Below are positions 1 through 64,000 of a stretch of DNA of 64,000 nt, piece after piece (positions within the stretch are counted from its first letter, which is position 1; each line of letters opens with the position of its first letter). The stretch is taken from the NCBI GenBank assembly GCA_963663865.1, contig OY760686.1, positions 1,184,001-1,248,000 on the forward strand, read 5' to 3'. The translations under genes and the position numbers were made by a program. Source of the stretch: Spirochaetota bacterium (lineage in GTDB: Bacteria > Spirochaetota > UBA4802 > UBA5550). A model generated the notes under the pieces. It had not been told where the DNA came from. It saw only the letters and a program-made list of their open reading frames with translations, and did no database searches.

Positions 1-1
1 C

Positions 2-571
2 TGGTTTAAAGATGTCGGATCTGAAATTGGAAGTACTTTTCAAAACTGGCAAGACGTTGTAGGATGTGTTGCTACGGCATTTTTTATTGCTTTGTCGATA
101 TATATTGTTTGTACGACACCAGTCGGGTTTATGTTAATTGTATGTACAGTGATAGGTGCCATCGTTGGGGGTACACATGGAAATTTATTCAGTGCATCTG
201 CGTGGAAAAATTGGGACTGGGCAGGAGCAGGTATAGGAGCAGCCGAGGGTTTTGCTGTAGGGGTAGTTGGACAAATGATTCCCGATTATGGTAGCATTCC
301 CTTTCTTACAAAATATACTGGAATTAGTGCACTTCAAGCTGCATTTTACATGATGGTTGGTAATGGTATATATAATTATGCCAAAACCAATCAAGTCTGG
401 CTTGAGTGGGATACCAACACTGATAATTTGTCAAATAAGTCTTCGAATAAACTAAGTAATATTAAAATAGAAAATGGTATTGATGAAAATGTTGACTATA
501 ACAGCCTCTCTGATCTAAAAAAATCTTTGAGCTTGGTTCATTTTATTAACGCTTTTTATTCCGAGAGGTGA
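2..571 (+). CDS. Rhs-type C-terminal toxin tip (Gly-rich, hydrophobic), 5'-truncated by the window
   Basis: The frame of ORF 92..571 is open back to position 2. It shares the GxIVGGTxG...W..W.W..A..GA..G motif with the Rhs tips at 2470 and 5518. Confidence 0.6.
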   Translation, partial: WFKDVGSEIGSTFQNWQDVVGCVATAFFIALSIYIVCTTPVGFMLIVCTVIGAIVGGTHGNLFSASAWKNWDWAGAGIGAAEGFAVGVVGQMIPDYGSIPFLTKYTGISALQAAFYMMVGNGIYNYAKTNQVWLEWDTNTDNLSNKSSNKLSNIKIENGIDENVDYNSLSDLKKSLSLVHFINAFYSER

Positions 572-1200
572 GTTATATGATAAGAGAACCAGGTAGAATT
601 TTATGGATATTTTTAGTTATTTTCTGCAGCTGTGGAGTGAGTCTTAATTCATCGGCAAAGAAGGATGAAGTTATTAATTATCAACGTGAAATGAATTTTC
701 ATACTATTCGTGTTTATATAGATGCCAGAATTATATCAGAATCAGGTTATGAATTTCATGAAAAAAGCAAAATATGGAATCCAATTATTCCAATAATGAA
801 AAAATCTCTTAAAAGATTGTATGGAGAAAATGTTGATATCGTAATAACTAATATTACTGAGAAAGAGGCAAAAGTTGAGAAAGATGAAATTGAAATTGAT
901 ATAAAGATAAAACTAATAAAACCGTCTGGTTTTATTATGCCGTGTATATCGGGAATTACTTTAGGAATTATTCCATTTTCTCAAAAAAATCGTATTCAAA
1001 TGCAAACAGTTATTTCTAATAATATTAACAAAAAGACTAAAAAATATATTCTCGAGGATGAATATAAATTTTGGGTCAGCTCAATATTTATTATTGTATA
1101 TCCGTTTGTACAAACTGATTTAGATTTATTATATCAGGTGCTGGATGACCAAAATAAAACTGTTTTCAAGAACGCTACATATGACCAATTATTCAAATAA
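568..1200 (+). CDS. Lipoprotein, putative Rhs immunity protein
   Basis: Overlaps the tip stop codon (GTGA); hydrophobic signal ending FCSC; AT-rich. Confidence 0.6.
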   Translation: MSYMIREPGRILWIFLVIFCSCGVSLNSSAKKDEVINYQREMNFHTIRVYIDARIISESGYEFHEKSKIWNPIIPIMKKSLKRLYGENVDIVITNITEKEAKVEKDEIEIDIKIKLIKPSGFIMPCISGITLGIIPFSQKNRIQMQTVISNNINKKTKKYILEDEYKFWVSSIFIIVYPFVQTDLDLLYQVLDDQNKTVFKNATYDQLFK

Positions 1201-1215
1201 TTGATTTATATTTAA

Positions 1216-1680
1216 GCATGCTGGCTGCGACACAGCCCTATTTTGGTTAGCGCTTTGTTAGCGTCAGGGATAGGTATTGCAGGAGCAATATTAGTTCTTT
1301 TAATAGCTTCTGTCGTAATTGGTGCTGCTGTTGGAGCTGTAACTGGAGCAATAACAGGTGCAATTTTAGCATATGTGTCTCATGAAGCCTTTGGAACGGA
1401 TACAGAGTGGGGCGATTATGCGAAAAGAGGAGCAATTTCTGGAGCTATTGCAGGCGGCTTTGGTGGTTTATCTGGCGGGGCTAATGGTGCTTTCTCTGCC
1501 TCATTAAAGAATTGAGTTAAAACCGCTGGTGAAACAATTTCTGAAACAGCTCCAAATTTAAAAATTGGTGGGGAAACTTTTAAAGGGATTGTTGTAGAAG
1601 TTAATTTCCCTCCTCCCTCATGGTATGCTACAGATCAATCAAAAATTCTTTTTTCATCAATATGGGGTTCTGAATGGTAA
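1216..1680 (+). pseudogene. Degenerate glycine-zipper Rhs tip with internal stop
   Basis: GAVTGAITGA/GAISGAIAGG zipper. The frame continues past TGA 1513-1515 to TAA 1680. It begins with a WLRHS remnant also found in the Rhs fragment at 4643. Confidence 0.55.
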
Positions 1681-2204
1681 AAAAAATCAAGAACTGTATG
1701 AGTATTTTTTTTATAAGCTATTTATCTTGCAGTAATTTAAGTAAAAATGTAGATTGTAATAATATTGAACAATCGCTTGAAGATTATAGAATAGTGAATT
1801 GTATGGAATATAAAAAGATCTACAAAAAAAAGTTTCATCAAGTGGAACTAATAAAAAATGATGAATTATTGAATTATGAAATTATTGGTGAATTTGAAAT
1901 AGTCAAATTCATCGATCTAAACAACTATAGAGTATCAACATCGTATACTTTGATTACAGGTATACCCATTTCTCCCATGGAAATTATCAACTTTGGTGAA
2001 GATGTCAAAAGAATCGTAAGTGAATCTCATAAAAAAGCGATTGCAGAAGCAGAAAAGAAATATGTGAATGCAATTTCATATTACGGCACAAAAACTAATA
2101 ACAGCAAAGGATATAAAAAAAACACCATTCTTCTTGATATTCAACCTGATTGTCCCAATTATTTAGTTTCGAAGTATTACATGTTAAATAAGTCTCGAAA
2201 GTGA
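1674..2204 (+). CDS. Lipoprotein, putative immunity protein
   Basis: Overlaps the end of the preceding tip; signal ending YLSC; AT-rich. Confidence 0.55.
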   Translation: MVKKIKNCMSIFFISYLSCSNLSKNVDCNNIEQSLEDYRIVNCMEYKKIYKKKFHQVELIKNDELLNYEIIGEFEIVKFIDLNNYRVSTSYTLITGIPISPMEIINFGEDVKRIVSESHKKAIAEAEKKYVNAISYYGTKTNNSKGYKKNTILLDIQPDCPNYLVSKYYMLNKSRK

Positions 2205-2229
2205 AGTTGAAACTGAAAATAGTAGTTAA

Positions 2230-3192
2230 TTTCCGATTATAACAGATAACGAAGGTGATATAGCGCGCTACAAGTACGAGCCGTACGGGAAAGTACTGGT
2301 TCAGTCAACAGGCACCGGAATTTCAGACTACAAGTACACATCACAAAAGTCGGACGCTACAGGCCTCTACTACTACAACGCGAGGTACTATGACCCGGAA
2401 ATCGGCAGGTTCATAACGGCTGATACCGAGATACCTGATGTTAAGAACACTCAAGCTTTCAATAGGTACATGTACGTTGTCGGAAATCCGGTGAATTATG
2501 CTGATCCGAGTGGACACTGGGGATTCGGCTGGCTGAAAAATATAGCCAGTAGTGCGTGGAATGGGATTAAAACAGCAGGGAAAGTGATGTATGATTATGT
2601 AATAAAGCCTGTGTATGATGAAGTCTTAACACCTGTGGGGCATTTCTTCCGGGCTGGCTGGAATGGTGCAATGGACACGGTTTTTTCTGGGGACTGGTGG
2701 AAGGATATATGGAATAATAACAAGTGGTTGAGGACTACAGTATGCATTACTGTTATAATAGTTTTAATTATTATTGGAATTGCTTTGATACCTGGAGGTT
2801 CACCAGTGTGGTATTATCCTTTGGTATGTACATTGATTGGAACGATAGTTGGTGGTACCAAGGGTAATGTCGTAATGCATCCTTTTTCAAAAGATACCTG
2901 GTCAAATTGGAGCTGGGAAGGAGCGGCACTGGGTGCCATTATTGGGTTTGTTATTGGTTATGCTATCGCTTATTCTTCTGAATTAGTTGCAAAAGAAGCT
3001 GCAAAAAAATTATCTGAAAAGGTTGCTGCGGAGGAAGTATTTGCTAGTGGTTCCAAGATATGGGGAGAGGGTGCTATTAGCGGTAAGGGTGTTGTGGCGG
3101 GAAATACGCTTGGAAATTATGTCACTGAAGGATTTATTTTAGAATTATCTCTATCTTCTATTGCTATTGGTATAGGGATGCTTTTTAATTAG
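2230..3192 (+). pseudogene. Orphan Rhs core fragment plus C-terminal tip
   Basis: Open frame after TAA 2229 reads ITDNEG..YKYEPYG..TGLYYYNARYYDPEIGRFITAD..NRYMYVVGNPVNYADPSG, the Rhs-associated core. There is no ATG/GTG/TTG before the core. Confidence 0.85.
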
Positions 3193-3301
3193 TATTAAAA
3201 TTATATGTATAGGAATAAATAGAATTGTGTCACGAAATATTATGCTTTATTATAATAACTTATTGTAAGTGGTAAAGAAATTCAATTTGGATTAAACAAT
3301 A

Positions 3302-4306
3302 ATGAAAATAAAAAATGTAGCTTTCATATTAATGGTTGAAATTTGTTTTTCGTGCAATGGAGGTAAGCAATTAGAATTATATACGCAAAATAATATTAAA
3401 AACAGTAGAATTGGTTTTAGAAATTCATGCAACAATCTTTCTGACGAAGAAATAAAGCTGAGTGATTCAGTATTAAACCATATTTATTATGAAATACAAA
3501 GTGATAATGAAATACTTATTAGCGGATTTATTCCATTGAATACTGAGGTTGTCATTCCGGTGACGTCGGGGAAAAAGAAAATTGAATATTTAATCACTTC
3601 GCATATGGGCCGTTTAGAAAAAGAATATTTAATTTCAACAGTACCAAGAACCGGGTATCATATTTCAGAAAAGTATAGATACAAGAAAATTGATCTTGAG
3701 CTAAATGATGGTGAATCTATAGTTTTTAATGCAGTTATAAAAAAACCGGTAGAATACCCTTCGCTTGCTGCACTTAATTCCTGCATAGAAAAGTTTTTTC
3801 ATATACGTTCCAGGCCGGAATTGTTTTATGAAGCAAGTTTTGTTGAAGCTAACCAATTGCATAATTCAATAACGGATATAAAAGAAGCAACTATTAGGTT
3901 TAAATTATCAGATAGTGTTGTATTTAAAAATTATGCTAAGAATTCAAGTTGTAATCATGAATATACAATTGCAACTTTAGCAATAATGCTATCCCCGAGA
4001 CACCTGCATTTATTTGAAGTGCCATTAAATTCGGAAATAAATTTTCATGCTGACCCAGGTAAGTATAAAATTGGTTATATGGTGTATGGTTTGTTTTGCA
4101 GAAATAGAGAGGATGACTTAGTTGAGATGTCAATATATGAAAGAGCGAATAAAGCAAAGTTTATTGAGGTAGATGCTGTAAAAGGCAAAACAATAAATTT
4201 AACTCTTGTGAGGGTTGGTAATATGAAAAAGACTGGGTTGTTTAATAACAAACTATTTCAGGAAATAGAATTTAAGGTTGATTCGGACAAACAATACAAA
4301 GAATAA
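3302..4306 (+). CDS. Lipoprotein, putative immunity protein
   Basis: 334 aa, MKIKN..CFSC lipobox, directly downstream of an Rhs tip. Confidence 0.6.
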   Translation: MKIKNVAFILMVEICFSCNGGKQLELYTQNNIKNSRIGFRNSCNNLSDEEIKLSDSVLNHIYYEIQSDNEILISGFIPLNTEVVIPVTSGKKKIEYLITSHMGRLEKEYLISTVPRTGYHISEKYRYKKIDLELNDGESIVFNAVIKKPVEYPSLAALNSCIEKFFHIRSRPELFYEASFVEANQLHNSITDIKEATIRFKLSDSVVFKNYAKNSSCNHEYTIATLAIMLSPRHLHLFEVPLNSEINFHADPGKYKIGYMVYGLFCRNREDDLVEMSIYERANKAKFIEVDAVKGKTINLTLVRVGNMKKTGLFNNKLFQEIEFKVDSDKQYKE

Positions 4307-4342
4307 TTTTTCGTCGACTACATGAAGAATGTCTTAAGATAA

Positions 4343-4790
4343 ATTGCTATTCATGGCACAAAAGGCGACCTTGCCGCGCAGATTGAGGGAGTTAACACAG
4401 CAGCCGGCGCGAGCGTCTACCCTGTTGTGAAGAACATGTACAACTGGAAGAGCCCGGCGGGACTGATGCTAACGATAAACGCGTACGCGAGCGCCTGGCT
4501 GAACAATCCGGCGAACTACAGAAGGCTGGGTTACGCGCTCTTCGGTCTGCTTTTGGCGGCGTGTTCATTTGTGCTGTTCTACAGCGTGAGAAGGTATAAA
4601 GCAGCAAGGAGCAATAACGCGTGTTCCATGCTGCCATGGCCCTGGCTGCGACATAGCATACCTGGAATACTGCTTTTCTTCGTGTTCACATCATTCGGGC
4701 TCACCGGCTGCTTTGATGGGTCGGTAGACAACACGACAAGAAGCAATGTGAAGTACATGCACCCGAACCATGTCGGTTCAGTCGCAATGG
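4343..4790 (+). pseudogene. Rhs internal fragment with two hydrophobic segments, ending at YMHPNHVGSVAM
   Basis: G.KGDLAAQ and YMHPNHVGS match the Rhs YYHxDHLGS motif. Homology to the 9301 copy ends at 4790. Confidence 0.7.
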
Positions 4791-5245
4791 AGACTGCATG
4801 GCTTTTTCACACTGGGAGTGTGAGACCTTTTTCTTCGTCACTTTCGTCCGGGTTTTTTGCCGCAGGCTTTAACTCGCTCAGCTGTGCAACTTGCTTTTCT
4901 CTTGTCTGAGACAGGGAGCCTGTGGACCATTTTCACGCTGAGTGCGTGGCACCTCGTTGCTTTGCAACGGTATCGACCGTTTACCGAAAATATATTTTGT
5001 GCGGTGCGCACGGGCATTTCTTTCGCCACTTTTTTGTTGCGCCACAAAAAAGTGGCGAAAAAAAGGCGTTCCTCAATCGCCGGAAGGGCTGGCTTTTGTA
5101 GTTAGCAAACTATTTCAGCGCCGTTATCATCATCCTGATGAAACGGCACCCGTGCGATTTACATCCGTGTAAATCGCACGAGTTGAGTTGTTGAATCACG
5201 ATGCTTGCAGTCTCATAATTCTACAATTGTGTTTGCCTACGTTTA
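4791..5245. repeat. Multi-hairpin non-coding element, copy A
   Basis: Hairpins at 4808-4822, 5021-5060, about 5120-5148 and 5151-5180; homologous to 9427-9685. Confidence 0.7.
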
Positions 5246-5364
5246 TTTCGACCTCCTGGCGGCCGTAGGCACTGTGACATCGTGTCAGGCGCGCCGCCTC
5301 ATCGCAGTTGTAATCCCCACGAAAAATCATTGAAGTTATAAGTAGAGTTTCTAATAATAACAAC

Positions 5365-6240
5365 GGGGTCACGGACTACAAGTACACCTCGCAAAAGGCC
5401 GACGCTACAGGCCTGTACTACTACAACGCGAGGTACTATGACCCTGAAATAGGCAGGTTCATAACGGCTGATACTGAGATACCTGATGTAAAGAACACTC
5501 AAGCCTTTAACAGGTACATGTACGTTGTTGGCAATCCGGTGAATTATGCTGATCCGAGTGGGCACTGGGGATTCGGCTGGCTGAAAAATATAGCCAGTAG
5601 TGCGTGGAATGGGATTAAAACAGCAGGGAAAGTGATGTATGATTATGTAATAAAGCCTGTGTATGATGGTGCAGTAGGTTTCTTAAGAGACATTAGAGAC
5701 CTTGGCTCAGGAGTAGGCGGTTTCTTTAAAGATATGGGTAGGGATATAGGCGATTTTTTTGCGGATCTATGGGATAAACAGTGGTTTCGGGTTACAGTAT
5801 ATTTTGCTATAATTGTCGCTGCTATTATTGTCGGCATTTACTTGGCTCCAATGCTTTATGCTGCTATTGGGATAACTGTCACACAAGGAACGATGTTAGG
5901 TTATATTGGAACTGGAATGGTTCTTGGGGCTTTAATCGGAGGGACGAAGGGGAAAATTGTAAAATTTGTGATTGAATTGGCAAAGGGGAAAGTGAGATCT
6001 CTTGATGATATTGGAGATTTTTTCAAAGAAAACTGGGATTGGGAAAATGCTCTTCTTGGAGCGGCAATCGGGTCTGTCTCTGGATTATTTGGCCCACTAT
6101 TTAAAAAATATGTATGGGATTTATCAGTAAATTTTGGCGATGCTCTGTTGGAAAGTGTAAAATATCGAGAAGGTGATGCGTTATTAGGTCAAGGAGGTGA
6201 AGTGTTTTTAGGGGTAGAAATGAGTATCCCATGCTTTTAA
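5365..6240 (+). pseudogene. Orphan Rhs core fragment plus a different C-terminal tip
   Basis: DYKYTSQK..YYYNARYYDP..NPVNYADPSG. Near-identical to 2320-2620 up to VIKPVYD, then divergent. Confidence 0.85.
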
Positions 6241-6398
6241 CAATATGGAGGTTGAAATGAATAAAAAGTATTGTTTGATTATGGTTTTTATGGTTTTTGT
6301 TAGTTGTAGTTCAACACATCTAAAAGGTATTACTGCTAATAGTAATGTTTATGATTGGGCAATTAGAGGAATAGAGGTAAGCGTCAAATCTCCCCCAG

Positions 6399-8003
6399 TC
6401 ATCTGATTTTAATCATTTCCTGAGAAACCGTATCAGGCAGGAGATTTCTGAGTTCTACCTTGTTTGTACATTTTGGCAATCTTTCAAAAATATACCGCAA
6501 ATAGTAGTAAGGTTCCAGCTTGTTGGCCTTTGCACTCTCTATCAGAGAATAAAAACAGGCACTGCTTCGAGCTCCCCGGGGAGTATTCGAGAACAGCCAA
6601 TTCTTACGCCCGACGACAAATGGACGTATGGCATTTTCAACCAGATTGTTGTCCGGTGTTAACAGGTGGTGATCAAGAAAATGAATGATATTTCCCCACA
6701 TAGAAAGTGTATATGACAGGGCTTTTCCGCTTAGACTTGAAGGGAGAACAATTATTTGTTGTTCTATAAGCCAGTTATGAAACTTCTCAAGTATGGGCTT
6801 CATTTGTTCTCTGCGTTTGACAATAAAATCATCGTTCTCAAGATTTCTACTTCGCAGAGTACTTTCTACACTGTAAATGTCGCGGATATATTTCAGAGCC
6901 GTGTGTGCACACTTTGATTTCCGGTTAGCCTTGTATGCCTTTTCAAAGCCCCTTCTTGCATGAACAAGACAACCGACATGGGTAATTGTTCCTTCATATG
7001 AGGAGTCATTAAAGTCATATCCCTTATATCCGTCAGTTTGAACAAACCCGGAATAATTCTGTAGTATTCTTTTCGGAACTTCTGATGAGCGAGTCGGATG
7101 ATACTGATACAGTAAAAGAGGATGCTCTTTATCTCCATATCCATACGCCACCCACATGTATGATTTTGATGAAGGTGATTTATTTTCCTCTCTCAAAACC
7201 TGCACTGTTGTTTCGTCCATACGAATAACCGGTCCTGAAAGAATAACCTCTTCCAGGACTTCCATGAGCCCCCTGCATTTTTCTGCCACAAGAAGTGACC
7301 AGTTGCATTGTGTTGCTCGGGAGATATCAACTCCGAATCTGGAGAAGATTTTAGCTTGTCTGTAAAAAGGTAGAGCATCGCAGAATTTTGATATAACAGA
7401 ATATGCGATAAGCCCCGGTGATGCAATACTCCCAGGGACAAGTCGTTCTGGTGCTTTTGCTGTCTTTATTTCCGTAATTTCTTGTTCCAGAAAATCATCG
7501 CAGGCGCATGGGCCATATTTTTTTCTGATGTGTTTATTAACAATTATCTGCTGCGGAATAATATCAAGTTCTTCTGTTATATCTTCTCCAATGCAAGGAC
7601 GCTCTTTCCCACAGCAAGGACATAATTTTTCTTCATTATCCAGATCGTGAATGATCTCTTTACGAGGAATTTCATCTGAAAGTTTCTTTCTGCCAGGTTT
7701 TTTCCGTGTATGAGAAGGGATCGTTATATCGTCATTTTCTGGTTCTTTCGGTGAATTTTCATCAGCACCATCTTCAGCTTCGTTAAACAAAAGCAGTTGA
7801 TCTATTTCTTCTTTTGTCAGTTTTTCACTTCTCTTTCCGAAAACCATTCGCCTGAAATCTGAAAGCTGAAGCCGTAAAGAATCAATTTCTGTTTCAAGAT
7901 TATTACGTTTCTCTTCGAGCTGTAAACATTTAGAATCTAATGCCAGCAACATCTCTTTTAGTAATGCTGGATTGTCTGGAAGGTTGTTCGGATCAATACT
8001 CAT
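6399..8003 (-). CDS. tnpC: IS66 transposase TnpC
   Basis: FGKRSEK, CPCCG zinc finger, MDETTVQV, QTDGY, CLVHARR, DNNLVENAIRP, GRKNWLF. Confidence 0.97.
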   Translation of the reverse strand: MSIDPNNLPDNPALLKEMLLALDSKCLQLEEKRNNLETEIDSLRLQLSDFRRMVFGKRSEKLTKEEIDQLLLFNEAEDGADENSPKEPENDDITIPSHTRKKPGRKKLSDEIPRKEIIHDLDNEEKLCPCCGKERPCIGEDITEELDIIPQQIIVNKHIRKKYGPCACDDFLEQEITEIKTAKAPERLVPGSIASPGLIAYSVISKFCDALPFYRQAKIFSRFGVDISRATQCNWSLLVAEKCRGLMEVLEEVILSGPVIRMDETTVQVLREENKSPSSKSYMWVAYGYGDKEHPLLLYQYHPTRSSEVPKRILQNYSGFVQTDGYKGYDFNDSSYEGTITHVGCLVHARRGFEKAYKANRKSKCAHTALKYIRDIYSVESTLRSRNLENDDFIVKRREQMKPILEKFHNWLIEQQIIVLPSSLSGKALSYTLSMWGNIIHFLDHHLLTPDNNLVENAIRPFVVGRKNWLFSNTPRGARSSACFYSLIESAKANKLEPYYYLRYIFERLPKCTNKVELRNLLPDTVSQEMIKIR

Positions 8004-8044
8004 GCAGACATTGTATGTGGACGTTAATATATTAATAGTACTTT

Positions 8045-8392
8045 TTATGAAGCATGGAAAAAATTAAGAGGTCTGTGTGCATTGAAAAAGTCAATGCCTG
8101 ACAACAGCATTGTTAGCTGCTGCTGACTTATCTCCTGTACTTCCTCCTCTGTTTGCGGCCACGGAAATCTATGTTTCTCCATCCGTTTTTGCCAGAGACA
8201 AAATCCGTTGCTATCCCAATACAACACTTTTAACAAACGATGATTCCTGCTGCAGAACATGTACAGGTGACCATTGAATGGATCCAGATGCATCTCTTCC
8301 TCTGCGATAATTACAAGTCCGTTTATCTGCTTGCGCATGTCTGTAATGCCGGGCTTGATAAATATACGAACACTGTTCCAGTCTATCTGCAT
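8045..8392 (-). CDS. tnpB: IS66 accessory protein TnpB
   Basis: TDMRKQINGL, LKVLYWDSNGFCLWQKRME, FPWP. Confidence 0.95.
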   Translation of the reverse strand: MQIDWNSVRIFIKPGITDMRKQINGLVIIAEEEMHLDPFNGHLYMFCSRNHRLLKVLYWDSNGFCLWQKRMEKHRFPWPQTEEEVQEISQQQLTMLLSGIDFFNAHRPLNFFHAS

Positions 8393-8706
8393 GGGATAAC
8401 TCCGAAAGATTTGACAATACATATAAGCATCTCCGGTGATATGTCCGCTGGAAAAGAGATGTGAATTATATTGCTAAAATGGATTTCAATCCTGTTTGCT
8501 GATGCTGTTTTTTGCAGTACAGGTTTGAATTTTATTTCTGTCATGGCTGATGATTTTTGTTCACTTTCGAGTCGGCGCTTCCATTGATTAAATGACCAGT
8601 ATGATATACCTGAGTCGAGGCAGAATTTCCGTTGTGACGCTCCAGAGGCATAGAACTCTTTTAGTTGTTCCTGCCAGTATTGCTTGCGTTTTTCTCTTGA
8701 TTCCAT
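8383..8706 (-). CDS. tnpA: IS66 accessory protein TnpA (HTH)
   Basis: W..SGASQRKFC..GIS..SF..WKRRL; first gene of the IS. Confidence 0.9.
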   Translation of the reverse strand: MESREKRKQYWQEQLKEFYASGASQRKFCLDSGISYWSFNQWKRRLESEQKSSAMTEIKFKPVLQKTASANRIEIHFSNIIHISFPADISPEMLICIVKSFGVIPCR

Positions 8707-9300
8707 GTTTCCCCCATATCAAATGATGGAAATCTATCACAATTCAGAATTTATGAGAAGATGCTGTCAATTTGACGCTTACGAATAGAGAATGCTGACA
8801 GTTATAGATTTGTTATTCATGGTGCTTTATATCCTATGAATGACCTTGGCACTATTGGTCAATTTGGGGAAAAAGCAATTGAAGGAGTGTTTTTTATTTC
8901 AAGCAAACAAATTCTATTTTCAGTTTATAATCCTAACTTAATGACATATTATACAGTAGATCAAATTAAATTTGATGATATTACATCATTATCATCGAAA
9001 AAACATGGGATTACACGGCTTATTACTATTAAAACAAAAAAAAATTATGTTTATAGCATTATGGTTGTATTATGTTTGAACAATGAAGGAGTAGAAGTTG
9101 ATAAAGATAAAGTCGTCGAATTTATACTTGGGCAAAAAAATCCGAGATTATAAAATAAATATATCACTATTATATTATATCAACTCTATTCATGCTAATT
9201 ATTAAAAAAAGTAAAAGTGTTTATGTTTTTATTGAATATAATTGAAGAAATGTTATCTGATATGATATTCTATGCATGTTGTTTAATAACAATATACTAT

Positions 9301-9426
9301 GAATACTGCTCTTCTTCGTGTTCACATCATTCGGACTCACCGGCTGCTTCGACGGGTCGGTAGATAATACAACCTTGAACAATGTTAAGTACATGCACCC
9401 GAACCATGTCGGTTCAGTTGCAATGG
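9301..9426 (+). pseudogene. Second copy of the Rhs internal fragment ending HVGSVAM
   Basis: Aligns to 4665-4790 with mostly synonymous changes. Confidence 0.75.
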
Positions 9427-9685
9427 TGAGTGTAGTCTTTTTTCACGCTGAGAGTGTGGCACTTCTTTTGCCGCTTTTTGACCGGCCAAAAAGCGGCGGG
9501 AAAAAGCTGTTCCTCAGGCGCCGGAAAGGCTTGGCTTTTGCAGTTACTCGACCATTGCAGCGCCGTTATCATCATCCTGATGAAACGGCGCCCGGGCGAT
9601 TTGCATCCATGCAAATCGCACTGGATGAATTGTTGAAGCAGGGTGCCTGCAGTTTCTTAATTCCGCCATTATGTTCCTGCACCCT
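9427..9685. repeat. Multi-hairpin non-coding element, copy B
   Basis: Same hairpin series as 4791-5245, with compensatory substitutions. Confidence 0.7.
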
Positions 9686-9818
9686 GTAGAGCCGCCCAAT
9701 TTGGGCGGCTCTACCTCACCGTGACACGCAGCGCCCCGCGGATGACAAGATGAGGAGGGAAGCCGAAGGCAGGAACATTGGCGGCAGATGCAGGGTCACC
9801 CAAATTGGGCGACCCTAC
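9686..9818. repeat. Pair of GTAG-type REP palindromes
   Basis: GTAGAGCCGCCCAA-T-TTGGGCGGCTCTAC (9686-9714, perfect) and an inverted variant at 9790-9818. Confidence 0.75.
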
Positions 9819-11770
9819 ATCATCGTCTTCTCAAAGAGCTCTTCGTCTTCGGGGCGACCTATGACGGCGATGTAATCGTTTTCAAGTATTACGTAATCAG
9901 GCTCAGGGTTGGGAAGCAGCTTTCCGTCTCTGAGAATGCCTACTACCGATATCCCGGTCTTCCTGCGTATCTCCGATTCCCTGATGGACTTCCCGGCCAG
10001 GGGGCTGAGCGCTTTCACTTCTTTCCAGTGCATCTCGAGAAAGAAGGGCGTCTTCTTGATCACGGAAAGCACAGAGCTGTCAAGTTTCTCAGTCAGTATG
10101 TTCGTGTAAGTCTGCTGTCTTATCGCGTCAGTGAGGCTGTATATCTCAGTCAATGGAAGGTCAAAGGCAGTCAGCGTCTTCCGCACAATCTCAAGGCTTG
10201 CTTCAAACTCGGGCTGTACTACTTCGAAGATGTTCATTCTGAAGAGCTCGTTTACGCTTGAAAGCGCGTCCGTTCTGGCGATTATCTTGATGCCGGGATT
10301 ATGCCTTGACGCGATGCCGATAATGTCCCGTGCCGTTGATAGAAACGGTATTGTAACAATCAGCAGTCTGGCCCTGTTTATCTGCGCCGCGTGCATGACC
10401 GTCTCCTGGCCGCTGTCTCCGTAGATGACTGGATATCCTGCGGACTTGGACATCTCGAATCTGCGGAAGTCCTGTTCAATAATGATAAAGGGATAGCCCA
10501 GCTCTCTGAAGATAGAAGCGATCTGGCGTCCGACCCTTCCGCCGCCGGCAACAACAATGTGTCCGGTCAGTCCCGCTGAGGAAACATTAATTGTCTGAAA
10601 CTCTTCATGTTTGAAGTACTTCTTCTTGAGTGAGTAGAGCGGCGATGTCAGCATCGACAAAAACGGAGAGATAATCATGGTGATAATCGAAACGGAAAGG
10701 ACCAGCGAATAGAAGTCCGCCCCGATAATCTCGTGCTTTAATCCGGTCCGTGCCAGCACGAATGAGAATTCTCCGACCTGAGCGAGCCCAAAGCCGAGCG
10801 CCAGGGGAATAATATTGAAGTACTTAAAAACCACGCTGAGCGAAGAAAAGATGACAACCTTGCTTATTACGATTACGGCGACAAGCGCGAAGACGAGGCC
10901 GGTATTTTCGGCGATGAATGCCGGATTTACGAGCATACCTATTGAAGTAAAAAACACCAGTCCGAAAATATCTCTCAGGGGGATGATGTCGTTAAGGGCC
11001 TGGTGGCTGTAATCGGACTCGCTGATTACCATTCCGGCGATAAATGCCCCGAAAGCCAGTGAAAGCCCGAACATGTGAGTCAGGTACCCTACGCCGAGAC
11101 CTATGGCCGTAATCGTGACGAGAAAAAGCTCACGGGAGTAGAGCTTTACGACAAGCTTCAGGAGCCAGGGTATTATCCTCATTCCCACAAAGATGATTGC
11201 GACAAGAATGAGCAGTGCTTTCAGAAGGATGAGCAGAAGCGGGACGATATTGCTTTCAAGCGACTGAATATTGGGGATGATGAGCATAAGCGGAATTGCG
11301 GCGAGGTCCTGTACAATCAGTACCCCGATCATTACCCTGCTTGACAGCGTTCCGATGAGCCCCCGGCTCATAAGGGTTTTCAGAACTACCATCGTGCTTG
11401 AGAGTGATATTACCATTCCAAGTACGATGGATTCGGAGAAGGGCAGCCCCAGGAACCTGCCGATTCCGTAACCCGCTCCAATGAGCAAAATCACCTGAAT
11501 CGGCGTGCCGATGAGGGCTATGCCTTTGACGGACTTCAGCTCCTTGAATGAGAAGTCGAGCCCGATTGAGAAGAGAAGAAGCGCGACGCCTATCTCCGCT
11601 AAAAGCTCTATCTGGGGAATCTGTGAAATGGTTACTCCGCCCGTGTGCGGGCCCATTATCACCCCGGCGAGGATGTAGCCGACAATCGGCGGAATCTTGA
11701 GCCTGTTTGCCGCAAGGCCCGCCGCCAGTCCTACCAGTATAATAATGATGAGATCTTCTGCTATTCCCAT
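9815..11770 (-). CDS. CPA2 cation:proton antiporter with TrkA-N/TrkA-C domains (KefC/YbaL-like)
   Basis: LAEIGVALLLFSIGL, SLSSTMVV, QVGEFSFVL, GGGRVG, YGD. Confidence 0.92.
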   Translation of the reverse strand: MGIAEDLIIIILVGLAAGLAANRLKIPPIVGYILAGVIMGPHTGGVTISQIPQIELLAEIGVALLLFSIGLDFSFKELKSVKGIALIGTPIQVILLIGAGYGIGRFLGLPFSESIVLGMVISLSSTMVVLKTLMSRGLIGTLSSRVMIGVLIVQDLAAIPLMLIIPNIQSLESNIVPLLLILLKALLILVAIIFVGMRIIPWLLKLVVKLYSRELFLVTITAIGLGVGYLTHMFGLSLAFGAFIAGMVISESDYSHQALNDIIPLRDIFGLVFFTSIGMLVNPAFIAENTGLVFALVAVIVISKVVIFSSLSVVFKYFNIIPLALGFGLAQVGEFSFVLARTGLKHEIIGADFYSLVLSVSIITMIISPFLSMLTSPLYSLKKKYFKHEEFQTINVSSAGLTGHIVVAGGGRVGRQIASIFRELGYPFIIIEQDFRRFEMSKSAGYPVIYGDSGQETVMHAAQINRARLLIVTIPFLSTARDIIGIASRHNPGIKIIARTDALSSVNELFRMNIFEVVQPEFEASLEIVRKTLTAFDLPLTEIYSLTDAIRQQTYTNILTEKLDSSVLSVIKKTPFFLEMHWKEVKALSPLAGKSIRESEIRRKTGISVVGILRDGKLLPNPEPDYVILENDYIAVIGRPEDEELFEKTMM

Positions 11771-11979
11771 ATAGTTCCATCCTGAAAGATAAGGCCTGTT
11801 TCAGGCCGCCTGTACATACAGATTAGCGCCATTGTCTGCTGAGTCAATAAAATTTAAGTCCGTTTCAGCCATTAAAGTTCATATAAAAGCATTTGCAAAA
11901 TAAGTTCTTGCGATATAGTGTAAGAGAATAAACCATTGCGGATGAAGTACTGATATAAACTCGGAGGTAAACAGACGAC

Positions 11980-12591
11980 ATGATAGAATTCTTTAGCGCT
12001 TCCGCGCTTCTGCTGGTACTGCTCAATCCGTTTCTGGTCATAATATATCTCATTGACGCCGTTCAGAAGCTTCAGTACTACGAGTTCGTAAAGGTAATGC
12101 TGAGGGCGTCGCTTATTTCAATAGCGGTGTTCTGCTGTTTCGCGGCCCTGGGCGACGCGATTTTTTCCGATCTGCTGCACGCCGACTTCGCTTCGTTTCA
12201 GATATTCGGAGGAATAGTTTTTCTTCTTATAGGACTCGAGTTCGTATTCAACGGCCCCAAGGCCATAAAGATACTGAGGGGCGATTCCAAATTTTTAGCA
12301 GGCGCTATCGCCATGCCGGTACTGATCGGGCCCGGAACGATAAGCGCGAGCGTGCTTATAGGGAAGCACAATGAGGTGGTCTTTGCCTGCCTTTCGATAG
12401 TGTTTGCCATTGTGGTTTCAGTGATAATCATCATAGCACTGAAGGCGCTTCACGACTATGTCCGCCCCAGGCGCGAACCTCTCATTGAGAGATACATTGA
12501 GATTATGGGGCGCATAACGGCTCTCTTTGTCGGAACAATCTCCATTCAGATGATTATGGAGGGGGTAGGTTCCTGGCTTGACAAGCTGTGA
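11980..12591 (+). CDS. MarC family membrane protein
   Basis: LNPF, FQIFGGIV, AMPVLIGPGTIS. Confidence 0.9.
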   Translation: MIEFFSASALLLVLLNPFLVIIYLIDAVQKLQYYEFVKVMLRASLISIAVFCCFAALGDAIFSDLLHADFASFQIFGGIVFLLIGLEFVFNGPKAIKILRGDSKFLAGAIAMPVLIGPGTISASVLIGKHNEVVFACLSIVFAIVVSVIIIIALKALHDYVRPRREPLIERYIEIMGRITALFVGTISIQMIMEGVGSWLDKL

Positions 12592-12821
12592 ATAACGCGG
12601 CAGTAAATTCTGTATTCCTCTGTTGCCTGAAACAGCTGTTTCTTATGGCTGAGAAAAATAAAGTAAATATGTTATCTCTGCAGAAACAGGCAATTATTTG
12701 GAGAAATGGATATTGCAATCAGCGGTTTAATTTTTTAACATGTTCCTGATACTTCTTCTTAAAAACAGATATAATGAGCAGCCGGGAAGACAGAAACCGG
12801 CCTTTGCAGGCAACGGCATGA

Positions 12822-13814
<993 letters not shown>

Positions 13815-13886
13815 TATTTATTTTACATTCTTTTACAGGACTTGTTTTTAAACAAAAAATGAATAACGCGGCAGGGGTTTTGTTGA

Positions 13887-14753
13887 ATGAAAAATGTTTT
13901 GATAACACTGACAGCGGTAATGTGCCTGGGCATAGCGGTTAAAGCGTCCGCTCAGACAGTGCCTGAAAAGCAGCCGCCCTCTCTGTTTTACAATATTGGG
14001 CCGAACATACTTAACAGCTTCATGGGATGGAACGCGCTTTTTATGGCAGGTGGAGTGGGAGCAACGGTATGCCTCGTCAATACCGGTGCTGACGCAAAGA
14101 TTAACGACTTCGCTGCCAATGACCTGAACGGCACCGCGAGCAATGTCTACGGGGTCCCCGCTGCGCTTCTCGGCGCTGTGGTACCCGTTGTGATTCCCTC
14201 TGTTCTTTACTGTACCGCCGATGAGGACGACTACGAGACAATCGGGGCAGCCGCGGCGTCGGGGCAGTCTGTAATTGTGGCATTCACCATGAACTCGCTC
14301 ATGAAGGCGGTTTCAGGGCGCGTCCCGCCGGCCAGAGAGGAGAGGGGAGACACCGCCTCGCGAAGCAGGGCCTTCCATGTCGGCTTCATGAATGAGGGTG
14401 TCTTTGACGGATGGCCCTCTGGGCACTCAATGGTCAACATGGCCCTTGCTTCAACTCTTGCGAATTACTATCCGGAGAAGACATGGCTTCAGGCGGCATC
14501 GTACGGATACGCCCTCTACATTATTTCCGCTGTCTTTCTGGGCCTTGAGGGAAACATGCACTGGTTCTCTGACGGCGTGGCAGGCGGTCTCATGGGCTAC
14601 GCTGTCGGTTCAACTGTCGGAAAGAGCTTTTACCGGCGCCGTATCGCGGGCAGCTCAGACGGTGGGACTGACGGTCCAGTATCAGAGGTGAGCATTATCC
14701 CCCTGATCTTTGAAGACGGGGCCGGCGTCTCCTTTCAGTGCGCCTTCCGCTGA
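13887..14753 (+). CDS. PAP2-family phosphatase, exported
   Basis: K...GR..P, PSGHS, HWFSD motifs; signal peptide. Confidence 0.85.
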   Translation: MKNVLITLTAVMCLGIAVKASAQTVPEKQPPSLFYNIGPNILNSFMGWNALFMAGGVGATVCLVNTGADAKINDFAANDLNGTASNVYGVPAALLGAVVPVVIPSVLYCTADEDDYETIGAAAASGQSVIVAFTMNSLMKAVSGRVPPAREERGDTASRSRAFHVGFMNEGVFDGWPSGHSMVNMALASTLANYYPEKTWLQAASYGYALYIISAVFLGLEGNMHWFSDGVAGGLMGYAVGSTVGKSFYRRRIAGSSDGGTDGPVSEVSIIPLIFEDGAGVSFQCAFR

Positions 14754-14895
14754 TTAAGAACTTTCCGGAAGATGCGGGCGTTTTGGAAAAAGCCGCTCAG
14801 CCCTGACAGGAAAACCGGCGGCTTCCTCTCTCCAGAGAGTCCAAATGACACAGCCTTCTATGCTCGTCACGGCTGATAGGCTGAGAAGACCACAA

Positions 14896-15126
14896 AATTA
14901 TGTAAAGCTCACATAGTGTTATGTAAAAGAGACATACCATTATGTAAAAGTCACATAACGTTATGTAAGGAAGACATACCATTATGTAAAAACCACATAA
15001 CGTTATGCAAGGGAGACATACCATTATGTAAAAGTCACATAGCGTGATGTAAGTGAGACATACAATTATGTAAAAGTCACATAATGTTATGTAAAAGAGA
15101 CATACCGTTATGTAAAAACCGCATAA
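14896..15126. repeat. Tandem array of 11 x 21-bp palindromic units
   Basis: TTATGT-like hexamer at 14898 and every 21 bp to 15108; core TATGT-N7-ACATA; two alternating unit types. Confidence 0.95.
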
Positions 15127-15239
15127 TTTAATGTCAGGCCCATATGTGATTAAGCAGAATCGGCATTATTATCAGTGAATTCGGCCGGAAACCGGGGCTT
15201 TTCTGCCGTGTCTCCGGCAGTTCTCTCCGGCATGGAATA

Positions 15240-15281
15240 AAAAAATGCCCTCCGGAGAGATGAGATGGACTGCCGGAGGGC
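15240..15281 (-). terminator. Probable intrinsic terminator
   Basis: GCCCTCCGG...CCGGAGGGC stem followed on the minus strand by a T-run, just after the 15315 gene. Confidence 0.55.
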
Positions 15282-15314
15282 TAAATAATCAGGAGCACTA
15301 AATCAGGGGGACGT

Positions 15315-15785
15315 TTATTCGGCTGAAGAGCTCTTCTTTCTGCTGCGTTTAAAGAAAACGCCCATCTCCTCTATAGCTACATTCAGCCCCGGGATCTTCT
15401 CCCGGTTCATCTTCGCGGCGGAGTACACCTCAAGCGCCGCGCTCATAGTATCGCTGTTAACCGCCATAAGCGTTCTGTCGAGGCTTTCCGAGAGGGCCCG
15501 CACCTTTTCAGCGACAGCCGCTATGTCGGACGAAAGCTGGTAATCTCGTTTGAACTCTTCGATGTCAAAGACAGCCGGCATTATCTGCGGATAGGCTTCC
15601 GCAGTGCTGTATGCTTTGTCAAGGAAGGGCGCGTAGGCGTTGCCCGCCTTGAAGATGCTCTTGACGTCCTGCGGGCTGATGGAGACGAGAAAGCCCAGGG
15701 TCGCCCTTATTTCGTCTAACTTCGTCATAATATCAGAGAGTGTGTCGGGAGAGATAGATGCTGAAACCATGTTCTGAGAGCTCAT
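15315..15785 (-). CDS. Conserved hypothetical all-helical protein (156 aa)
   Basis: GGAGG RBS before ATG 15785. The pattern L.FLV..S..D....K.G.....F..KA......P..FD..EF..D resembles a widespread uncharacterised family (recognised from memory). Confidence 0.75.
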   Translation of the reverse strand: MSSQNMVSASISPDTLSDIMTKLDEIRATLGFLVSISPQDVKSIFKAGNAYAPFLDKAYSTAEAYPQIMPAVFDIEEFKRDYQLSSDIAAVAEKVRALSESLDRTLMAVNSDTMSAALEVYSAAKMNREKIPGLNVAIEEMGVFFKRSRKKSSSAE

Positions 15786-16074
15786 AAATCCTCCATTACA
15801 TTGTATGATATTGTCCTCTGCGGAACCGGACAGAATGGACTTATCCGTGTAAATGTCAAGCACTCTTTAAGAGTTTATTCCTTTTGGGGGTGGATATATG
15901 TGCGGGCAGGGCGGCGCGTCAGCCTCCCGGGCGGAAAATTCAGTGACAGTTGAGGTCATCATCCTCCCCTCAAAAAAGAAGTGCGGCGAAACCGTAAAAA
16001 TAAACTTGAGAAATATTATCACTGGTTTAAACAGGTTTATTGGGTTCTGGCGTGATTATACAGGGAGGCTGGCC

Positions 16075-16779
16075 ATGCGGACGCGTTACATTCAGCTCAA
16101 AGACATGAAGCTGGCTTACCGGCGCATGGGCTCAGGCAAAACCCTGCTTCTTCTTCACGGCAACGGTGAGAGCAGGGACATCTTTACTGAATACCAGGAG
16201 GTCTTTTTCGCGGATTACGACACCGTTGCCCCTGACAGCCGGTGCCACGGTGAAAGCGTATTTGACCCGTGTCCGCTCACGATTGAAAGTCTCAGCGATG
16301 ACATCGCGGAGTTCTGCCGCGCGGCCGGAATTGAAGAGGCGTTTTTGATCGGATACAGCGACGGAGCCAACATCGCCCTGCATCTCGCGAAGAGGGCCCC
16401 GCATATATTCAAAAGGATAGCCCTCATCTCGCCGAATGTTCTTGTGTCGGGCTTTAAACCCGCAACGCTGCTGTCAATGAGGCTGCAGCGCTTCTTCTGG
16501 CGCGCGGCCGGGCTGGCTGGACTGGACGTCAGGCGGCGTCTTATGCTGCTCGGACTGATGCTGAACGACATCGGTCTTTCGGGCGAAGACCTTGCTTCCC
16601 TGGACGTGCCGGTCCTTCTTCTATATGCTGAGCGCGACGTCATAAAGAAAAGTCATATTGAGGATATAGCTCTCTCCATTCCGGGCTGCCGGGCTGTAAT
16701 GATCGAAGGGACAGACCATTACAGCATACTCAATGACGCAGCGACGGTGAATGAGCTGCGCCGATTTCTAACCGGCTGA
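16075..16779 (+). CDS. Alpha/beta hydrolase
   Basis: LLHGNG, DSRCHGES, GYSDG nucleophile elbow; GGAGG RBS before ATG 16075. Confidence 0.9.
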   Translation: MRTRYIQLKDMKLAYRRMGSGKTLLLLHGNGESRDIFTEYQEVFFADYDTVAPDSRCHGESVFDPCPLTIESLSDDIAEFCRAAGIEEAFLIGYSDGANIALHLAKRAPHIFKRIALISPNVLVSGFKPATLLSMRLQRFFWRAAGLAGLDVRRRLMLLGLMLNDIGLSGEDLASLDVPVLLLYAERDVIKKSHIEDIALSIPGCRAVMIEGTDHYSILNDAATVNELRRFLTG

Positions 16780-16796
16780 ATCGGCAGTCTTTCGGA

Positions 16797-17570
16797 TTAT
16801 TTTACGTCAGCCTCAGTCGGGGCCTTCTCCTCTCCGGGGCTCTCTGCGCTATCAGGCTCTTCTTCTCCGGAGCTTTCGACGTCCTTCTTGACTATCTCAA
16901 TCAGCTCTATATCAAAGATGAGCGCCGAGTTTCCTGGAATGCCCTGCATCTCTCTCGGGCCGTAAGCCATGTCGGCGGGAACGAAAATCCTGTAACGCGA
17001 GCCGGGGTTCATCAGCTGAAGGGCCTCAGTCCATCCCTTTATTACCCTGTTTACCGGAAAGACGGCCGGCTCGCCGCGGCTGAAGGAGCTGTCGAACTCA
17101 TTTCCATCAATTGTGTTTCCCCTGTAGTGGACCTTTACCGTGTCGCTGAGAGACGCTTTCTCTCCGCTTCCTTTAGCGATAATCATATACTGGAGGCCGC
17201 TTTCAGTAGTTACCACGCCTACCTTTTGGCCGTTCTCTTTCAGGAACTTCTCGCCCGCGAGCCTCGTCTCCTCAAGCTTTTGGATTCTTGCTTCGCGCAC
17301 TTTCTGCTGAAGCAGCGCCATCGCGCTGTTCCTCTCTTCGGCGCTGAGTTCTGTCTTTTGCCCGGCCATGAAGTCGTCCATGCCCCTGTACACCTGATAG
17401 GTGTTGATGTCGACTCCCGCTTCCTTCAGGCTTTCGCCCATGGTCATTCCCATGGCGTAGCTGTAGGTGTTCTTCTCGCTCGCCTTTGCGGACTCATCGA
17501 CAGCCAGATTGCGGTTAAGCGATGAGCAAGCCGCAAGCAGTACCGGAAATATAATTAGTGCTTTTTTCAT
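16797..17570 (-). CDS. FKBP-type peptidyl-prolyl isomerase, lipoprotein (FkpA/Mip-like)
   Basis: LLAAC lipobox, SYAMG, TESGLQY, VHYRG, FDSS, VIKGWTEALQLM. Confidence 0.95.
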   Translation of the reverse strand: MKKALIIFPVLLAACSSLNRNLAVDESAKASEKNTYSYAMGMTMGESLKEAGVDINTYQVYRGMDDFMAGQKTELSAEERNSAMALLQQKVREARIQKLEETRLAGEKFLKENGQKVGVVTTESGLQYMIIAKGSGEKASLSDTVKVHYRGNTIDGNEFDSSFSRGEPAVFPVNRVIKGWTEALQLMNPGSRYRIFVPADMAYGPREMQGIPGNSALIFDIELIEIVKKDVESSGEEEPDSAESPGEEKAPTEADVK

Positions 17571-17985
17571 GTTGCTTCCTTCCATTTTATTTCTGTATGA
17601 TTATCGGCGGGCTGTTCATCCCCCGGTTGTGATACGATTCCGGTATTTGGAACATGGCTCCGGTTTTAGTAAAGGAGATTTTTTATCAAACACCATATAA
17701 ACCGGATTCTTATAGCTGAATGAAAGCAAACAAGTTATTGCAAAAAAAATACGGAAATGGCATTGTGATTTATCATCAGGGTGAAGGCCCGGTTTAAGTG
17801 GATCGAATGAACGGTTTATGGCTGAGCGGGTATCCGCATTGGCCGGTATTGTCATAGATCAGGGTGATTCGGGCCGCGGACTGGTTCGCGTGACCATTGA
17901 CGCGCGGATTAAGCCGCTATATTTGGAAATATTCATAACACAATAAAATAGAAATAACAACAATCAGTAAAGGAGGAAGGTTCTT

Positions 17986-20427
17986 ATGCATAAGAGAGAT
18001 AAAGAACCAGGCAAAAACGTTTTGAATACCGCAGCGGCGCTCGCTGCTATGTTTTTATTTTTCGCGTGCTCATCCGACCCGGGACAAAAAGAGTACAGAA
18101 CCGAAAAGGATATCTCAGCGGAATGGAAGTTCCTGAATGGATACATCGAGGGAGCGGAAGCCGTCGATTACGACGACTCGAAGTGGGACAATGTGAATAT
18201 TCCGCATGACTGGGCCATTGAGGGGCCTGTTCTGGAGTCAAATCCATCAGGAAAGTCCGGAGGCTTTTTTCCCGGAGGCGAGGGATGGTACCGCAAAAGC
18301 TTTGAGGCGGAGTCCGGCTGGGACGGCAAAAGGATTTACATTCTGTTTAACGGCATTTACAGAAACGCTGACATATGGATTAACGGCAAAAAGCTTGTGC
18401 ATCAGTTCTACGGCTATGTTTCGCATTACTACGATATTACATCATTTCTGAACATGCCGGGCGAAAATTTAATAGCCGTTTATGTTGATAATTCTGACCA
18501 GCCCAATGACCGGTGGTATCCGGGTTGCGGCATATACAGAGATGTCAGCCTGGTCATAACCGATACTGTACACATTCCCGTCTGGGGGACATACGTGTAC
18601 GCGGAGGGAGTAAGCGAATCTTCAGCCTCCGTGAAGGCGGAAATAACCGTTAAAAACGATGATGCGGTGTCAAGGTCTGTGCGCGTATCCACCGAAATTT
18701 TTTCACCTGAAGGGAAAAGTCTGGGGACTATCGAGACTGAAGAAGCTGTCGGCGCCGGTTCGGAGGTCCTGATTGAACAGGCCACGACTGTTGACGGGCC
18801 GGCCCTCTGGTCGCCTGATAGCCCTTCGCTATACAGGGCCGTGTCTACGGTGTATGCTGATGATAAGATTACCGACAGGTACGAAACAACATTCGGCATC
18901 AGGAATGTCCAGTTTACCGCAGACGAGGGTTTTCTGCTAAACGGCAAAAAGCTCGTTCTCAGGGGAGTCAACCTGCATCATGACGGCGGGAGCGTGGGCG
19001 CTGCTGTTCCTCCGATGGTATGGGAAAGGAGGCTCGGCATTCTGAAGGACATGGGCTGCAACGCGGTAAGGCTGGCCCACAATCCGCACGACACTGCCGT
19101 GCTTGATATGTGCGACAGGATGGGCATCCTCGTCTTTGATGAGATGTATGACAAGTGGGTGCTTCAGTCAAACGGGCAGGTGCTCAGCGAAGAGAATTCA
19201 TTTGAGGCAAACTGGGAAAAGGACCTCGAGGCCTTCATTAAAAGGGACAGAAACCATCCTTCTGTATTTATATGGAGTGTGGGAAATGAGGTGAATGAAC
19301 AGACAGCCGACTCTGACTCGGGCGTGGAGATATTACAGCGCCTTTCAGCCTTTGTGCATCAGCTTGACCCGCAGAGGGAGGTGACCTGCGGTCTTATGCC
19401 CGATAACGGAGGCGAGGCGCCCTCGCGCATGATACACCACATGGATGTCATAAGCTATAACTACCGGACATCAGATTTTCCCGCGTGGCATGAGCTGTAT
19501 CCCGAATACAGATTTCTGGTGAGTGAAACAATGCAGTACAGAGAGGACTTCTCCTGGTCGACCGAATATGGAGATATTGACTACTCCGGAAACTCGTGGT
19601 TCGGCATGAAGGATTTTATAGCGGGCCAGTTTATCTGGTCGGGGATTGACTATCTCGGCGAATCCCGCGGATGGCCTGACAAGGGAATAAGGTGCGGACT
19701 GCTTTACACAAACGGTTTCAGAAAGGCTTCTTCTTACTTTATTGAAAGCGTTTATTCTGAAGAGCCGATGGTGCATATTGCCGTCAATGATCCGGACCTC
19801 CTTGACGAGTTTAAGCTTGTGAAGTCGTATCTCAATTCATGGCACGGCCCCTGGATTTCAGACCACTGGACGCATCCGGGCAGGGAGGGGGAAGCAATGG
19901 AGATACTTGTGTTTACAAACTGCGAAGAGGTTGAACTCTTTCAGGACGGCATTTCTCACGGGAAGAAGCACCTTTCGGATTTCAGCGACAGAGTTATTCG
20001 TTACAGCGCGGTTTACTCTCCCGGCGAACTCAGGGCTGTAGCCTCAAGCGCGGGAGAAACGGCAGCTGAGCATTCCGTAAAAAGCCACGGGGAGGCCTCC
20101 TCGATTGTCCTCTCCGCCGACAGGGAAGAGATAAGAGCAAACGGAACCGACGTTGTGCATGTCGAAGCTGCCGCCTCGGATAATGAGGGGCTGACTGTAA
20201 GCTCTTTCAGCGGGGCTGTGAAATTCTCATTGGAGGGGCCGGGGAAGATTATCGGGATAGATAACGGAGATCAGGCTGACACCTCCGGCTATAAGGAAAA
20301 GGAGAGGAACCTGTACAGGGGCAGATGTCTCGTCCTGGTCCAGGCCGGTGATGAAAGGGGCAGGGTCGTTCTCAGGGCAGTTTCGGAGGGCCTTGAAGCG
20401 GCAGAGATAAGCTTTTCTGTAAAATGA
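17986..20427 (+). CDS. GH2 beta-galactosidase-like lipoprotein
   Basis: IPHDW, WYRK, GVNLHHD, RLAHNP, RDRNHPS..WSVGNE; FACS lipobox. Confidence 0.92.
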   Translation: MHKRDKEPGKNVLNTAAALAAMFLFFACSSDPGQKEYRTEKDISAEWKFLNGYIEGAEAVDYDDSKWDNVNIPHDWAIEGPVLESNPSGKSGGFFPGGEGWYRKSFEAESGWDGKRIYILFNGIYRNADIWINGKKLVHQFYGYVSHYYDITSFLNMPGENLIAVYVDNSDQPNDRWYPGCGIYRDVSLVITDTVHIPVWGTYVYAEGVSESSASVKAEITVKNDDAVSRSVRVSTEIFSPEGKSLGTIETEEAVGAGSEVLIEQATTVDGPALWSPDSPSLYRAVSTVYADDKITDRYETTFGIRNVQFTADEGFLLNGKKLVLRGVNLHHDGGSVGAAVPPMVWERRLGILKDMGCNAVRLAHNPHDTAVLDMCDRMGILVFDEMYDKWVLQSNGQVLSEENSFEANWEKDLEAFIKRDRNHPSVFIWSVGNEVNEQTADSDSGVEILQRLSAFVHQLDPQREVTCGLMPDNGGEAPSRMIHHMDVISYNYRTSDFPAWHELYPEYRFLVSETMQYREDFSWSTEYGDIDYSGNSWFGMKDFIAGQFIWSGIDYLGESRGWPDKGIRCGLLYTNGFRKASSYFIESVYSEEPMVHIAVNDPDLLDEFKLVKSYLNSWHGPWISDHWTHPGREGEAMEILVFTNCEEVELFQDGISHGKKHLSDFSDRVIRYSAVYSPGELRAVASSAGETAAEHSVKSHGEASSIVLSADREEIRANGTDVVHVEAAASDNEGLTVSSFSGAVKFSLEGPGKIIGIDNGDQADTSGYKEKERNLYRGRCLVLVQAGDERGRVVLRAVSEGLEAAEISFSVK

Positions 20428-20576
20428 GAATCGATATTATCCGAATTTGATATCAATAAAAACAGGTAAGGAATTATCGCATTTGTCGACTTTTCTGATT
20501 TAGCGCGTTATAAGATGGTTCAGATTGGCAAGCGGGAGGCTCCGCCGCCGCGCAAAAATATTTCAGGAGAGTAGTT

Positions 20577-21698
20577 ATGTTAAAAAAAAGCGGTAGTTTT
20601 CTTTTATCTGTTCTTGTCGCTGTGTTGATGTCAGCGGCATTTGTATCATGCGACAGCTCGGACGATGACAGTGAGTTTGTTCCGAATTATGATCTCAGTG
20701 TCATAAAACTCAACGAGCTTGTGCCTGACGAGTATTTGACGGAAAGCGAAGAGAAGGGCACGGTAGAGACGATTGCCTATGATTCGTACATCTATTCTTA
20801 CGATGTTCCGAACAGCGTCCCTGAGAGCGAAAGGCACAGCGTTGAGAAAAAAGCCAACGTGTATCTGCCAGCTGGTTACAGCTCAAAGAGAAAGTACAAT
20901 GTGTTCTACCTTCTGCACGGCGGCGGAGGCAATGAGAAAGAGTGGCTTGGAACGGCGCTTACCAGTGAAATAGTTGATTATCCGACACAGGAAGCGCGTC
21001 AGGAAGCGGGTTTCTGGTTTGACGGGTTCAACGCCTGGTCAGAGGTAAGGAATCCGGGAGAGGGTGACCTCGTCAGGATACTTGACAATCTGATCGAGAA
21101 GGACATTATTGAGCCGCTCATAGTTGTTACTCCCACGATGTACTGCACATCGGAGACACTGGAGCTTTCGCCTCAGCAGTCTACTGACTGGACAGACAAC
21201 TTCTACCTTGAACTTCAGAATGATCTGATTCCCGCTGTAGAAGGCAGGTATTCCACTTACGCAGATTCCACTTCAAAAGAAGACCTTATCGCAAGCCGTG
21301 ACCACAGGGCCCTTGCCGGACTGTCAATGGGATCGATGACTACATGGCGTTCGGGGCTGCAGAGAAGTCTTGACTGTGTCTCGTGGTTTGGAAACTATTC
21401 AGCCGGAATGAGCGCGGGAACCACCGAAGAGGTGACTGCTGACGCTGACGCCCTCTGGAACGCGATCAGTACCGAAGAGATGAAGGACTACCGTATAAAC
21501 CTGATGCTGAGCTTTAACGGTACCACAGATATAGCTCATGACGGCCACGTGACGACATATAACAGACTCTTAGAGATCGGGGGCGACCGAGTGGTTGAAG
21601 GAGATAACGCGGCATTTTACGACTTCAACAGGTTCAACCATGGATGGTACGCATGGATAGTCTACGCGTACGACACATTGCTTGTGCTGTTCAAGTAG
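20577..21698 (+). CDS. Putative carbohydrate esterase (CE1-like alpha/beta hydrolase), lipoprotein
   Basis: VYLPAGY, YLLHGGGG, RALAGLSMG, HGW; FVSC lipobox. Confidence 0.85.
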   Translation: MLKKSGSFLLSVLVAVLMSAAFVSCDSSDDDSEFVPNYDLSVIKLNELVPDEYLTESEEKGTVETIAYDSYIYSYDVPNSVPESERHSVEKKANVYLPAGYSSKRKYNVFYLLHGGGGNEKEWLGTALTSEIVDYPTQEARQEAGFWFDGFNAWSEVRNPGEGDLVRILDNLIEKDIIEPLIVVTPTMYCTSETLELSPQQSTDWTDNFYLELQNDLIPAVEGRYSTYADSTSKEDLIASRDHRALAGLSMGSMTTWRSGLQRSLDCVSWFGNYSAGMSAGTTEEVTADADALWNAISTEEMKDYRINLMLSFNGTTDIAHDGHVTTYNRLLEIGGDRVVEGDNAAFYDFNRFNHGWYAWIVYAYDTLLVLFK

Positions 21699-21845
21699 AG
21701 ACGGGTTGTTATGATGTAGAGAAGTAGATACGGATTTGGTGTGTTGTAGAGACGGATGATTATCCGTCTCTACAACATAATTGTATAATCTGTCTCTACA
21801 TCAATTGTATAATCCGTCTCTACAGCAATTGTTTAACCCGTCTTT
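21695..21845. repeat. GTAG-REP cluster with reiterated half-sites
   Basis: Central GTAGAGACGGAT-GATT-ATCCGTCTCTAC, with extra GTAGAGACGG-like arms to the left and CCGTCTCTAC-like arms to the right. Confidence 0.8.
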
Positions 21846-21950
21846 TTACCGTGCCTTTTTTGTGTTTTTTAATTTTCCGCAATTTATTTTGTTAATTATT
21901 TAGCGAAAAACACACTTGTTTCATAGATCATCGTAATCTGAGGAGGAGCT

Positions 21951-24179
21951 ATGAAAGGTGTGCGCATTTCACTATCCATTCTGTTGTCATTATTGTTTTT
22001 TACCATTTCCTGCAGTGATTCTGAAGAGGATGTAATTCCGGAAAATCCATGTGACGGTGTTAACGCGCCTTCAACGGCTGAAGTGCCTATACTTGTGTCA
22101 TCGGACAGCTCCTTGATAAAGGAGAAGGCAGTGTATGGAACGGACGGGACTACCGTGTGTTATAGCGTTCCGTATAAGGACCTTGACGGAGATTCGGAGA
22201 TGGATGCCTTTGAGAACTGGAGCCTTTCGCCGGAGGAGAGGGCAGCGGCGCTTGTTGCCGACAGCGGCTTTACTGCTGAGATGAAGGCCGGGCTTCTTGT
22301 AAATGTAGATGTTTTAACGCATGGTGTTGCAGGAACTCTTTCTACTGAAGAGTCAGCGGCGGTAACCGCCGGAGCGAGAATGTTCAGAACATCTGCAAAT
22401 GAAGTGTCTGCCAGTGGGCGGGGATTCTTTGCAAACAACCTTCAGGCCGCCGCGGAGTCGGGGGCGTATTCAATACCAGTACTTCTCAGTTCAGACATTC
22501 TTCCATCATATCCGAATACAGCGTGGGGGATGTCGTGTTTTCCCGGAATGCCGGGAGTGGGATCAGCAACATACAACAACCTTGAGCTTGCTGAGGGAAT
22601 CGGCTCTGACCTGGCTCAAGACCTCAAGGTCATAGGGGTCAGGCTGATGTTCGGCCCACAGGCAGACCTTGCTACTGAACCGAGATGGTGGGGATCGAGG
22701 AACCTTCTCGGAGAGGATGCCTCTAAAGTGGGCTCTCAGGTATCGGCTATGGTTAAGGGGATTCAGGGCGGAGATTCTCTGTCTGCAGCAGGTGTTGCCG
22801 CAGTGGTTAATTACTTTCCGGGGGCCGGTCCGCAGAAGAACGGGCTTGATTCAAGGGATTTGGCTTCAACTCACCTTATCGCATACGGTTCATCAGACAA
22901 TCTTGATTATCACATAGCGCCCTTTGAGGAAGCGATATCTGCGGGAGTAACGGGAATAATGGCAGCCCACGGAGCTCCAGAGGGGGCCGGTGTTGACGAG
23001 GTTTCTGTTTCGTATAACTCGGACCTGCTTACAGCGAGGCTAAAGGGGACAATGGGATTTGACGGGCTTATCTTCTCAGACACGGACGCGCTCGATGTTT
23101 CCACGGCTGTCGGTGTGAGCGCTTCTACCACGGCAGAGAAGGTCAGCGCCATGTTCAGCGCGGGCTGCGACGTGATAACCGGAGTTTCATCCTCAGACGT
23201 GTCCAATGTAATAACAGCGGCGGCATCGTACAGCGATGCTGGCAAGGTTGACACAGTCGCGGAGAAGGTGCTCACGCTTATGTTCAGGCTTGGCCTTTTC
23301 GAGAACCCATACATAGTAAATGAGGATGGCGAGATTGATGGAACGGTAGCGAGAGAAAAAGCCGGCAGTGGCGTGAATGGTGTAGAGGCGATGTCAGAGC
23401 AGGTTGTGCTTCTGAAGAACACTGAGAAAACAGGAGCAAAAGCATTTTTGCCAATGGATCCTGGAACACCATATATTATGGGATCAAACTTTTACTGGAT
23501 AGATGATTCAGAGTTGTTCGAATACGACGAGTTTTTAGTTGATACTTCGGGATATTCTGTGGACACAAATAATCTACCGATATGGGGAATATATGATGAA
23601 GCGTCGGAAACATATTCAGGCTTGAGCTATATGGATGATGGCAGCGGAATTACGGAGTTCGAAGGCGAGCAGCTCATAGAAGCCCGCAAGTTCTATTCCC
23701 AGTACATTGTCCACTTCATAGATGCACCAAAGAAGTCTGCGGACGATGAGGGAACATCTGACCCTGACGGACTGTTGAGCTTTTACTACAACCTGGACGG
23801 GACGGGAGATGCAGCAGACAACGCTTCTGTAATAGATACAGTTAAGGAGAACTCGGAGCTTGTGTCCGGCTGGGAGAACACTATCTACATCGTTGTCATT
23901 AACATGGAGAGGCCATCTTACGTGCTTGATGAGATATACAATCTTGCTGACTGTGTAGTCCTTCACTGGGGAAGCACCACAAAGTATCTCATGGATGTTC
24001 TTCATAATATACTTCCTATAAATAACCGCAATACAAACGGTACTCTCACTGCCGGCCTTCCATCGTCGAACGCCGAGGTCGAAGGCGGAGATTCTGCGTT
24101 GCCTTCAGCGGAGAGCCCCGATTTGTGGAGAAACCGTGGTTACAGCAAACAGTTTGTGCCGCTGGACGAAAGGGAATAG
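21951..24179 (+). CDS. GH3-family lipoprotein, copy 1 (degenerate active-site motifs)
   Basis: YKDLDGD, PQADLATEPRW, GED, FPGAGP, GFDG..SD, FRLGLFENPY, VVLLKN; TISC lipobox. Confidence 0.85.
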   Translation: MKGVRISLSILLSLLFFTISCSDSEEDVIPENPCDGVNAPSTAEVPILVSSDSSLIKEKAVYGTDGTTVCYSVPYKDLDGDSEMDAFENWSLSPEERAAALVADSGFTAEMKAGLLVNVDVLTHGVAGTLSTEESAAVTAGARMFRTSANEVSASGRGFFANNLQAAAESGAYSIPVLLSSDILPSYPNTAWGMSCFPGMPGVGSATYNNLELAEGIGSDLAQDLKVIGVRLMFGPQADLATEPRWWGSRNLLGEDASKVGSQVSAMVKGIQGGDSLSAAGVAAVVNYFPGAGPQKNGLDSRDLASTHLIAYGSSDNLDYHIAPFEEAISAGVTGIMAAHGAPEGAGVDEVSVSYNSDLLTARLKGTMGFDGLIFSDTDALDVSTAVGVSASTTAEKVSAMFSAGCDVITGVSSSDVSNVITAAASYSDAGKVDTVAEKVLTLMFRLGLFENPYIVNEDGEIDGTVAREKAGSGVNGVEAMSEQVVLLKNTEKTGAKAFLPMDPGTPYIMGSNFYWIDDSELFEYDEFLVDTSGYSVDTNNLPIWGIYDEASETYSGLSYMDDGSGITEFEGEQLIEARKFYSQYIVHFIDAPKKSADDEGTSDPDGLLSFYYNLDGTGDAADNASVIDTVKENSELVSGWENTIYIVVINMERPSYVLDEIYNLADCVVLHWGSTTKYLMDVLHNILPINNRNTNGTLTAGLPSSNAEVEGGDSALPSAESPDLWRNRGYSKQFVPLDERE

Positions 24180-24263
24180 GTGAGAGGTTGTGAACCTGTA
24201 AAATAAAATGAATGTTTGTCTGATATCCTTGCGGGGCCGGGTTATGCAAACAAGCCCCAGGAG

Positions 24264-24297
24264 GCACGGTTCTCTGAGAGGAACCGTGTTTTTTTTT
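24264..24297 (+). terminator. Intrinsic terminator
   Basis: CACGGTTC...GAACCGTG stem followed by a T-run. Confidence 0.8.
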
Positions 24298-24377
24298 AAT
24301 TTTCCGCAATTTATTTTGTCAATTATTCAGTGAAAAACACACTTGTTTCATAGATAAGCGTAATCAGAGGAGGAGCT

Positions 24378-26825
24378 ATGAAAGGTGTGCGGATTTCACT
24401 GTCAATTATATTGTCATTGTTGTTTTTTACCATTTCCTGCAGTGATTCTGAAGAGGATTCGAATAACCCTGTAATACCGGGAAATCCATGTGAGGGTGTC
24501 AAAGCGCCTTCAACGGCTGAAGTGCCTCTGCTTGTGTCATCGGACAGCTCCATGATAAAGGAGAAGGCAGTATATGGAACGGACGGAACGACGGTTTGCT
24601 GTACGGTTCCGTACAAGGACCTTGACGGTGATTCGGAGATGGATGCCTTTGAGGACTGGAGCCTTTCGCCGGAGGAGAGGGCAGCGGCGCTTGTTGCCGA
24701 CAGCGGCTTTACGGCTGAGATGAAGGCCGGGCTTCTTGTAAACGTAGATATTTTAACGCATGATGCTGCGGGAGATATTTCTGCTGAAGAGTCAGCAGCG
24801 GTTACCGCCGGAGCGAGGATGTTCAGAACATCTGCAAATGAAGTGTCTGCCAGAGGGCGCGGAAAATTTGCCAACAACCTTCAGGCAGCCGCGGAGTCGG
24901 GGGCGTATTCAATACCGGTACTTCTCAGTTCAGACATTCTTCCATCGTATCCGAATTCAGCGTGGGGGATGTCGTATTTTCCCGGAATGCCGGGAGTTGG
25001 ATCGGCAACATACAATAACCTTGAGCTTGCAGAGGGAATCGGCTCTGACCTGGCCCAAGACCTCAAGGCCATAGGAGTGAGGCTGATGTTCGGGCCTCAG
25101 GCAGACCTTGCTACCGAACCGAGATGGTGGGGAACGAGGAACCTTCTCGGAGAGGATGCCTCTAAAGTAGGCACTCAGGTATCGGCTATGGTCAAGGGGA
25201 TTCAGGGCGGAGATTCTCTGTCTGCAGCAGGTGTTGCCGCAGTGGTTAATTACTTTCCGGGGGCCGGTCCGCAGAAGAACGGGCTTGATTCAAGGGACCC
25301 GGCTTCAACTCACCTGATAGCATACGGTTCATCAGACAATCTTGATTATCACATAGCGCCCTTTGAGGACGCGATATCTGCGGGAGTAACTGGAATAATG
25401 GCAGCGCACGGAGCTCCTGAGGGGGCCGGCGTTGACGAGGTTTCCGTTTCGTATAACGCTGACCTGCTTACGGCGAGGCTTAAGGGGACAATGGGATTTG
25501 ACGGGCTTATCTTCTCCGACACGGACGCGCTCGATGTTTCCACGGCTGTCGGTGTGAGCGCTTCTACCACGGCAGAGAAGGTCAGCGCCATGTTCAGCGC
25601 GGGCTGCGATGTGATAACCGGAGTTTCATCCTCAGACGCATCCAATGTAATAACAGCGGCGGCATCGTACAGCGATGCGGGCAAGGTTGACACAGTCGCG
25701 GAGAAGGTGCTCACGCTTATGTTCAGGCTTGGCCTTTTCGAGAACCCATACATAGTAAATGAGGATGGCGAGATTGATGGAACGGTAGCGAGAGAAAAAG
25801 CCGGCAGTGGCGTGAATGGTGTAGAGGCGATGTCAGAGCAGGTTGTGCTTCTGAAGAACACTGAGAAAACAGGAGCAAAAGCATTTTTGCCAATGGAACC
25901 TTCATATCTGTATGGGGTGCCAGGGACAAACTTTTACTGGATTGATGATTCAGAGCTGTTTGAATACGAAGAAGCTATGGTTAATGCATCAGGATATTCC
26001 TTTGATAAAACCCAGCGTCAGATTTGTGGTTTGTATGATTCAGCAGAAAACACGTACTCCGAAATGACAGACCAATTGGGTTATGACTCGATGGATTGTG
26101 ATCTAACAAGACATGTTGCGTTCAGTGACTATATTGTTGCCCACATGATTAACTATGACTCGTCCACTCATGGTGAGCTGCAGGGTGAAGGTGAAGTATA
26201 CGAGAAGTACTACATAGACGATAATGGAAGTGAGGTCCATGAAGGCGACTATATAGATACTAATGGTAATCTTATTGAGTATGTTGAAGGTGAAACAGAG
26301 GTAGATAATAGAATATATACCGGCCGACTGACAACAGCCCGCAAGCTCTATTCCCAGTACATTGTCCACTTCATAGATGCACCGAGGAAGTCTGCCGACG
26401 ATGAGGGAACATCTGACCCTGACGGACTGTTGAGCTATTACTACAACCTGGACGGGACGGGAGATGCAGCAGACAACGTTTCTGTGATAGATGCAGTTAA
26501 GGAGAACTCGGAGCTTGTGTCGGGCTGGGAGAATACAATCTACATCGTTGTCATTAACATGGAGAGGCCTTCCTACGTGCTTGATGAAATTTACAACCTT
26601 GCTGACTGCGTAGTACTTCACTGGGGAAGTAGCACAAAGTATCTCATGGATGTTCTTCATAATGTAGATAACCGCAATACAGACGGTACTCTCACCGCGG
26701 GCCTTCCGGCATCAAACGCCGAGGTCGAAGGCGGAGATTCAGCGTTGCCTTCCGCGGAGAGCCCCGATTTGTGGAGAAACCGTGGTTACAGCAAACAGCT
26801 TGTGCCGCTGGATGAAAGGGAATAG
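24378..26825 (+). CDS. GH3-family lipoprotein, copy 2 (tandem paralogue)
   Basis: Near-identical to copy 1, including about 90 bp upstream, except one internal segment. Confidence 0.85.
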   Translation: MKGVRISLSIILSLLFFTISCSDSEEDSNNPVIPGNPCEGVKAPSTAEVPLLVSSDSSMIKEKAVYGTDGTTVCCTVPYKDLDGDSEMDAFEDWSLSPEERAAALVADSGFTAEMKAGLLVNVDILTHDAAGDISAEESAAVTAGARMFRTSANEVSARGRGKFANNLQAAAESGAYSIPVLLSSDILPSYPNSAWGMSYFPGMPGVGSATYNNLELAEGIGSDLAQDLKAIGVRLMFGPQADLATEPRWWGTRNLLGEDASKVGTQVSAMVKGIQGGDSLSAAGVAAVVNYFPGAGPQKNGLDSRDPASTHLIAYGSSDNLDYHIAPFEDAISAGVTGIMAAHGAPEGAGVDEVSVSYNADLLTARLKGTMGFDGLIFSDTDALDVSTAVGVSASTTAEKVSAMFSAGCDVITGVSSSDASNVITAAASYSDAGKVDTVAEKVLTLMFRLGLFENPYIVNEDGEIDGTVAREKAGSGVNGVEAMSEQVVLLKNTEKTGAKAFLPMEPSYLYGVPGTNFYWIDDSELFEYEEAMVNASGYSFDKTQRQICGLYDSAENTYSEMTDQLGYDSMDCDLTRHVAFSDYIVAHMINYDSSTHGELQGEGEVYEKYYIDDNGSEVHEGDYIDTNGNLIEYVEGETEVDNRIYTGRLTTARKLYSQYIVHFIDAPRKSADDEGTSDPDGLLSYYYNLDGTGDAADNVSVIDAVKENSELVSGWENTIYIVVINMERPSYVLDEIYNLADCVVLHWGSSTKYLMDVLHNVDNRNTDGTLTAGLPASNAEVEGGDSALPSAESPDLWRNRGYSKQLVPLDERE

Positions 26826-26950
26826 GTGTTGAGACGGTGTTTTATGTTGTAGAGACGGGTTGTTGTGTTGTAGAGACGGATAATTATCCGTCTCTACAAC
26901 AATTGTTTAATCCGTCTCTACATCAATCGTTTCAACCCGTCTCTACAATA
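26826..26950. repeat. GTAG-REP cluster with reiterated half-sites
   Basis: Central GTAGAGACGGATAATTATCCGTCTCTAC plus flanking arms; same design as 21695-21845. Confidence 0.8.
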
Positions 26951-26971
26951 CGTTCCGGTCCTGCCGGATAA

Positions 26972-27739
26972 TTATCCTCTTACAGCCGTGACGAGCATCT
27001 CGAAGTCGTCTCTGGTAAGAGTGTCGCTTCTTGAGAAAGACCCCAGACGGGCCCCGAAGATTTCAATATTCTTGAATCCTGCTGTTTTCAAAAGCCAGGT
27101 TATTTCACTCGGAATATAGTATCTTTGACTGGTCGCTATCGTTTTTTTGACACCGTCATCATCCTCAAATTCAGTAATGTCATGGTTTCTGAATGTCATC
27201 AGGTCGAAGCTGCCGCTGACGTACTCTGCGTTTCCCTCGACTGAGTTTTCCGAGCAGAACTCTTCAATTGAATGGGACATCGGGAAGAGGCCGTTCAGTG
27301 TCGTGAATATGAACCTGCCACCCTGCTTAAGCGCCCTTGACGCGCTTTTAAGAATCTCAAAGTTCATCTCATCTGTTTCCATCAGCGAAAAGCCGCCTTC
27401 GCACATCATTATTGCCGCGTCGAAGGCCCTGTCGAAGGGAAGGGCTCTCGCGTCTCCGTGCATGAAGCTGATGTTGAGCTTCTTCTCTGCGGCCTTTCGT
27501 TTTGCTTCGGCAAGCTGAGCCTCAGAGAGGTCAATGCCGGTGATTCCGGTGTAGCCTCTTGAAGCGAGCTCAATGCAGTGCCTTCCGGTCCCGCACCCTA
27601 TATCCAGTATTTCAGCTGACCTGTTAAAGTCTAATTCCTGTTCCAGGAAGTCGCATTCTCCGGCTGTCCCCTTTGTGAAAGATTCCCTGTCGTATTTTTT
27701 TGCGTAGTTGGCGAATAGTTCTTCGTACCACTGTTTCAT
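26972..27739 (-). CDS. Class I SAM-dependent methyltransferase
   Basis: ILDIGCGTGRH, GIDLS, GDAR, LKQGG. Confidence 0.92.
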   Translation of the reverse strand: MKQWYEELFANYAKKYDRESFTKGTAGECDFLEQELDFNRSAEILDIGCGTGRHCIELASRGYTGITGIDLSEAQLAEAKRKAAEKKLNISFMHGDARALPFDRAFDAAIMMCEGGFSLMETDEMNFEILKSASRALKQGGRFIFTTLNGLFPMSHSIEEFCSENSVEGNAEYVSGSFDLMTFRNHDITEFEDDDGVKKTIATSQRYYIPSEITWLLKTAGFKNIEIFGARLGSFSRSDTLTRDDFEMLVTAVRG

Positions 27740-28159
27740 TGTTATCCTCATTAATTATTTATAGATATGGTGAATTGAACTACGGCTGATAAAGGCGCAT
27801 AACAAAACGCGGTTGAATTGTTTTCAGCCGTAAAATCTGACGGGGGATGCGCCGGCCGCGCTGAGGATACTTAGAAGTGTCTGTAAGATGTCCTTTCGGG
27901 ACGGCGCTTACTTCACGGATGCCGGTGTTGCGGTTATTGTCATCAAAACCTCTTGATACGAGATAATTACAGGCAACGGTGCTCTTTAGGCGTAAGAATG
28001 TCAATTTAAAATCGTAATTTATGAATAAGGGTGATTTTTCTAATCCTAACTGATTTGACGGTGCTTATAATTCTCTACGGGAGGTGGCTGGTATGCTGAA
28101 AGAAGGCCTGCCGCGGCAAGAGCTGCTGCCGGCAGGCCAAATGTGCCATTCGGATAAGT

Positions 28160-30676
28160 CTAATACAGTCTGAAGGCCGAGGTGAGCTTCCGGGCGTCCG
28201 GATTGGAGCTTTCTGCCACGATAAGCTCGTACTGTATGTCTTCAATTACCATGCTCTGAGAGGCCTCGTCCCAGTAGGCGAGATCGGAAGGCTCAATGTA
28301 CATGGTCGCGGTTTGTGTTCCACCCGCCTCAATGTCAACCCTGTCAAAGCTGAAGAGCTGCTTGACCGGACGTCCCCAGGCGTCGTCAAGCTGTGAGTGA
28401 CTGAAGCCGACATAGGCCTGTACAATCTCTGAAGAATCGTACTCTCCGTTGTTTGTGACATCGACGCTTACTCTGACAAGCCGGGTTCCTTCATCATTAA
28501 CGTAGTTCGGATCGACCTCCAGGTTGTTGTAGCTGTAGGTATTGTAGCTCAGCCCGTAACCGAACCAGTAGCGGGGGCTCTTCTCTTCTGTTTCGGCCAG
28601 ATCCTTCTCAAAGAGGCGGTAACCATGGTAGTAGCTGTAGTTATATTCAGTTGTTTGTCTGCTTGAGGGATATAAGGGAAGCTGGGCATCCGAACGGGGC
28701 CATGTAACAGGGCTTTTTCCTGAGAAGCTGACAGCTCTGACCTCCTGAGGCTCGCCTGTCCACATGTTATGATCGAGTGTCTGTCCGAAGACGAGCTCGG
28801 CTATGGCCTGCCCGCCGCACATGCCGGGGTACCACGCCTGAACAATCACATCGATATCATCGACGAAGTCCTCAACGAGTACGGCTGAACCGCTCTCAAT
28901 TATTACCATAATTTTGAGGTCAGGATTGGCTTTTCTTGCTTCAACTGCCGCCTCTATGTTGCCGAGGTCACGCTCTGGCAGTGAAAGTGAAGAACGGTCC
29001 ATTTGTTCACCTTCTTCTCCATTGTCATTGCAATACTCTCCCGAGCCGCATTCGATAAATGAAAGATTAGCGGGGACATAGGAGCTTACAACGATTGCCC
29101 ACGAAGCTGTCTTAAGCGCGTTCAACGCCTCCTTGTCTCCGTACTCCTCATGATTAACTGCATGGTAATAGTGTGGGAAGTCAGTGTCTTTATTGCCGGT
29201 GAAGTACTTAATGCGTTCCTCTTCGAGAAATTCACTGAACCCCTGATAAGGAGTGATGTCAAGGATGGATCCCCCGGGAGATGTAATGGCATACGATGTA
29301 CAAATATCACCGGTGCGGGCAACGTTGGAATATTGCCCAAGCATGACTGCAGGATGTTCAGCTGTAATGCTCTCTGAACTGTCATAAATGGGAAGCAGGG
29401 CGTCTTCTGATGATTCTGTGCTTCGGCCGCCGTCCTTCAGGAGTACAATTCCCCTCCTTGCGATCTCAAGGCTCGCCTGAATGGACTCCGGTCTCTGAAG
29501 TCCCTCAGCGCTCTGATAAGCATGGTATTTATCTTCCTCGCCTATGGTATAGGTCTTTGAAAAGTCCCTGCCATAATCCAGCATTCCATATGCTATCTTT
29601 CTTTCAAGTATTCTCAGGACGATTCTGTCTATGTTCTCCTCGGCAATTTTACCGCGCATAACTGCCTTTAATAAGAAATCTCCATAAACATGCTCGTTGT
29701 TATAGTCATTTTCGCTGATGGGTATCTCAATTGAAAGTTGAGCTTCGACAGCGTTTTCAGTTGATTCTGCAATACCCCACCATTGCGTAAGGGTATATCC
29801 CTCAAAGCCCCATTCATCATAGAGAATATCGCTCATGAGCTCTTTGTTTGATGCGCAGTAATCTCCGTTAACCATATTGTAAGCTGACATAACACCCGCC
29901 GGGTCTGCCCGGTCGATGGCCTTCTTGAACTGAGGCAGAAAAACCTCACGAAGAGTTCTCTCATCAACCACCGCATTTAACTGTCTTCTTGTTTTATCAA
30001 GGGCCGATACAGCGAACTCTGATATAACCGACTGAACGGCGTAGGTACGTCTTCCCTCAGCGTCAAAATATAGGAAGTTTCCGTTTTCATCGAGATCGGG
30101 ATTGCCGTCACCGTCTTCGTCAGCAGCTCCCGAGTACTTTGTTCCATTTATGTGTAAGGAAGCCATCTCACCGATGAGATATGAGTCCTCGCCGTAGGAC
30201 TCCTGGCTCCTGCCGTATCGCGGGTTGACTGTCTGGTTCAGGTTCGGCGCGCAGAGGACGTAGTTGCCTAACGACCTTGTTTCGAGGGCGCTTATCTCTC
30301 CAACGAGACGTTCCGAATTCCTGTCGAACGAAGCCGCCCTTGAAGCGGCAACAGGAAATGCCGTTGTGTACAGGTAATCCTCATTGTATGTCATGGATTT
30401 GGCGCCGCGTGTACCGTCGCTGAAAACCATGCTCGGAATATTGAGCTCAGCATCGTATATCTGCGTCATCATTGATATGGCTGAACTCTGACTTGGCCCT
30501 CCGCTCATCTGGTTGACCTTCTGCTCAAGGGTCATCTGCGAAAGAAGCGCCAGTGCCCGTGTTTTTATGGGGGCCGGGTCTTCTTTCACAGCTTCATCCT
30601 TTCCGCATGAAATAAAAAGCATGATAAAAGAATAAATAAGAGCGATTGTAAGTTTTGTTTTCATCATTAACCTCAA
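28160..30676 (-). CDS. GH3-family lipoprotein with Fn3-like domain (catalytic Asp apparently replaced)
   Basis: MTLEQKV, SDG.RG, AFP....AASFD, PRYGRSQESYGED, MSAYN, EWGFEG, AWYPG, FGYGLSY; FISC lipobox. Confidence 0.88.
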   Translation of the reverse strand: MRLMMKTKLTIALIYSFIMLFISCGKDEAVKEDPAPIKTRALALLSQMTLEQKVNQMSGGPSQSSAISMMTQIYDAELNIPSMVFSDGTRGAKSMTYNEDYLYTTAFPVAASRAASFDRNSERLVGEISALETRSLGNYVLCAPNLNQTVNPRYGRSQESYGEDSYLIGEMASLHINGTKYSGAADEDGDGNPDLDENGNFLYFDAEGRRTYAVQSVISEFAVSALDKTRRQLNAVVDERTLREVFLPQFKKAIDRADPAGVMSAYNMVNGDYCASNKELMSDILYDEWGFEGYTLTQWWGIAESTENAVEAQLSIEIPISENDYNNEHVYGDFLLKAVMRGKIAEENIDRIVLRILERKIAYGMLDYGRDFSKTYTIGEEDKYHAYQSAEGLQRPESIQASLEIARRGIVLLKDGGRSTESSEDALLPIYDSSESITAEHPAVMLGQYSNVARTGDICTSYAITSPGGSILDITPYQGFSEFLEEERIKYFTGNKDTDFPHYYHAVNHEEYGDKEALNALKTASWAIVVSSYVPANLSFIECGSGEYCNDNGEEGEQMDRSSLSLPERDLGNIEAAVEARKANPDLKIMVIIESGSAVLVEDFVDDIDVIVQAWYPGMCGGQAIAELVFGQTLDHNMWTGEPQEVRAVSFSGKSPVTWPRSDAQLPLYPSSRQTTEYNYSYYHGYRLFEKDLAETEEKSPRYWFGYGLSYNTYSYNNLEVDPNYVNDEGTRLVRVSVDVTNNGEYDSSEIVQAYVGFSHSQLDDAWGRPVKQLFSFDRVDIEAGGTQTATMYIEPSDLAYWDEASQSMVIEDIQYELIVAESSNPDARKLTSAFRLY

Positions 30677-30844
30677 CGGTTGAATTACATTTATACTATG
30701 TATGTGTTTTTATGACGGGATTATTGACATAGTTTTTCCGCTTAAGTCTAAAAAATATTCTTATACGGGCATGGGACGCAGAGAAATTATTTCTTGACAT
30801 ATCGTTATCGTATTTTAGGTTGCTACTCGTATCATTCAATGAAT

Positions 30845-30927
30845 GCCCAAGTGGTGGAATTGGTAGACACGCATGCTTGAGGGGCATGTGGGAATTTCCT
30901 GTGTGGGTTCAAATCCCGCCTTGGGCA
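30845..30927 (+). tRNA. tRNA-Leu(GAG)
   Basis: GCCCAAG/CTTGGGC acceptor stem, CATGC-TTGAGGG-GCATG anticodon arm, long variable arm, TTCAAAT T-loop. Confidence 0.95.
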
Positions 30928-31088
30928 CATCTCTCAACAGAAAATCAGGTGACACAGGATGTCACCTTTCTTCTATACAGATCTGATTTGCATTTCATAG
31001 CTTTTCGCCTTATTCCCGGGTCCGCACGCGCGGAACGTGACGCATATTTCTATCGCAAACAATTTTAAGATAAAATATCGGGGGAATT

Positions 31089-31748
31089 ATGAATGTGATT
31101 TTGTTGGGAGCGCCCGGCTCGGGCAAGGGAACCGTGTCGAGGCTGCTTGAAGAGCGCTTCGGAATTGTGCAGATATCAACCGGTGATATTCTGCGGGCGG
31201 AGGTAAAGGCCGACTCGGCCACCGGCAGGTTCAGCGAGCCGTATATGACTAAGGGTGACCTTGTGCCCGATGATGTCATCATGAACATTGTTGAGGAGCG
31301 GCTCGCTCAGAAAGACTGCGAGAAAGGCTTTATCCTTGATGGTTTTCCGCGGACTATTTCTCAGGCAGAGGGACTCGGAAAGCTGATGAGCGAAAGAGGC
31401 CTTAAGCTCGACCTTGTGGTCAACCTTGATGTACCGGAAGATGTTCTTATTTCACGCCTCACAAGCAGAAGGACCTGCTCAAACCCTGACTGTCACGCAA
31501 TCTACAACACCATTTCCAATCCGACTAAAATTGAGGGAGTCTGCGACAAATGCGGAAGCCCGACCATCCAGAGGGACGATGAGACTGAGACGGCTATAAA
31601 ACACAGGCTCGAGACTTATAAAGAAAAGACCGCACCTCTAATTGACTTTTACAGAAATGAAAACTGTTTCGTTAATGCTGATTCGTCAGAAACGAAGGGT
31701 GTGTTTGAAACGGCTATGGCAAAGCTCGCCATGGCTGGAGCTATCTAA
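31089..31748 (+). CDS. adk: Adenylate kinase
   Basis: GAPGSGKGT, STGDILR, GFILDGFPR, Cys4 LID, QRDDE. Confidence 0.97.
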   Translation: MNVILLGAPGSGKGTVSRLLEERFGIVQISTGDILRAEVKADSATGRFSEPYMTKGDLVPDDVIMNIVEERLAQKDCEKGFILDGFPRTISQAEGLGKLMSERGLKLDLVVNLDVPEDVLISRLTSRRTCSNPDCHAIYNTISNPTKIEGVCDKCGSPTIQRDDETETAIKHRLETYKEKTAPLIDFYRNENCFVNADSSETKGVFETAMAKLAMAGAI

Positions 31749-31796
31749 AAAATACTTTACAAATATCGTCTGTTTCAAATAGTAACTTCAAGTGCT

Positions 31797-31883
31797 GGAG
31801 AGATGCCCGAGAGGTCGAAGGGGACGGTCTCGAAAATCGTTGAGGGCGCGAGCCTTCCGAGGGTTCGAATCCCTCTCTCTCCG
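31797..31883 (+). tRNA. tRNA-Ser(CGA)
   Basis: GGAGAGA/TCTCTCC stem, ACGGT-CTCGAAA-ATCGT arm, long variable arm. Confidence 0.95.
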
Positions 31884-31900
31884 ATAAGCATTTGATATAT

Positions 31901-31985
31901 GGAGAGGTGTCCGAGAGGCCTAAGGAGCACGCTTGGAAAGCGTGTGTAGCGCAAGTTACCGGGGGTTCGAATCCCCCCCTCTCCG
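31901..31985 (+). tRNA. tRNA-Ser(GGA)
   Basis: GGAGAGG/CCTCTCC stem, CACGC-TTGGAAA-GCGTG arm. Confidence 0.95.
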
Positions 31986-32038
31986 AAATATTCAAGACGG
32001 CTCCCTGTCTGCCGCGATCAAACAAACAGCGGGTGCAC

Positions 32039-33433
32039 ATGTCATATCAGGTAATAGCCAGAAAATGGCGTCCCCAGAAGTTCGACGATGTAGTCTTTCA
32101 AGAACACGTATCAAAAACAATCCAGAACAGCATTAAGGCCGGAAGGATTTCTCACGCCTATATATTCAGCGGGCCCCGCGGTGTCGGCAAAACGACGATG
32201 GCGAGGATACTTGCCCGCGCGCTTAACTGCGTAAACGGCCCGACGCCTGAACCCTGCGGTGTCTGCGAGAACTGCGTTGAAATAAAAAACGGCACCTTTT
32301 TTGACGTAATGGAAATTGACGGGGCTTCGAATAACGGTGTCGAAGACATAAGAGAGCTTCGTGAAAATGTGAACTTCGCGCCCGTTAAGGGCCGTTACAA
32401 GGTGTATATCATTGATGAAGTTCACATGGTTACAACGCAGGCCTTTAACGCGCTGCTGAAAACCCTTGAAGAACCGCCCGAACACGCTGTCTTTGTCCTT
32501 GCAACTACCGAGCTTCATAAAATTCCCGACACCATTCTGTCACGCTGCCAGAAGTACTTTTTCAAGCAGATCCCGGTCGATAAAATCGCGGAGCACCTTA
32601 AGCATATCGCTGATAAAGAAGGCTATCCGGTTTCTGACAGCGCTATTTATCCGATAGCGAGGGCGGCGGGCGGTTCCATGCGCGACGCTCAATCGCTGCT
32701 CGATCAGGTGATATCGTACTCATCTGAGGCGGCTGACGGAGGACAGATCGGCGAGGCTGAGGCGTTGACAATACTGGGCATAGTTCCGGCGGAGAGCTAT
32801 GTGAGGCAGTTCAGAAACATTGCCTCGGGTGATTCCGCCGCGATAATCGGCGAGATCGCGCGTGTCGCCGGCATGGGCGCTGATATCAGCCGCTATGCCG
32901 GAGGCTTTATCGATGTTTTGCGGTCTCTCAGGCTGATGAAAAGCGGAATCGCTCTGAATGAGCTGCTGGGCCTTTCGAAAGAGGAAGCCCATGAGTTCAG
33001 GGAGGTCGCGGCTCTGTACCATGACGAGGAGCTTTCAAGGATGTTCAGGCTGTGCATGGAGCTTATATCGAGTCTCAAGTTTTCGACTGATGAGCGGATA
33101 AATCTTGAAATGTCCATGCTTGACATGGCGGCCGTAAAGAAGGCGCCTTCAGTGGCCTCAATAATCAGGGCGCTGGGGGCCGGGAATGCGCCTTCGGGCG
33201 GTACCGTTAAGAACGCTGTCCCAAAAAAATCTGCGGGTTCCGCTTCTGCGGATGAGGCGGTGATGACGCAGACGATATCATCCACCCCTGAAAAAAAAGC
33301 GGTAAATGTTAGCGCAGCAGTCAACAGTACGGAGCGGAAGGACAACCCGGCTGAACCGGGGAGTTCAGTGAGCCCGGCTGTTGAAAAAATAAAAAACGTA
33401 TTCCACGGACAGATTGTGGAAAGAGGAGAATAG
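32039..33433 (+). CDS. dnaX: DNA polymerase III gamma/tau
   Basis: MSYQVIARKWRPQ start (the ORF-track extension overlaps a tRNA), GPRGVGKTT, IIDEVHM, SRCQ. Confidence 0.97.
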   Translation: MSYQVIARKWRPQKFDDVVFQEHVSKTIQNSIKAGRISHAYIFSGPRGVGKTTMARILARALNCVNGPTPEPCGVCENCVEIKNGTFFDVMEIDGASNNGVEDIRELRENVNFAPVKGRYKVYIIDEVHMVTTQAFNALLKTLEEPPEHAVFVLATTELHKIPDTILSRCQKYFFKQIPVDKIAEHLKHIADKEGYPVSDSAIYPIARAAGGSMRDAQSLLDQVISYSSEAADGGQIGEAEALTILGIVPAESYVRQFRNIASGDSAAIIGEIARVAGMGADISRYAGGFIDVLRSLRLMKSGIALNELLGLSKEEAHEFREVAALYHDEELSRMFRLCMELISSLKFSTDERINLEMSMLDMAAVKKAPSVASIIRALGAGNAPSGGTVKNAVPKKSAGSASADEAVMTQTISSTPEKKAVNVSAAVNSTERKDNPAEPGSSVSPAVEKIKNVFHGQIVERGE

Positions 33434-33434
33434 A

Positions 33435-33743
33435 ATGCTTAAGGGACTTGGCGATATAGGAAATCTGATGAAGCTACAGAAACAGATGAAGGATATTCAG
33501 AAAAAACTCAAGAAGGCGGAGGTTGAGGGTGAATGCGCCGACCAGAGCGTGAAGGCCGTTGTAAATGGAGAGTTTGAGCTTCAGTCTTTGAAGATAAGTG
33601 AAGAGCTTGCCGCGTCGGCAAACCGCAGCAGAATCGAAAAGATGGTTGTTCTTGCGGTGAATGATGCTGTTGAAAAGATGAAGAAAAAGTCCGCTGAGGA
33701 GATGGCTAAAATCTCAGGCGGTCTCAACCTGCCCGGCATGTAA
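33435..33743 (+). CDS. ybaB: YbaB/EbfC nucleoid-associated protein
   Basis: Lies between dnaX and recR; AVNDA motif. Confidence 0.9.
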   Translation: MLKGLGDIGNLMKLQKQMKDIQKKLKKAEVEGECADQSVKAVVNGEFELQSLKISEELAASANRSRIEKMVVLAVNDAVEKMKKKSAEEMAKISGGLNLPGM

Positions 33744-33744
33744 G

Positions 33745-34350
33745 ATGGAAGGCCCTTCCAAATACCTTGAGAACCTTATCAGGGAGTTTTCCAAACTGCC
33801 GGGCATTGGAACCAGGAGCGCTTCACGCCTGGCCTTTCATATTCTCAAGTCAGGGAGCAGCGAAGCGGAGTCGCTGGCGCGCGCTGTGCTCGAACTTAAA
33901 GAGAATATTGTAACGTGCTCCATCTGCGGCGGAATATCAGATTCGGATGTCTGCCCGATATGCGCTGACTCCGGGCGTGACCGTTCCTCGGTCTGCGTCG
34001 TGGAGAACGCGAGAGACGTTCTGATTCTGGAAGCGACGGGAAGCTTCAAAGGTATCTATCACGTGCTTATGGGCACAATTTCGCCTCTTGACGGCATCGG
34101 GCCTGATGATATCAATATCAGGGGGCTTGTTGAAAGGTGTTCGGCAGGCGGTGTTGCCGAGGTGATTCTCGCGCTTAACCCCACGATTGAGGGAGACGCG
34201 ACCTGTCTGTATATTGCCCGCGCTTTAAAACCTTCGGGCGTAAGGCTTACGCGCATCGCGCACGGCCTTCCGGTGGGCGCGGATCTTGACTATGTGGATT
34301 CTGCTACAATAATTAAATCAATTGAGGGCAGGGTGGAGGTTCACTCCTGA
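33745..34350 (+). CDS. recR: Recombination protein RecR
   Basis: LPGIG..SA.RLAF, Cys4 zinc finger, YHVL.G.ISPLDG, Toprim. Confidence 0.97.
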   Translation: MEGPSKYLENLIREFSKLPGIGTRSASRLAFHILKSGSSEAESLARAVLELKENIVTCSICGGISDSDVCPICADSGRDRSSVCVVENARDVLILEATGSFKGIYHVLMGTISPLDGIGPDDINIRGLVERCSAGGVAEVILALNPTIEGDATCLYIARALKPSGVRLTRIAHGLPVGADLDYVDSATIIKSIEGRVEVHS

Positions 34351-35672
34351 CCGCCCATTCTTCTTTTCTTGCCGGAAATCTGTATTGAAACGGGAAGGCC
34401 GTGAAGCGAGAACTCCTTTTGCAGCGACTTTTCAAAAAAACGCACGACGTCTCTCTTAAACAGCAGCGGATTGTTTACGAAGAACTTGAACTCAGGTGGA
34501 GACGTGCTTATCTGGGCGGCATAGTATATCTTGAGCGTGCCTCCGAGCTGCCTGACACGGCCCGAATTCAGCAGTTTCGCGATTGTCCTGTTGAGCAGCG
34601 GGGTTTCAACCCGCTTTGAGGCCCTTTCTTTCAGGTCCAGAGCGAGCTCAAGCAGCTTTGCTGTTCTCTGTCTGTCACGAGCAGATATTGACAGAATCGG
34701 AAAGTCGTCCGCACGGTAGAGCTTGAAGACGAGTTTGTCCTTATAGCTGTTGAACGTCTTATCGTCCTTTTCCACTGTGTCCCATTTGTTTATGGCGATT
34801 ACAGCGGGTTTGCCTGCCTTTACAATCTCATCGAATATCTTCTTGTCCGCCTCTGTAAGTCCCTGCGAGGCGTCTATAAGAAACAGAACAACATCGCTTT
34901 TTGAAATTGAATCAAGGCTTCTTCTGAAGGAGTAGAATTCTACGCTTTCAGCGGACTTGCTTTTCTTTCTGATCCCAGCTGTATCCACCGCCCTGAAAAG
35001 CTTGCCGTTATATCTGAAGTAGTCGTCAACTGAATCACGTGTTGTTCCGGGGATGTCTGAGACAATCGCGCGCTCGTAGCCTAAAAACGCGTTCATGAGT
35101 GTTGACTTGCCCGCGTTTGGCCTCCCCGCAATGGCTATGGTTACATCCGGTTCTGATACCGCTTTTCCGCCGGAGGGAAGAAGGTCGGTTATTCGTCTGA
35201 GCAGCATGTCGATGTTGGAGCGCCTGAGAGCGGACACCGGCACGATGTCTACAACGCCGGTTTCGTAAAAGTTTGACATCTCCTGCATTCGTTCAGCGCT
35301 GTCCATCTTGTTTACAGCGATTATCGACGGCTTGTTGAGTTTTCTTATTATGCGGAGTATCTCCATGTCGAAAGGGGCCGGCGAAGGATATTCCATCAGG
35401 AAGACGATGATTGACGCCTTCTCAAGATGCGCCCTGGCATTATCAAGGATGGGGCCTGAAAGCTCTGAGGATGACTCCAGGTCGAGGCCGGGTGTGTCCG
35501 TAATAGTAAAGTGTTTGTCGTGAAAGTTTACTGTATATGAAAGGATATCTCGTGTAAGTCCCGGATGGGAGTCCACAATGGCCTTCTTTTCACGTATTAT
35601 GCTGTTAAAAAGGGTCGATTTGCCGACATTCTGGCGTCCGACAATAGCGATTACTGGTAGTTTTGTGTTCAT
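34341..35672 (-). CDS. der: Ribosome biogenesis GTPase Der
   Basis: Two G domains: GRQNVGKST and GRPNAGKST. Confidence 0.96.
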   Translation of the reverse strand: MNTKLPVIAIVGRQNVGKSTLFNSIIREKKAIVDSHPGLTRDILSYTVNFHDKHFTITDTPGLDLESSSELSGPILDNARAHLEKASIIVFLMEYPSPAPFDMEILRIIRKLNKPSIIAVNKMDSAERMQEMSNFYETGVVDIVPVSALRRSNIDMLLRRITDLLPSGGKAVSEPDVTIAIAGRPNAGKSTLMNAFLGYERAIVSDIPGTTRDSVDDYFRYNGKLFRAVDTAGIRKKSKSAESVEFYSFRRSLDSISKSDVVLFLIDASQGLTEADKKIFDEIVKAGKPAVIAINKWDTVEKDDKTFNSYKDKLVFKLYRADDFPILSISARDRQRTAKLLELALDLKERASKRVETPLLNRTIAKLLNSGRVRQLGGTLKIYYAAQISTSPPEFKFFVNNPLLFKRDVVRFFEKSLQKEFSLHGLPVSIQISGKKRRMGGQE

Positions 35673-35937
35673 GGTTTATACTTTTCCGGTCGATTAAGGT
35701 AATGTGATCGGGCTTGTTCCGATGCAGAAAGATAAGCTGTCAGCTATATGACTCGATGATCGTTGTTTTATAACGATTATTCTTGTTAATAGGATAAGTC
35801 GATGTTATGCAGTAAAGCGTCAAGACTTTTATTCAGCCTTGTCTTTCGGTAACAAGTATTTTTTGCTTGCATATTTATCAGTTGTGAGTATAGTTACAAA
35901 TTAATATTTTTATAAAACCAATCGAGGTGTTAGGCAC

Positions 35938-36180
35938 ATGGCAGAACAATCTTTAAAGCAGTTGCAGGTTTCAAAAAAGCGAAAAGATGAAAAGCTTGCC
36001 AAGCTTAAGAAAGAAGTGAAAGCCTTGGAAACAGAGCTTGCTAAAATCAATAAGCTTGTCGAAGCAGCGAAAAAGAAAGAGCAGGCTGAGAAGGCTAAGC
36101 AGGCTAAAGTGAAGGCAAAGGCTAAGCCTAAAGCAAAGGCAAAAGCAAAGACAAAAGCCAAAGCTAAACCCAAGGCTTAA
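35938..36180 (+). CDS. Small Lys/Ala-rich basic protein (histone-H1-like tail)
   Basis: Coiled-coil N-terminus and KAKAKPKA repeats; has its own candidate promoter and terminator. Confidence 0.7.
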   Translation: MAEQSLKQLQVSKKRKDEKLAKLKKEVKALETELAKINKLVEAAKKKEQAEKAKQAKVKAKAKPKAKAKAKTKAKAKPKA

Positions 36181-36215
36181 TGTTTTTCGGATTCGGAAGA
36201 TGATGCCAGTTTTGC

Positions 36216-36248
36216 ATAAAAAAGAGGGATATCATTCCCTCTTTTTTA
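36216..36248. terminator. Bidirectional intrinsic terminator
   Basis: AAAAAAGAGGGA-tatcat-TCCCTCTTTTTT. Confidence 0.85.
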
Positions 36249-36305
36249 TTCTTCCTTCGTGTAATTAAAACTTATTTTTCCTTATAGATTTTCAGGAGTA
36301 CTACA

Positions 36306-37475
36306 TTGTTAAGTCCAAACCAGAGAAAACAGCGCGTTTTCAACGATCTTGAGTCGGTTGAGGATATAGTTTCGGAGTTGAGGGGCAAATTCTCGGATAA
36401 AAAACTATACCTGCGGTATTCTATCGAGAAGACTGAACTTGTAATCAATGAATTCTTCGATGATAACACACTTATGGTAGTAACTGACCCGTCAGTACAG
36501 ACGGAGAAGGGAATCAGTATGTACGGCCTTGCGGACAAGTATATTGAAGTTGATCTTGAGGTGATTGAGGAAAGAGGCCCCGGCTATTTCCACTGCCGAG
36601 TTGTGGGAGGAAGAAGGGCGCTTCACGGCAGAAAGGATCTGAGGTTTAAAGTCAGCATGGATCAGGTTATCGCCACAAATTTTAGAATTTCGAAACACAC
36701 AATTGATGTGGGCGCCTACAATATCCCGACGAGCATTAAGGTTGTGCTTGATCAGTTTCTGGCTAACAACAGCTCATTGGCTGATATTGTCAAGGTGGAT
36801 GTGTTCAAACCTGATGACAGAGACGCTGTGCTCAAGCAGATTCGTAAAACAGGTCAGGCAGTGCTTGTTTCGGACATGTCAAATCCTGAATCATATAAGG
36901 CGGAAAACGATAATATGCTTGATCTGTATTCAATGTACAGGCAGGAGCTCGGGAGATATATCAAGCAGGCCGTTGAAAGGGGATACCGGTCACTGGCTGT
37001 TGTGCCCATTATCTACATCAATGAAAAGCAGGAAAGCATACCATTCGCGTATATACAGCTTGTTTCCAAGACGAAGGAAATGGATATCGAAACGGTCCTT
37101 GAGCTCAAGGAGTTGTCCTTTTCGCTCGTTGACAGGATTAGGGACGCTAACACTCTGCTCATTCCGGTTCATCAGGAGGTTGTTGATCTGAGCAGAGGAG
37201 GCGCCAAGCTCAGAGTGACAAACGATACTTTGAAGAAGTCCATGCAGAAGGCAAGGGGTTTCATCTTTGACCTTGTCTTTAAGCTCCAGGCGCCGATAAC
37301 AATCTACGGTGAGATAAAGGCTGTCATGAATGAGGATGGCGGCAGGCTCGTTGTTTCTGTCGATTTCGAAGGCAATTCATCGCGGAAGGATGAGTTGAAG
37401 CGTTTTTACGGGATTCTACAGCCCATGGAACTGGATTACAAATCCAGACTTATCAAACAGCTTAAGAGCAGGTAA
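36306..37475 (+). CDS. DUF1577-like protein with PilZ-like motifs
   Basis: RKDLR and DLSRGG (RxxxR / DxSxGG); resembles the Leptospira DUF1577 family from memory. Confidence 0.6.
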   Translation: MLSPNQRKQRVFNDLESVEDIVSELRGKFSDKKLYLRYSIEKTELVINEFFDDNTLMVVTDPSVQTEKGISMYGLADKYIEVDLEVIEERGPGYFHCRVVGGRRALHGRKDLRFKVSMDQVIATNFRISKHTIDVGAYNIPTSIKVVLDQFLANNSSLADIVKVDVFKPDDRDAVLKQIRKTGQAVLVSDMSNPESYKAENDNMLDLYSMYRQELGRYIKQAVERGYRSLAVVPIIYINEKQESIPFAYIQLVSKTKEMDIETVLELKELSFSLVDRIRDANTLLIPVHQEVVDLSRGGAKLRVTNDTLKKSMQKARGFIFDLVFKLQAPITIYGEIKAVMNEDGGRLVVSVDFEGNSSRKDELKRFYGILQPMELDYKSRLIKQLKSR

Positions 37476-37493
37476 CCCGATGGGCTGGCGTAT

Positions 37494-38201
37494 TCATCTG
37501 GCGGCCCCTGTCTCTTTTTGCCTTTTCGCGACTTCAGCGTCTGAGAGCCTCGCGTAAAATGGAACTGCCTCTCTGTAATCGCCTCCGCCCGGGGCGATAA
37601 GTTCCGCCTTTTCTCTGACGAACGCGGCGGTTTTTTCGGCGCTGAGTGTTGTTTCGTTTTCTATATCGCAATTGTCAAAGTATGAAGTTATTTTTTCAGC
37701 ATAGAGTGCGCATCCGTTGCCCGCGCACAGCGTCTTTGCGGATGGGTCGCATTTTTTCAGTAATTCTTCGGGTGGATAGTCTCCCGCCGGGACAAGGCTT
37801 TCGGCCCGGACTCCGCAGACACTGTGGGCGGCGCCGAAAACACGTTTCTTCTTCGCGTCTAATGCCGTGATTATCTGGGCATATCCACGATCGGCTGCAG
37901 AAGCGGCGTAAAGGTCGTGCGATATAAATCCAATCAGCGGAATCGAGAGTATCTGCGCGAGCGTCCTTGCGGTAGTAAGTCCAATTCTTACGCCGGTAAA
38001 TGAACCCGGGCCTCTACCCGCTGCTATTAAGTTGATTTCGTCCATGGAGAGTCCGCTTTCGCTCAAAAGGCTTTCAAGGTTTTCAAATATTGCGTTTGAG
38101 TGGGACAGTCCCTTTATTGTGCTCTGGATTGGGGTTTTATCCGTCGAGCATATGCACAGATAATCGTTGTCAGTCGAGGTGTCTATTGTCAGGATATTCA
38201 A
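37494..38201 (-). CDS. tsaB: tRNA threonylcarbamoyladenosine biosynthesis protein TsaB
   Basis: ILTIDTS, GPGSFTGVRIG, LDAKK; TTG start after AAGGAG. Confidence 0.93.
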   Translation of the reverse strand: MNILTIDTSTDNDYLCICSTDKTPIQSTIKGLSHSNAIFENLESLLSESGLSMDEINLIAAGRGPGSFTGVRIGLTTARTLAQILSIPLIGFISHDLYAASAADRGYAQIITALDAKKKRVFGAAHSVCGVRAESLVPAGDYPPEELLKKCDPSAKTLCAGNGCALYAEKITSYFDNCDIENETTLSAEKTAAFVREKAELIAPGGGDYREAVPFYARLSDAEVAKRQKETGAAR

Positions 38202-38619
38202 TAGTGATTCTCCTTGATTCTTCATCAATGTATTCAATATAAATATTAATTCTGCTGTCAGGAAGAATGGCCGCCGCCCGTTCAGCCCATTCGACTACGG
38301 AAACACCGTTGCCCTCCCAGTAATCTTCGAAGTCAAGGTTGTCAAATTCACGGATGGTTTCAATTCTGTACAGGTCAAAGTGATAAAAGTTGAGTTTTCC
38401 GCTGTATTCTTCCAAAAGATTGAATGTAGGGCTGGTAATGTCTTCGTCTATGCCCAGTCCGGACGCAAAACCGCGCGCGAAGACCGTTTTGCCGGCACCG
38501 AGGTCGCCTGACAGCGCGAAGACGTCTCCGGGCAGGGCTTTTTCTGCAAGCCTGGCTGCGAGATTGAATGTATCGCCGGGAGACTTGCTCATGAATTCAT
38601 TTCTTTTTCGGACGCTCAT
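38170..38619 (-). CDS. tsaE: t6A biosynthesis ATPase TsaE
   Basis: GDLGAGKT, SPTF, HFDLYR, VEW. Confidence 0.96.
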   Translation of the reverse strand: MSVRKRNEFMSKSPGDTFNLAARLAEKALPGDVFALSGDLGAGKTVFARGFASGLGIDEDITSPTFNLLEEYSGKLNFYHFDLYRIETIREFDNLDFEDYWEGNGVSVVEWAERAAAILPDSRINIYIEYIDEESRRITIEYPDNRHLD

Positions 38620-38738
38620 GAAAACACCTTTTCAAGTCACTCCCTGATTTGTAAAATAAATAATTTGAGTTTGTTAAAATTCTTTACAGCAGGCCGCGAT
38701 GCTTTTACAGGAAAGCGGTACGGTGAGGTGCTGTTTTT

Positions 38739-39653
38739 TTGATGATAGATAAAGATGAACTGTATAATAATCTTAACAGCGGCGTGATTGACGAAAGGCT
38801 GGCTATTTTCAGAATTAACCTGAGAAAAAATCTTCCGCTTATTTCTGAATTTGGCGGTCTTCGCCCCGTATCGGCTGCCATAAAAAACAGGCATGCTGTT
38901 ATTGCTGGAGCGGGGCCTTCTCTCGTGCACAATCTCGAAGCGATAAGGGAAATCTCGGAAAGGGGCCTTGCCGTTGTTATATGTGCTGATATGGCAGCTT
39001 CCGTTCTGCTTAAATCGGGGATTGTTCCTGATTATGTGATATCCTGTGAGACAAGGCCTTATGATTTTTTCAGCGGGCTTGATACGCGAAAAATCAATCT
39101 ATTAGCGTTCAGCTGCATATCTCATTCCAATCTGAGAAAGTGGAGAGGACCGTTGAGTTTTTACAACTGGCTTATTGAAGGCGAACATTACAGCAGGCTG
39201 TGGGATGAGGCAGGGGCTGATCTGGGATTTCTTGCCACGGGCAGTATAGTTACGACGCAGGCTGTATCCCTTGCCGCAGGGTCGGGAGTAAGGTCGATTC
39301 TGTTAGCGGGGAACGATCTTGCGTTTAAGTGGGAGTTCTACGCGGCAGGCGCTGCTGCGTCAGGGAAGATGCTCCTTGACTCGTCAAGGCTCAGTCCCTC
39401 TGAAACGGAACACGCGGAACTGGGGAAAAGGAATATTCACTATAAGATTGTGAGAGAGGGCAGGACATACTTTGCCAATCATCAGTTCCTGGCCGCAAAG
39501 GTCTGGCTGGAGGACCTTTTCAGGAACGGTTCTTTGCCGGTTTTCGACTGCAGTGTTCCCGGCTGTTCGCCTTCGGCTGTGAGGCATATGAGCTCACGGG
39601 AATACGCGGAAAATATAATAAAGGCGGAGGTATCAAATGATAAAACTTCATAA
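38739..39653 (+). CDS. DUF115 / MptE-like motility-associated factor (Maf-type)
   Basis: AGAGPSL, ICAD, PDYV, GSIV, L.GNDLAF; directly upstream of flbD. Confidence 0.75.
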   Translation: MMIDKDELYNNLNSGVIDERLAIFRINLRKNLPLISEFGGLRPVSAAIKNRHAVIAGAGPSLVHNLEAIREISERGLAVVICADMAASVLLKSGIVPDYVISCETRPYDFFSGLDTRKINLLAFSCISHSNLRKWRGPLSFYNWLIEGEHYSRLWDEAGADLGFLATGSIVTTQAVSLAAGSGVRSILLAGNDLAFKWEFYAAGAAASGKMLLDSSRLSPSETEHAELGKRNIHYKIVREGRTYFANHQFLAAKVWLEDLFRNGSLPVFDCSVPGCSPSAVRHMSSREYAENIIKAEVSNDKTS

Positions 39654-39864
39654 AATGAATGGAGATGAATTTCTGCTCAACCCATGGCATATAGAGACTG
39701 TTGAGGAAAGGCCTGATACGGTTATTACGCTGACCAATGACAGAAAATATCTGGTAAAAGAGAAGGCTGAAGAGATTGTCCGGCTTGTGGAAGCCCACTT
39801 TAAAACAATTCGTCTCGGGATCAAGGTGGAAAAGAGCGAATCGGAAGATGGTGTTAATGGATAA
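39637..39864 (+). CDS. flbD: Flagellar protein FlbD
   Basis: MIKL..NG..F.LN...IETVEE.PDTVITL.N. Confidence 0.95.
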   Translation: MIKLHKMNGDEFLLNPWHIETVEERPDTVITLTNDRKYLVKEKAEEIVRLVEAHFKTIRLGIKVEKSESEDGVNG

Positions 39865-40007
39865 AAGGCAGTTTTTTGTTCAGAACACCCGGTTTTTATG
39901 CCGAAAAGAGAGTAAAGGCGTTGATTATAGCGGTCTTTAGAACAGCGGTACTTCTAAAACGCTGACACGGTGCTTTTATAACATTTTTCTTTAAATGAAT
40001 AAATTAA

Positions 40008-40037
40008 TTGACAGTAGCAATTAATTTTTGATATTAT
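40008..40037 (+). promoter_or_regulatory. Sigma70-like promoter for the fliL operon
   Basis: TTGACA-N18-TATTAT. Confidence 0.55.
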
Positions 40038-40125
40038 GTCACATAATTATGTGTAAAATTAGCCGAGCTGTTTTCGGGTTTTCCGGCAGCCGGTAGAAGT
40101 CGGAGCATAACTGGAAGGTGCCCCA

Positions 40126-40659
40126 ATGGGTGATGAAGAAAGAGATGATATAATGGATGATGAGGACAGCTCGCCCCAGAGTGAAAGCGGCGGTGGCGGC
40201 GGAGGTTCTTCCAAAATAGTAAAGATTCTTCTCTATGTTGCGGGAGGCGTTCTTTTTATAGTCCTGATTACGGGTATTTCCTATCTTGTCAGCAAGAATG
40301 TTCAGGAAAGCAGCTATGAGAGAAGGCAGGATATAGTATCTGCTCCGCCGCCTCCGCCGCTGCAGACTTATGAACTGCCTGGCTTTTCCAAAACGACGGC
40401 TGATCCGGAGCCGCACTTTGTAAAGATGACAATTTCTCTCGGCTATGAGATGAGTATTGAGCTTAACAACGAACTTGTACGCAGGAGAGATGAGATTCAG
40501 CATATAGTAAATATTATACTTCAGGGAAAAACGCTGGAAGAGCTGAACTCCACAAGCGGGGCGCTTGATCTCGCCGAGGAGATTAAGGCTCATGTAAATG
40601 TCAGGCTGATTTCCGGAAAAATTAAGGAAGTATATTTCAAGGAACTGATAGTAAACTAA
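40126..40659 (+). CDS. fliL: Flagellar basal body protein FliL
   Basis: Single N-terminal TM; C-terminal GKIKEVYF; context. Confidence 0.88.
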   Translation: MGDEERDDIMDDEDSSPQSESGGGGGGSSKIVKILLYVAGGVLFIVLITGISYLVSKNVQESSYERRQDIVSAPPPPPLQTYELPGFSKTTADPEPHFVKMTISLGYEMSIELNNELVRRRDEIQHIVNIILQGKTLEELNSTSGALDLAEEIKAHVNVRLISGKIKEVYFKELIVN

Positions 40660-40700
40660 GACGGAGCAGGTTTTCGTTAACATTTTACCCGGAGGATGTC

Positions 40701-41747
40701 ATGGGTGACGGCTCATTATCTCAAGATGAAATTGATGCTCTTTTACAGGGGGCTGACGACATAGGTTCAATGGGTGCCGCTCAGGGCCCGGCCGATACAG
40801 GTTCGGCCTCGGGTTCGCTTTCCATGAGCGATCAGGCGGTTCTGCGTGATGCTCTTAATGGAATAGCCGGGGCGGTCGCTCCTTCTCTCTCCGGATATCT
40901 CGGCGGGAAGAACCTGATAATATCAAATCCCGTGATTGATGTAAGGCAGAGGGATGCCCTTGTCAGGGACTTTTCAGGCCGTTTTGTTCAGATATCAATG
41001 GACTATTCCGGCAGAGCGAACGGGAAGAACCTGGTTGTGTTCAAATTTCCTGACGCCGGCGTAATTTCCTCGCTTATGATGGGTGATGAGTCAGGCATGT
41101 CTCCTGAAACCCTTACTGAGGCGCATCAGAGTACCATTCAGGAGTTTACTAATCAGTTTTTATCGACCGTTGCAACCCAGTTCGGCACAAGACTCGGCGG
41201 CGGAATCAGCACCACTCCCGCGGCTGTTTCAATAGTTGAAGATCCCTCAGAGCTGCAGATACCTTACGGCGAAGCAGTGAGGGTTACATACGATTTCGCG
41301 ATACAGGGTATTCTTACTTCCAAGCTTTATCATTTTATGGATGCCGGCCTCGCGTCGACTCTGGTCCGTTCTGGCGCCTCACAACAGCAGGCACAGCAGC
41401 AGTTTGCTCCACAGCAGGGGCAGCAGGTAGGAATAAGCCCGGTTAAATTTCCTCCGCTCGATGAGAGGGGAATTCAGTCGTCGGTGGGAGACATCTCTAT
41501 TCTGCTTGATGTTCCTATGACGCTTACTGTAGAGCTTGGCCGAACGTCAAAGCTTGTGCAGGAAATATTAGGGCTTGGAGAGGGATCCATTATTGAGCTC
41601 GATAAGCTCGCAGGTGAGCCCGTTGATCTTCTTGTTAACGGAAAGCTTATAGCGAAGGGCGAGGTTGTTGTAATCGACGAGAATTTCGGTGTCAGGGTAA
41701 CCGATATTGTCAGTCCCGATCAGAGGCTCACAAGTCTGAACGGCTGA
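40701..41747 (+). CDS. fliY: Flagellar switch protein FliY (CheC-like + FliN)
   Basis: LSQDEIDALL; C-terminal LLDVP..VELG..GEVVVIDENFGVR. Confidence 0.9.
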   Translation: MGDGSLSQDEIDALLQGADDIGSMGAAQGPADTGSASGSLSMSDQAVLRDALNGIAGAVAPSLSGYLGGKNLIISNPVIDVRQRDALVRDFSGRFVQISMDYSGRANGKNLVVFKFPDAGVISSLMMGDESGMSPETLTEAHQSTIQEFTNQFLSTVATQFGTRLGGGISTTPAAVSIVEDPSELQIPYGEAVRVTYDFAIQGILTSKLYHFMDAGLASTLVRSGASQQQAQQQFAPQQGQQVGISPVKFPPLDERGIQSSVGDISILLDVPMTLTVELGRTSKLVQEILGLGEGSIIELDKLAGEPVDLLVNGKLIAKGEVVVIDENFGVRVTDIVSPDQRLTSLNG

Positions 41748-41755
41748 TTGGACAA

Positions 41756-42541
41756 ATGGAAATAATGGTTAAAGGGCACTATATAATGAGACATAATAAA
41801 AAAAGCCGCCTGATATACGCCGCGCTTTTTGTTCTGTGCGTGTTTTTGGCCGCAGGTTCGGTCTACGCAGCGGCAGATGCCGGAGCCGCGGGTTCAAAAA
41901 AAGATGCGGGTTCACATCAACCCCCCAAAAAAAATTCCGTAAAGGATCCAGTTAAGGTTAAGTCAGATGAGACCGGAGAAAAGGCCGGTGAGACAGGGCT
42001 TATTTCAAAAGAATACACTGAAAACGATTTCAGACCAAAGCCTGACGACGGTTCTCTCGTCTGGAGCTTTATTAAAACTCTTATCGTTCTCGCGGTGCTG
42101 ATAGCGGTGTTTTATTACTTCTTCAGATTTATGTCAAAGAAGACCGGCACTGCCTTCAGAGGAGATGCCTCGGCCAGGGTTCTTTCGGCTGTCCCGCTTG
42201 GTCAGAACAAGAGTCTGCAGGTTGTTGATATCGGCGGAAGGATCCTCATAATCGGAGTATCGGACGGAAGCGTAAATCTCATCACAGAAATAACTGACAG
42301 AGATGAAATAAACAGAATGAGGGTTAACCTCCCCTCTGAGTCAACAGCAAGTCACGGCTCCTTCAATGAGATGCTCAGACGTTACGCGGGCAGGATGATT
42401 GACAGGATAAACGATAAGAAAACTACGCAGTCACGGCATAAAGAAACAGAGTGGAACCATGATTCCGGGATAGACATGAGCTATCTCAAAGCGCAGAGAA
42501 AGAGGCTTCGAAAGATGGACGGCGGTGACGATGAAGATTAA
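41756..42541 (+). CDS. fliO: Flagellar biogenesis protein FliO
   Basis: TM followed by PLGQNKSLQVV..IIGV; lies between fliY and fliP. Confidence 0.85.
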   Translation: MEIMVKGHYIMRHNKKSRLIYAALFVLCVFLAAGSVYAAADAGAAGSKKDAGSHQPPKKNSVKDPVKVKSDETGEKAGETGLISKEYTENDFRPKPDDGSLVWSFIKTLIVLAVLIAVFYYFFRFMSKKTGTAFRGDASARVLSAVPLGQNKSLQVVDIGGRILIIGVSDGSVNLITEITDRDEINRMRVNLPSESTASHGSFNEMLRRYAGRMIDRINDKKTTQSRHKETEWNHDSGIDMSYLKAQRKRLRKMDGGDDED

Positions 42542-43292
42542 GCACTTTGCCATAATTGCAATCCTGATGGCTGTTGCATTTCCTGCCGCACTGCATGCGC
42601 AGGCGGGCGGCGTTCAAATGCCTATACCTAAAATAGCTTTTGATATTGAGGCTGCCCGTTCCCCGAGGGATGTCGCGCTCAGCCTTCAGATTCTGTTTTT
42701 GCTGACTATACTGACCCTCGCGCCTTCAATTATTTTGATGACGACTTCGTTTACAAGGGTGGTCATTGTCCTTGATTTTGTAAAGAGGGCATTGTCTCTT
42801 CAGCAGATGCCGCCAAACCAGGTGATTGTCGGCCTCGCTCTTTTTCTGACCGGCTTTATTATGGCTCCGACTCTCGGCGAGATAAATGAGAAGGCGCTTC
42901 AGCCCTATCTCGGCGGAAAGATATCCAATGAACAGTTTTTTGACCGGGGGATGAAGCCTTTACGTGAGTTTATGTTCAAGCAGACGAGAGAGAAGGATAT
43001 TGCTCTGTTCATTAATCTTGCTAAGATTGAGAAGCCAGCCACCAGGGATGACGTGCCCACATATTGTCTAATCCCGGCTTTTATGATAAGCGAGTTGACC
43101 AGAGCCTTTGAGATAGGCGTGTATCTGTTTATCCCATTTATTGTAATCGATATGATAGTGGCGAGTGTTCTCATGGCAATGGGGATGATAATGCTCCCTC
43201 CGGTAATGATCTCTTTGCCCTTTAAGCTGATTCTTTTCATTCTTGTCGACGGATGGAACCTTATAGCTTACGAACTAGTCAGGTCGTTTTGA
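42525..43292 (+). CDS. fliP: Flagellar export protein FliP
   Basis: MTTSFTR, QQMPPNQ, PAFMISEL, LPFKLILF..DGW. Confidence 0.98.
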   Translation: MTMKIKHFAIIAILMAVAFPAALHAQAGGVQMPIPKIAFDIEAARSPRDVALSLQILFLLTILTLAPSIILMTTSFTRVVIVLDFVKRALSLQQMPPNQVIVGLALFLTGFIMAPTLGEINEKALQPYLGGKISNEQFFDRGMKPLREFMFKQTREKDIALFINLAKIEKPATRDDVPTYCLIPAFMISELTRAFEIGVYLFIPFIVIDMIVASVLMAMGMIMLPPVMISLPFKLILFILVDGWNLIAYELVRSF

Positions 43293-43334
43293 CGGAACGC
43301 TCCCGGAAACTGAGGGTGCTTAATTTAGCTGGAT

Positions 43335-43619
43335 ATGGTGAAACGCATGAATGAACTTGTAGTAATTAAACTTTTAAGGGATTCGCTTTTAACGACACTT
43401 ATTATTTCGGCTCCCATACTCGGGGCTGGAATGATTATCGGACTGATTGTCGCTATCTTCCAGACGACTACTTCTATTCAGGAGCAGACTTTGACCTTTG
43501 TTCCGAAGATCGTTGCCATTTTTTTCACAATCATTTTGTTCGCGTCGTGGATTATCAGAATGCTGGTGAATTACTCGTATACTGTATTTGAAATGATAGA
43601 GAAGACTGGAGTAAAATGA
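43335..43619 (+). CDS. fliQ: Flagellar export protein FliQ
   Basis: FQTTTSIQEQTLTFVPK. Confidence 0.98.
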   Translation: MVKRMNELVVIKLLRDSLLTTLIISAPILGAGMIIGLIVAIFQTTTSIQEQTLTFVPKIVAIFFTIILFASWIIRMLVNYSYTVFEMIEKTGVK

Positions 43620-44401
43620 CATACTTCGTATATAACTTTCAGATTTTTTTGCTGGTCCTTGTCAGGATGAACGCGATGTTTACCATTGCGCCTTTCTTTT
43701 CCAGCGGAGTTGTCCCGGGAAGACTGCGGGTGATGCTTTCTTTTCTTATAACTCTCATTATTTTTCCTACGGTATCGGCAAAGGGGATGGTGCTTCCTGA
43801 CGGGATGTCAGGCTATTACCTGCTTGTACTTAAAGAAGCAGTTATAGGCCTCTATATTGGATTTCTTGCGGGCGTTGTGTTCGCAGCTTTTCAGCTTGCT
43901 GCTCAGTACTTTGCCCCTCAGATGGGTTTCAGTATAAATGAGGTGTTTGATCCTCTTTCCCAGATATCTATACCTGTGATTGGTCAGCTTTTTAATCTTG
44001 TCGGGCTTCTCGTTTTTATCGCAATTAACGGTCATCACTTTCTCGTTCAGGCATTATACAGATCTTATGAACTAGCGCCGGCAATAATACCTACCACGGG
44101 CTTTATGGGAAAGCTGTTTGATTATATTCTCTACTCATTCGGCGGAATGTTTATTGTGGCGCTTAAAATTTCGCTGCCCATACTGGGCGTACTATTTCTC
44201 ATGTCGGTCAGCATGGGAGTCCTTGCCAAAGCAGCTCCTCAGATGAATATTATGATGATGGGACTGCCCCTTAATGTTGCAGTTGGATTCGGTCTGCTTA
44301 TTCTAACTACGCCAGTTATTGTAAAGGTTATGCAGGTTGCTCTCGAACGTTCATTCAGCTTTATTACCGGTGTGCTGCATCACTGGCCGGCGGGTACATG
44401 A
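43616..44401 (+). CDS. fliR: Flagellar export protein FliR
   Basis: APFFS, QMGF, NGHH, APQMNI. Confidence 0.96.
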   Translation: MTYFVYNFQIFLLVLVRMNAMFTIAPFFSSGVVPGRLRVMLSFLITLIIFPTVSAKGMVLPDGMSGYYLLVLKEAVIGLYIGFLAGVVFAAFQLAAQYFAPQMGFSINEVFDPLSQISIPVIGQLFNLVGLLVFIAINGHHFLVQALYRSYELAPAIIPTTGFMGKLFDYILYSFGGMFIVALKISLPILGVLFLMSVSMGVLAKAAPQMNIMMMGLPLNVAVGFGLLILTTPVIVKVMQVALERSFSFITGVLHHWPAGT

Positions 44402-45564
44402 TGAGCTATTTTGATAACATTCAGCTGAAGCTCTATCCTGCAAGCTGCTATGCGCCGGCTGTCAGCTTTGATCTGCAGCTCTTTGCTTCTCCTGAGGATG
44501 AGGGCAGGACTGAAGAGCCTACTGAAAAAAGGATTAGGGACGCGCGCGAAAAGGGGCAGGTTGCCAAGTCGCAGGAGCTGGGGCAGACCCTTGTCGTCAT
44601 TAGTTCCATAATGATAATATTTGCTTTTGGAGGATGGATTCTTGAATCGCTGGCTGAGATAACAAAATACTTTTTATCTTCATTCTCTACATACCGGGTA
44701 ACTGAGAGAAGGGTTATCACGGATTTTTATTTTATTCTGTACGAATCCGGGAAAGTGGTGCTGCCGGTCTTCGCCATATCGGTCTTTGCAGCGGTAGCTG
44801 GAAACCTGATGCAGGTCGGGTTCATGTTTACGACTCATCCACTTAAGGTTAACTGGAGCAAATTAAAATTCGATCCGGCTACTATAATGAAAAAAGTCCT
44901 GTTTTCAAAGCAGGTCGGCATGAACCTTGTTAAATCTCTTTTCAAGGTTGGGGCTATAGGCTTTGTAGCTTATCTGGTTATTATGGGAGATATTGATGAT
45001 ATTCTTAAAACTCCCGATCTTTCTATAGGCGCCGCCTTGCATATTATACTCATGAGCGGTTTTAAGATTATTGTATGGACCTCTGTTCTGCTTTTGATTA
45101 TGTCAGTACCAGATTACTTTTTTCAAAAAAAAGAGCTGATGGAGTCTCTGAAGATGACCAAACAGCAGCTGAAAGAAGAGTATAAAGAAAGCCAGGGGGA
45201 TCCTCATGTGAGAGCGAGACTCAGGGAGATGCAGAGAAACATTGTCATGAAGAATATGATACGGGAAGTCCCAAAAGCTGACGTGGTCGTTACGAATCCT
45301 ACTCATTATGCTGTTGCTCTTAAATATGACAGCAGCACAATGGAAGCACCTACCGTAATAGCAAAGGGAGTCGACAGCATGGCTCTGAGGATAAGGCAGA
45401 CTGCTAACGAGAATGGCGTTGTAATGATAGAAAACCGTCCTCTTGCGCAACGGCTGTATAAGGATGTTGAAGTAGGAGACATAATACCTGTTGAACTGTT
45501 TCAGGCTGTGACACTGGTTTATGCTGAGCTTTACAAGAGAAGAGAAGCAAAAAGGGCAATTTGA
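44398..45564 (+). CDS. flhB: Flagellar export protein FlhB
   Basis: TEEPT..AREKGQV, NPTH cleavage motif. Confidence 0.98.
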   Translation: MMSYFDNIQLKLYPASCYAPAVSFDLQLFASPEDEGRTEEPTEKRIRDAREKGQVAKSQELGQTLVVISSIMIIFAFGGWILESLAEITKYFLSSFSTYRVTERRVITDFYFILYESGKVVLPVFAISVFAAVAGNLMQVGFMFTTHPLKVNWSKLKFDPATIMKKVLFSKQVGMNLVKSLFKVGAIGFVAYLVIMGDIDDILKTPDLSIGAALHIILMSGFKIIVWTSVLLLIMSVPDYFFQKKELMESLKMTKQQLKEEYKESQGDPHVRARLREMQRNIVMKNMIREVPKADVVVTNPTHYAVALKYDSSTMEAPTVIAKGVDSMALRIRQTANENGVVMIENRPLAQRLYKDVEVGDIIPVELFQAVTLVYAELYKRREAKRAI

Positions 45565-45584
45565 AATTAGGGTGAGATATTAGT

Positions 45585-47672
45585 ATGTCAGACAAAAAGA
45601 ATCAGTTAAATCTTTCCTGGATGAACAGGTCAGATCTTCTTACGGGATTGGGAATTATTTCTGTTGTGGCAATGCTTATTATTCCTCTTCCCACGTTTAT
45701 GCTCGATTTTCTGATGGCGATTAATATAACTATTGGACTGCTCGTGCTGATGATAGTAATGTTTATTCACCGTTCATTTGATTTTTCTATATTCCCGTCA
45801 TTGCTTCTGATAACGACAATTTTCCGGCTTGCTTTGAACATTTCGTCAACAAGGCTGATTCTGATGCAGGGGTCAGCGTTTGACGGGAAAATTATAAAAA
45901 CATTCGGTGAGTTTGTTGTCGGTGGTAATTATGTTATCGGATTTATAATCTTTATTATCCTGGTAGCCGTTCAGTTCATTGTTATCACAAAAGGAGCGAC
46001 CAGGACTTCTGAGGTTGCTGCAAGATTTACCCTTGATGCCATGCCCGGTAAGCAGATGAGTATTGATTCCGATCTCGCCAATGGCATGATAAATGAAGAG
46101 GAGGCCCGCAGACGGAGGGATGAAATCAGGAAGGAAGCTGATTTCTACGGGACAATGGATGGTGCTTCAAAATTCGTCCAGGGCGATGTTAAAGTCGGTA
46201 TACTGATAACGCTTATTAATATTATCGGCGGATTCATGGTTGGGATGCTTGTGCATGGCGAGTCGTTCGACGTGGCAATTAAGACATATACTTTGCTGAG
46301 TATAGGAGATGGACTTGTCGCGCAGATCCCGTCGCTGCTCATTACAACCGCAACAGGTATAATTGTTACCCGTGCGGTTTCAGATAATAATATGGGAGAT
46401 CAGATTGCTGAGCAGGTCGGATCTCAGCCAAGAGCTATGTATATTACGGCAGGGGCCCTTGGGGCATGCGTTCTTATACCGGGTTTTCCAAAGATATCAT
46501 TGATACTTATATCAGCGGGAATGGCTTCTATGGGATATGTTCTTTCAGCTGCAAAGAAAGAAAAGACTGAACAGGAAGCCAGGGAGGTCGAACAGGCTTC
46601 AATGAAAGAAAAGAAACCAGAGTCTGTATTGCCTCTCATACAGGTTGATCCTCTCGCGGTGGAGATAGGATACAACTTGATACCCCTTGTTGACCCCGAT
46701 CAGGGCGGTACTCTTCTCGACAGGATAACGAACATCAGAAGACGGAGTGCCCTTGATATGGGACTGGTTGTTCCTCCTGTCCGTATAAGAGATAATATGG
46801 AGCTTGAGCCGGAAGCATACTCCATTCTGATAAAGGGGGTTGAGGTTGGAAGTTCCAGGCTTCAGGTAGGAAGGCTTATGGCTATGGATTCGGGTGAAGT
46901 ATCCGATAAAATAGAAGGTGTCGAGTTTGTTGAGCCTGTATTTGGATTAAATGCCATTTGGATAGAAACTGAAATGAGGGATCTGGCTGAAAGCCGCGGT
47001 TATATGGTAGTTGACTGCCCCTCAATAATAGCGACTCACTTAACCGAATTGATCAAGAAACATGCTGATGAAATACTGGGCAGGCAGGAAGTTAAGCAGC
47101 TAATTGACAATCTCAAGGCAGAATACTCAGCGGTTATTGATGAGGTTCAGGAGAAAAAAATCGCCGTTGGAGACATTCAGAAAATTCTTCAGAACCTTCT
47201 GCGGGAAAGGGTCTCAATCAGAAACATGCTTACAATCATGGAAACAGTAGCCAGCTATTCAGATTATACCCGCGATACAGGGACTTTAACGGAATATGTC
47301 CGCTCAGCTCTTTCGAGACAGATAACAAGGGACTATCTGGATTCAAACCAGATGCTCAATGTTATTACAGTTGATCCTGAGATTGAAAGCATAATCCGAA
47401 ATTCCATTCATGATGATCCGGTCGAGGGACGAATTGTTGCAATGGATCCTGAGACACACGGCCTGGTTACAGGATCTCTGGTAGAAGCATTTAAAAAGGC
47501 CAGAAATGGAGGATTTACGCCGGTTTATCTGGTTTCTCCGCAGGTGAGGAGTTTAATTTTTACAATGCTGGAAAGGGAAATACCTGTTCCGGTAGTTATT
47601 TCATATAATGAAATTAACAGCAGCGTCAAGGTAAATGTAGTAGCGTCCGCTTTAATGACATCGGCGGCATAA
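45585..47672 (+). CDS. flhA: Flagellar export protein FlhA
   Basis: EVAARFTLDAMPGKQMSID. Confidence 0.98.
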   Translation: MSDKKNQLNLSWMNRSDLLTGLGIISVVAMLIIPLPTFMLDFLMAINITIGLLVLMIVMFIHRSFDFSIFPSLLLITTIFRLALNISSTRLILMQGSAFDGKIIKTFGEFVVGGNYVIGFIIFIILVAVQFIVITKGATRTSEVAARFTLDAMPGKQMSIDSDLANGMINEEEARRRRDEIRKEADFYGTMDGASKFVQGDVKVGILITLINIIGGFMVGMLVHGESFDVAIKTYTLLSIGDGLVAQIPSLLITTATGIIVTRAVSDNNMGDQIAEQVGSQPRAMYITAGALGACVLIPGFPKISLILISAGMASMGYVLSAAKKEKTEQEAREVEQASMKEKKPESVLPLIQVDPLAVEIGYNLIPLVDPDQGGTLLDRITNIRRRSALDMGLVVPPVRIRDNMELEPEAYSILIKGVEVGSSRLQVGRLMAMDSGEVSDKIEGVEFVEPVFGLNAIWIETEMRDLAESRGYMVVDCPSIIATHLTELIKKHADEILGRQEVKQLIDNLKAEYSAVIDEVQEKKIAVGDIQKILQNLLRERVSIRNMLTIMETVASYSDYTRDTGTLTEYVRSALSRQITRDYLDSNQMLNVITVDPEIESIIRNSIHDDPVEGRIVAMDPETHGLVTGSLVEAFKKARNGGFTPVYLVSPQVRSLIFTMLEREIPVPVVISYNEINSSVKVNVVASALMTSAA

Positions 47673-47720
47673 TATAATTAACCTCAATGGTTAACTATCC
47701 TGACTGAAAGGAGTAATGAT

Positions 47721-49049
47721 ATGAAGTACGTAAAAATCAAGGCAGAGAATTATAAAGAAGCGATGATGAAGCTTAAAACACAGTATGGAAATGATGCTAT
47801 TCCAATCAGCCACAAGTATGTGAAGGAGGGCGGAATCCTGAGTTCACGCCTTTTTGCCAGGACGGTCGTGGAAGTTACTGCAGGCGTGCATGAGAAAAAA
47901 ATACCCGCAAGGTCTAATGCAGCCAGCGGAAGGTTTGATGTCCTGGTTGGCGAACAGGAGCTGCCTGGTACCCGCATGTCATCCAGGGGCGCGGGGGATA
48001 ATAGAGAATCCCGGAATTCAGAAGTAACAGTTGATAAGCTTGTGAAAAGTATAGACAGTCTAAATGACAGTCTTGGCGGTGTTAAAAGACAGCAGCCGGC
48101 AGGTAAGGACGCATCAGAGCATTCCGAAGAGAATTTTTCATTGACTGGAAGAGCAAGCACAAAATTTGAGAAGGAATTCAGCGAATTGAAGGATACTTTA
48201 AATAAACTCCTTGCTGGTCAGGAGCAGAAAACCGTGAATTCAGTTAAGGAAAGCGAAGAGCCTGCGCTGAAAAAATTCTATGATCTTCTCAGGCGAAACG
48301 ATTTCGACAGAGATGAAAGAGCTCAAATAATGAAAGAAGTAAGGCATTCAGTTAGCCGGGACGATGTCCGTGATGAATACAAGATTGAAAAAAGCCTGAA
48401 GGAGCTTCTAAAAAGTCGAATCGTAACAACTGGCCCGATTGAAATGAAAGGGAAGAAAATAATAATGTTTGTAGGTCCCACCGGAGTCGGGAAAACAACT
48501 ACAATTGCTAAACTGGGGGCACTTCATTCTCTCCGGGAGGGGAAGAAGGTCGTTTTCATCACAATAGACAATTACAGGATTGCTGCTACTGAGCAGCTCA
48601 AGAAGTACGCGGAGATAATGAAAATTCCAGTATATGCAATCAACGACCAGAAGGAGTTTAAATCCGTGATCTCCAGAGAAAAGGCTGATCTGATTCTTGT
48701 TGATACATCCGGCAGAAGCCATCGTAACCAGCTTAAGATAGCGGAGATGAAAAGCTATGCTGATTCCATAGAATATGATTTTGAAAAAATACTCTGTGTC
48801 AGCGCGAATACAAAAAAAGATGATCTTCATGATGTTTTCCGGGCATTTGATATTATGAATTTTGACAGTATAGTGATCACAAAAGTTGACGAAACATCTT
48901 TTATTGGGAATGTTGTAGATATTGCCGATAAGTATCACAAGCCCATATCATATTTTACGAACGGCCAGGAAGTGCCCAATGACATTGAGGTCGCCGAATC
49001 GGGCAGGATAGTTGATATGATGATCGGGGATATCAACAAACAGGTGTAA
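47721..49049 (+). CDS. flhF: Flagellar GTPase FlhF
   Basis: GPTGVGKTTT, DTSGR, TKVDE, GQEVP.DI. Confidence 0.96.
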   Translation: MKYVKIKAENYKEAMMKLKTQYGNDAIPISHKYVKEGGILSSRLFARTVVEVTAGVHEKKIPARSNAASGRFDVLVGEQELPGTRMSSRGAGDNRESRNSEVTVDKLVKSIDSLNDSLGGVKRQQPAGKDASEHSEENFSLTGRASTKFEKEFSELKDTLNKLLAGQEQKTVNSVKESEEPALKKFYDLLRRNDFDRDERAQIMKEVRHSVSRDDVRDEYKIEKSLKELLKSRIVTTGPIEMKGKKIIMFVGPTGVGKTTTIAKLGALHSLREGKKVVFITIDNYRIAATEQLKKYAEIMKIPVYAINDQKEFKSVISREKADLILVDTSGRSHRNQLKIAEMKSYADSIEYDFEKILCVSANTKKDDLHDVFRAFDIMNFDSIVITKVDETSFIGNVVDIADKYHKPISYFTNGQEVPNDIEVAESGRIVDMMIGDINKQV

Positions 49050-49060
49050 GGAGGTCCCGG

Positions 49061-49939
49061 GTGGATCAAGCTGCAAACCTCAGGAGGCTGGTCCTCGAAA
49101 AGGGGACAGGCGCTAAAAAAACGAGAATAATAGCCATAACAAGCGGAAAGGGGGGGGTCGGAAAGACAAGCCTTGCCGTCGGTCTGGCCATATCCATGGC
49201 AAGGAAGGGAGCTTCTGTCACTCTTCTTGATGCAGATCTTGGATTAGCGAATATTAACGTCATATTGGGCATTATCCCCAAATATAACCTCTATCACGTT
49301 ATAAAAGGTAAAAAAAAGCTCAGGGATATTGTGATAAATGTGCCGGAGGGTATAAAGATAATAGCTGGGGCTTCCGGTTTCCATCAGCTTGCCAACCTGG
49401 AACCCCGCCAGCGGACGGAGTTTATTGAGGCAATGGGCGAGCTTGAGGCTGACGATTATCTTATTATTGATACCGGGGCGGGCGTTTCCCAGAATGTTAT
49501 GAGCTTTGTTTTAGCCGCAGATGAAATAGTTGTTGTCACAACTCCTGAACCGACGGCTATAACTGATGCTTACGGCATAATCAAGTCAATTGCAGCTCAA
49601 TCCTCGGATAAAATTATCAGGTTGATTGTAAATAGAGCTCAGTCAGTTTCCGAAGGCAACAGAGTCGCTCAGCGTGTAATTAGTATAGCAGGGCAGTTTT
49701 TGAATATCAAGGTTGAGAGTCTTGGCTTTGTGTTTGAAGATCCAAGTGTGCCCAGGTCCGTAAGAAACCAGAAGCCCTTTGTAGTGAGCTTCCCCAAGTC
49801 GAAAGCGTCCGGCTGTGTTTCTATTATTTCTGACAGAATCTGTGACAGAGTCGTGGAAGATGCTAAAAACGGGGGCCTTGTGGGGTTTGTCAAAAGGCTT
49901 GTTTCCGGTAATGCGGGAAAAAATGACGAAGAAGAATGA
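49061..49939 (+). CDS. flhG: MinD-like ATPase FleN/FlhG
   Basis: MDQA..LR, SGKGGVGKT, DADLGLAN, PEPTAITDAY. Confidence 0.93.
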   Translation: MDQAANLRRLVLEKGTGAKKTRIIAITSGKGGVGKTSLAVGLAISMARKGASVTLLDADLGLANINVILGIIPKYNLYHVIKGKKKLRDIVINVPEGIKIIAGASGFHQLANLEPRQRTEFIEAMGELEADDYLIIDTGAGVSQNVMSFVLAADEIVVVTTPEPTAITDAYGIIKSIAAQSSDKIIRLIVNRAQSVSEGNRVAQRVISIAGQFLNIKVESLGFVFEDPSVPRSVRNQKPFVVSFPKSKASGCVSIISDRICDRVVEDAKNGGLVGFVKRLVSGNAGKNDEEE

Positions 49940-50032
49940 CCGAGTCAGGGAAAATAACTTGATTTGTATGATTAAAGATATATTTTGTGAAATGTCATGC
50001 TTACGGAGGCTATGTTTCTGTAGGATAATGCG

Positions 50033-50569
50033 ATGATGAATTTGAGTGAAATAAAAATTGAATACAGGTTTTCGGCTGTGTTTGCCGCGCTCTCTTTTGT
50101 CTTTTCTCTTGCAATAGGATTGATTGCGGGAATTGATGTCTCGGTTGTGGTAGTACGCACTATCTTTTCTGTTGTGATTTTCGGTTTGCTTGGTTATGCT
50201 GCGGCTTTTGTGCTCAGCAAATATGTCCCGGAGGTTTTGAGTCTTATCAGATCCTCGGATTCTGAAGAAATTGACATTTTACCGGAGAGTGGGCTTGGCG
50301 GTGCGGCTGATTCTGAAACAGCTGATGAAAGCACAGGAGCTTTCTCTGAGATGGATGAAAGTTCTCTGCCGAGAGTTGAGAGGTCGACGAACCAGGGCTT
50401 CGAGGATAGTCTTAATGATGATTTGGGCTCATTCTCATCACGAAGCGGCGTTGATCCTGCAGGAGGAAAGCTGGGGAAGCATATTATTTCCGAAGACAAA
50501 AAATTTAAGTACGAACCAAAGCTGATGGCACAGGCTGTAAGGACTATGATGCGAAAGGATGTGGATTAA
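50033..50569 (+). CDS. Hypothetical membrane protein of the flagellar operon
   Basis: Two TMs, acidic linker, C-terminal P.LMAQAVRTMM. Confidence 0.75.
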   Translation: MMNLSEIKIEYRFSAVFAALSFVFSLAIGLIAGIDVSVVVVRTIFSVVIFGLLGYAAAFVLSKYVPEVLSLIRSSDSEEIDILPESGLGGAADSETADESTGAFSEMDESSLPRVERSTNQGFEDSLNDDLGSFSSRSGVDPAGGKLGKHIISEDKKFKYEPKLMAQAVRTMMRKDVD

Positions 50570-50587
50570 TTTCCAGGAATAGCGATT

Positions 50588-51388
50588 ATGAATAATAAAA
50601 AATTTTTAGAACTGGATGCCGTCGGAGAGGAAAAGCTCTGGGAAAACTACATTTCTTCACAGGAACAGAATATCCGTGATTATTTTGTAATTAAATACGC
50701 GCCACTTGTGAAATACGTAGCCGGTAAAGTTTCAATGGGGATGCCCCAGAACATAGAGTTTGATGATCTCGTGTCGTACGGTGTTTTCGGGCTGCTTGAT
50801 GCTATTGGGAAATTTGACCCTGCGCGAGGGATAAAGTTCAAAACTTATGCCATGACTCGTATTAGAGGCGCAATTTTCGATGAGCTGAGATCAATCGATT
50901 GGATTCCGAGGTCTATCCGGCAAAAGGCAAAACAGGTTGAACTGGTTATATCCGAACTTGAAAACAAGCTGGGAAGAACTGTTGAGGATGACGAAATTGC
51001 TCAGGAGATGGGTATTTCAAGTGAGGAGTTCCAGTCACTTCTTAACAAGCTTACCGGAACATCAATGCTCTCACTCAATGATATCTGGTATATGGGCGAT
51101 GAAAATGATGAGCTTTCTATACTTGAGACACTTGAAGCTCCGGAGAGCATGAACCCTGACATCCTGATTGAAAAAGAAGAGATTCGCGATTATATAATTG
51201 ATGCAATTAAAAAACTTCCAGAAAAGGAAAAAAAAGTAATAGTACTCTATTACTATGAGGACTTGACACTCAAAGAAATAGGAGAGGTCCTTGATGTAAC
51301 CGAGAGCAGGGTTTCACAGCTTCATACAAAGGCGATTATGAGGCTCAGAGGAAGGCTGGGCAGAATAAAATCGAATATAGTTGGTTAG
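50588..51388 (+). CDS. fliA: RNA polymerase sigma-28 factor FliA/WhiG
   Basis: [28 protein letters not shown]. Confidence 0.96.
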
Positions 51389-51389
51389 A

Positions 51390-53363
51390 ATGGCCGGATT
51401 AAAAGAACTGTTTCTTGAGTTTGATGATATCGACGATGATCAGAATGATGACTCAGTCGAGGTTTACGCAGACTCTGTGAAGCAGGCCATCCAGCTGGCT
51501 TCGCATGAACTCAATGCTGATGTTTCTATGCTGGACTATGAAATCATCAGGAAGGGAACAAAGGGATTTTTGGGATTTGGGCGCCAGCCCTACCGTGTCG
51601 TTGTCAGAAAAGCATCCATAAACTCAGACCATCAGGACCTCGACGAGCTTGAAGCCAGACTTTCGGCTCATGTTCCGGGAGTTGTACTCGAAGAAAAAAA
51701 ACATCAGGATGGGACTTTCAAGATCAGGGTTACCAGAAGCGGAATATGGCTTACAGTAACTACACCTAAAGGAAAGGGCCGTCCTGTCGAACCCAGCATA
51801 GTAAATACTCGCCTTTACGCCATGAGAATATCCAATGCGGATACGGCGCTCATTGAAAAAACTGTTAAAAATGCCAGCGGAGAACCCGCCAAAATCGGAG
51901 ACTGGACGCCCAATCCAGACTTTGACAGCAGACTGAAAATTGAGATTTCTGAAGACGAGATGAAGGCATATCTCCACTTTACCCCTCCAAGATATTATGG
52001 GAGAAACCTTGACCTTGAAGAGGTCATGAGCGCTTTGAAGCTTTCCGGGGTAGTTTTCGGAATTAACGAAGAAAAATTAAAGGAGTATCTTGAGAATATG
52101 GATTACTCCTATCCTCTGCTCGGGGCCGAGGGACAGAGGCCAAAAAACGGAAGAGATGCTAAAATTGACTACAAGGTTCGTATTAATAAGGCAAATATTA
52201 AGTTTGAAGAAGACGAAAGCGGGAAAGTCGATTTCAGAAACCTTGAGCTTCTGGAAAATGTCGTTGTTGGACAGGTACTCGCTGTAAAGATACCTCCCGA
52301 GAAGGGTACTCCCGGAAGAACCGTCACTAATAAGGTAATCCCTGTCAAGCCAGGCCGTGATATCAGCATACAGTTTGGCAAGGGTACAATCCTGTCACAG
52401 GACAAGACAGAGTTGACGGCAGAAATAAACGGCCAGGTTGTATTCAAAAGAAATAGAATAAGCGTCGAACCGGTTTACATTATATCGGGGGATGTAGGAC
52501 TTGAGACAGGAAACGTAAACTTTCTGGGTTCTGTAATAGTTTCCGGAAATGTGCTCGATAACTTTGTTGTTAAGGCCGCTGGAAATATCGAGGTCAAAGG
52601 CACAGTTCAGAAGGCTTTCATTGAAGCAGAGGGGGACATCATTGTCCATCAGGGAATATCCGGCAGAGATGAGGCTATAGTAGAGTCGACTGGCGGATCG
52701 GTTTACGCAAAGTTTATTCAAAACGCAAAGGTAATATCTGAAAATAATGTTATAGTGCCAGAGGGAGTTCTTCACGCGAATGTTGACGCGGGCGAATCTA
52801 TTATCAGTATCGGCCGCCGGGCGAGGATTGTAGGCGGACTTATCAGAGCTGGTTCCGATGTAAATGCCAGGTTTCTCGGGGCTGATGTGGCAACAAAAAC
52901 CTCAATATTTGTCGGTGTTAATCCAAAAGTTCTTCAGCAGATTTCAGAATTAGAGAAATCAAAAGTAGAAATCGTAGCGGAATTGGAGGATGTTAAGAAG
53001 AATATCACAACCCTTTCAAATCAAAAAAAGGTATCGAAGCTATCAGACGAAAAAGAGGTGCTCTTTCAGGATCTTGAAAACAGGTCAGAAAAAGGAAATC
53101 TACGAATTGAAGAAATAAAAACGGAGCTTGAAGAGCTTGAGACCTATATAGCGATGCTTGACCAAAAAGGTAAGGTTTGCGCCGAAAAGAAAATATTTCC
53201 AGGGGTTGATATCAATATACGTCATCAGAAGTTTGTCGTTAAAGATGAATATAATTATATTAAATTCAGTCTGGAAGGAGATGATATACGACTTTCCGAG
53301 TATGAGCCGCCTAAACTCGGCGAAGGACAGAGGATTTCAACTCTGGTCTCAAGAAGAAGATGA
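51390..53363 (+). CDS. FapA/DUF342 family protein with Jag_N-like N-terminus
   Basis: KGFLGFG near the N-terminus; GDV...TGNVNFLGSV beta-helix. Confidence 0.85.
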   Translation: MAGLKELFLEFDDIDDDQNDDSVEVYADSVKQAIQLASHELNADVSMLDYEIIRKGTKGFLGFGRQPYRVVVRKASINSDHQDLDELEARLSAHVPGVVLEEKKHQDGTFKIRVTRSGIWLTVTTPKGKGRPVEPSIVNTRLYAMRISNADTALIEKTVKNASGEPAKIGDWTPNPDFDSRLKIEISEDEMKAYLHFTPPRYYGRNLDLEEVMSALKLSGVVFGINEEKLKEYLENMDYSYPLLGAEGQRPKNGRDAKIDYKVRINKANIKFEEDESGKVDFRNLELLENVVVGQVLAVKIPPEKGTPGRTVTNKVIPVKPGRDISIQFGKGTILSQDKTELTAEINGQVVFKRNRISVEPVYIISGDVGLETGNVNFLGSVIVSGNVLDNFVVKAAGNIEVKGTVQKAFIEAEGDIIVHQGISGRDEAIVESTGGSVYAKFIQNAKVISENNVIVPEGVLHANVDAGESIISIGRRARIVGGLIRAGSDVNARFLGADVATKTSIFVGVNPKVLQQISELEKSKVEIVAELEDVKKNITTLSNQKKVSKLSDEKEVLFQDLENRSEKGNLRIEEIKTELEELETYIAMLDQKGKVCAEKKIFPGVDINIRHQKFVVKDEYNYIKFSLEGDDIRLSEYEPPKLGEGQRISTLVSRRR

Positions 53364-53375
53364 GGAGGTGAGGTT

Positions 53376-53696
53376 GTGAGCCTGAAACCGATAGATCTTC
53401 AGACTAATATATCACAGATGCATGAGGTGGGGCGTCATGAGCATTCAAGGAATACGTCTGTAATTCTTCAGCAGCAGGCTCTCGATGAAGAATCTACAAA
53501 AAAAACAAGAGAGTTCAAAGACAGGCTGGACGAAGCAAAAAAAGCAGAAAAAACTGAAGTACGGGATTCGCTTGCAGATGACCGCGAACGTGAAAAGGCC
53601 AGAAGAGAAAAAGAACGAAAGGAACGCGAAGCATCTGAGGAGTCCGAAAAAATGAAGGACGACAGGCTTGGCAGGATAATTGATATCCTGAAGTAG
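53376..53696 (+). CDS. Conserved hypothetical protein
   Basis: MSLKPIDLQ...G..IDI pattern, typical downstream of fapA; GAGG RBS. Confidence 0.75.
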   Translation: MSLKPIDLQTNISQMHEVGRHEHSRNTSVILQQQALDEESTKKTREFKDRLDEAKKAEKTEVRDSLADDREREKARREKERKEREASEESEKMKDDRLGRIIDILK

Positions 53697-53735
53697 CCGG
53701 ATAGAATTTATTCTTTTGATGTCTGAGGAGACATA

Positions 53736-54551
53736 ATGCAGATTGTTTTGATAATACTTGTCAATGTTTTGATGTGGGCCATATTCTATTTCATAATAAG
53801 CTTAAAACTCGAAAAGTCGGCATCTGAGTTTCGGGAAAAAAAGCTTAGAAAAGAGATGGATGATATTATCCGTGAATTTAACTTAACAGCTGAAAGGAAT
53901 ATTTCACTGCTTGAGAACAGAATAAAAGCTATAAAGAGGCTTCTTGCGGCAGACAACAGCGTAAAGGGCTTTGATCGTGTTGTGGGGGATGATACCGTTG
54001 ATTATCAGCAAAAGAGTAGTGAGGAGTACCCCGATCATAATAAGGGAAATATTAATAAAAGAAGCTCTTATCTACAGGCAAAACAGGAATTTTTAGACGA
54101 TTCTTATCGCTCTTTGCCTCTAAAAAAAAGCTTGCTAAAGCGCTGTCAAAATGTTATAAAGATAGCGGCTGTTTATATTGGAAGAAAATTTCAGGAAATG
54201 GCGGCTGAGGACCGTCATTCTTATGCTGCAAGGAAGACGGTAAAGGGTGCGGATGAGGTTCCTGTCCTGCCGGAGTCCGAAGCCTCAACAAAAAATATTA
54301 TATCAAGGGATTTCTCTTCGGTTTTTCCCGATAATGAGGTTTCCGGCGATAGTATTGCCCGTAAGGAGAGTAATGAGTCTAGTCCTGTTGTGTACAACCA
54401 GGAAAAGATGAAAGAGAGATTTTCCGGTGTAAAGGACAGGTTTGTCCTTGTTGAAGAGATGAGTAAAAGCGGTTATACTGCTGAAGATATCAGCAGGTTT
54501 TCAGGAATTCCATCCGGGGAAGTTAAGCTTATAATCAATCTGTGCAGATAA
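53736..54551 (+). CDS. Hypothetical protein (TM, coiled coil, C-terminal HTH-like)
   Basis: ERNISLLE; GY..EDISR..GEVKLI. Confidence 0.7.
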   Translation: MQIVLIILVNVLMWAIFYFIISLKLEKSASEFREKKLRKEMDDIIREFNLTAERNISLLENRIKAIKRLLAADNSVKGFDRVVGDDTVDYQQKSSEEYPDHNKGNINKRSSYLQAKQEFLDDSYRSLPLKKSLLKRCQNVIKIAAVYIGRKFQEMAAEDRHSYAARKTVKGADEVPVLPESEASTKNIISRDFSSVFPDNEVSGDSIARKESNESSPVVYNQEKMKERFSGVKDRFVLVEEMSKSGYTAEDISRFSGIPSGEVKLIINLCR

Positions 54552-54592
54552 GATTAGTGTTTAACATGACTGGGATCACAGGTTATTAGAAT

Positions 54593-55444
54593 ATGGAAAT
54601 GAATATTAAGAGATTGACTCCGGAGGAGTTTGCAAGTTTTTCCCGTTTGATATACGAAGCCTCGGGCATTTTTATGAAGGACACAAAGATTACTTTGCTT
54701 TCCAACAGGCTGCGAAAAAGACTCCAGGCACTGGGATTGAATGAGTTTGCCGAGTACTATGATTATCTTGTTTCGCTTACCGGCGATAAAATGAAGAGGG
54801 AATATGAATCCCTGCTTGATGTGGTTTCTACAAACGAAACCTATTTTTTCAGAAATGAAAAACACTTTGACGCTCTGATGACTCATTGTATTCCGGAAAT
54901 AGTAAAAGTAAAAAAGAACAAGAAAATTAGAATCTGGAGCGCTGCCTGTTCAACTGGAGAAGAGCCATACACAATAGCAATATGCGTTGCTGAACTGCAA
55001 AATATCCTGAAAGGCTGGACGGTTGAGATACTTGGAACTGATATCGCTCTGTCAGTTCTCGATTTCGCAGAAACGGGAGAGTATTCTGGCAGAAGAATTG
55101 AAAAGGTCCCGCCGGAATTTCTTAAAAAGTACTTCACTCAGCGGCAGGATGAACCGGAAGTTTACTGTGTGAATGATGATCTGAAGAAGATGGTTAAGCT
55201 GAATTATCTTAATTTTTTTAAAGATTCATTTCCTTCAGACATTGATATTATTTTTTGCAGAAACGTAATGATATATTTTGACAAGGAACATCAGCAGCGT
55301 CTGATTAAGGATTTTTACAGAGTAATCAATCATCCGGGATATCTGTTTATAGGCCACTCAGAAACACTTCATATGATTTCAAACGATTTTGCTTATCAGA
55401 AGATGTGCGAATCTCCTGTTTACATAGCGAAACCCAGGAGCTGA
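54593..55444 (+). CDS. cheR: Chemotaxis methyltransferase CheR
   Basis: TNETYFFR, WSAACSTGEEPY, IFCRNVMIYFD, GHSE. Confidence 0.97.
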   Translation: MEMNIKRLTPEEFASFSRLIYEASGIFMKDTKITLLSNRLRKRLQALGLNEFAEYYDYLVSLTGDKMKREYESLLDVVSTNETYFFRNEKHFDALMTHCIPEIVKVKKNKKIRIWSAACSTGEEPYTIAICVAELQNILKGWTVEILGTDIALSVLDFAETGEYSGRRIEKVPPEFLKKYFTQRQDEPEVYCVNDDLKKMVKLNYLNFFKDSFPSDIDIIFCRNVMIYFDKEHQQRLIKDFYRVINHPGYLFIGHSETLHMISNDFAYQKMCESPVYIAKPRS

Positions 55445-55446
55445 AT

Positions 55447-55926
55447 GTGGAATTTAACCTGATTAATGTTGGAATTGCGGATTTGCAGGTTGGCGGAGAA
55501 GGCGATGTTCTTCGGACGATACTGGGATCCTGTGTGGGTATTTGTCTTTATGATCCAGTCTCGAAAATCGGAGGGCTAAGTCATATCATGCTGCCGACTT
55601 ATAAAACTGGATCATCATCAAAGAAAAAATATGCTGATACCGCGATTCCAATGATGCTTAATGAGATGCTTGCGAGAGGAGCGGAACATAAAAGGATTAT
55701 TGCCAAGATTATCGGCGGTTCACAGATGTTCAACCTGAGCTCTAACAGCATCATGTCCGAAATAGGAAGAAGTAATGTGGATAAATCAAGGGAGATACTA
55801 ATTTCAATGAAGTTTGATATTGTCTCTGAAGATACTGGCGGAAATTATGGCAGGACAATTGATTTCTATCTTAACGATGGCAGTATCAAAGTAAAATCAA
55901 TTGGTAAAGAGGATATCTACATATAG
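55447..55926 (+). CDS. cheD: Chemoreceptor glutamine deamidase CheD
   Basis: LGSCVG, H.MLP, KYAD, DTGG..GR; GTG start after AGGAG. Confidence 0.96.
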   Translation: MEFNLINVGIADLQVGGEGDVLRTILGSCVGICLYDPVSKIGGLSHIMLPTYKTGSSSKKKYADTAIPMMLNEMLARGAEHKRIIAKIIGGSQMFNLSSNSIMSEIGRSNVDKSREILISMKFDIVSEDTGGNYGRTIDFYLNDGSIKVKSIGKEDIYI

Positions 55927-55935
55927 GGTTTATTC

Positions 55936-56802
55936 ATGGAAAGTATGACGGGCTACGCCTTTATTGAACAGAGCACAACACAGTTTACGTTCTCAGTCGA
56001 AATCAAGTCCTTAAATTCAAAATACATTGAAACCTACGTCAACTTGCCCCGGGTTATTAGAACTGAGGAGGATGCTCTTGCAAGAATGCTGAAGTCATAC
56101 TTTGAAAGGGGCAAAATTGAATTAACGATAGACATCTATGATTGGCAGGAAACGAGGCCGGTATCTATCAACGGTGCTGTAATAGAAAAGTATTATAAAG
56201 AGCTAAGTGAAATACACAGACGGCTGAATGTGGATAAGCCACTGGATTTCGAATCTATACTTGGTCTTGAGGGAGTAACTACAAAAGAGAAGAGCTCTAT
56301 TAGCGGCCGGAGTATGGCTTTGATAAATGAATGCATTTCCAGGGCAGTCAAAACCGCGGTCAAGATGAGAAGAGAAGAGGCACTTTCAGTAAACGCAGAT
56401 ATCACAGATTGTATTAATTCGATCGCCAGAAATTGCTCGGAAATAAAAAAAATGTCAGCGGATAATGCCAAAAGCAAGATGTCAAATCTGAGAGATAAGA
56501 TAGCGGAGCTCTGCGGGAATTTGGCGGATCAGTCAAGAATACAGACGGAGATAGCTTTGATGGCAGATAAGTTAGACATCAATGAGGAAATTATCAGATT
56601 GAACGATCATATCAAAAAGTTTAAAAGCGTTCAAAAGCAGAAAGGACAAATCGGCAAAACACTTGATTTTCTTTCTCAGGAAATGTTCAGGGAGATTAAC
56701 ACGATTGCTTCAAAGTCAAACAGCTCTAACATCGCTCATGCCGTGGTAGATGTTAAAAATCACATTGACAAAATCAGAGAACACTGCCGGAATGTCGTTT
56801 GA
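55936..56802 (+). CDS. yicC: YicC/YloC family endoribonuclease
   Basis: SMTGY, EEIIRL..H, LDFL.QEM.REINT.ASK. Confidence 0.94.
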
Positions 56803-57053
56803 TGAAGACTACACTGATTAATATAGGCTTTGGCAACGCAGTGGCTGCAGAGAGAGTGGTTGCCGTAATATCTCCGTCTTCTGCTTCAGGCAAACGTCTC
56901 AGAGACGATGCGAAAGAAGGCGGTCTTCTTATTGATGCTACTCATGGTAGAAAAACCAGAGCAATAATAATAATGGACAGTAATCACATTGTACTCTCAG
57001 CAATGCAGCCGGAAACAATATCCGCCAGACTTACAACAAATGAAGCAGAATAG
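56799..57053 (+). CDS. remA: RemA/DUF370 family regulator
   Basis: [25 protein letters not shown]. Confidence 0.92.
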
Positions 57054-57666
57054 CTTTTCCCTGATAATATCAGCCCCTTCAGGCGGTGGAAAAACCACAA
57101 TTATTCGAAGAATTCTGAAAGAAAATCCGCTCCTGGAATTTTCCGTCTCAACAACTACAAGGAAGTTGAGAGAGGGAGAGGTTGAAGGAAAAAGCTATTA
57201 TTCTGTCAGTCGTGATGATTTTATGAAAGCTGTTTCCGCTGATGAATTTATTGAATTCGCTGAAGTGCATGGAAGTCTTTATGGTACTTCAAAAAAAGAG
57301 ATTGACAGGATTCGTTCGGCGGAAAAAATTCCAGTTTTCGACGTAGATGTGCAGGGGGCTGAGTCGCTTAGAAAAGCGCTACCCGGTTCAGTGTTTGTTT
57401 TTATTGTACCTCCGTCGATGGATATTTTGGAGGAACGCCTTCGTTCCAGAAAAACGGAAACTGATGATCAAATCCAGTTGAGGCTGAATAATGCCATGCA
57501 GGAGATTAAATCATACAGGTTCTTTGACTACATTGTTGTCAATGATTGTGTCGAAGAAGCGGTTGCCAGGCTGCAGGCCATCATCGTATCGGAACTCTGC
57601 CGGACGGATAGAAATTTCAAAATAATAAAAATGCTGGAGGACTGGAATGATAATTCCAATGGATAA
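57040..57666 (+). CDS. gmk: Guanylate kinase
   Basis: [22 protein letters not shown]. Confidence 0.96.
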
Positions 57667-57856
57667 GCTGGTTGTTTATAACAGCAATAAATACATATTC
57701 ACCAGGGCTGCGATGAAAGCAGTCGACAAGGTAACAAATATCAAGGATTATCCCGAGGAAAACTATAACTGGAAAGTTGTTCCAAATGTGCTGAAACTTG
57801 TCCTCAATTCCGATATCAAGCTTGTGTACACAGAGCCGGAAGCCGAACAGGAATAG
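57647..57856 (+). CDS. rpoZ: Probable RNA polymerase omega subunit
   Basis: 69 aa after gmk, NKY motif; call relies on synteny. Confidence 0.6.
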   Translation: MIIPMDKLVVYNSNKYIFTRAAMKAVDKVTNIKDYPEENYNWKVVPNVLKLVLNSDIKLVYTEPEAEQE

Positions 57857-57869
57857 AAGGTAGAAGGCT

Positions 57870-58814
57870 ATTCGAGCTGTAGTTTTAACAGGGCCGACGG
57901 CTTCCGGAAAGACGGAGCTGGCTTTGAGGTTGTCAGGAAGTGATTTTGAAATAGTATCATGCGATTCTGTTCAGGTTTATAGATATCTTGATATTGGAAG
58001 CGGTAAGCCTTCAAAAGATGATCTCAATCGAGTCAGGCATCATCTTGTAGATGTTGTCAATCCGGATGAAATTTTTACGGCAGGCAGTTTTGTGGAAAGC
58101 GCCTGTGCTGCAGTAGAGAGAATTGAAGAAAGAGGCATGGTGCCTTTATTTGCCGGCGGTACGGGGATGTATGTCGACTCATTCTTTTACGGTATTTCGG
58201 ATATTCCCGAGATAGACATATCCATTCGGAAGGTTTTATTACAGCATCTTGAAGAAGGGGCAATTGGGCGATTATATGACGAATTATATGCAGTCGATCC
58301 GGTATTTGCCGCATCAATTCACAGAAACGACAGACAGCGTATTGTCAGAGGGCTTGAGGTTTACAGAGGCACAGGGAAACCATTATCAGGTTTTTATTCC
58401 AATAAGCCGAAAAGGGTTTCTGAAAAAACCCTTTTCATATCAATCTGGAGAGACAGAAGCGAACTGATTGAGCGTATTTCGGCGAGGGTGGATGCAATGA
58501 TTGCCGGCGGACTTGTGGATGAAGTTGACTCAATCAGAAAAATGGGGTATAGCCCTAATCTCAAATCAATGCAGTCAATCGGCTACAAAGAGATTAATGC
58601 CTATCTTAATGGAAATATGAATCTCGATGAGGCAGTTGACGCATTAAAGCTTGAGACATCCAGATATGCTAAAAGGCAGATGACCTGGTTCAGGCGGAAC
58701 GCCGACGCGGTATGGTACAATGCATCCGATTTTGAGGGAATATACAGTAAAATACGGTACTGGTTAGAAGGTACGCAGAAAAAGGGGTGTAGCAATGACA
58801 AAGAATGTCAGTAA
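57870..58814 (+). CDS. miaA: tRNA dimethylallyltransferase MiaA (ATT start inferred)
   Basis: GPTASGKT lies upstream of the tracked TTG; [26 protein letters not shown]. Confidence 0.93.
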
Positions 58815-59031
58815 TCTTCAGGATTTTTTCTTAAATAATGCTCGAAAAGAAAAGTGTGATATCACTATATATCTTGTAAATGGCGTGCCCATTAAAGGAA
58901 AAGTTCTCAGTTTCGACAATTTTACTATTCTCATGGAAGTAGATAAAAAGCAGAATCTGATATATAAACACGCGGTATCAACACTATTGCCGTCAAAGCC
59001 CGTTGCTTATAAAGAAGAAACTGAAAAGTGA
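58795..59031 (+). CDS. hfq: RNA chaperone Hfq
   Basis: LQD.FLN, YLVNG, FDNF, YKHAVST; follows miaA. Confidence 0.96.
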
Positions 59032-59067
59032 ACTAAGTCAGGTTTGTGACGGCAGGGGAGGCGAAGA

Positions 59068-59988
59068 GTGATGAAATCAAAAGTTTTAGGCTTTTTTGTA
59101 CCGCTATTCTTGATAGCTGTCGCTGCTGCTGTTTTACTCGCATACAATCCGGTTCATCATGATTCGGTACTGCTTATTAAAGATATAAAAAGCGGTAAGG
59201 CTATCCGATATTACAAAACTGGCACCCTTTTTACCCCTGAAAGCCTGATCCCCTGGAAGTACAGCATTGAAGTGATGAATCTTCATGTTGCTGAAACCAC
59301 TGAGCTTGAAATTCCAATTTCTCAGTTTAAGACTATTCAGGACGATCTTTTTGATATCGTTATACCGATCAGAGTTACGATGTCAATTAATCCCGATATT
59401 ACGGGTCCAGAGCTGCTGGCCGGCAACGCCGGGGAACTGAAAAAACGAGTTTACAGAGATTTGAAGAGGTCTATTCAGATATCTCTCGACAAATATTTCA
59501 GGCCGATATATGCTCCGGATGAGATGGTATCAAATATTAAGGATGTAATCAGAACTGCAGTGACGTCGTATAATGCCGGAGCTGTTAATACTGGAGCTGG
59601 CATCGTTTCAGTAGATGTAATTGGTCTGATAAGCTATCCTGATGAGGATATGTACATGATGGCGGTAACGCATATCAAGGATCTTACCGGGCTCAGGATG
59701 AGCAATGAAAAAGAACTTTTAAAGATAAAGCATGATATTCAGAGAGACAATCTGAAAAAAGAGGAGCTGTACAGTCATTATCAGAAGATGTCAGTAATTA
59801 TTGAGAATCATCCTGAGATTCTTAAATATATTTATATTGACAAAATTTCTGATGATATAAGTGTGATAATCTCATCTGATAGAAGTGGTATCCCTATGTT
59901 TATGGATAGTGCGGGCAAAATTTTAAAAGCTGCCCAGCCTGAGAATAGTACTGAAAACGGATCTAATCCCAAGAAAAACAAACAATAA
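59068..59988 (+). CDS. Hypothetical membrane-anchored protein, SPFH-like
   Basis: N-terminal TM, coiled coil, P.ILKYIYIDK. Confidence 0.5.
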   Translation: MMKSKVLGFFVPLFLIAVAAAVLLAYNPVHHDSVLLIKDIKSGKAIRYYKTGTLFTPESLIPWKYSIEVMNLHVAETTELEIPISQFKTIQDDLFDIVIPIRVTMSINPDITGPELLAGNAGELKKRVYRDLKRSIQISLDKYFRPIYAPDEMVSNIKDVIRTAVTSYNAGAVNTGAGIVSVDVIGLISYPDEDMYMMAVTHIKDLTGLRMSNEKELLKIKHDIQRDNLKKEELYSHYQKMSVIIENHPEILKYIYIDKISDDISVIISSDRSGIPMFMDSAGKILKAAQPENSTENGSNPKKNKQ

Positions 59989-60003
59989 AAAGGAGTAGTC
60001 TAT

Positions 60004-60093
60004 ATGCCTTGCGGTAAAAAGAAAAAAAGAGCAAAAATTGCAAACCATAAGAGAAAAAAACGCAGAAGACTGAACAGGCATAAAAAGAAATAG
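60004..60093 (+). CDS. Small basic protein, bS22/AURKAIP1-COX24-like (29 aa)
   Basis: MPCGKKKKRAKIANHKRKKRRRLNRHKKK; AAGGAG RBS; hairpin at 60105-60130; absent from the ORF track. Confidence 0.85.
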   Translation: MPCGKKKKRAKIANHKRKKRRRLNRHKKK

Positions 60094-60145
60094 ATGTATT
60101 TAAGCGCGGAAGGGTGAAGCCCTTTCCGCGTAAATATCCACTATT

Positions 60146-60886
60146 ATGAAAAGACCCGCCCAAAATGAAAAATCTGATAACGAAAGAATAGTCTGGAAAA
60201 GACGCCCTTCAGAGATAAGAGGGTACCAGAAGGCGATTTACGTTACTGAGGACAATGGTGATTATGTCCGGGTCGATTATAATCTTTCTGATAAAAAAAT
60301 AAGGCTCTATATAGAGCTGGCCTCCGAGGGGGGAAGTCCGTATTACTCTGTAATCAAGGACGGAAAGATTACTATTGAAAGAAGTGTTTTAACAGGACGC
60401 TCTTTGGGTTTTTCCGATAAGTTTTCTTCGAAATCTGCAGTTTTTAACACAATTCCGAGCAACACCATACTCAAGCTGATCGGAGGGAATTACGGGATTT
60501 CTTCGAGTAAGTTTGAGCGGACCCGCGAAAAATCGACAGCAAGGACTCAGTTGCTTGCTGAAACACGAAAAAAGTACTTCAGGACTGAAGATAACCCTTA
60601 TATTCACCGCAGAAGCGGAGGAGGAAGCCCCGGAGGGCCTCTGTCATCAAAGGCCAGGGTGTACGATCTGCTCGATTTATCTGTCGCTTTTCTTCTTGGT
60701 CTCGGAGCATATTTTTATTTCAATTACAGCTTCATGGCTGCCGGTGCGGTAGCTGCTTTTACCGGAGTAACTTCTGGCATAGTTGATATGTTTATCAGAG
60801 GAAGAGAGCCGTTTTTTATAAAGGTTATTTCTCTGGTGGCTGCTGGAACGGCTTTGTATGTTTACGGTTATTATTTTTCCGGTTAA
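60146..60886 (+). CDS. Hypothetical protein with C-terminal TM helices
   Basis: 246-aa ORF with three hydrophobic segments. Confidence 0.7.
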   Translation: MKRPAQNEKSDNERIVWKRRPSEIRGYQKAIYVTEDNGDYVRVDYNLSDKKIRLYIELASEGGSPYYSVIKDGKITIERSVLTGRSLGFSDKFSSKSAVFNTIPSNTILKLIGGNYGISSSKFERTREKSTARTQLLAETRKKYFRTEDNPYIHRRSGGGSPGGPLSSKARVYDLLDLSVAFLLGLGAYFYFNYSFMAAGAVAAFTGVTSGIVDMFIRGREPFFIKVISLVAAGTALYVYGYYFSG

Positions 60887-61073
60887 TTAAGAATGTTCTC
60901 CATCTTATATGTTTGCGGTATTCTATCGTAGAAGTACGAATAAGTATTCAGATTAGAAGTGTGATATTAGATTATTTATTGCTTTTAGTGTAAGCGTTCG
61001 ATTTTATTGTTGAAAAGAATGATAAGTAATGTAATCTTTCACTATCAGTTCAAGAGGTTTTCGGGGGTATAAC

Positions 61074-61559
61074 GTGCAAACAGCTGCCAGTAAAGTAAAG
61101 CGTAACAGCGAAAGTTCTTCTGTTTCACAGCAGGTAGTGTGTTTTAAAATCGGAAGAGAAGAGTACGGGATACCAATTCTTCTGGTTCAGGAAATTTTAA
61201 AGCTTCCCAAGGTAACCGTGCTGCCCAAGTCGGTTCCATATATAAAGGGTGTAATTGATCTTAGAAGCAAGGTAATTCCGATTGTTGATTTGAGTAAAAA
61301 ATTTAAAATTGATTCCGCCGGGGACTCTGGAAGTACAAGGGCTATCGTTGTAGATATCAGCGGTAAACAGGTTGGCCTTGCAATAGATTCTGTAAGTCAT
61401 GTTATAAAAATCGGATCTGACGAAATTGAGCCGCCTCCGCCTGTTGTTAAGGGGATATCAGGAAGATACATAACAGGCATAGCGAAGTTCGAGCAGAGCT
61501 TTGTAGTAATTCTTGATATTAATCAGATATTTTCAAGTGATGAGCTGAATTCCATCTGA
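61074..61559 (+). CDS. cheW: Chemotaxis coupling protein CheW
   Basis: F.IG.EEYGI.I..VQEI, GVIDLR..VIPIVDL. Confidence 0.95.
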   Translation: MQTAASKVKRNSESSSVSQQVVCFKIGREEYGIPILLVQEILKLPKVTVLPKSVPYIKGVIDLRSKVIPIVDLSKKFKIDSAGDSGSTRAIVVDISGKQVGLAIDSVSHVIKIGSDEIEPPPPVVKGISGRYITGIAKFEQSFVVILDINQIFSSDELNSI

Positions 61560-62723
61560 TTAAAAGGCTGAAATAAGGATAGTCTCCAGCTCACTTGCGT
61601 TGAGCTGTCGGGGGCTGTTCTCGACAAGTTTGCATGCTGCTGCCCTTTCCGCAACAGTTCTGAACTGGGACTTATGTATGTTTAAATCTGAAAGCCTTTG
61701 TGCTGCTCCTATATCTGACTCGATTTTTCTAACCGCCTCTACGGCTTTTATAGCGGCCTCAATAACAGTGATGTCCCTGACATCCTCGCCCATGACCTTT
61801 GCCATGTGAACGTACTTGCCCGGAGAAGACGTAAGGTTGTATTCAAGAATATGAGGAAGCATTATGCCTGCACCTGTTTCAATGTCGAGTCCCGTTACAG
61901 AGGAAAGGGCGAAGGCAAGAGCCATTGCGACTGACGAACGGGCTGTCGAGAATGCTATGCCCGTCATAAGCGAAGCGGTTACCAGATTCAGTCTCAGTGT
62001 GATGTTTTCCGGATCATTGAAGAGCTGCTGAAGGTTTTTGAATGTTATATCTATGCTTTTAAGCGAATAGGTATTAATGATATCGTTGTTGGCTCTTGAG
62101 ATGACTGACTCAATAGCGACTGATAGAGAAGCAAGCGAGGTGTTTAGCAGCAGCTTTTCAGGTACATTAATGCCGAGGGTTGGGTCGACAACAGACGCAG
62201 CGGGATAAACGCGATTGTCAAAGTAGAACCTGTGTTTTGAATCCTCAATATCTGTTACAAAAAAAACCGGCGCGATTTCGAACCCGTAGGCCGGAAAACC
62301 GGTAAGCGATATAAATGGAAGTGCAGGAGCTGTTAGTTCAGGATTCGTAAATATGTCATCACAGAATATGTGATTGTCAGTTAGAAGCGAAACGGCCCTT
62401 GCCGCGCTCAGCGATTCTGTACCGCCCAGCCCTATAATACAGTCACAGTTTGATTTTTTAGCGAAAGCTACAGCTTCGTCAATATCCTCGGTATTGGGGG
62501 AGGAGGGCAGGCTGTCATAAACAATACAACCGATTTCGGAGCGTTTCATGCCTTCGGAGATTTGTTCTATTTGAGAGTCGAAATACTGCAAGTCGCCGGT
62601 TGTGAGCATAAGTATTGTTCTTCTGCCGAATCTGGATACAATCTGGGGCAGAGTTGATGCTGAGTCCTGCCTGATATATATCTCTGTCGGCAGTTTAAAA
62701 TCTGGTGCGGGGGTTATACTCAA
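61560..62723 (-). CDS. Iron-containing alcohol dehydrogenase-fold protein, degenerate
   Basis: IIGLGG, VVDP.L, LPHILEYN, N.PR; metal-binding His residues not evident. Confidence 0.8.
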   Translation of the reverse strand: MSITPAPDFKLPTEIYIRQDSASTLPQIVSRFGRRTILMLTTGDLQYFDSQIEQISEGMKRSEIGCIVYDSLPSSPNTEDIDEAVAFAKKSNCDCIIGLGGTESLSAARAVSLLTDNHIFCDDIFTNPELTAPALPFISLTGFPAYGFEIAPVFFVTDIEDSKHRFYFDNRVYPAASVVDPTLGINVPEKLLLNTSLASLSVAIESVISRANNDIINTYSLKSIDITFKNLQQLFNDPENITLRLNLVTASLMTGIAFSTARSSVAMALAFALSSVTGLDIETGAGIMLPHILEYNLTSSPGKYVHMAKVMGEDVRDITVIEAAIKAVEAVRKIESDIGAAQRLSDLNIHKSQFRTVAERAAACKLVENSPRQLNASELETILISAF

Positions 62724-62748
62724 GGGAATCCTTCATAAAGTATGATAT

Positions 62749-62772
62749 AAAAAAAGCGGAATAATTCCGCTT
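62749..62772 (-). terminator. Intrinsic terminator after flgM
   Basis: Minus strand AAGCGGAA-TTA-TTCCGCTTTTTTT. Confidence 0.75.
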
Positions 62773-62803
62773 AATCTATTACTCCACAGATATTTCCTGA
62801 TCG

Positions 62804-63097
62804 TTATTCTTTCAGGAGAATGCCAGCTACCTTTCCGGCTACAGCGCTCAGAACTGTGCTGTCATCAAAGTCGTATGACCCGTTCTGTATTCGCTCTTTT
62901 ATGTCTTTGACCTTATCTGCTCTTAAATCAGGGGTCTCATGTACAGTCTGCATGCTCTTGGAAATCTCAGCAGCGAGTTTACCTTCGCTTGAAATCTCAA
63001 TCGCGTCTTTTCGCCCCGCCTCTCCTGCCGCGGAGGTCTGCTTCGACTTTTTGGGTTCCGGGATGTTGTGAATTCCGCCGATTTTATCAATTACCAT
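62804..63097 (-). CDS. flgM: Anti-sigma-28 factor FlgM
   Basis: D.IEIS, R.DKV..IK..I.NG.Y. Confidence 0.88.
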   Translation of the reverse strand: MVIDKIGGIHNIPEPKKSKQTSAAGEAGRKDAIEISSEGKLAAEISKSMQTVHETPDLRADKVKDIKERIQNGSYDFDDSTVLSAVAGKVAGILLKE

Positions 63098-63126
63098 ATT
63101 GTTAACCCTTCTTGTATCTGTTATTA

Positions 63127-63153
63127 TTATCGGAAAAAAAAGTCAAATCTTTA
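63127..63153 (-). promoter_or_regulatory. Sigma-28 promoter of flgM
   Basis: Minus strand TAAA-N15-TCCGATAA, 30 bp upstream of the ATG. Confidence 0.85.
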
Positions 63154-63273
63154 ATGAAAATATAGAGCACTTACACATTATTGAGAAATATCCACACTCA
63201 GTAAATATACAAAAAAAACCGATAAAAGACAAATTTACCTGTTGAACGGACGCTTAAAGCCTTTGTGAACGCA

Positions 63274-63978
63274 TTAATCAGATTTCTTTTTTAGGCCTGT
63301 GTTGGAAATCGCAATGGCAAATTCCCCCTTGGCCTTTACAAGTTCAGGATTTGAAGCGATTTGAATAGCCGTTCCGCGGATAAATTCCTCATACATTTTC
63401 GTCATCTCGCGGCCAATAACTAATTCATTTTCTGGAAAAACCTCAGCAATGGCGGCTAACAGCTTGTGAATGCGGTGGGGCGATTCATAAATGACTATTA
63501 TCCCTTCGTACTGCTTAAGCTTTTCGAGCTCGTTAATGCGTCTGCCGGGTTTTTTACTGATAAATCCAGCAAAGATAATGTCCTTCTGAATTATGCCGGC
63601 GGCAGAAATCAGGGCCGTCAAAGCGGAGGCGCCTGGAAGAGGTGATATCTGTATGCCCGAGTTAACTGCCGCATTTACAAGCTTGCTTCCCGGATCAGAC
63701 AGGCCCGGAGTACCGCAGTCAGTTAGATACGCAATGTTTTCTCCATTGAGCAGCCTTTTGCAGGCTTCATCAATTCTTGCCGCCGGCGAATGGGAATGGA
63801 GCGAATAAGAAGGCAACTCGATTCCGTATGCGTTCAGTATTTTTTTACTCTGGCGGGTGTCCTCGCAGAAGATACAGCTGACCTCTTCCCTGAGCACCCT
63901 GACAGCCCTGAAGGTCATATCCTCAATATTGCCGATTGGCGTCGCAATCATGTACAGTACACCTGTTTTCATAAACAC
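63274..63978 (-). CDS. rsmI: 16S rRNA C1402 2'-O-methyltransferase RsmI
   Basis: ATPIGN.ED, CEDTR, D.GTPGLSDPG, YESPHR, REMTK.YEE. Confidence 0.96.
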   Translation of the reverse strand: MFMKTGVLYMIATPIGNIEDMTFRAVRVLREEVSCIFCEDTRQSKKILNAYGIELPSYSLHSHSPAARIDEACKRLLNGENIAYLTDCGTPGLSDPGSKLVNAAVNSGIQISPLPGASALTALISAAGIIQKDIIFAGFISKKPGRRINELEKLKQYEGIIVIYESPHRIHKLLAAIAEVFPENELVIGREMTKMYEEFIRGTAIQIASNPELVKAKGEFAIAISNTGLKKKSD

Positions 63979-64000
63979 AACATCACCAGATATACCGGGT

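Follow-up and report, generated by a model that had tools for sequence, protein, structure and literature searches.

The window, a 64,000-nucleotide stretch of chromosome, carries an array of truncated Rhs genes (Table 1). Two Rhs core fragments, F(A) and F(B), both stop at ...GTCGGTTCAGTNGCAATGG, at window positions 4790 and 9426, confirming the common GCAATGG end described in an earlier sequence-only reading, and a third copy of this junction lies beyond the window at genome position 778777, with its first 28 bases past the junction identical to those at 9426. Two intact Rhs paralogues continue through the break-point (GCAATGG / TAACCGACCACGAAGG, encoding HVGSVAM / VTDHEG). F(A) is 93% identical to an intact paralogue (genome 776582-777008) and F(B) 89% identical to genome 776883-777009, while the core resumes in the region of orphan 3, which is 95% identical to genome 777098-777391; about 90 nt of Rhs core (VTDHEG...TGIS) are absent between 4790 and 5374. 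From window 2263 on, the fragment that had been placed at 2236 and said to begin at ITDNEG, here orphan 2, shares 96% identity with genome 777035-777491. Because BLAST homology to the intact genes starts there and a fainter resemblance (13 of 17 bases) extends it to about 2246, its 5′ edge does fall within a few bases of the break-point; nothing else in the genome matches the sequence on its left. The GCAATGG break occurs only in the window's Rhs family, and an Rhs tip fragment of another family (175.8-176.2 kb) continues past the equivalent HLGSVAY / LTD point.

Table 1 Features of the broken Rhs array and of repeat copies A and B (window positions).
Feature	Position	Strand	Basis
Orphan Rhs tip 2 (ITDNEG...)	2246..3192	+	Likeness to intact genes starts a few bases from the break-point
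Rhs core fragment F(A), ending ...HVGSVAM / GCAATGG	4364..4790	+	BLAST homology from 4364
Repeat copy A: M1 right-arm remnant (4791-4802), then chain of hairpin modules	4791..5308	+	BLAST
Copy A, hairpin M2, CACACT GGG AGTGTG, then T-tract	4808..4822	+	Terminator-like in scan
Copy A, second, diverged M1-M2 unit	4911-4948		
Copy A, hairpin H2 variant b, GCCACTTTTTTG/CAAAAAAGTGGC	5025..5056	+	
Hairpin H3, GCCGTT-A-TCATCA-TCC-TGATGA-AACGGC	A 5120..5147; B 9562-9589	+	Alignment and pair counts
Copy A, hairpin H4, GCGATTTACA TCCG TGTAAATCGC	5154..5177	+	Alignment and pair counts
Copy A, module X1: stem GCCTACG/CGTAGGC around loop TTTATTTCGACCTCCTGGCGGC, then small hairpin TGACA TCG TGTCA	5235..5287	+	
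Resumed Rhs core end and C-terminal tip (orphan 3)	5374..6240	+	ORF 5518-6240
Rhs core fragment F(B), 126 nt, ending GCAATGG	9301..9426	+	BLAST homology from 9301
Repeat copy B: decayed M1 right arm (9427-9438), then M2 to T1 hairpins, tail	9427..9789	+	
Copy B, M2 stem, CACGCT/AGTGTG	9444-9458	+	
Copy B, hairpin H2 variant a, GCCGCTTTTTG/CAAAAAGCGGC	9470-9497	+	
Copy B, hairpin H4, GCGATTTGCA/TGCAAATCGC	9596-9619	+	
Copy B, small hairpin	9638-9650		
Copy B, T1 hairpin, then tail	9686-9714		
Second T1-like palindrome	9787..9819	.	Inverted repeat

The tracts that follow the two fragments are homologous, as our alignment confirms, and the closest paralogue of copy A has a complete M1 hairpin where copy A carries Rhs sequence. 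Read from these alignments, the break-point is the Rhs core fused to the right arm of one hairpin, present in three copies. The M1 remnants of A and B have two departures from the consensus in common, both C to A, an agreement whose chance occurrence we estimate at about 0.03; against a common origin, only 5 of the 12 positions past the junction agree between them. We consider that the three junctions probably have a single origin. An Rhs-specific hot spot, a core site prone to repeated breakage or recombination independently of the repeat, could also be read from the four boundaries lying within about 3 bases (junctions A and B, the third copy and the edge of orphan 2, the last with no adjoining repeat), from the resemblance of the Rhs parts of A and B to different intact paralogues, and from a weak 4-5 bp hairpin of the intact genes (CGGTT...AACCG) whose loop contains the site. 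However, this is very unlikely: B and the third copy represent one event, their flanks being identical, A and B carry the same two derived bases past the junction, the fragment-junction-element ... fragment-junction-element layout is the product of duplication or Campbell-type insertion of one junction, and the array has further truncations at unrelated positions, one example being the tip fragment at 1243-1515. The 'fixed break-point' would rather be one old illegitimate fusion of the Rhs core (...GCAAT-GG) to the M1 right arm (GGCAGG-GAG-CCTGCC), joined across a short likeness (GCA(A)TGG versus GCAGGG) and later copied along with the Rhs array, with no repeatedly cut site.

Both tracts are longer than first described, as shown by BLAST to other copies. 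Copy A is 90.6% identical over 445 nt to genome 768558-769002, where the M1 hairpin is complete, and its tail matches genome 2372555-2372633 up to window 5308; about a dozen copies are 84-94% identical to copy B over at least 190 bases, with its tail matching other copies up to 9789. The four stem pairs quoted in the sequence-only reading all lie where it had placed them. Genome-wide, the M2 pattern (up to 2 mismatches) has 69 matches, most of them after an M1-like GGCAGGGAGCCTGCC and the remainder stray, outside repeat loci; H2 occurs as 3 copies of variant b and 14 of variant a, and the X1 loop motif occurs 7 times, as well as in other genera with different stems.

Copy B as RNA folds with z = -7.0 on the plus strand and -6.0 on the minus strand, and copy A as DNA with z = -5.8; none of the 200, 200 and 100 shuffles, respectively, folded as well. 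Across 21 genomic copies of two central hairpins, 92.8% of cells are paired, compared with only 26-45% when the partners are slid by 1-3 columns. Two-sided changes were found in 18 cells versus 6.9 ± 1.8 in column shuffles, 0 of 500 of which reached 18, a count that is not a probability since the copies are paralogues, and RNAalifold reports a compensatory change in 14 of 44 pairs. The covarying multi-hairpin element is real, and its stems are indeed kept by compensatory changes, as had been claimed. Compensatory changes in palindromes can also come from template switching, a mutational alternative that needs no selection. Among stem mismatches, G.T outnumbers A.C by 64 to 18 (25 to 14 with each hairpin family counted once), which is weak evidence as to the strand.

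Dozens of matches to the tracts were found in the genome by BLAST and nhmmer, and a 14-mer census shows the hairpin-chain repeat to be its main repeat. All-against-genome BLAST defined 46 intervals that together span 21,392 bp, 39 of them longer than 200 bp; each length may contain as much as 80 bp of query padding. The proposal that the element is tied to an Rhs codon fails on the refuting outcome named with it, copies scattered independently of Rhs genes: at 24 of the 39 loci the nearest Rhs gene is over 10 kb away. Neighbours include housekeeping genes such as ychF, hisD, acrB, metE and the SAH hydrolase gene, and the repeats are enriched near four of five Rhs genes. A co-directional gene precedes 27 of the 39 loci, 17 of which start within 110 nt of its stop, and the other 12 have none upstream. 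Chimeric copies change modules at or near hairpins.

The repeat is strongly polar. The element strand has 110 terminator-like units of a hairpin plus a T-tract and the opposite strand 3, compared with 89 and 39 in five times the amount of random sequence, and a terminator scan of copy A returned 6 sites, 5 of them on the plus strand, versus 1.3 ± 1.1 in shuffles. Most hairpins are short and their T-tracts interrupted, so that each is singly a poor predicted terminator. With the origin placed by the GC-skew minimum (340 kb) and dnaA (350 kb), 37 of 39 loci and 40 of 46 intervals are co-oriented with the replication fork, compared with only 59% of crude ORF calls (1553 of 2630); leading-strand genes make up 26 of the 27 co-directional genes upstream of loci. 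If the repeats were terminators and nothing more, co-orientation of about 59% would be expected rather than the proportion seen. Among module matches in another genus, five of six agree with the local GC-skew sign, and the sixth is ambiguous.

Our core model, R1, finds 28 places in this genome and one weak match (E = 0.0017) among 63 other genomes of the family, by which the core appears restricted to this genome among the 64, bar that match. The relatives, namely the weak R1 match and elements in two further genera, have different stems and the same loops (CA-TCC-TG, CA-TCCA-TG and TTTCGACCTCCTGTCG). Since the loops persist within unrelated stems, some protein or nucleic acid may recognise them, which a plain terminator would not need. 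A search of a metagenome collection for conspecific strains gave 0 matches, and among sequencing runs listed as RNA none contains the locus. The Rfam scan proposed with the sequence-only reading gave no family match for the element; a sub-threshold match to PrrB/RsmZ on the minus strand reached 18.6 bits, compared with a gathering score of 44 (E = 0.45). A discrete conserved ncRNA, one of the options raised in that reading, is unlikely given the single weak R1 match in the family.

Regulatory RNAs or RNA decoys would offer one account of the loops, as an anti-Shine-Dalgarno mimic or a CsrB-like sponge. In element-strand RNA, the loops ACCUCCU and CAUCCUG would look like the anti-Shine-Dalgarno end of 16S rRNA and base-pair with ribosome-binding sites; in opposite-strand RNA, GGA loops (CAGGAUG, AUGGAU) would act like CsrA sites. 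Among 278 hairpins in the loci, the loop is TCC in 21 and TCCA in 19, the X1 loop contains ACCTCCT, which we take to match the 16S tail just as we take the loops to match the CsrA consensus, and the genome has one csrA gene in addition to the weak PrrB/RsmZ match. Highly transcribed genes are also typically strongly co-oriented with replication. Nevertheless, we judge such a role highly improbable, with the PrrB/RsmZ match far under threshold and with T-tracts on the element strand only, which would leave a GGA-strand RNA without terminators. We saw no promoter common to the copies (copy A has 3 promoter-like sites where 1.2 ± 1.5 would be expected, and the single one in B is on the minus strand and outside the element), the copies, being mosaic and truncated, do not look like a gene family, and the core is absent from 62 of the 63 other family genomes.

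Several rearrangements have their edges in the hairpins. Over 6.4 kb, the Rhs1 and Rhs2 loci share 95-98.5% identity, the left edge of which falls inside hairpin H4 of a repeat copy, and a group II intron has inserted in H4 of a copy. Judged by where the identity begins, the duplication from which Rhs1 and Rhs2 arose is bounded by repeats. The recombination site envisaged in the sequence-only reading stands in part: junctions do lie in hairpins, as in the Rhs fusion within M1, the duplication edge and the intron, but no recombinase accompanies them. These junctions would fit a single-strand DNA element like REP/RAYT, IS200/IS605 relics or integron attC sites, whose hairpins would fold on the lagging-strand template, where 37 of 39 loci place the same strand, and be cut and joined at conserved loops by a structure-specific enzyme, spreading modules and moving cassettes, Rhs tips included. 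Such an element would agree with the skew-matched orientation in the other genus, with loops conserved and stems variable across genera, with copies changing modules at a common TCATCCTGA loop, and with small genes alternating with copies at 173-176 kb and 1689-1697 kb. In the window, it would match the repeated fragment-junction-element array and orphan 2, whose extent between successive break-points (about 2246 and 4790) is like that of a circle linearised at that point. We nonetheless consider it unlikely. Genome searches for partner enzymes found no Y1/HUH (RAYT) transposase and no TnpB, and the only three tyrosine recombinases are all far from any copy, none adjoining an integron-like array; the copies do not share their ends, their units are chimeric, and no target duplication was found. 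Furthermore, the Rhs tip of the other family is unbroken at the equivalent point, breakage or slippage of palindromes would also give hairpin junctions, and the T-tract polarity would have no evident role.

The element is closer in kind to intergenic repeats already described than to a site dedicated to shuffling toxin cassettes. Enterobacteria and pseudomonads have REP sequences, REPINs included, and BIMEs (bacterial interspersed mosaic elements). Like them, the modules are short imperfect intergenic palindromes, mostly just 3′ of genes and in many copies per genome, which form mosaics with other short motifs, are species- or genus-specific and serve as rearrangement substrates. The repeat differs in having no RAYT/Y1 transposase in the genome, a GTAG start only in one module (T1), modules arranged head to tail on one strand with no inverted pairs, a T-tract after each hairpin on one strand only, co-orientation with replication, and loops rather than stems conserved between genera. 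BOX elements of Streptococcus pneumoniae consist of boxA, boxB and boxC modules in variable number, are intergenic and strongly folded, and have neither a transposase of their own nor obvious terminal inverted repeats, all of which are features of the present repeat, whereas its sequence and host phylum are unrelated and its module repertoire is larger (about 10). To our knowledge, polarity and replication orientation of this kind have not been described for BOX. Integron attC sites likewise keep structure over sequence, fold as single strands, follow small genes and have a replication-linked orientation, but each is one bulged hairpin, whereas these elements comprise several hairpins scattered over the chromosome with no common ends, and the genome has no integron integrase or attI-type array. 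Hairpin clusters acting as intrinsic terminators, as described by Gupta and Pal (2021, PMC8355165), are adjacent hairpins soon after the stop codon on the transcribed strand. Several adjacent hairpins shortly 3′ of a gene are also what we see; compared with such ordinary, locus-specific clusters, ours form a repeated family with about 90% identity between loci, reach up to 1 kb in length and in 12 of 39 loci have no upstream co-directional gene.

We therefore favour as likely a REP/BIME/BOX-like family that is new, namely an interspersed, modular repeat restricted to its lineage and made of terminator-like hairpin chains. Each copy would be a chain drawn from about ten kinds of short hairpins, a T-rich linker following each on one strand only, in intergenic DNA over the whole chromosome. 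At the RNA level, the chain may form a polar 3′-end, terminator or insulator structure for the upstream gene, and copies may spread and reshuffle through recombination or template switching between copies, without a dedicated transposase. The orientation rule could reflect selection that removes head-on copies or a replication-coupled single-strand step, given that the strand on display serves as the lagging-strand template.

At the far end of copy B, the second T1-like palindrome overlaps the end of a K+/H+ exchanger-type gene that runs convergently (9815-11770, minus strand; ORF and Pfam matches), at its stop codon.

Both Rhs fragments singled out by the sequence-only reading do stop at the same base, ending in ...GCAATGG at 4790 and 9426, and alignment of what follows shows that Rhs homology is over there and that the two tracts beyond, copy A (4791–5308) and copy B (9427–9789) of a repeat, are homologous to one another. 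All of the hairpins quoted in that reading lie where it had placed them, and the differences between A and B keep the stems paired. Folding gave z = -7.0 on the + strand and -6.0 on the - strand for copy B as RNA, and z = -5.8 for copy A as DNA, with no shuffle as good in either copy.

The repeat copies are mosaics of short modules, mostly small hairpins, arranged in head-to-tail units of M1-M2-M3 (~125 nt) and M1-M2-H2-H3-H4 (~270 nt). The M2 pattern, with at most 2 mismatches, has 69 genomic matches, most of them behind M1 and the rest stray, outside the repeat loci. Some copies have switched modules at shared loops, as at 2,246,2xx and 2,311,5xx, where H3 is joined to another hairpin's right arm at TCATCCTGA.

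Modules of the repeat family and features of the Rhs locus and the genome (window positions unless marked as genome)
Feature	Position	Strand	Sequence or content
M1			GGCAGG GAG CCTGCC
M2			CACGCT GAG AGCGTG or CACACT GGG AGTGTG; third form GTGCG GAG CGCAC
M3			spacer, ~75 nt
M4			GGGACGGTC TCG GACCGTCCC
H2			three variants
H3			GCCGTT-A-TCATCA-TCC-TGATGA-AACGGC
H4			GCGATTTGCA-TCCA-TGCAAATCGC
X1			variable stem, loop TTTCGACCTCCTGTCG, then small CA-TCC-TG hairpin
T1			GTAGAGCCGCCCAAATTGGGCGGCTCTAC + 75-nt tail
Main Rhs gene tip	to 571
Immunity gene of main Rhs gene	568–1200
Glycine-rich tip fragment	1243–1515		truncated
Lipoprotein-like gene	1674–2204
IS66-family element	6399–8760	minus	transposase 6399–8003, four IS66 Pfam domains; upstream small ORFs 8045–8422, 8383–8706
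Group II intron	genome 1,038,036–1,040,000 (L017:7036–9000)	minus	RVT_1 + Rfam Intron_gpII

BLASTN and nhmmer searches with both tracts returned dozens of matches in the genome, which is a single, 98%-complete contig of 3.16 Mb (45.9% G+C), and a census of 14-mers present at least 6 times identified this family as the chromosome's main repeat. BLAST of all loci against the genome delimited 46 intervals totalling 21,392 bp including padding, 39 of them longer than 200 bp (hereafter, loci). About a dozen copies are 84–94% identical to copy B over at least 190 bases, and copy A shares 90.6% identity over 445 nt with the copy at 768,558–769,002. The 39 loci are intergenic and hold 278 hairpins in 90 sequence families; their neighbours include housekeeping genes (ychF, hisD, acrB, metE, the SAH hydrolase gene, transketolase and an ABC exporter) as well as restriction/defence genes and IS elements. 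The sequence-only reading had tied the element to Rhs genes, a view that does not hold, with 24 of the 39 loci more than 10 kb from every Rhs gene. The remaining 15 lie within 10 kb of four of the five Rhs genes, in zones making up 4.1% of the genome, a count in which the clustered loci are mutually dependent. The family is therefore general, yet clearly enriched at Rhs loci. Contigs from four public short-read DNA runs end or branch at the repeats; no informative joint was seen in them and their remaining matches come from other copies, a practical reminder that short-read assemblies are broken by these repeats. Among the 12 runs listed, none recorded as RNA contains the locus. Outside the family, other stretches rich in such 14-mers lie at genome positions 1396454–1396655, 1423253–1423834, 1464934–1466465 and 1613457–1613544.

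Comparison among copies bore out the claim that stems are kept by compensatory changes. In an alignment of H3 and H4 from 21 copies, 92.8% of cells are paired, against 26–45% when the partners are slid, and both sides have changed in 18 cells, compared with 6.9 ± 1.8 after shuffling (0 of 500 reach 18), a control that overstates covariation given the kinship among copies. Within H4, a pair that is U-A in 10 copies has become G-C in 9 others and A-U in 1, and at a second pair 16 copies have C-G and 4 have A-U; H3 shows four singleton double changes. RNAalifold predicted 44 pairs from 23 copies, 14 of them with compensatory change, a number partly inflated by the alignment of alternative modules to one another. 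The paired cells and double changes in H3 and H4 thus indicate that the hairpins are maintained as hairpins; template switching, which 'corrects' palindromes, can produce paired changes by a mutational rather than a selective route.

The repeats are strongly polar. In the 39 loci, a hairpin followed by a T-rich tract occurs 110 times on the displayed strand, the one on which hairpins precede T-tracts, and 3 times on the other, while the same count in random windows with five times as much sequence gave 89 and 39. Copy A alone contains 6 terminator-like sites (5 on the + strand), compared with 1.3 ± 1.1 in shuffled sequence. By gene positions taken from crude ORF calls, 27 of the 39 loci lie 3' of a same-strand gene, 17 of them no more than 110 nt from its stop codon. 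With hairpins and T-tracts on the strand of the upstream gene, near its stop, the loci resemble clusters of intrinsic terminators; hairpin clusters are treated as terminators by Gupta and Pal 2021 (PMC8355165). The 110-to-3 polarity weakens the idea that the repeats are a CsrA sponge.

Orientation also follows replication. Cumulative GC skew is lowest at 340 kb and highest at 1,920 kb, with dnaA at 350 kb, and by this map the displayed strand is the leading strand (the lagging-strand template) in 37 of the 39 loci, the exceptions being the 2,372-kb and 2,637-kb loci. Only 59% of genes are co-oriented with replication, and where a co-directional gene precedes the locus (27 cases) that gene is on the leading strand in 26, both figures resting on the same crude ORF calls; repeat orientation thus tracks replication more closely than it tracks the adjacent gene. 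Replication-biased orientation of mobile elements is the subject of Gomez et al. 2014 (PMC3971601). Mismatches within stems are G.T rather than A.C by 64 to 18, compared with 97 to 89 in random hairpins, but by 25 to 14 when each hairpin family is counted once, which gives weak support to folding of the displayed strand.

We compared the family with known classes of hairpin repeat. Like REP/BIME sequences with their RAYT transposases, it consists of short (20–40 nt) imperfect palindromes repeated between genes; unlike them, it has no cognate RAYT gene, which is usually REP-flanked. A six-frame search of the genome for RAYT/Y1 HUH transposases (Pfam Y1_Tnp, PF01797) gave 0 matches, whereas the same search was positive in 6 of 14 control genomes. 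The GTAG or similar tetranucleotide conserved at the foot of REP hairpins is present in module T1 only (GTAGAGCCGCCC...) and not in M1, M2, H2, H3, H4 or X1, and the inverted pairing of REPINs and BIMEs is absent, the modules running in one orientation and minus-strand matches inside loci being the palindromes themselves only. Unlike MITEs, the copies have neither terminal inverted repeats nor a fixed unit length: inverted pairs of at least 9 bases spanning the ends of A and B were limited to 9-nt chance-level matches, and lengths and ends vary among copies, whose mosaic make-up leaves no fixed ends at which to place target-site duplications. Unlike an integron with its attC sites, the genome has no IntI-type tyrosine recombinase with attI beside a repeat array. 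Co-occurrence with a tyrosine recombinase or HUH transposase was likewise not seen, since the Y1 search was empty and the three Phage_integrase matches, at 2.07, 2.21 and 2.28 Mb, are far from the copies, none adjoining a repeat locus. On these findings, we file the family as working like REP/RAYT, MITEs and integrons and as a member of none of them.

Other potential mobilisers fared no better. No TnpB was found in the genome, and only one of its eight IS110-family genes adjoins a copy. The genome's single reverse transcriptase (RVT_1 ORF, 473 aa) is that of its only group II intron (Rfam Intron_gpII, 52 bits), which is itself inserted in H4 of a repeat copy, antisense to the repeat, and was discarded as the mobiliser. 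The element is also without an Rfam family: Rfam 15 gave no match to it at gathering score, with sub-threshold chance matches only at window positions 4300–10000 (E up to 1) and the group II intron as the sole match in seven further repeat-bearing regions (118 kb). Neither the repeat family nor any hairpin repeat at an Rhs break-point is described in the literature searched. To our knowledge, intergenic repeats have barely been studied in the phylum Spirochaetota.

In other genomes (G-numbers), traces of the family keep its loops. R1, a covariance model of H3 + H4, matches 28 places in the genome under study, whereas 63 further genomes from the same family yielded one weak match, in G047 (E = 0.0017), which reads GGGCGCGT-A-TCGTCA-TCC-TGACGG-ACGCGCCC in place of H3 and GCGAACA-TCC-TGTTCGC in place of H4. 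BLASTN with copy B found short module matches only, in 4 of 40 relatives, and no copies were found in G011, G062 and G077, complete or nearly closed genomes of other genera. The X1 stem is GTCGAGCGC/GCGCTCGAC in G016 and GTCGACGGC/GCCGTCGAC in the genome under study, and G001 carries X1 with GTCCAGCGC/GCGCTGGAC, a hairpin TGAACA-TCC-TGTTCA, and CTGGCCGCCA-TCCA-TGGCGGCCAG, so between genera the loops are constant and the stems freely different. The X1 loop pattern occurs 7 times in the genome under study, 6 in G001, and 2 each in G016 and G010; single matches in 13 genomes of the order were set aside as control level, the reversed pattern having matched 25 of 122 genomes. In G016, orientation fits the sign of the local GC skew for five of six module matches, with one ambiguous, a weak result based on local skew over 12–20 kb only. 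Metagenome contigs gave 0 matches to the Rhs side of the junction and 0 to hairpin H3. If the loops are a recognition signal, they would offer a handle on the reader, be it a DNA enzyme or a factor for termination or RNA stability.

We consider it likely that the repeats constitute a new hairpin-mosaic family resembling REP, BIME and BOX sequences. At the RNA level its units would serve as polar terminator or 3'-end structures, copies would spread and reshuffle by recombination or template switching, and orientation would be set by a replication-coupled single-strand step or by the loss of head-on copies. For REP-like DNA the combination is unusual, with no cognate transposase, near-complete co-orientation with replication together with strict polarity, and loops common to several genera on free stems.

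At the Rhs break-point, intact paralogues read ...GCAATGG followed by TAACCGACCACGAAGG. In copy A, Rhs sequence is followed by AGACTGCATGGC-TTTTTCACACTGGG, where A's closest paralogue has GGCAGGG-AGCCTGCCTGGC-TTTCTCACACTGGG, a comparison that places the Rhs/repeat fusion of copy A in the loop of M1. Rhs GCAATGG occupies the place of the M1 left arm GGCAGGG, which it resembles (GCA-GG). Copy B and a third copy, with its junction at genome 778,777, have identical post-junction sequence and thus stem from one event; they form the right-hand ends of two paralogous Rhs arrays, each just before the convergent flanking gene. Two positions at which the consensus (AGCCTGCC) and nearly all M1 copies among the matches listed have C are occupied by an A in the M1 remnant of copy A (AGACTGCA) and in that of copy B (TGAGTGTA); these are copy A's only two departures from the consensus, and we estimate the chance that both are common to B at about 0.03. 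In the window the order is broken Rhs core fragment, junction, element, then cargo (tip 3, a core end with its tip at 5374–6240, and immunity 3), then again fragment, junction, element, which is the expected product of duplication or Campbell-type insertion of one junction. The common M1 departures and this layout lead us to favour a single ancestral Rhs/M1 fusion, copied three times. Three observations speak against a single origin. The intact paralogue that the Rhs part resembles is not the same for A as for B, a difference that gene conversion could account for; the element parts of A and B are only about 79% alike with differing modules; and orphan 2, an Rhs tip fragment, has its 5' edge (about 2246) at the same point, as the earlier reading had noticed, and is flanked on the left by unique sequence. 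In another Rhs family, the tip fragment at 175.8–176.2 kb is unbroken at the equivalent place. Most likely, the common break-point is an inherited scar.

Perfect 9-base complements occur at both junctions (9419–9427 with 9551–9559; 4790–4798 with 5206–5214). Their partners lie inside the respective repeat copy and are non-homologous between A and B, and by our own estimate such complements are expected about 0.4–0.6 times per region; despite their presence at both junctions, we take them as probably due to chance. The locus at 2372 kb was rejected as a remnant of an Rhs fragment, its start aligning to copy A's second M1-M2 unit and not to the junction.

Comparison of the two large Rhs loci bears on how Rhs DNA has moved. 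Rhs1 (770,939–777,332) and Rhs2 (1,177,621–1,183,918) are 98.5% and then 95% identical, and alignment of their upstream regions shows that near-identity starts inside H4 of a repeat copy, at ...CCATG followed by CAAATCGCAC, left of which the two loci carry different repeat copies. To the right, divergence between B and the third copy sets in directly behind M2. Both loci have repeat copies on both flanks. The cassette-shuffling idea survives in so far as the repeats do have a part in moving Rhs DNA, and fails as regards a dedicated site-specific system, the data showing exchange between dispersed direct repeats; the apparent 'undescribed toxin-cassette shuffling system' gives way to Rhs loci rearranged via a general interspersed repeat. 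No repeat copy was found at the boundaries of the main Rhs tip and immunity gene or of the truncated glycine-rich fragment.

Alternatively, the repeats could be transposase-less single-strand DNA sites that a structure-specific enzyme, of the host or still unrecognised, reads on the lagging-strand template, with breakage and joining at the invariant loops (CA-TCC-TG, ACCTCCT) spreading modules and moving cassettes, including Rhs toxin-immunity tips. Such a mechanism would account for the near-absolute orientation with replication, for junctions lying at hairpins and for the enrichment at four of the five Rhs loci, though we regard it as improbable and prefer transcript-level 3'-end units spread by recombination or template switching.

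Several further features of the Rhs loci were observed. The IS66-family element appears to split a small gene downstream of tip 3, the pieces of which lie at 6245–6406 and 8836–9153. Right behind what seems to be its start codon, each of the two large Rhs genes has a perfect 10-bp tandem repeat (TTCAAGCCCT), at L019:8291–8333, just upstream of the window, and at L015:7612–7674, in the paralogous locus, one locus having 4.3 copies and the other 6.3; at one of them the called long ORF begins only past the repeat, which looks like a slipped-strand phase switch. The Rhs core before the break-point contains two hydrophobic stretches and a lipobox-like LTGC (…ILLFFVFTSFGLTGCFDGS…), odd within an Rhs shell, at window 4427–4790 and in the intact genes at genome 776.6–777.0 kb and 1183.2–1183.6 kb. 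The small ORF at 175.8–176.2 kb has a lipoprotein-type signal (LFLTAC) joined directly to the last Rhs core repeat, and together with the LTGC in the core this suggests that short lipoprotein-type Rhs tip proteins may exist.
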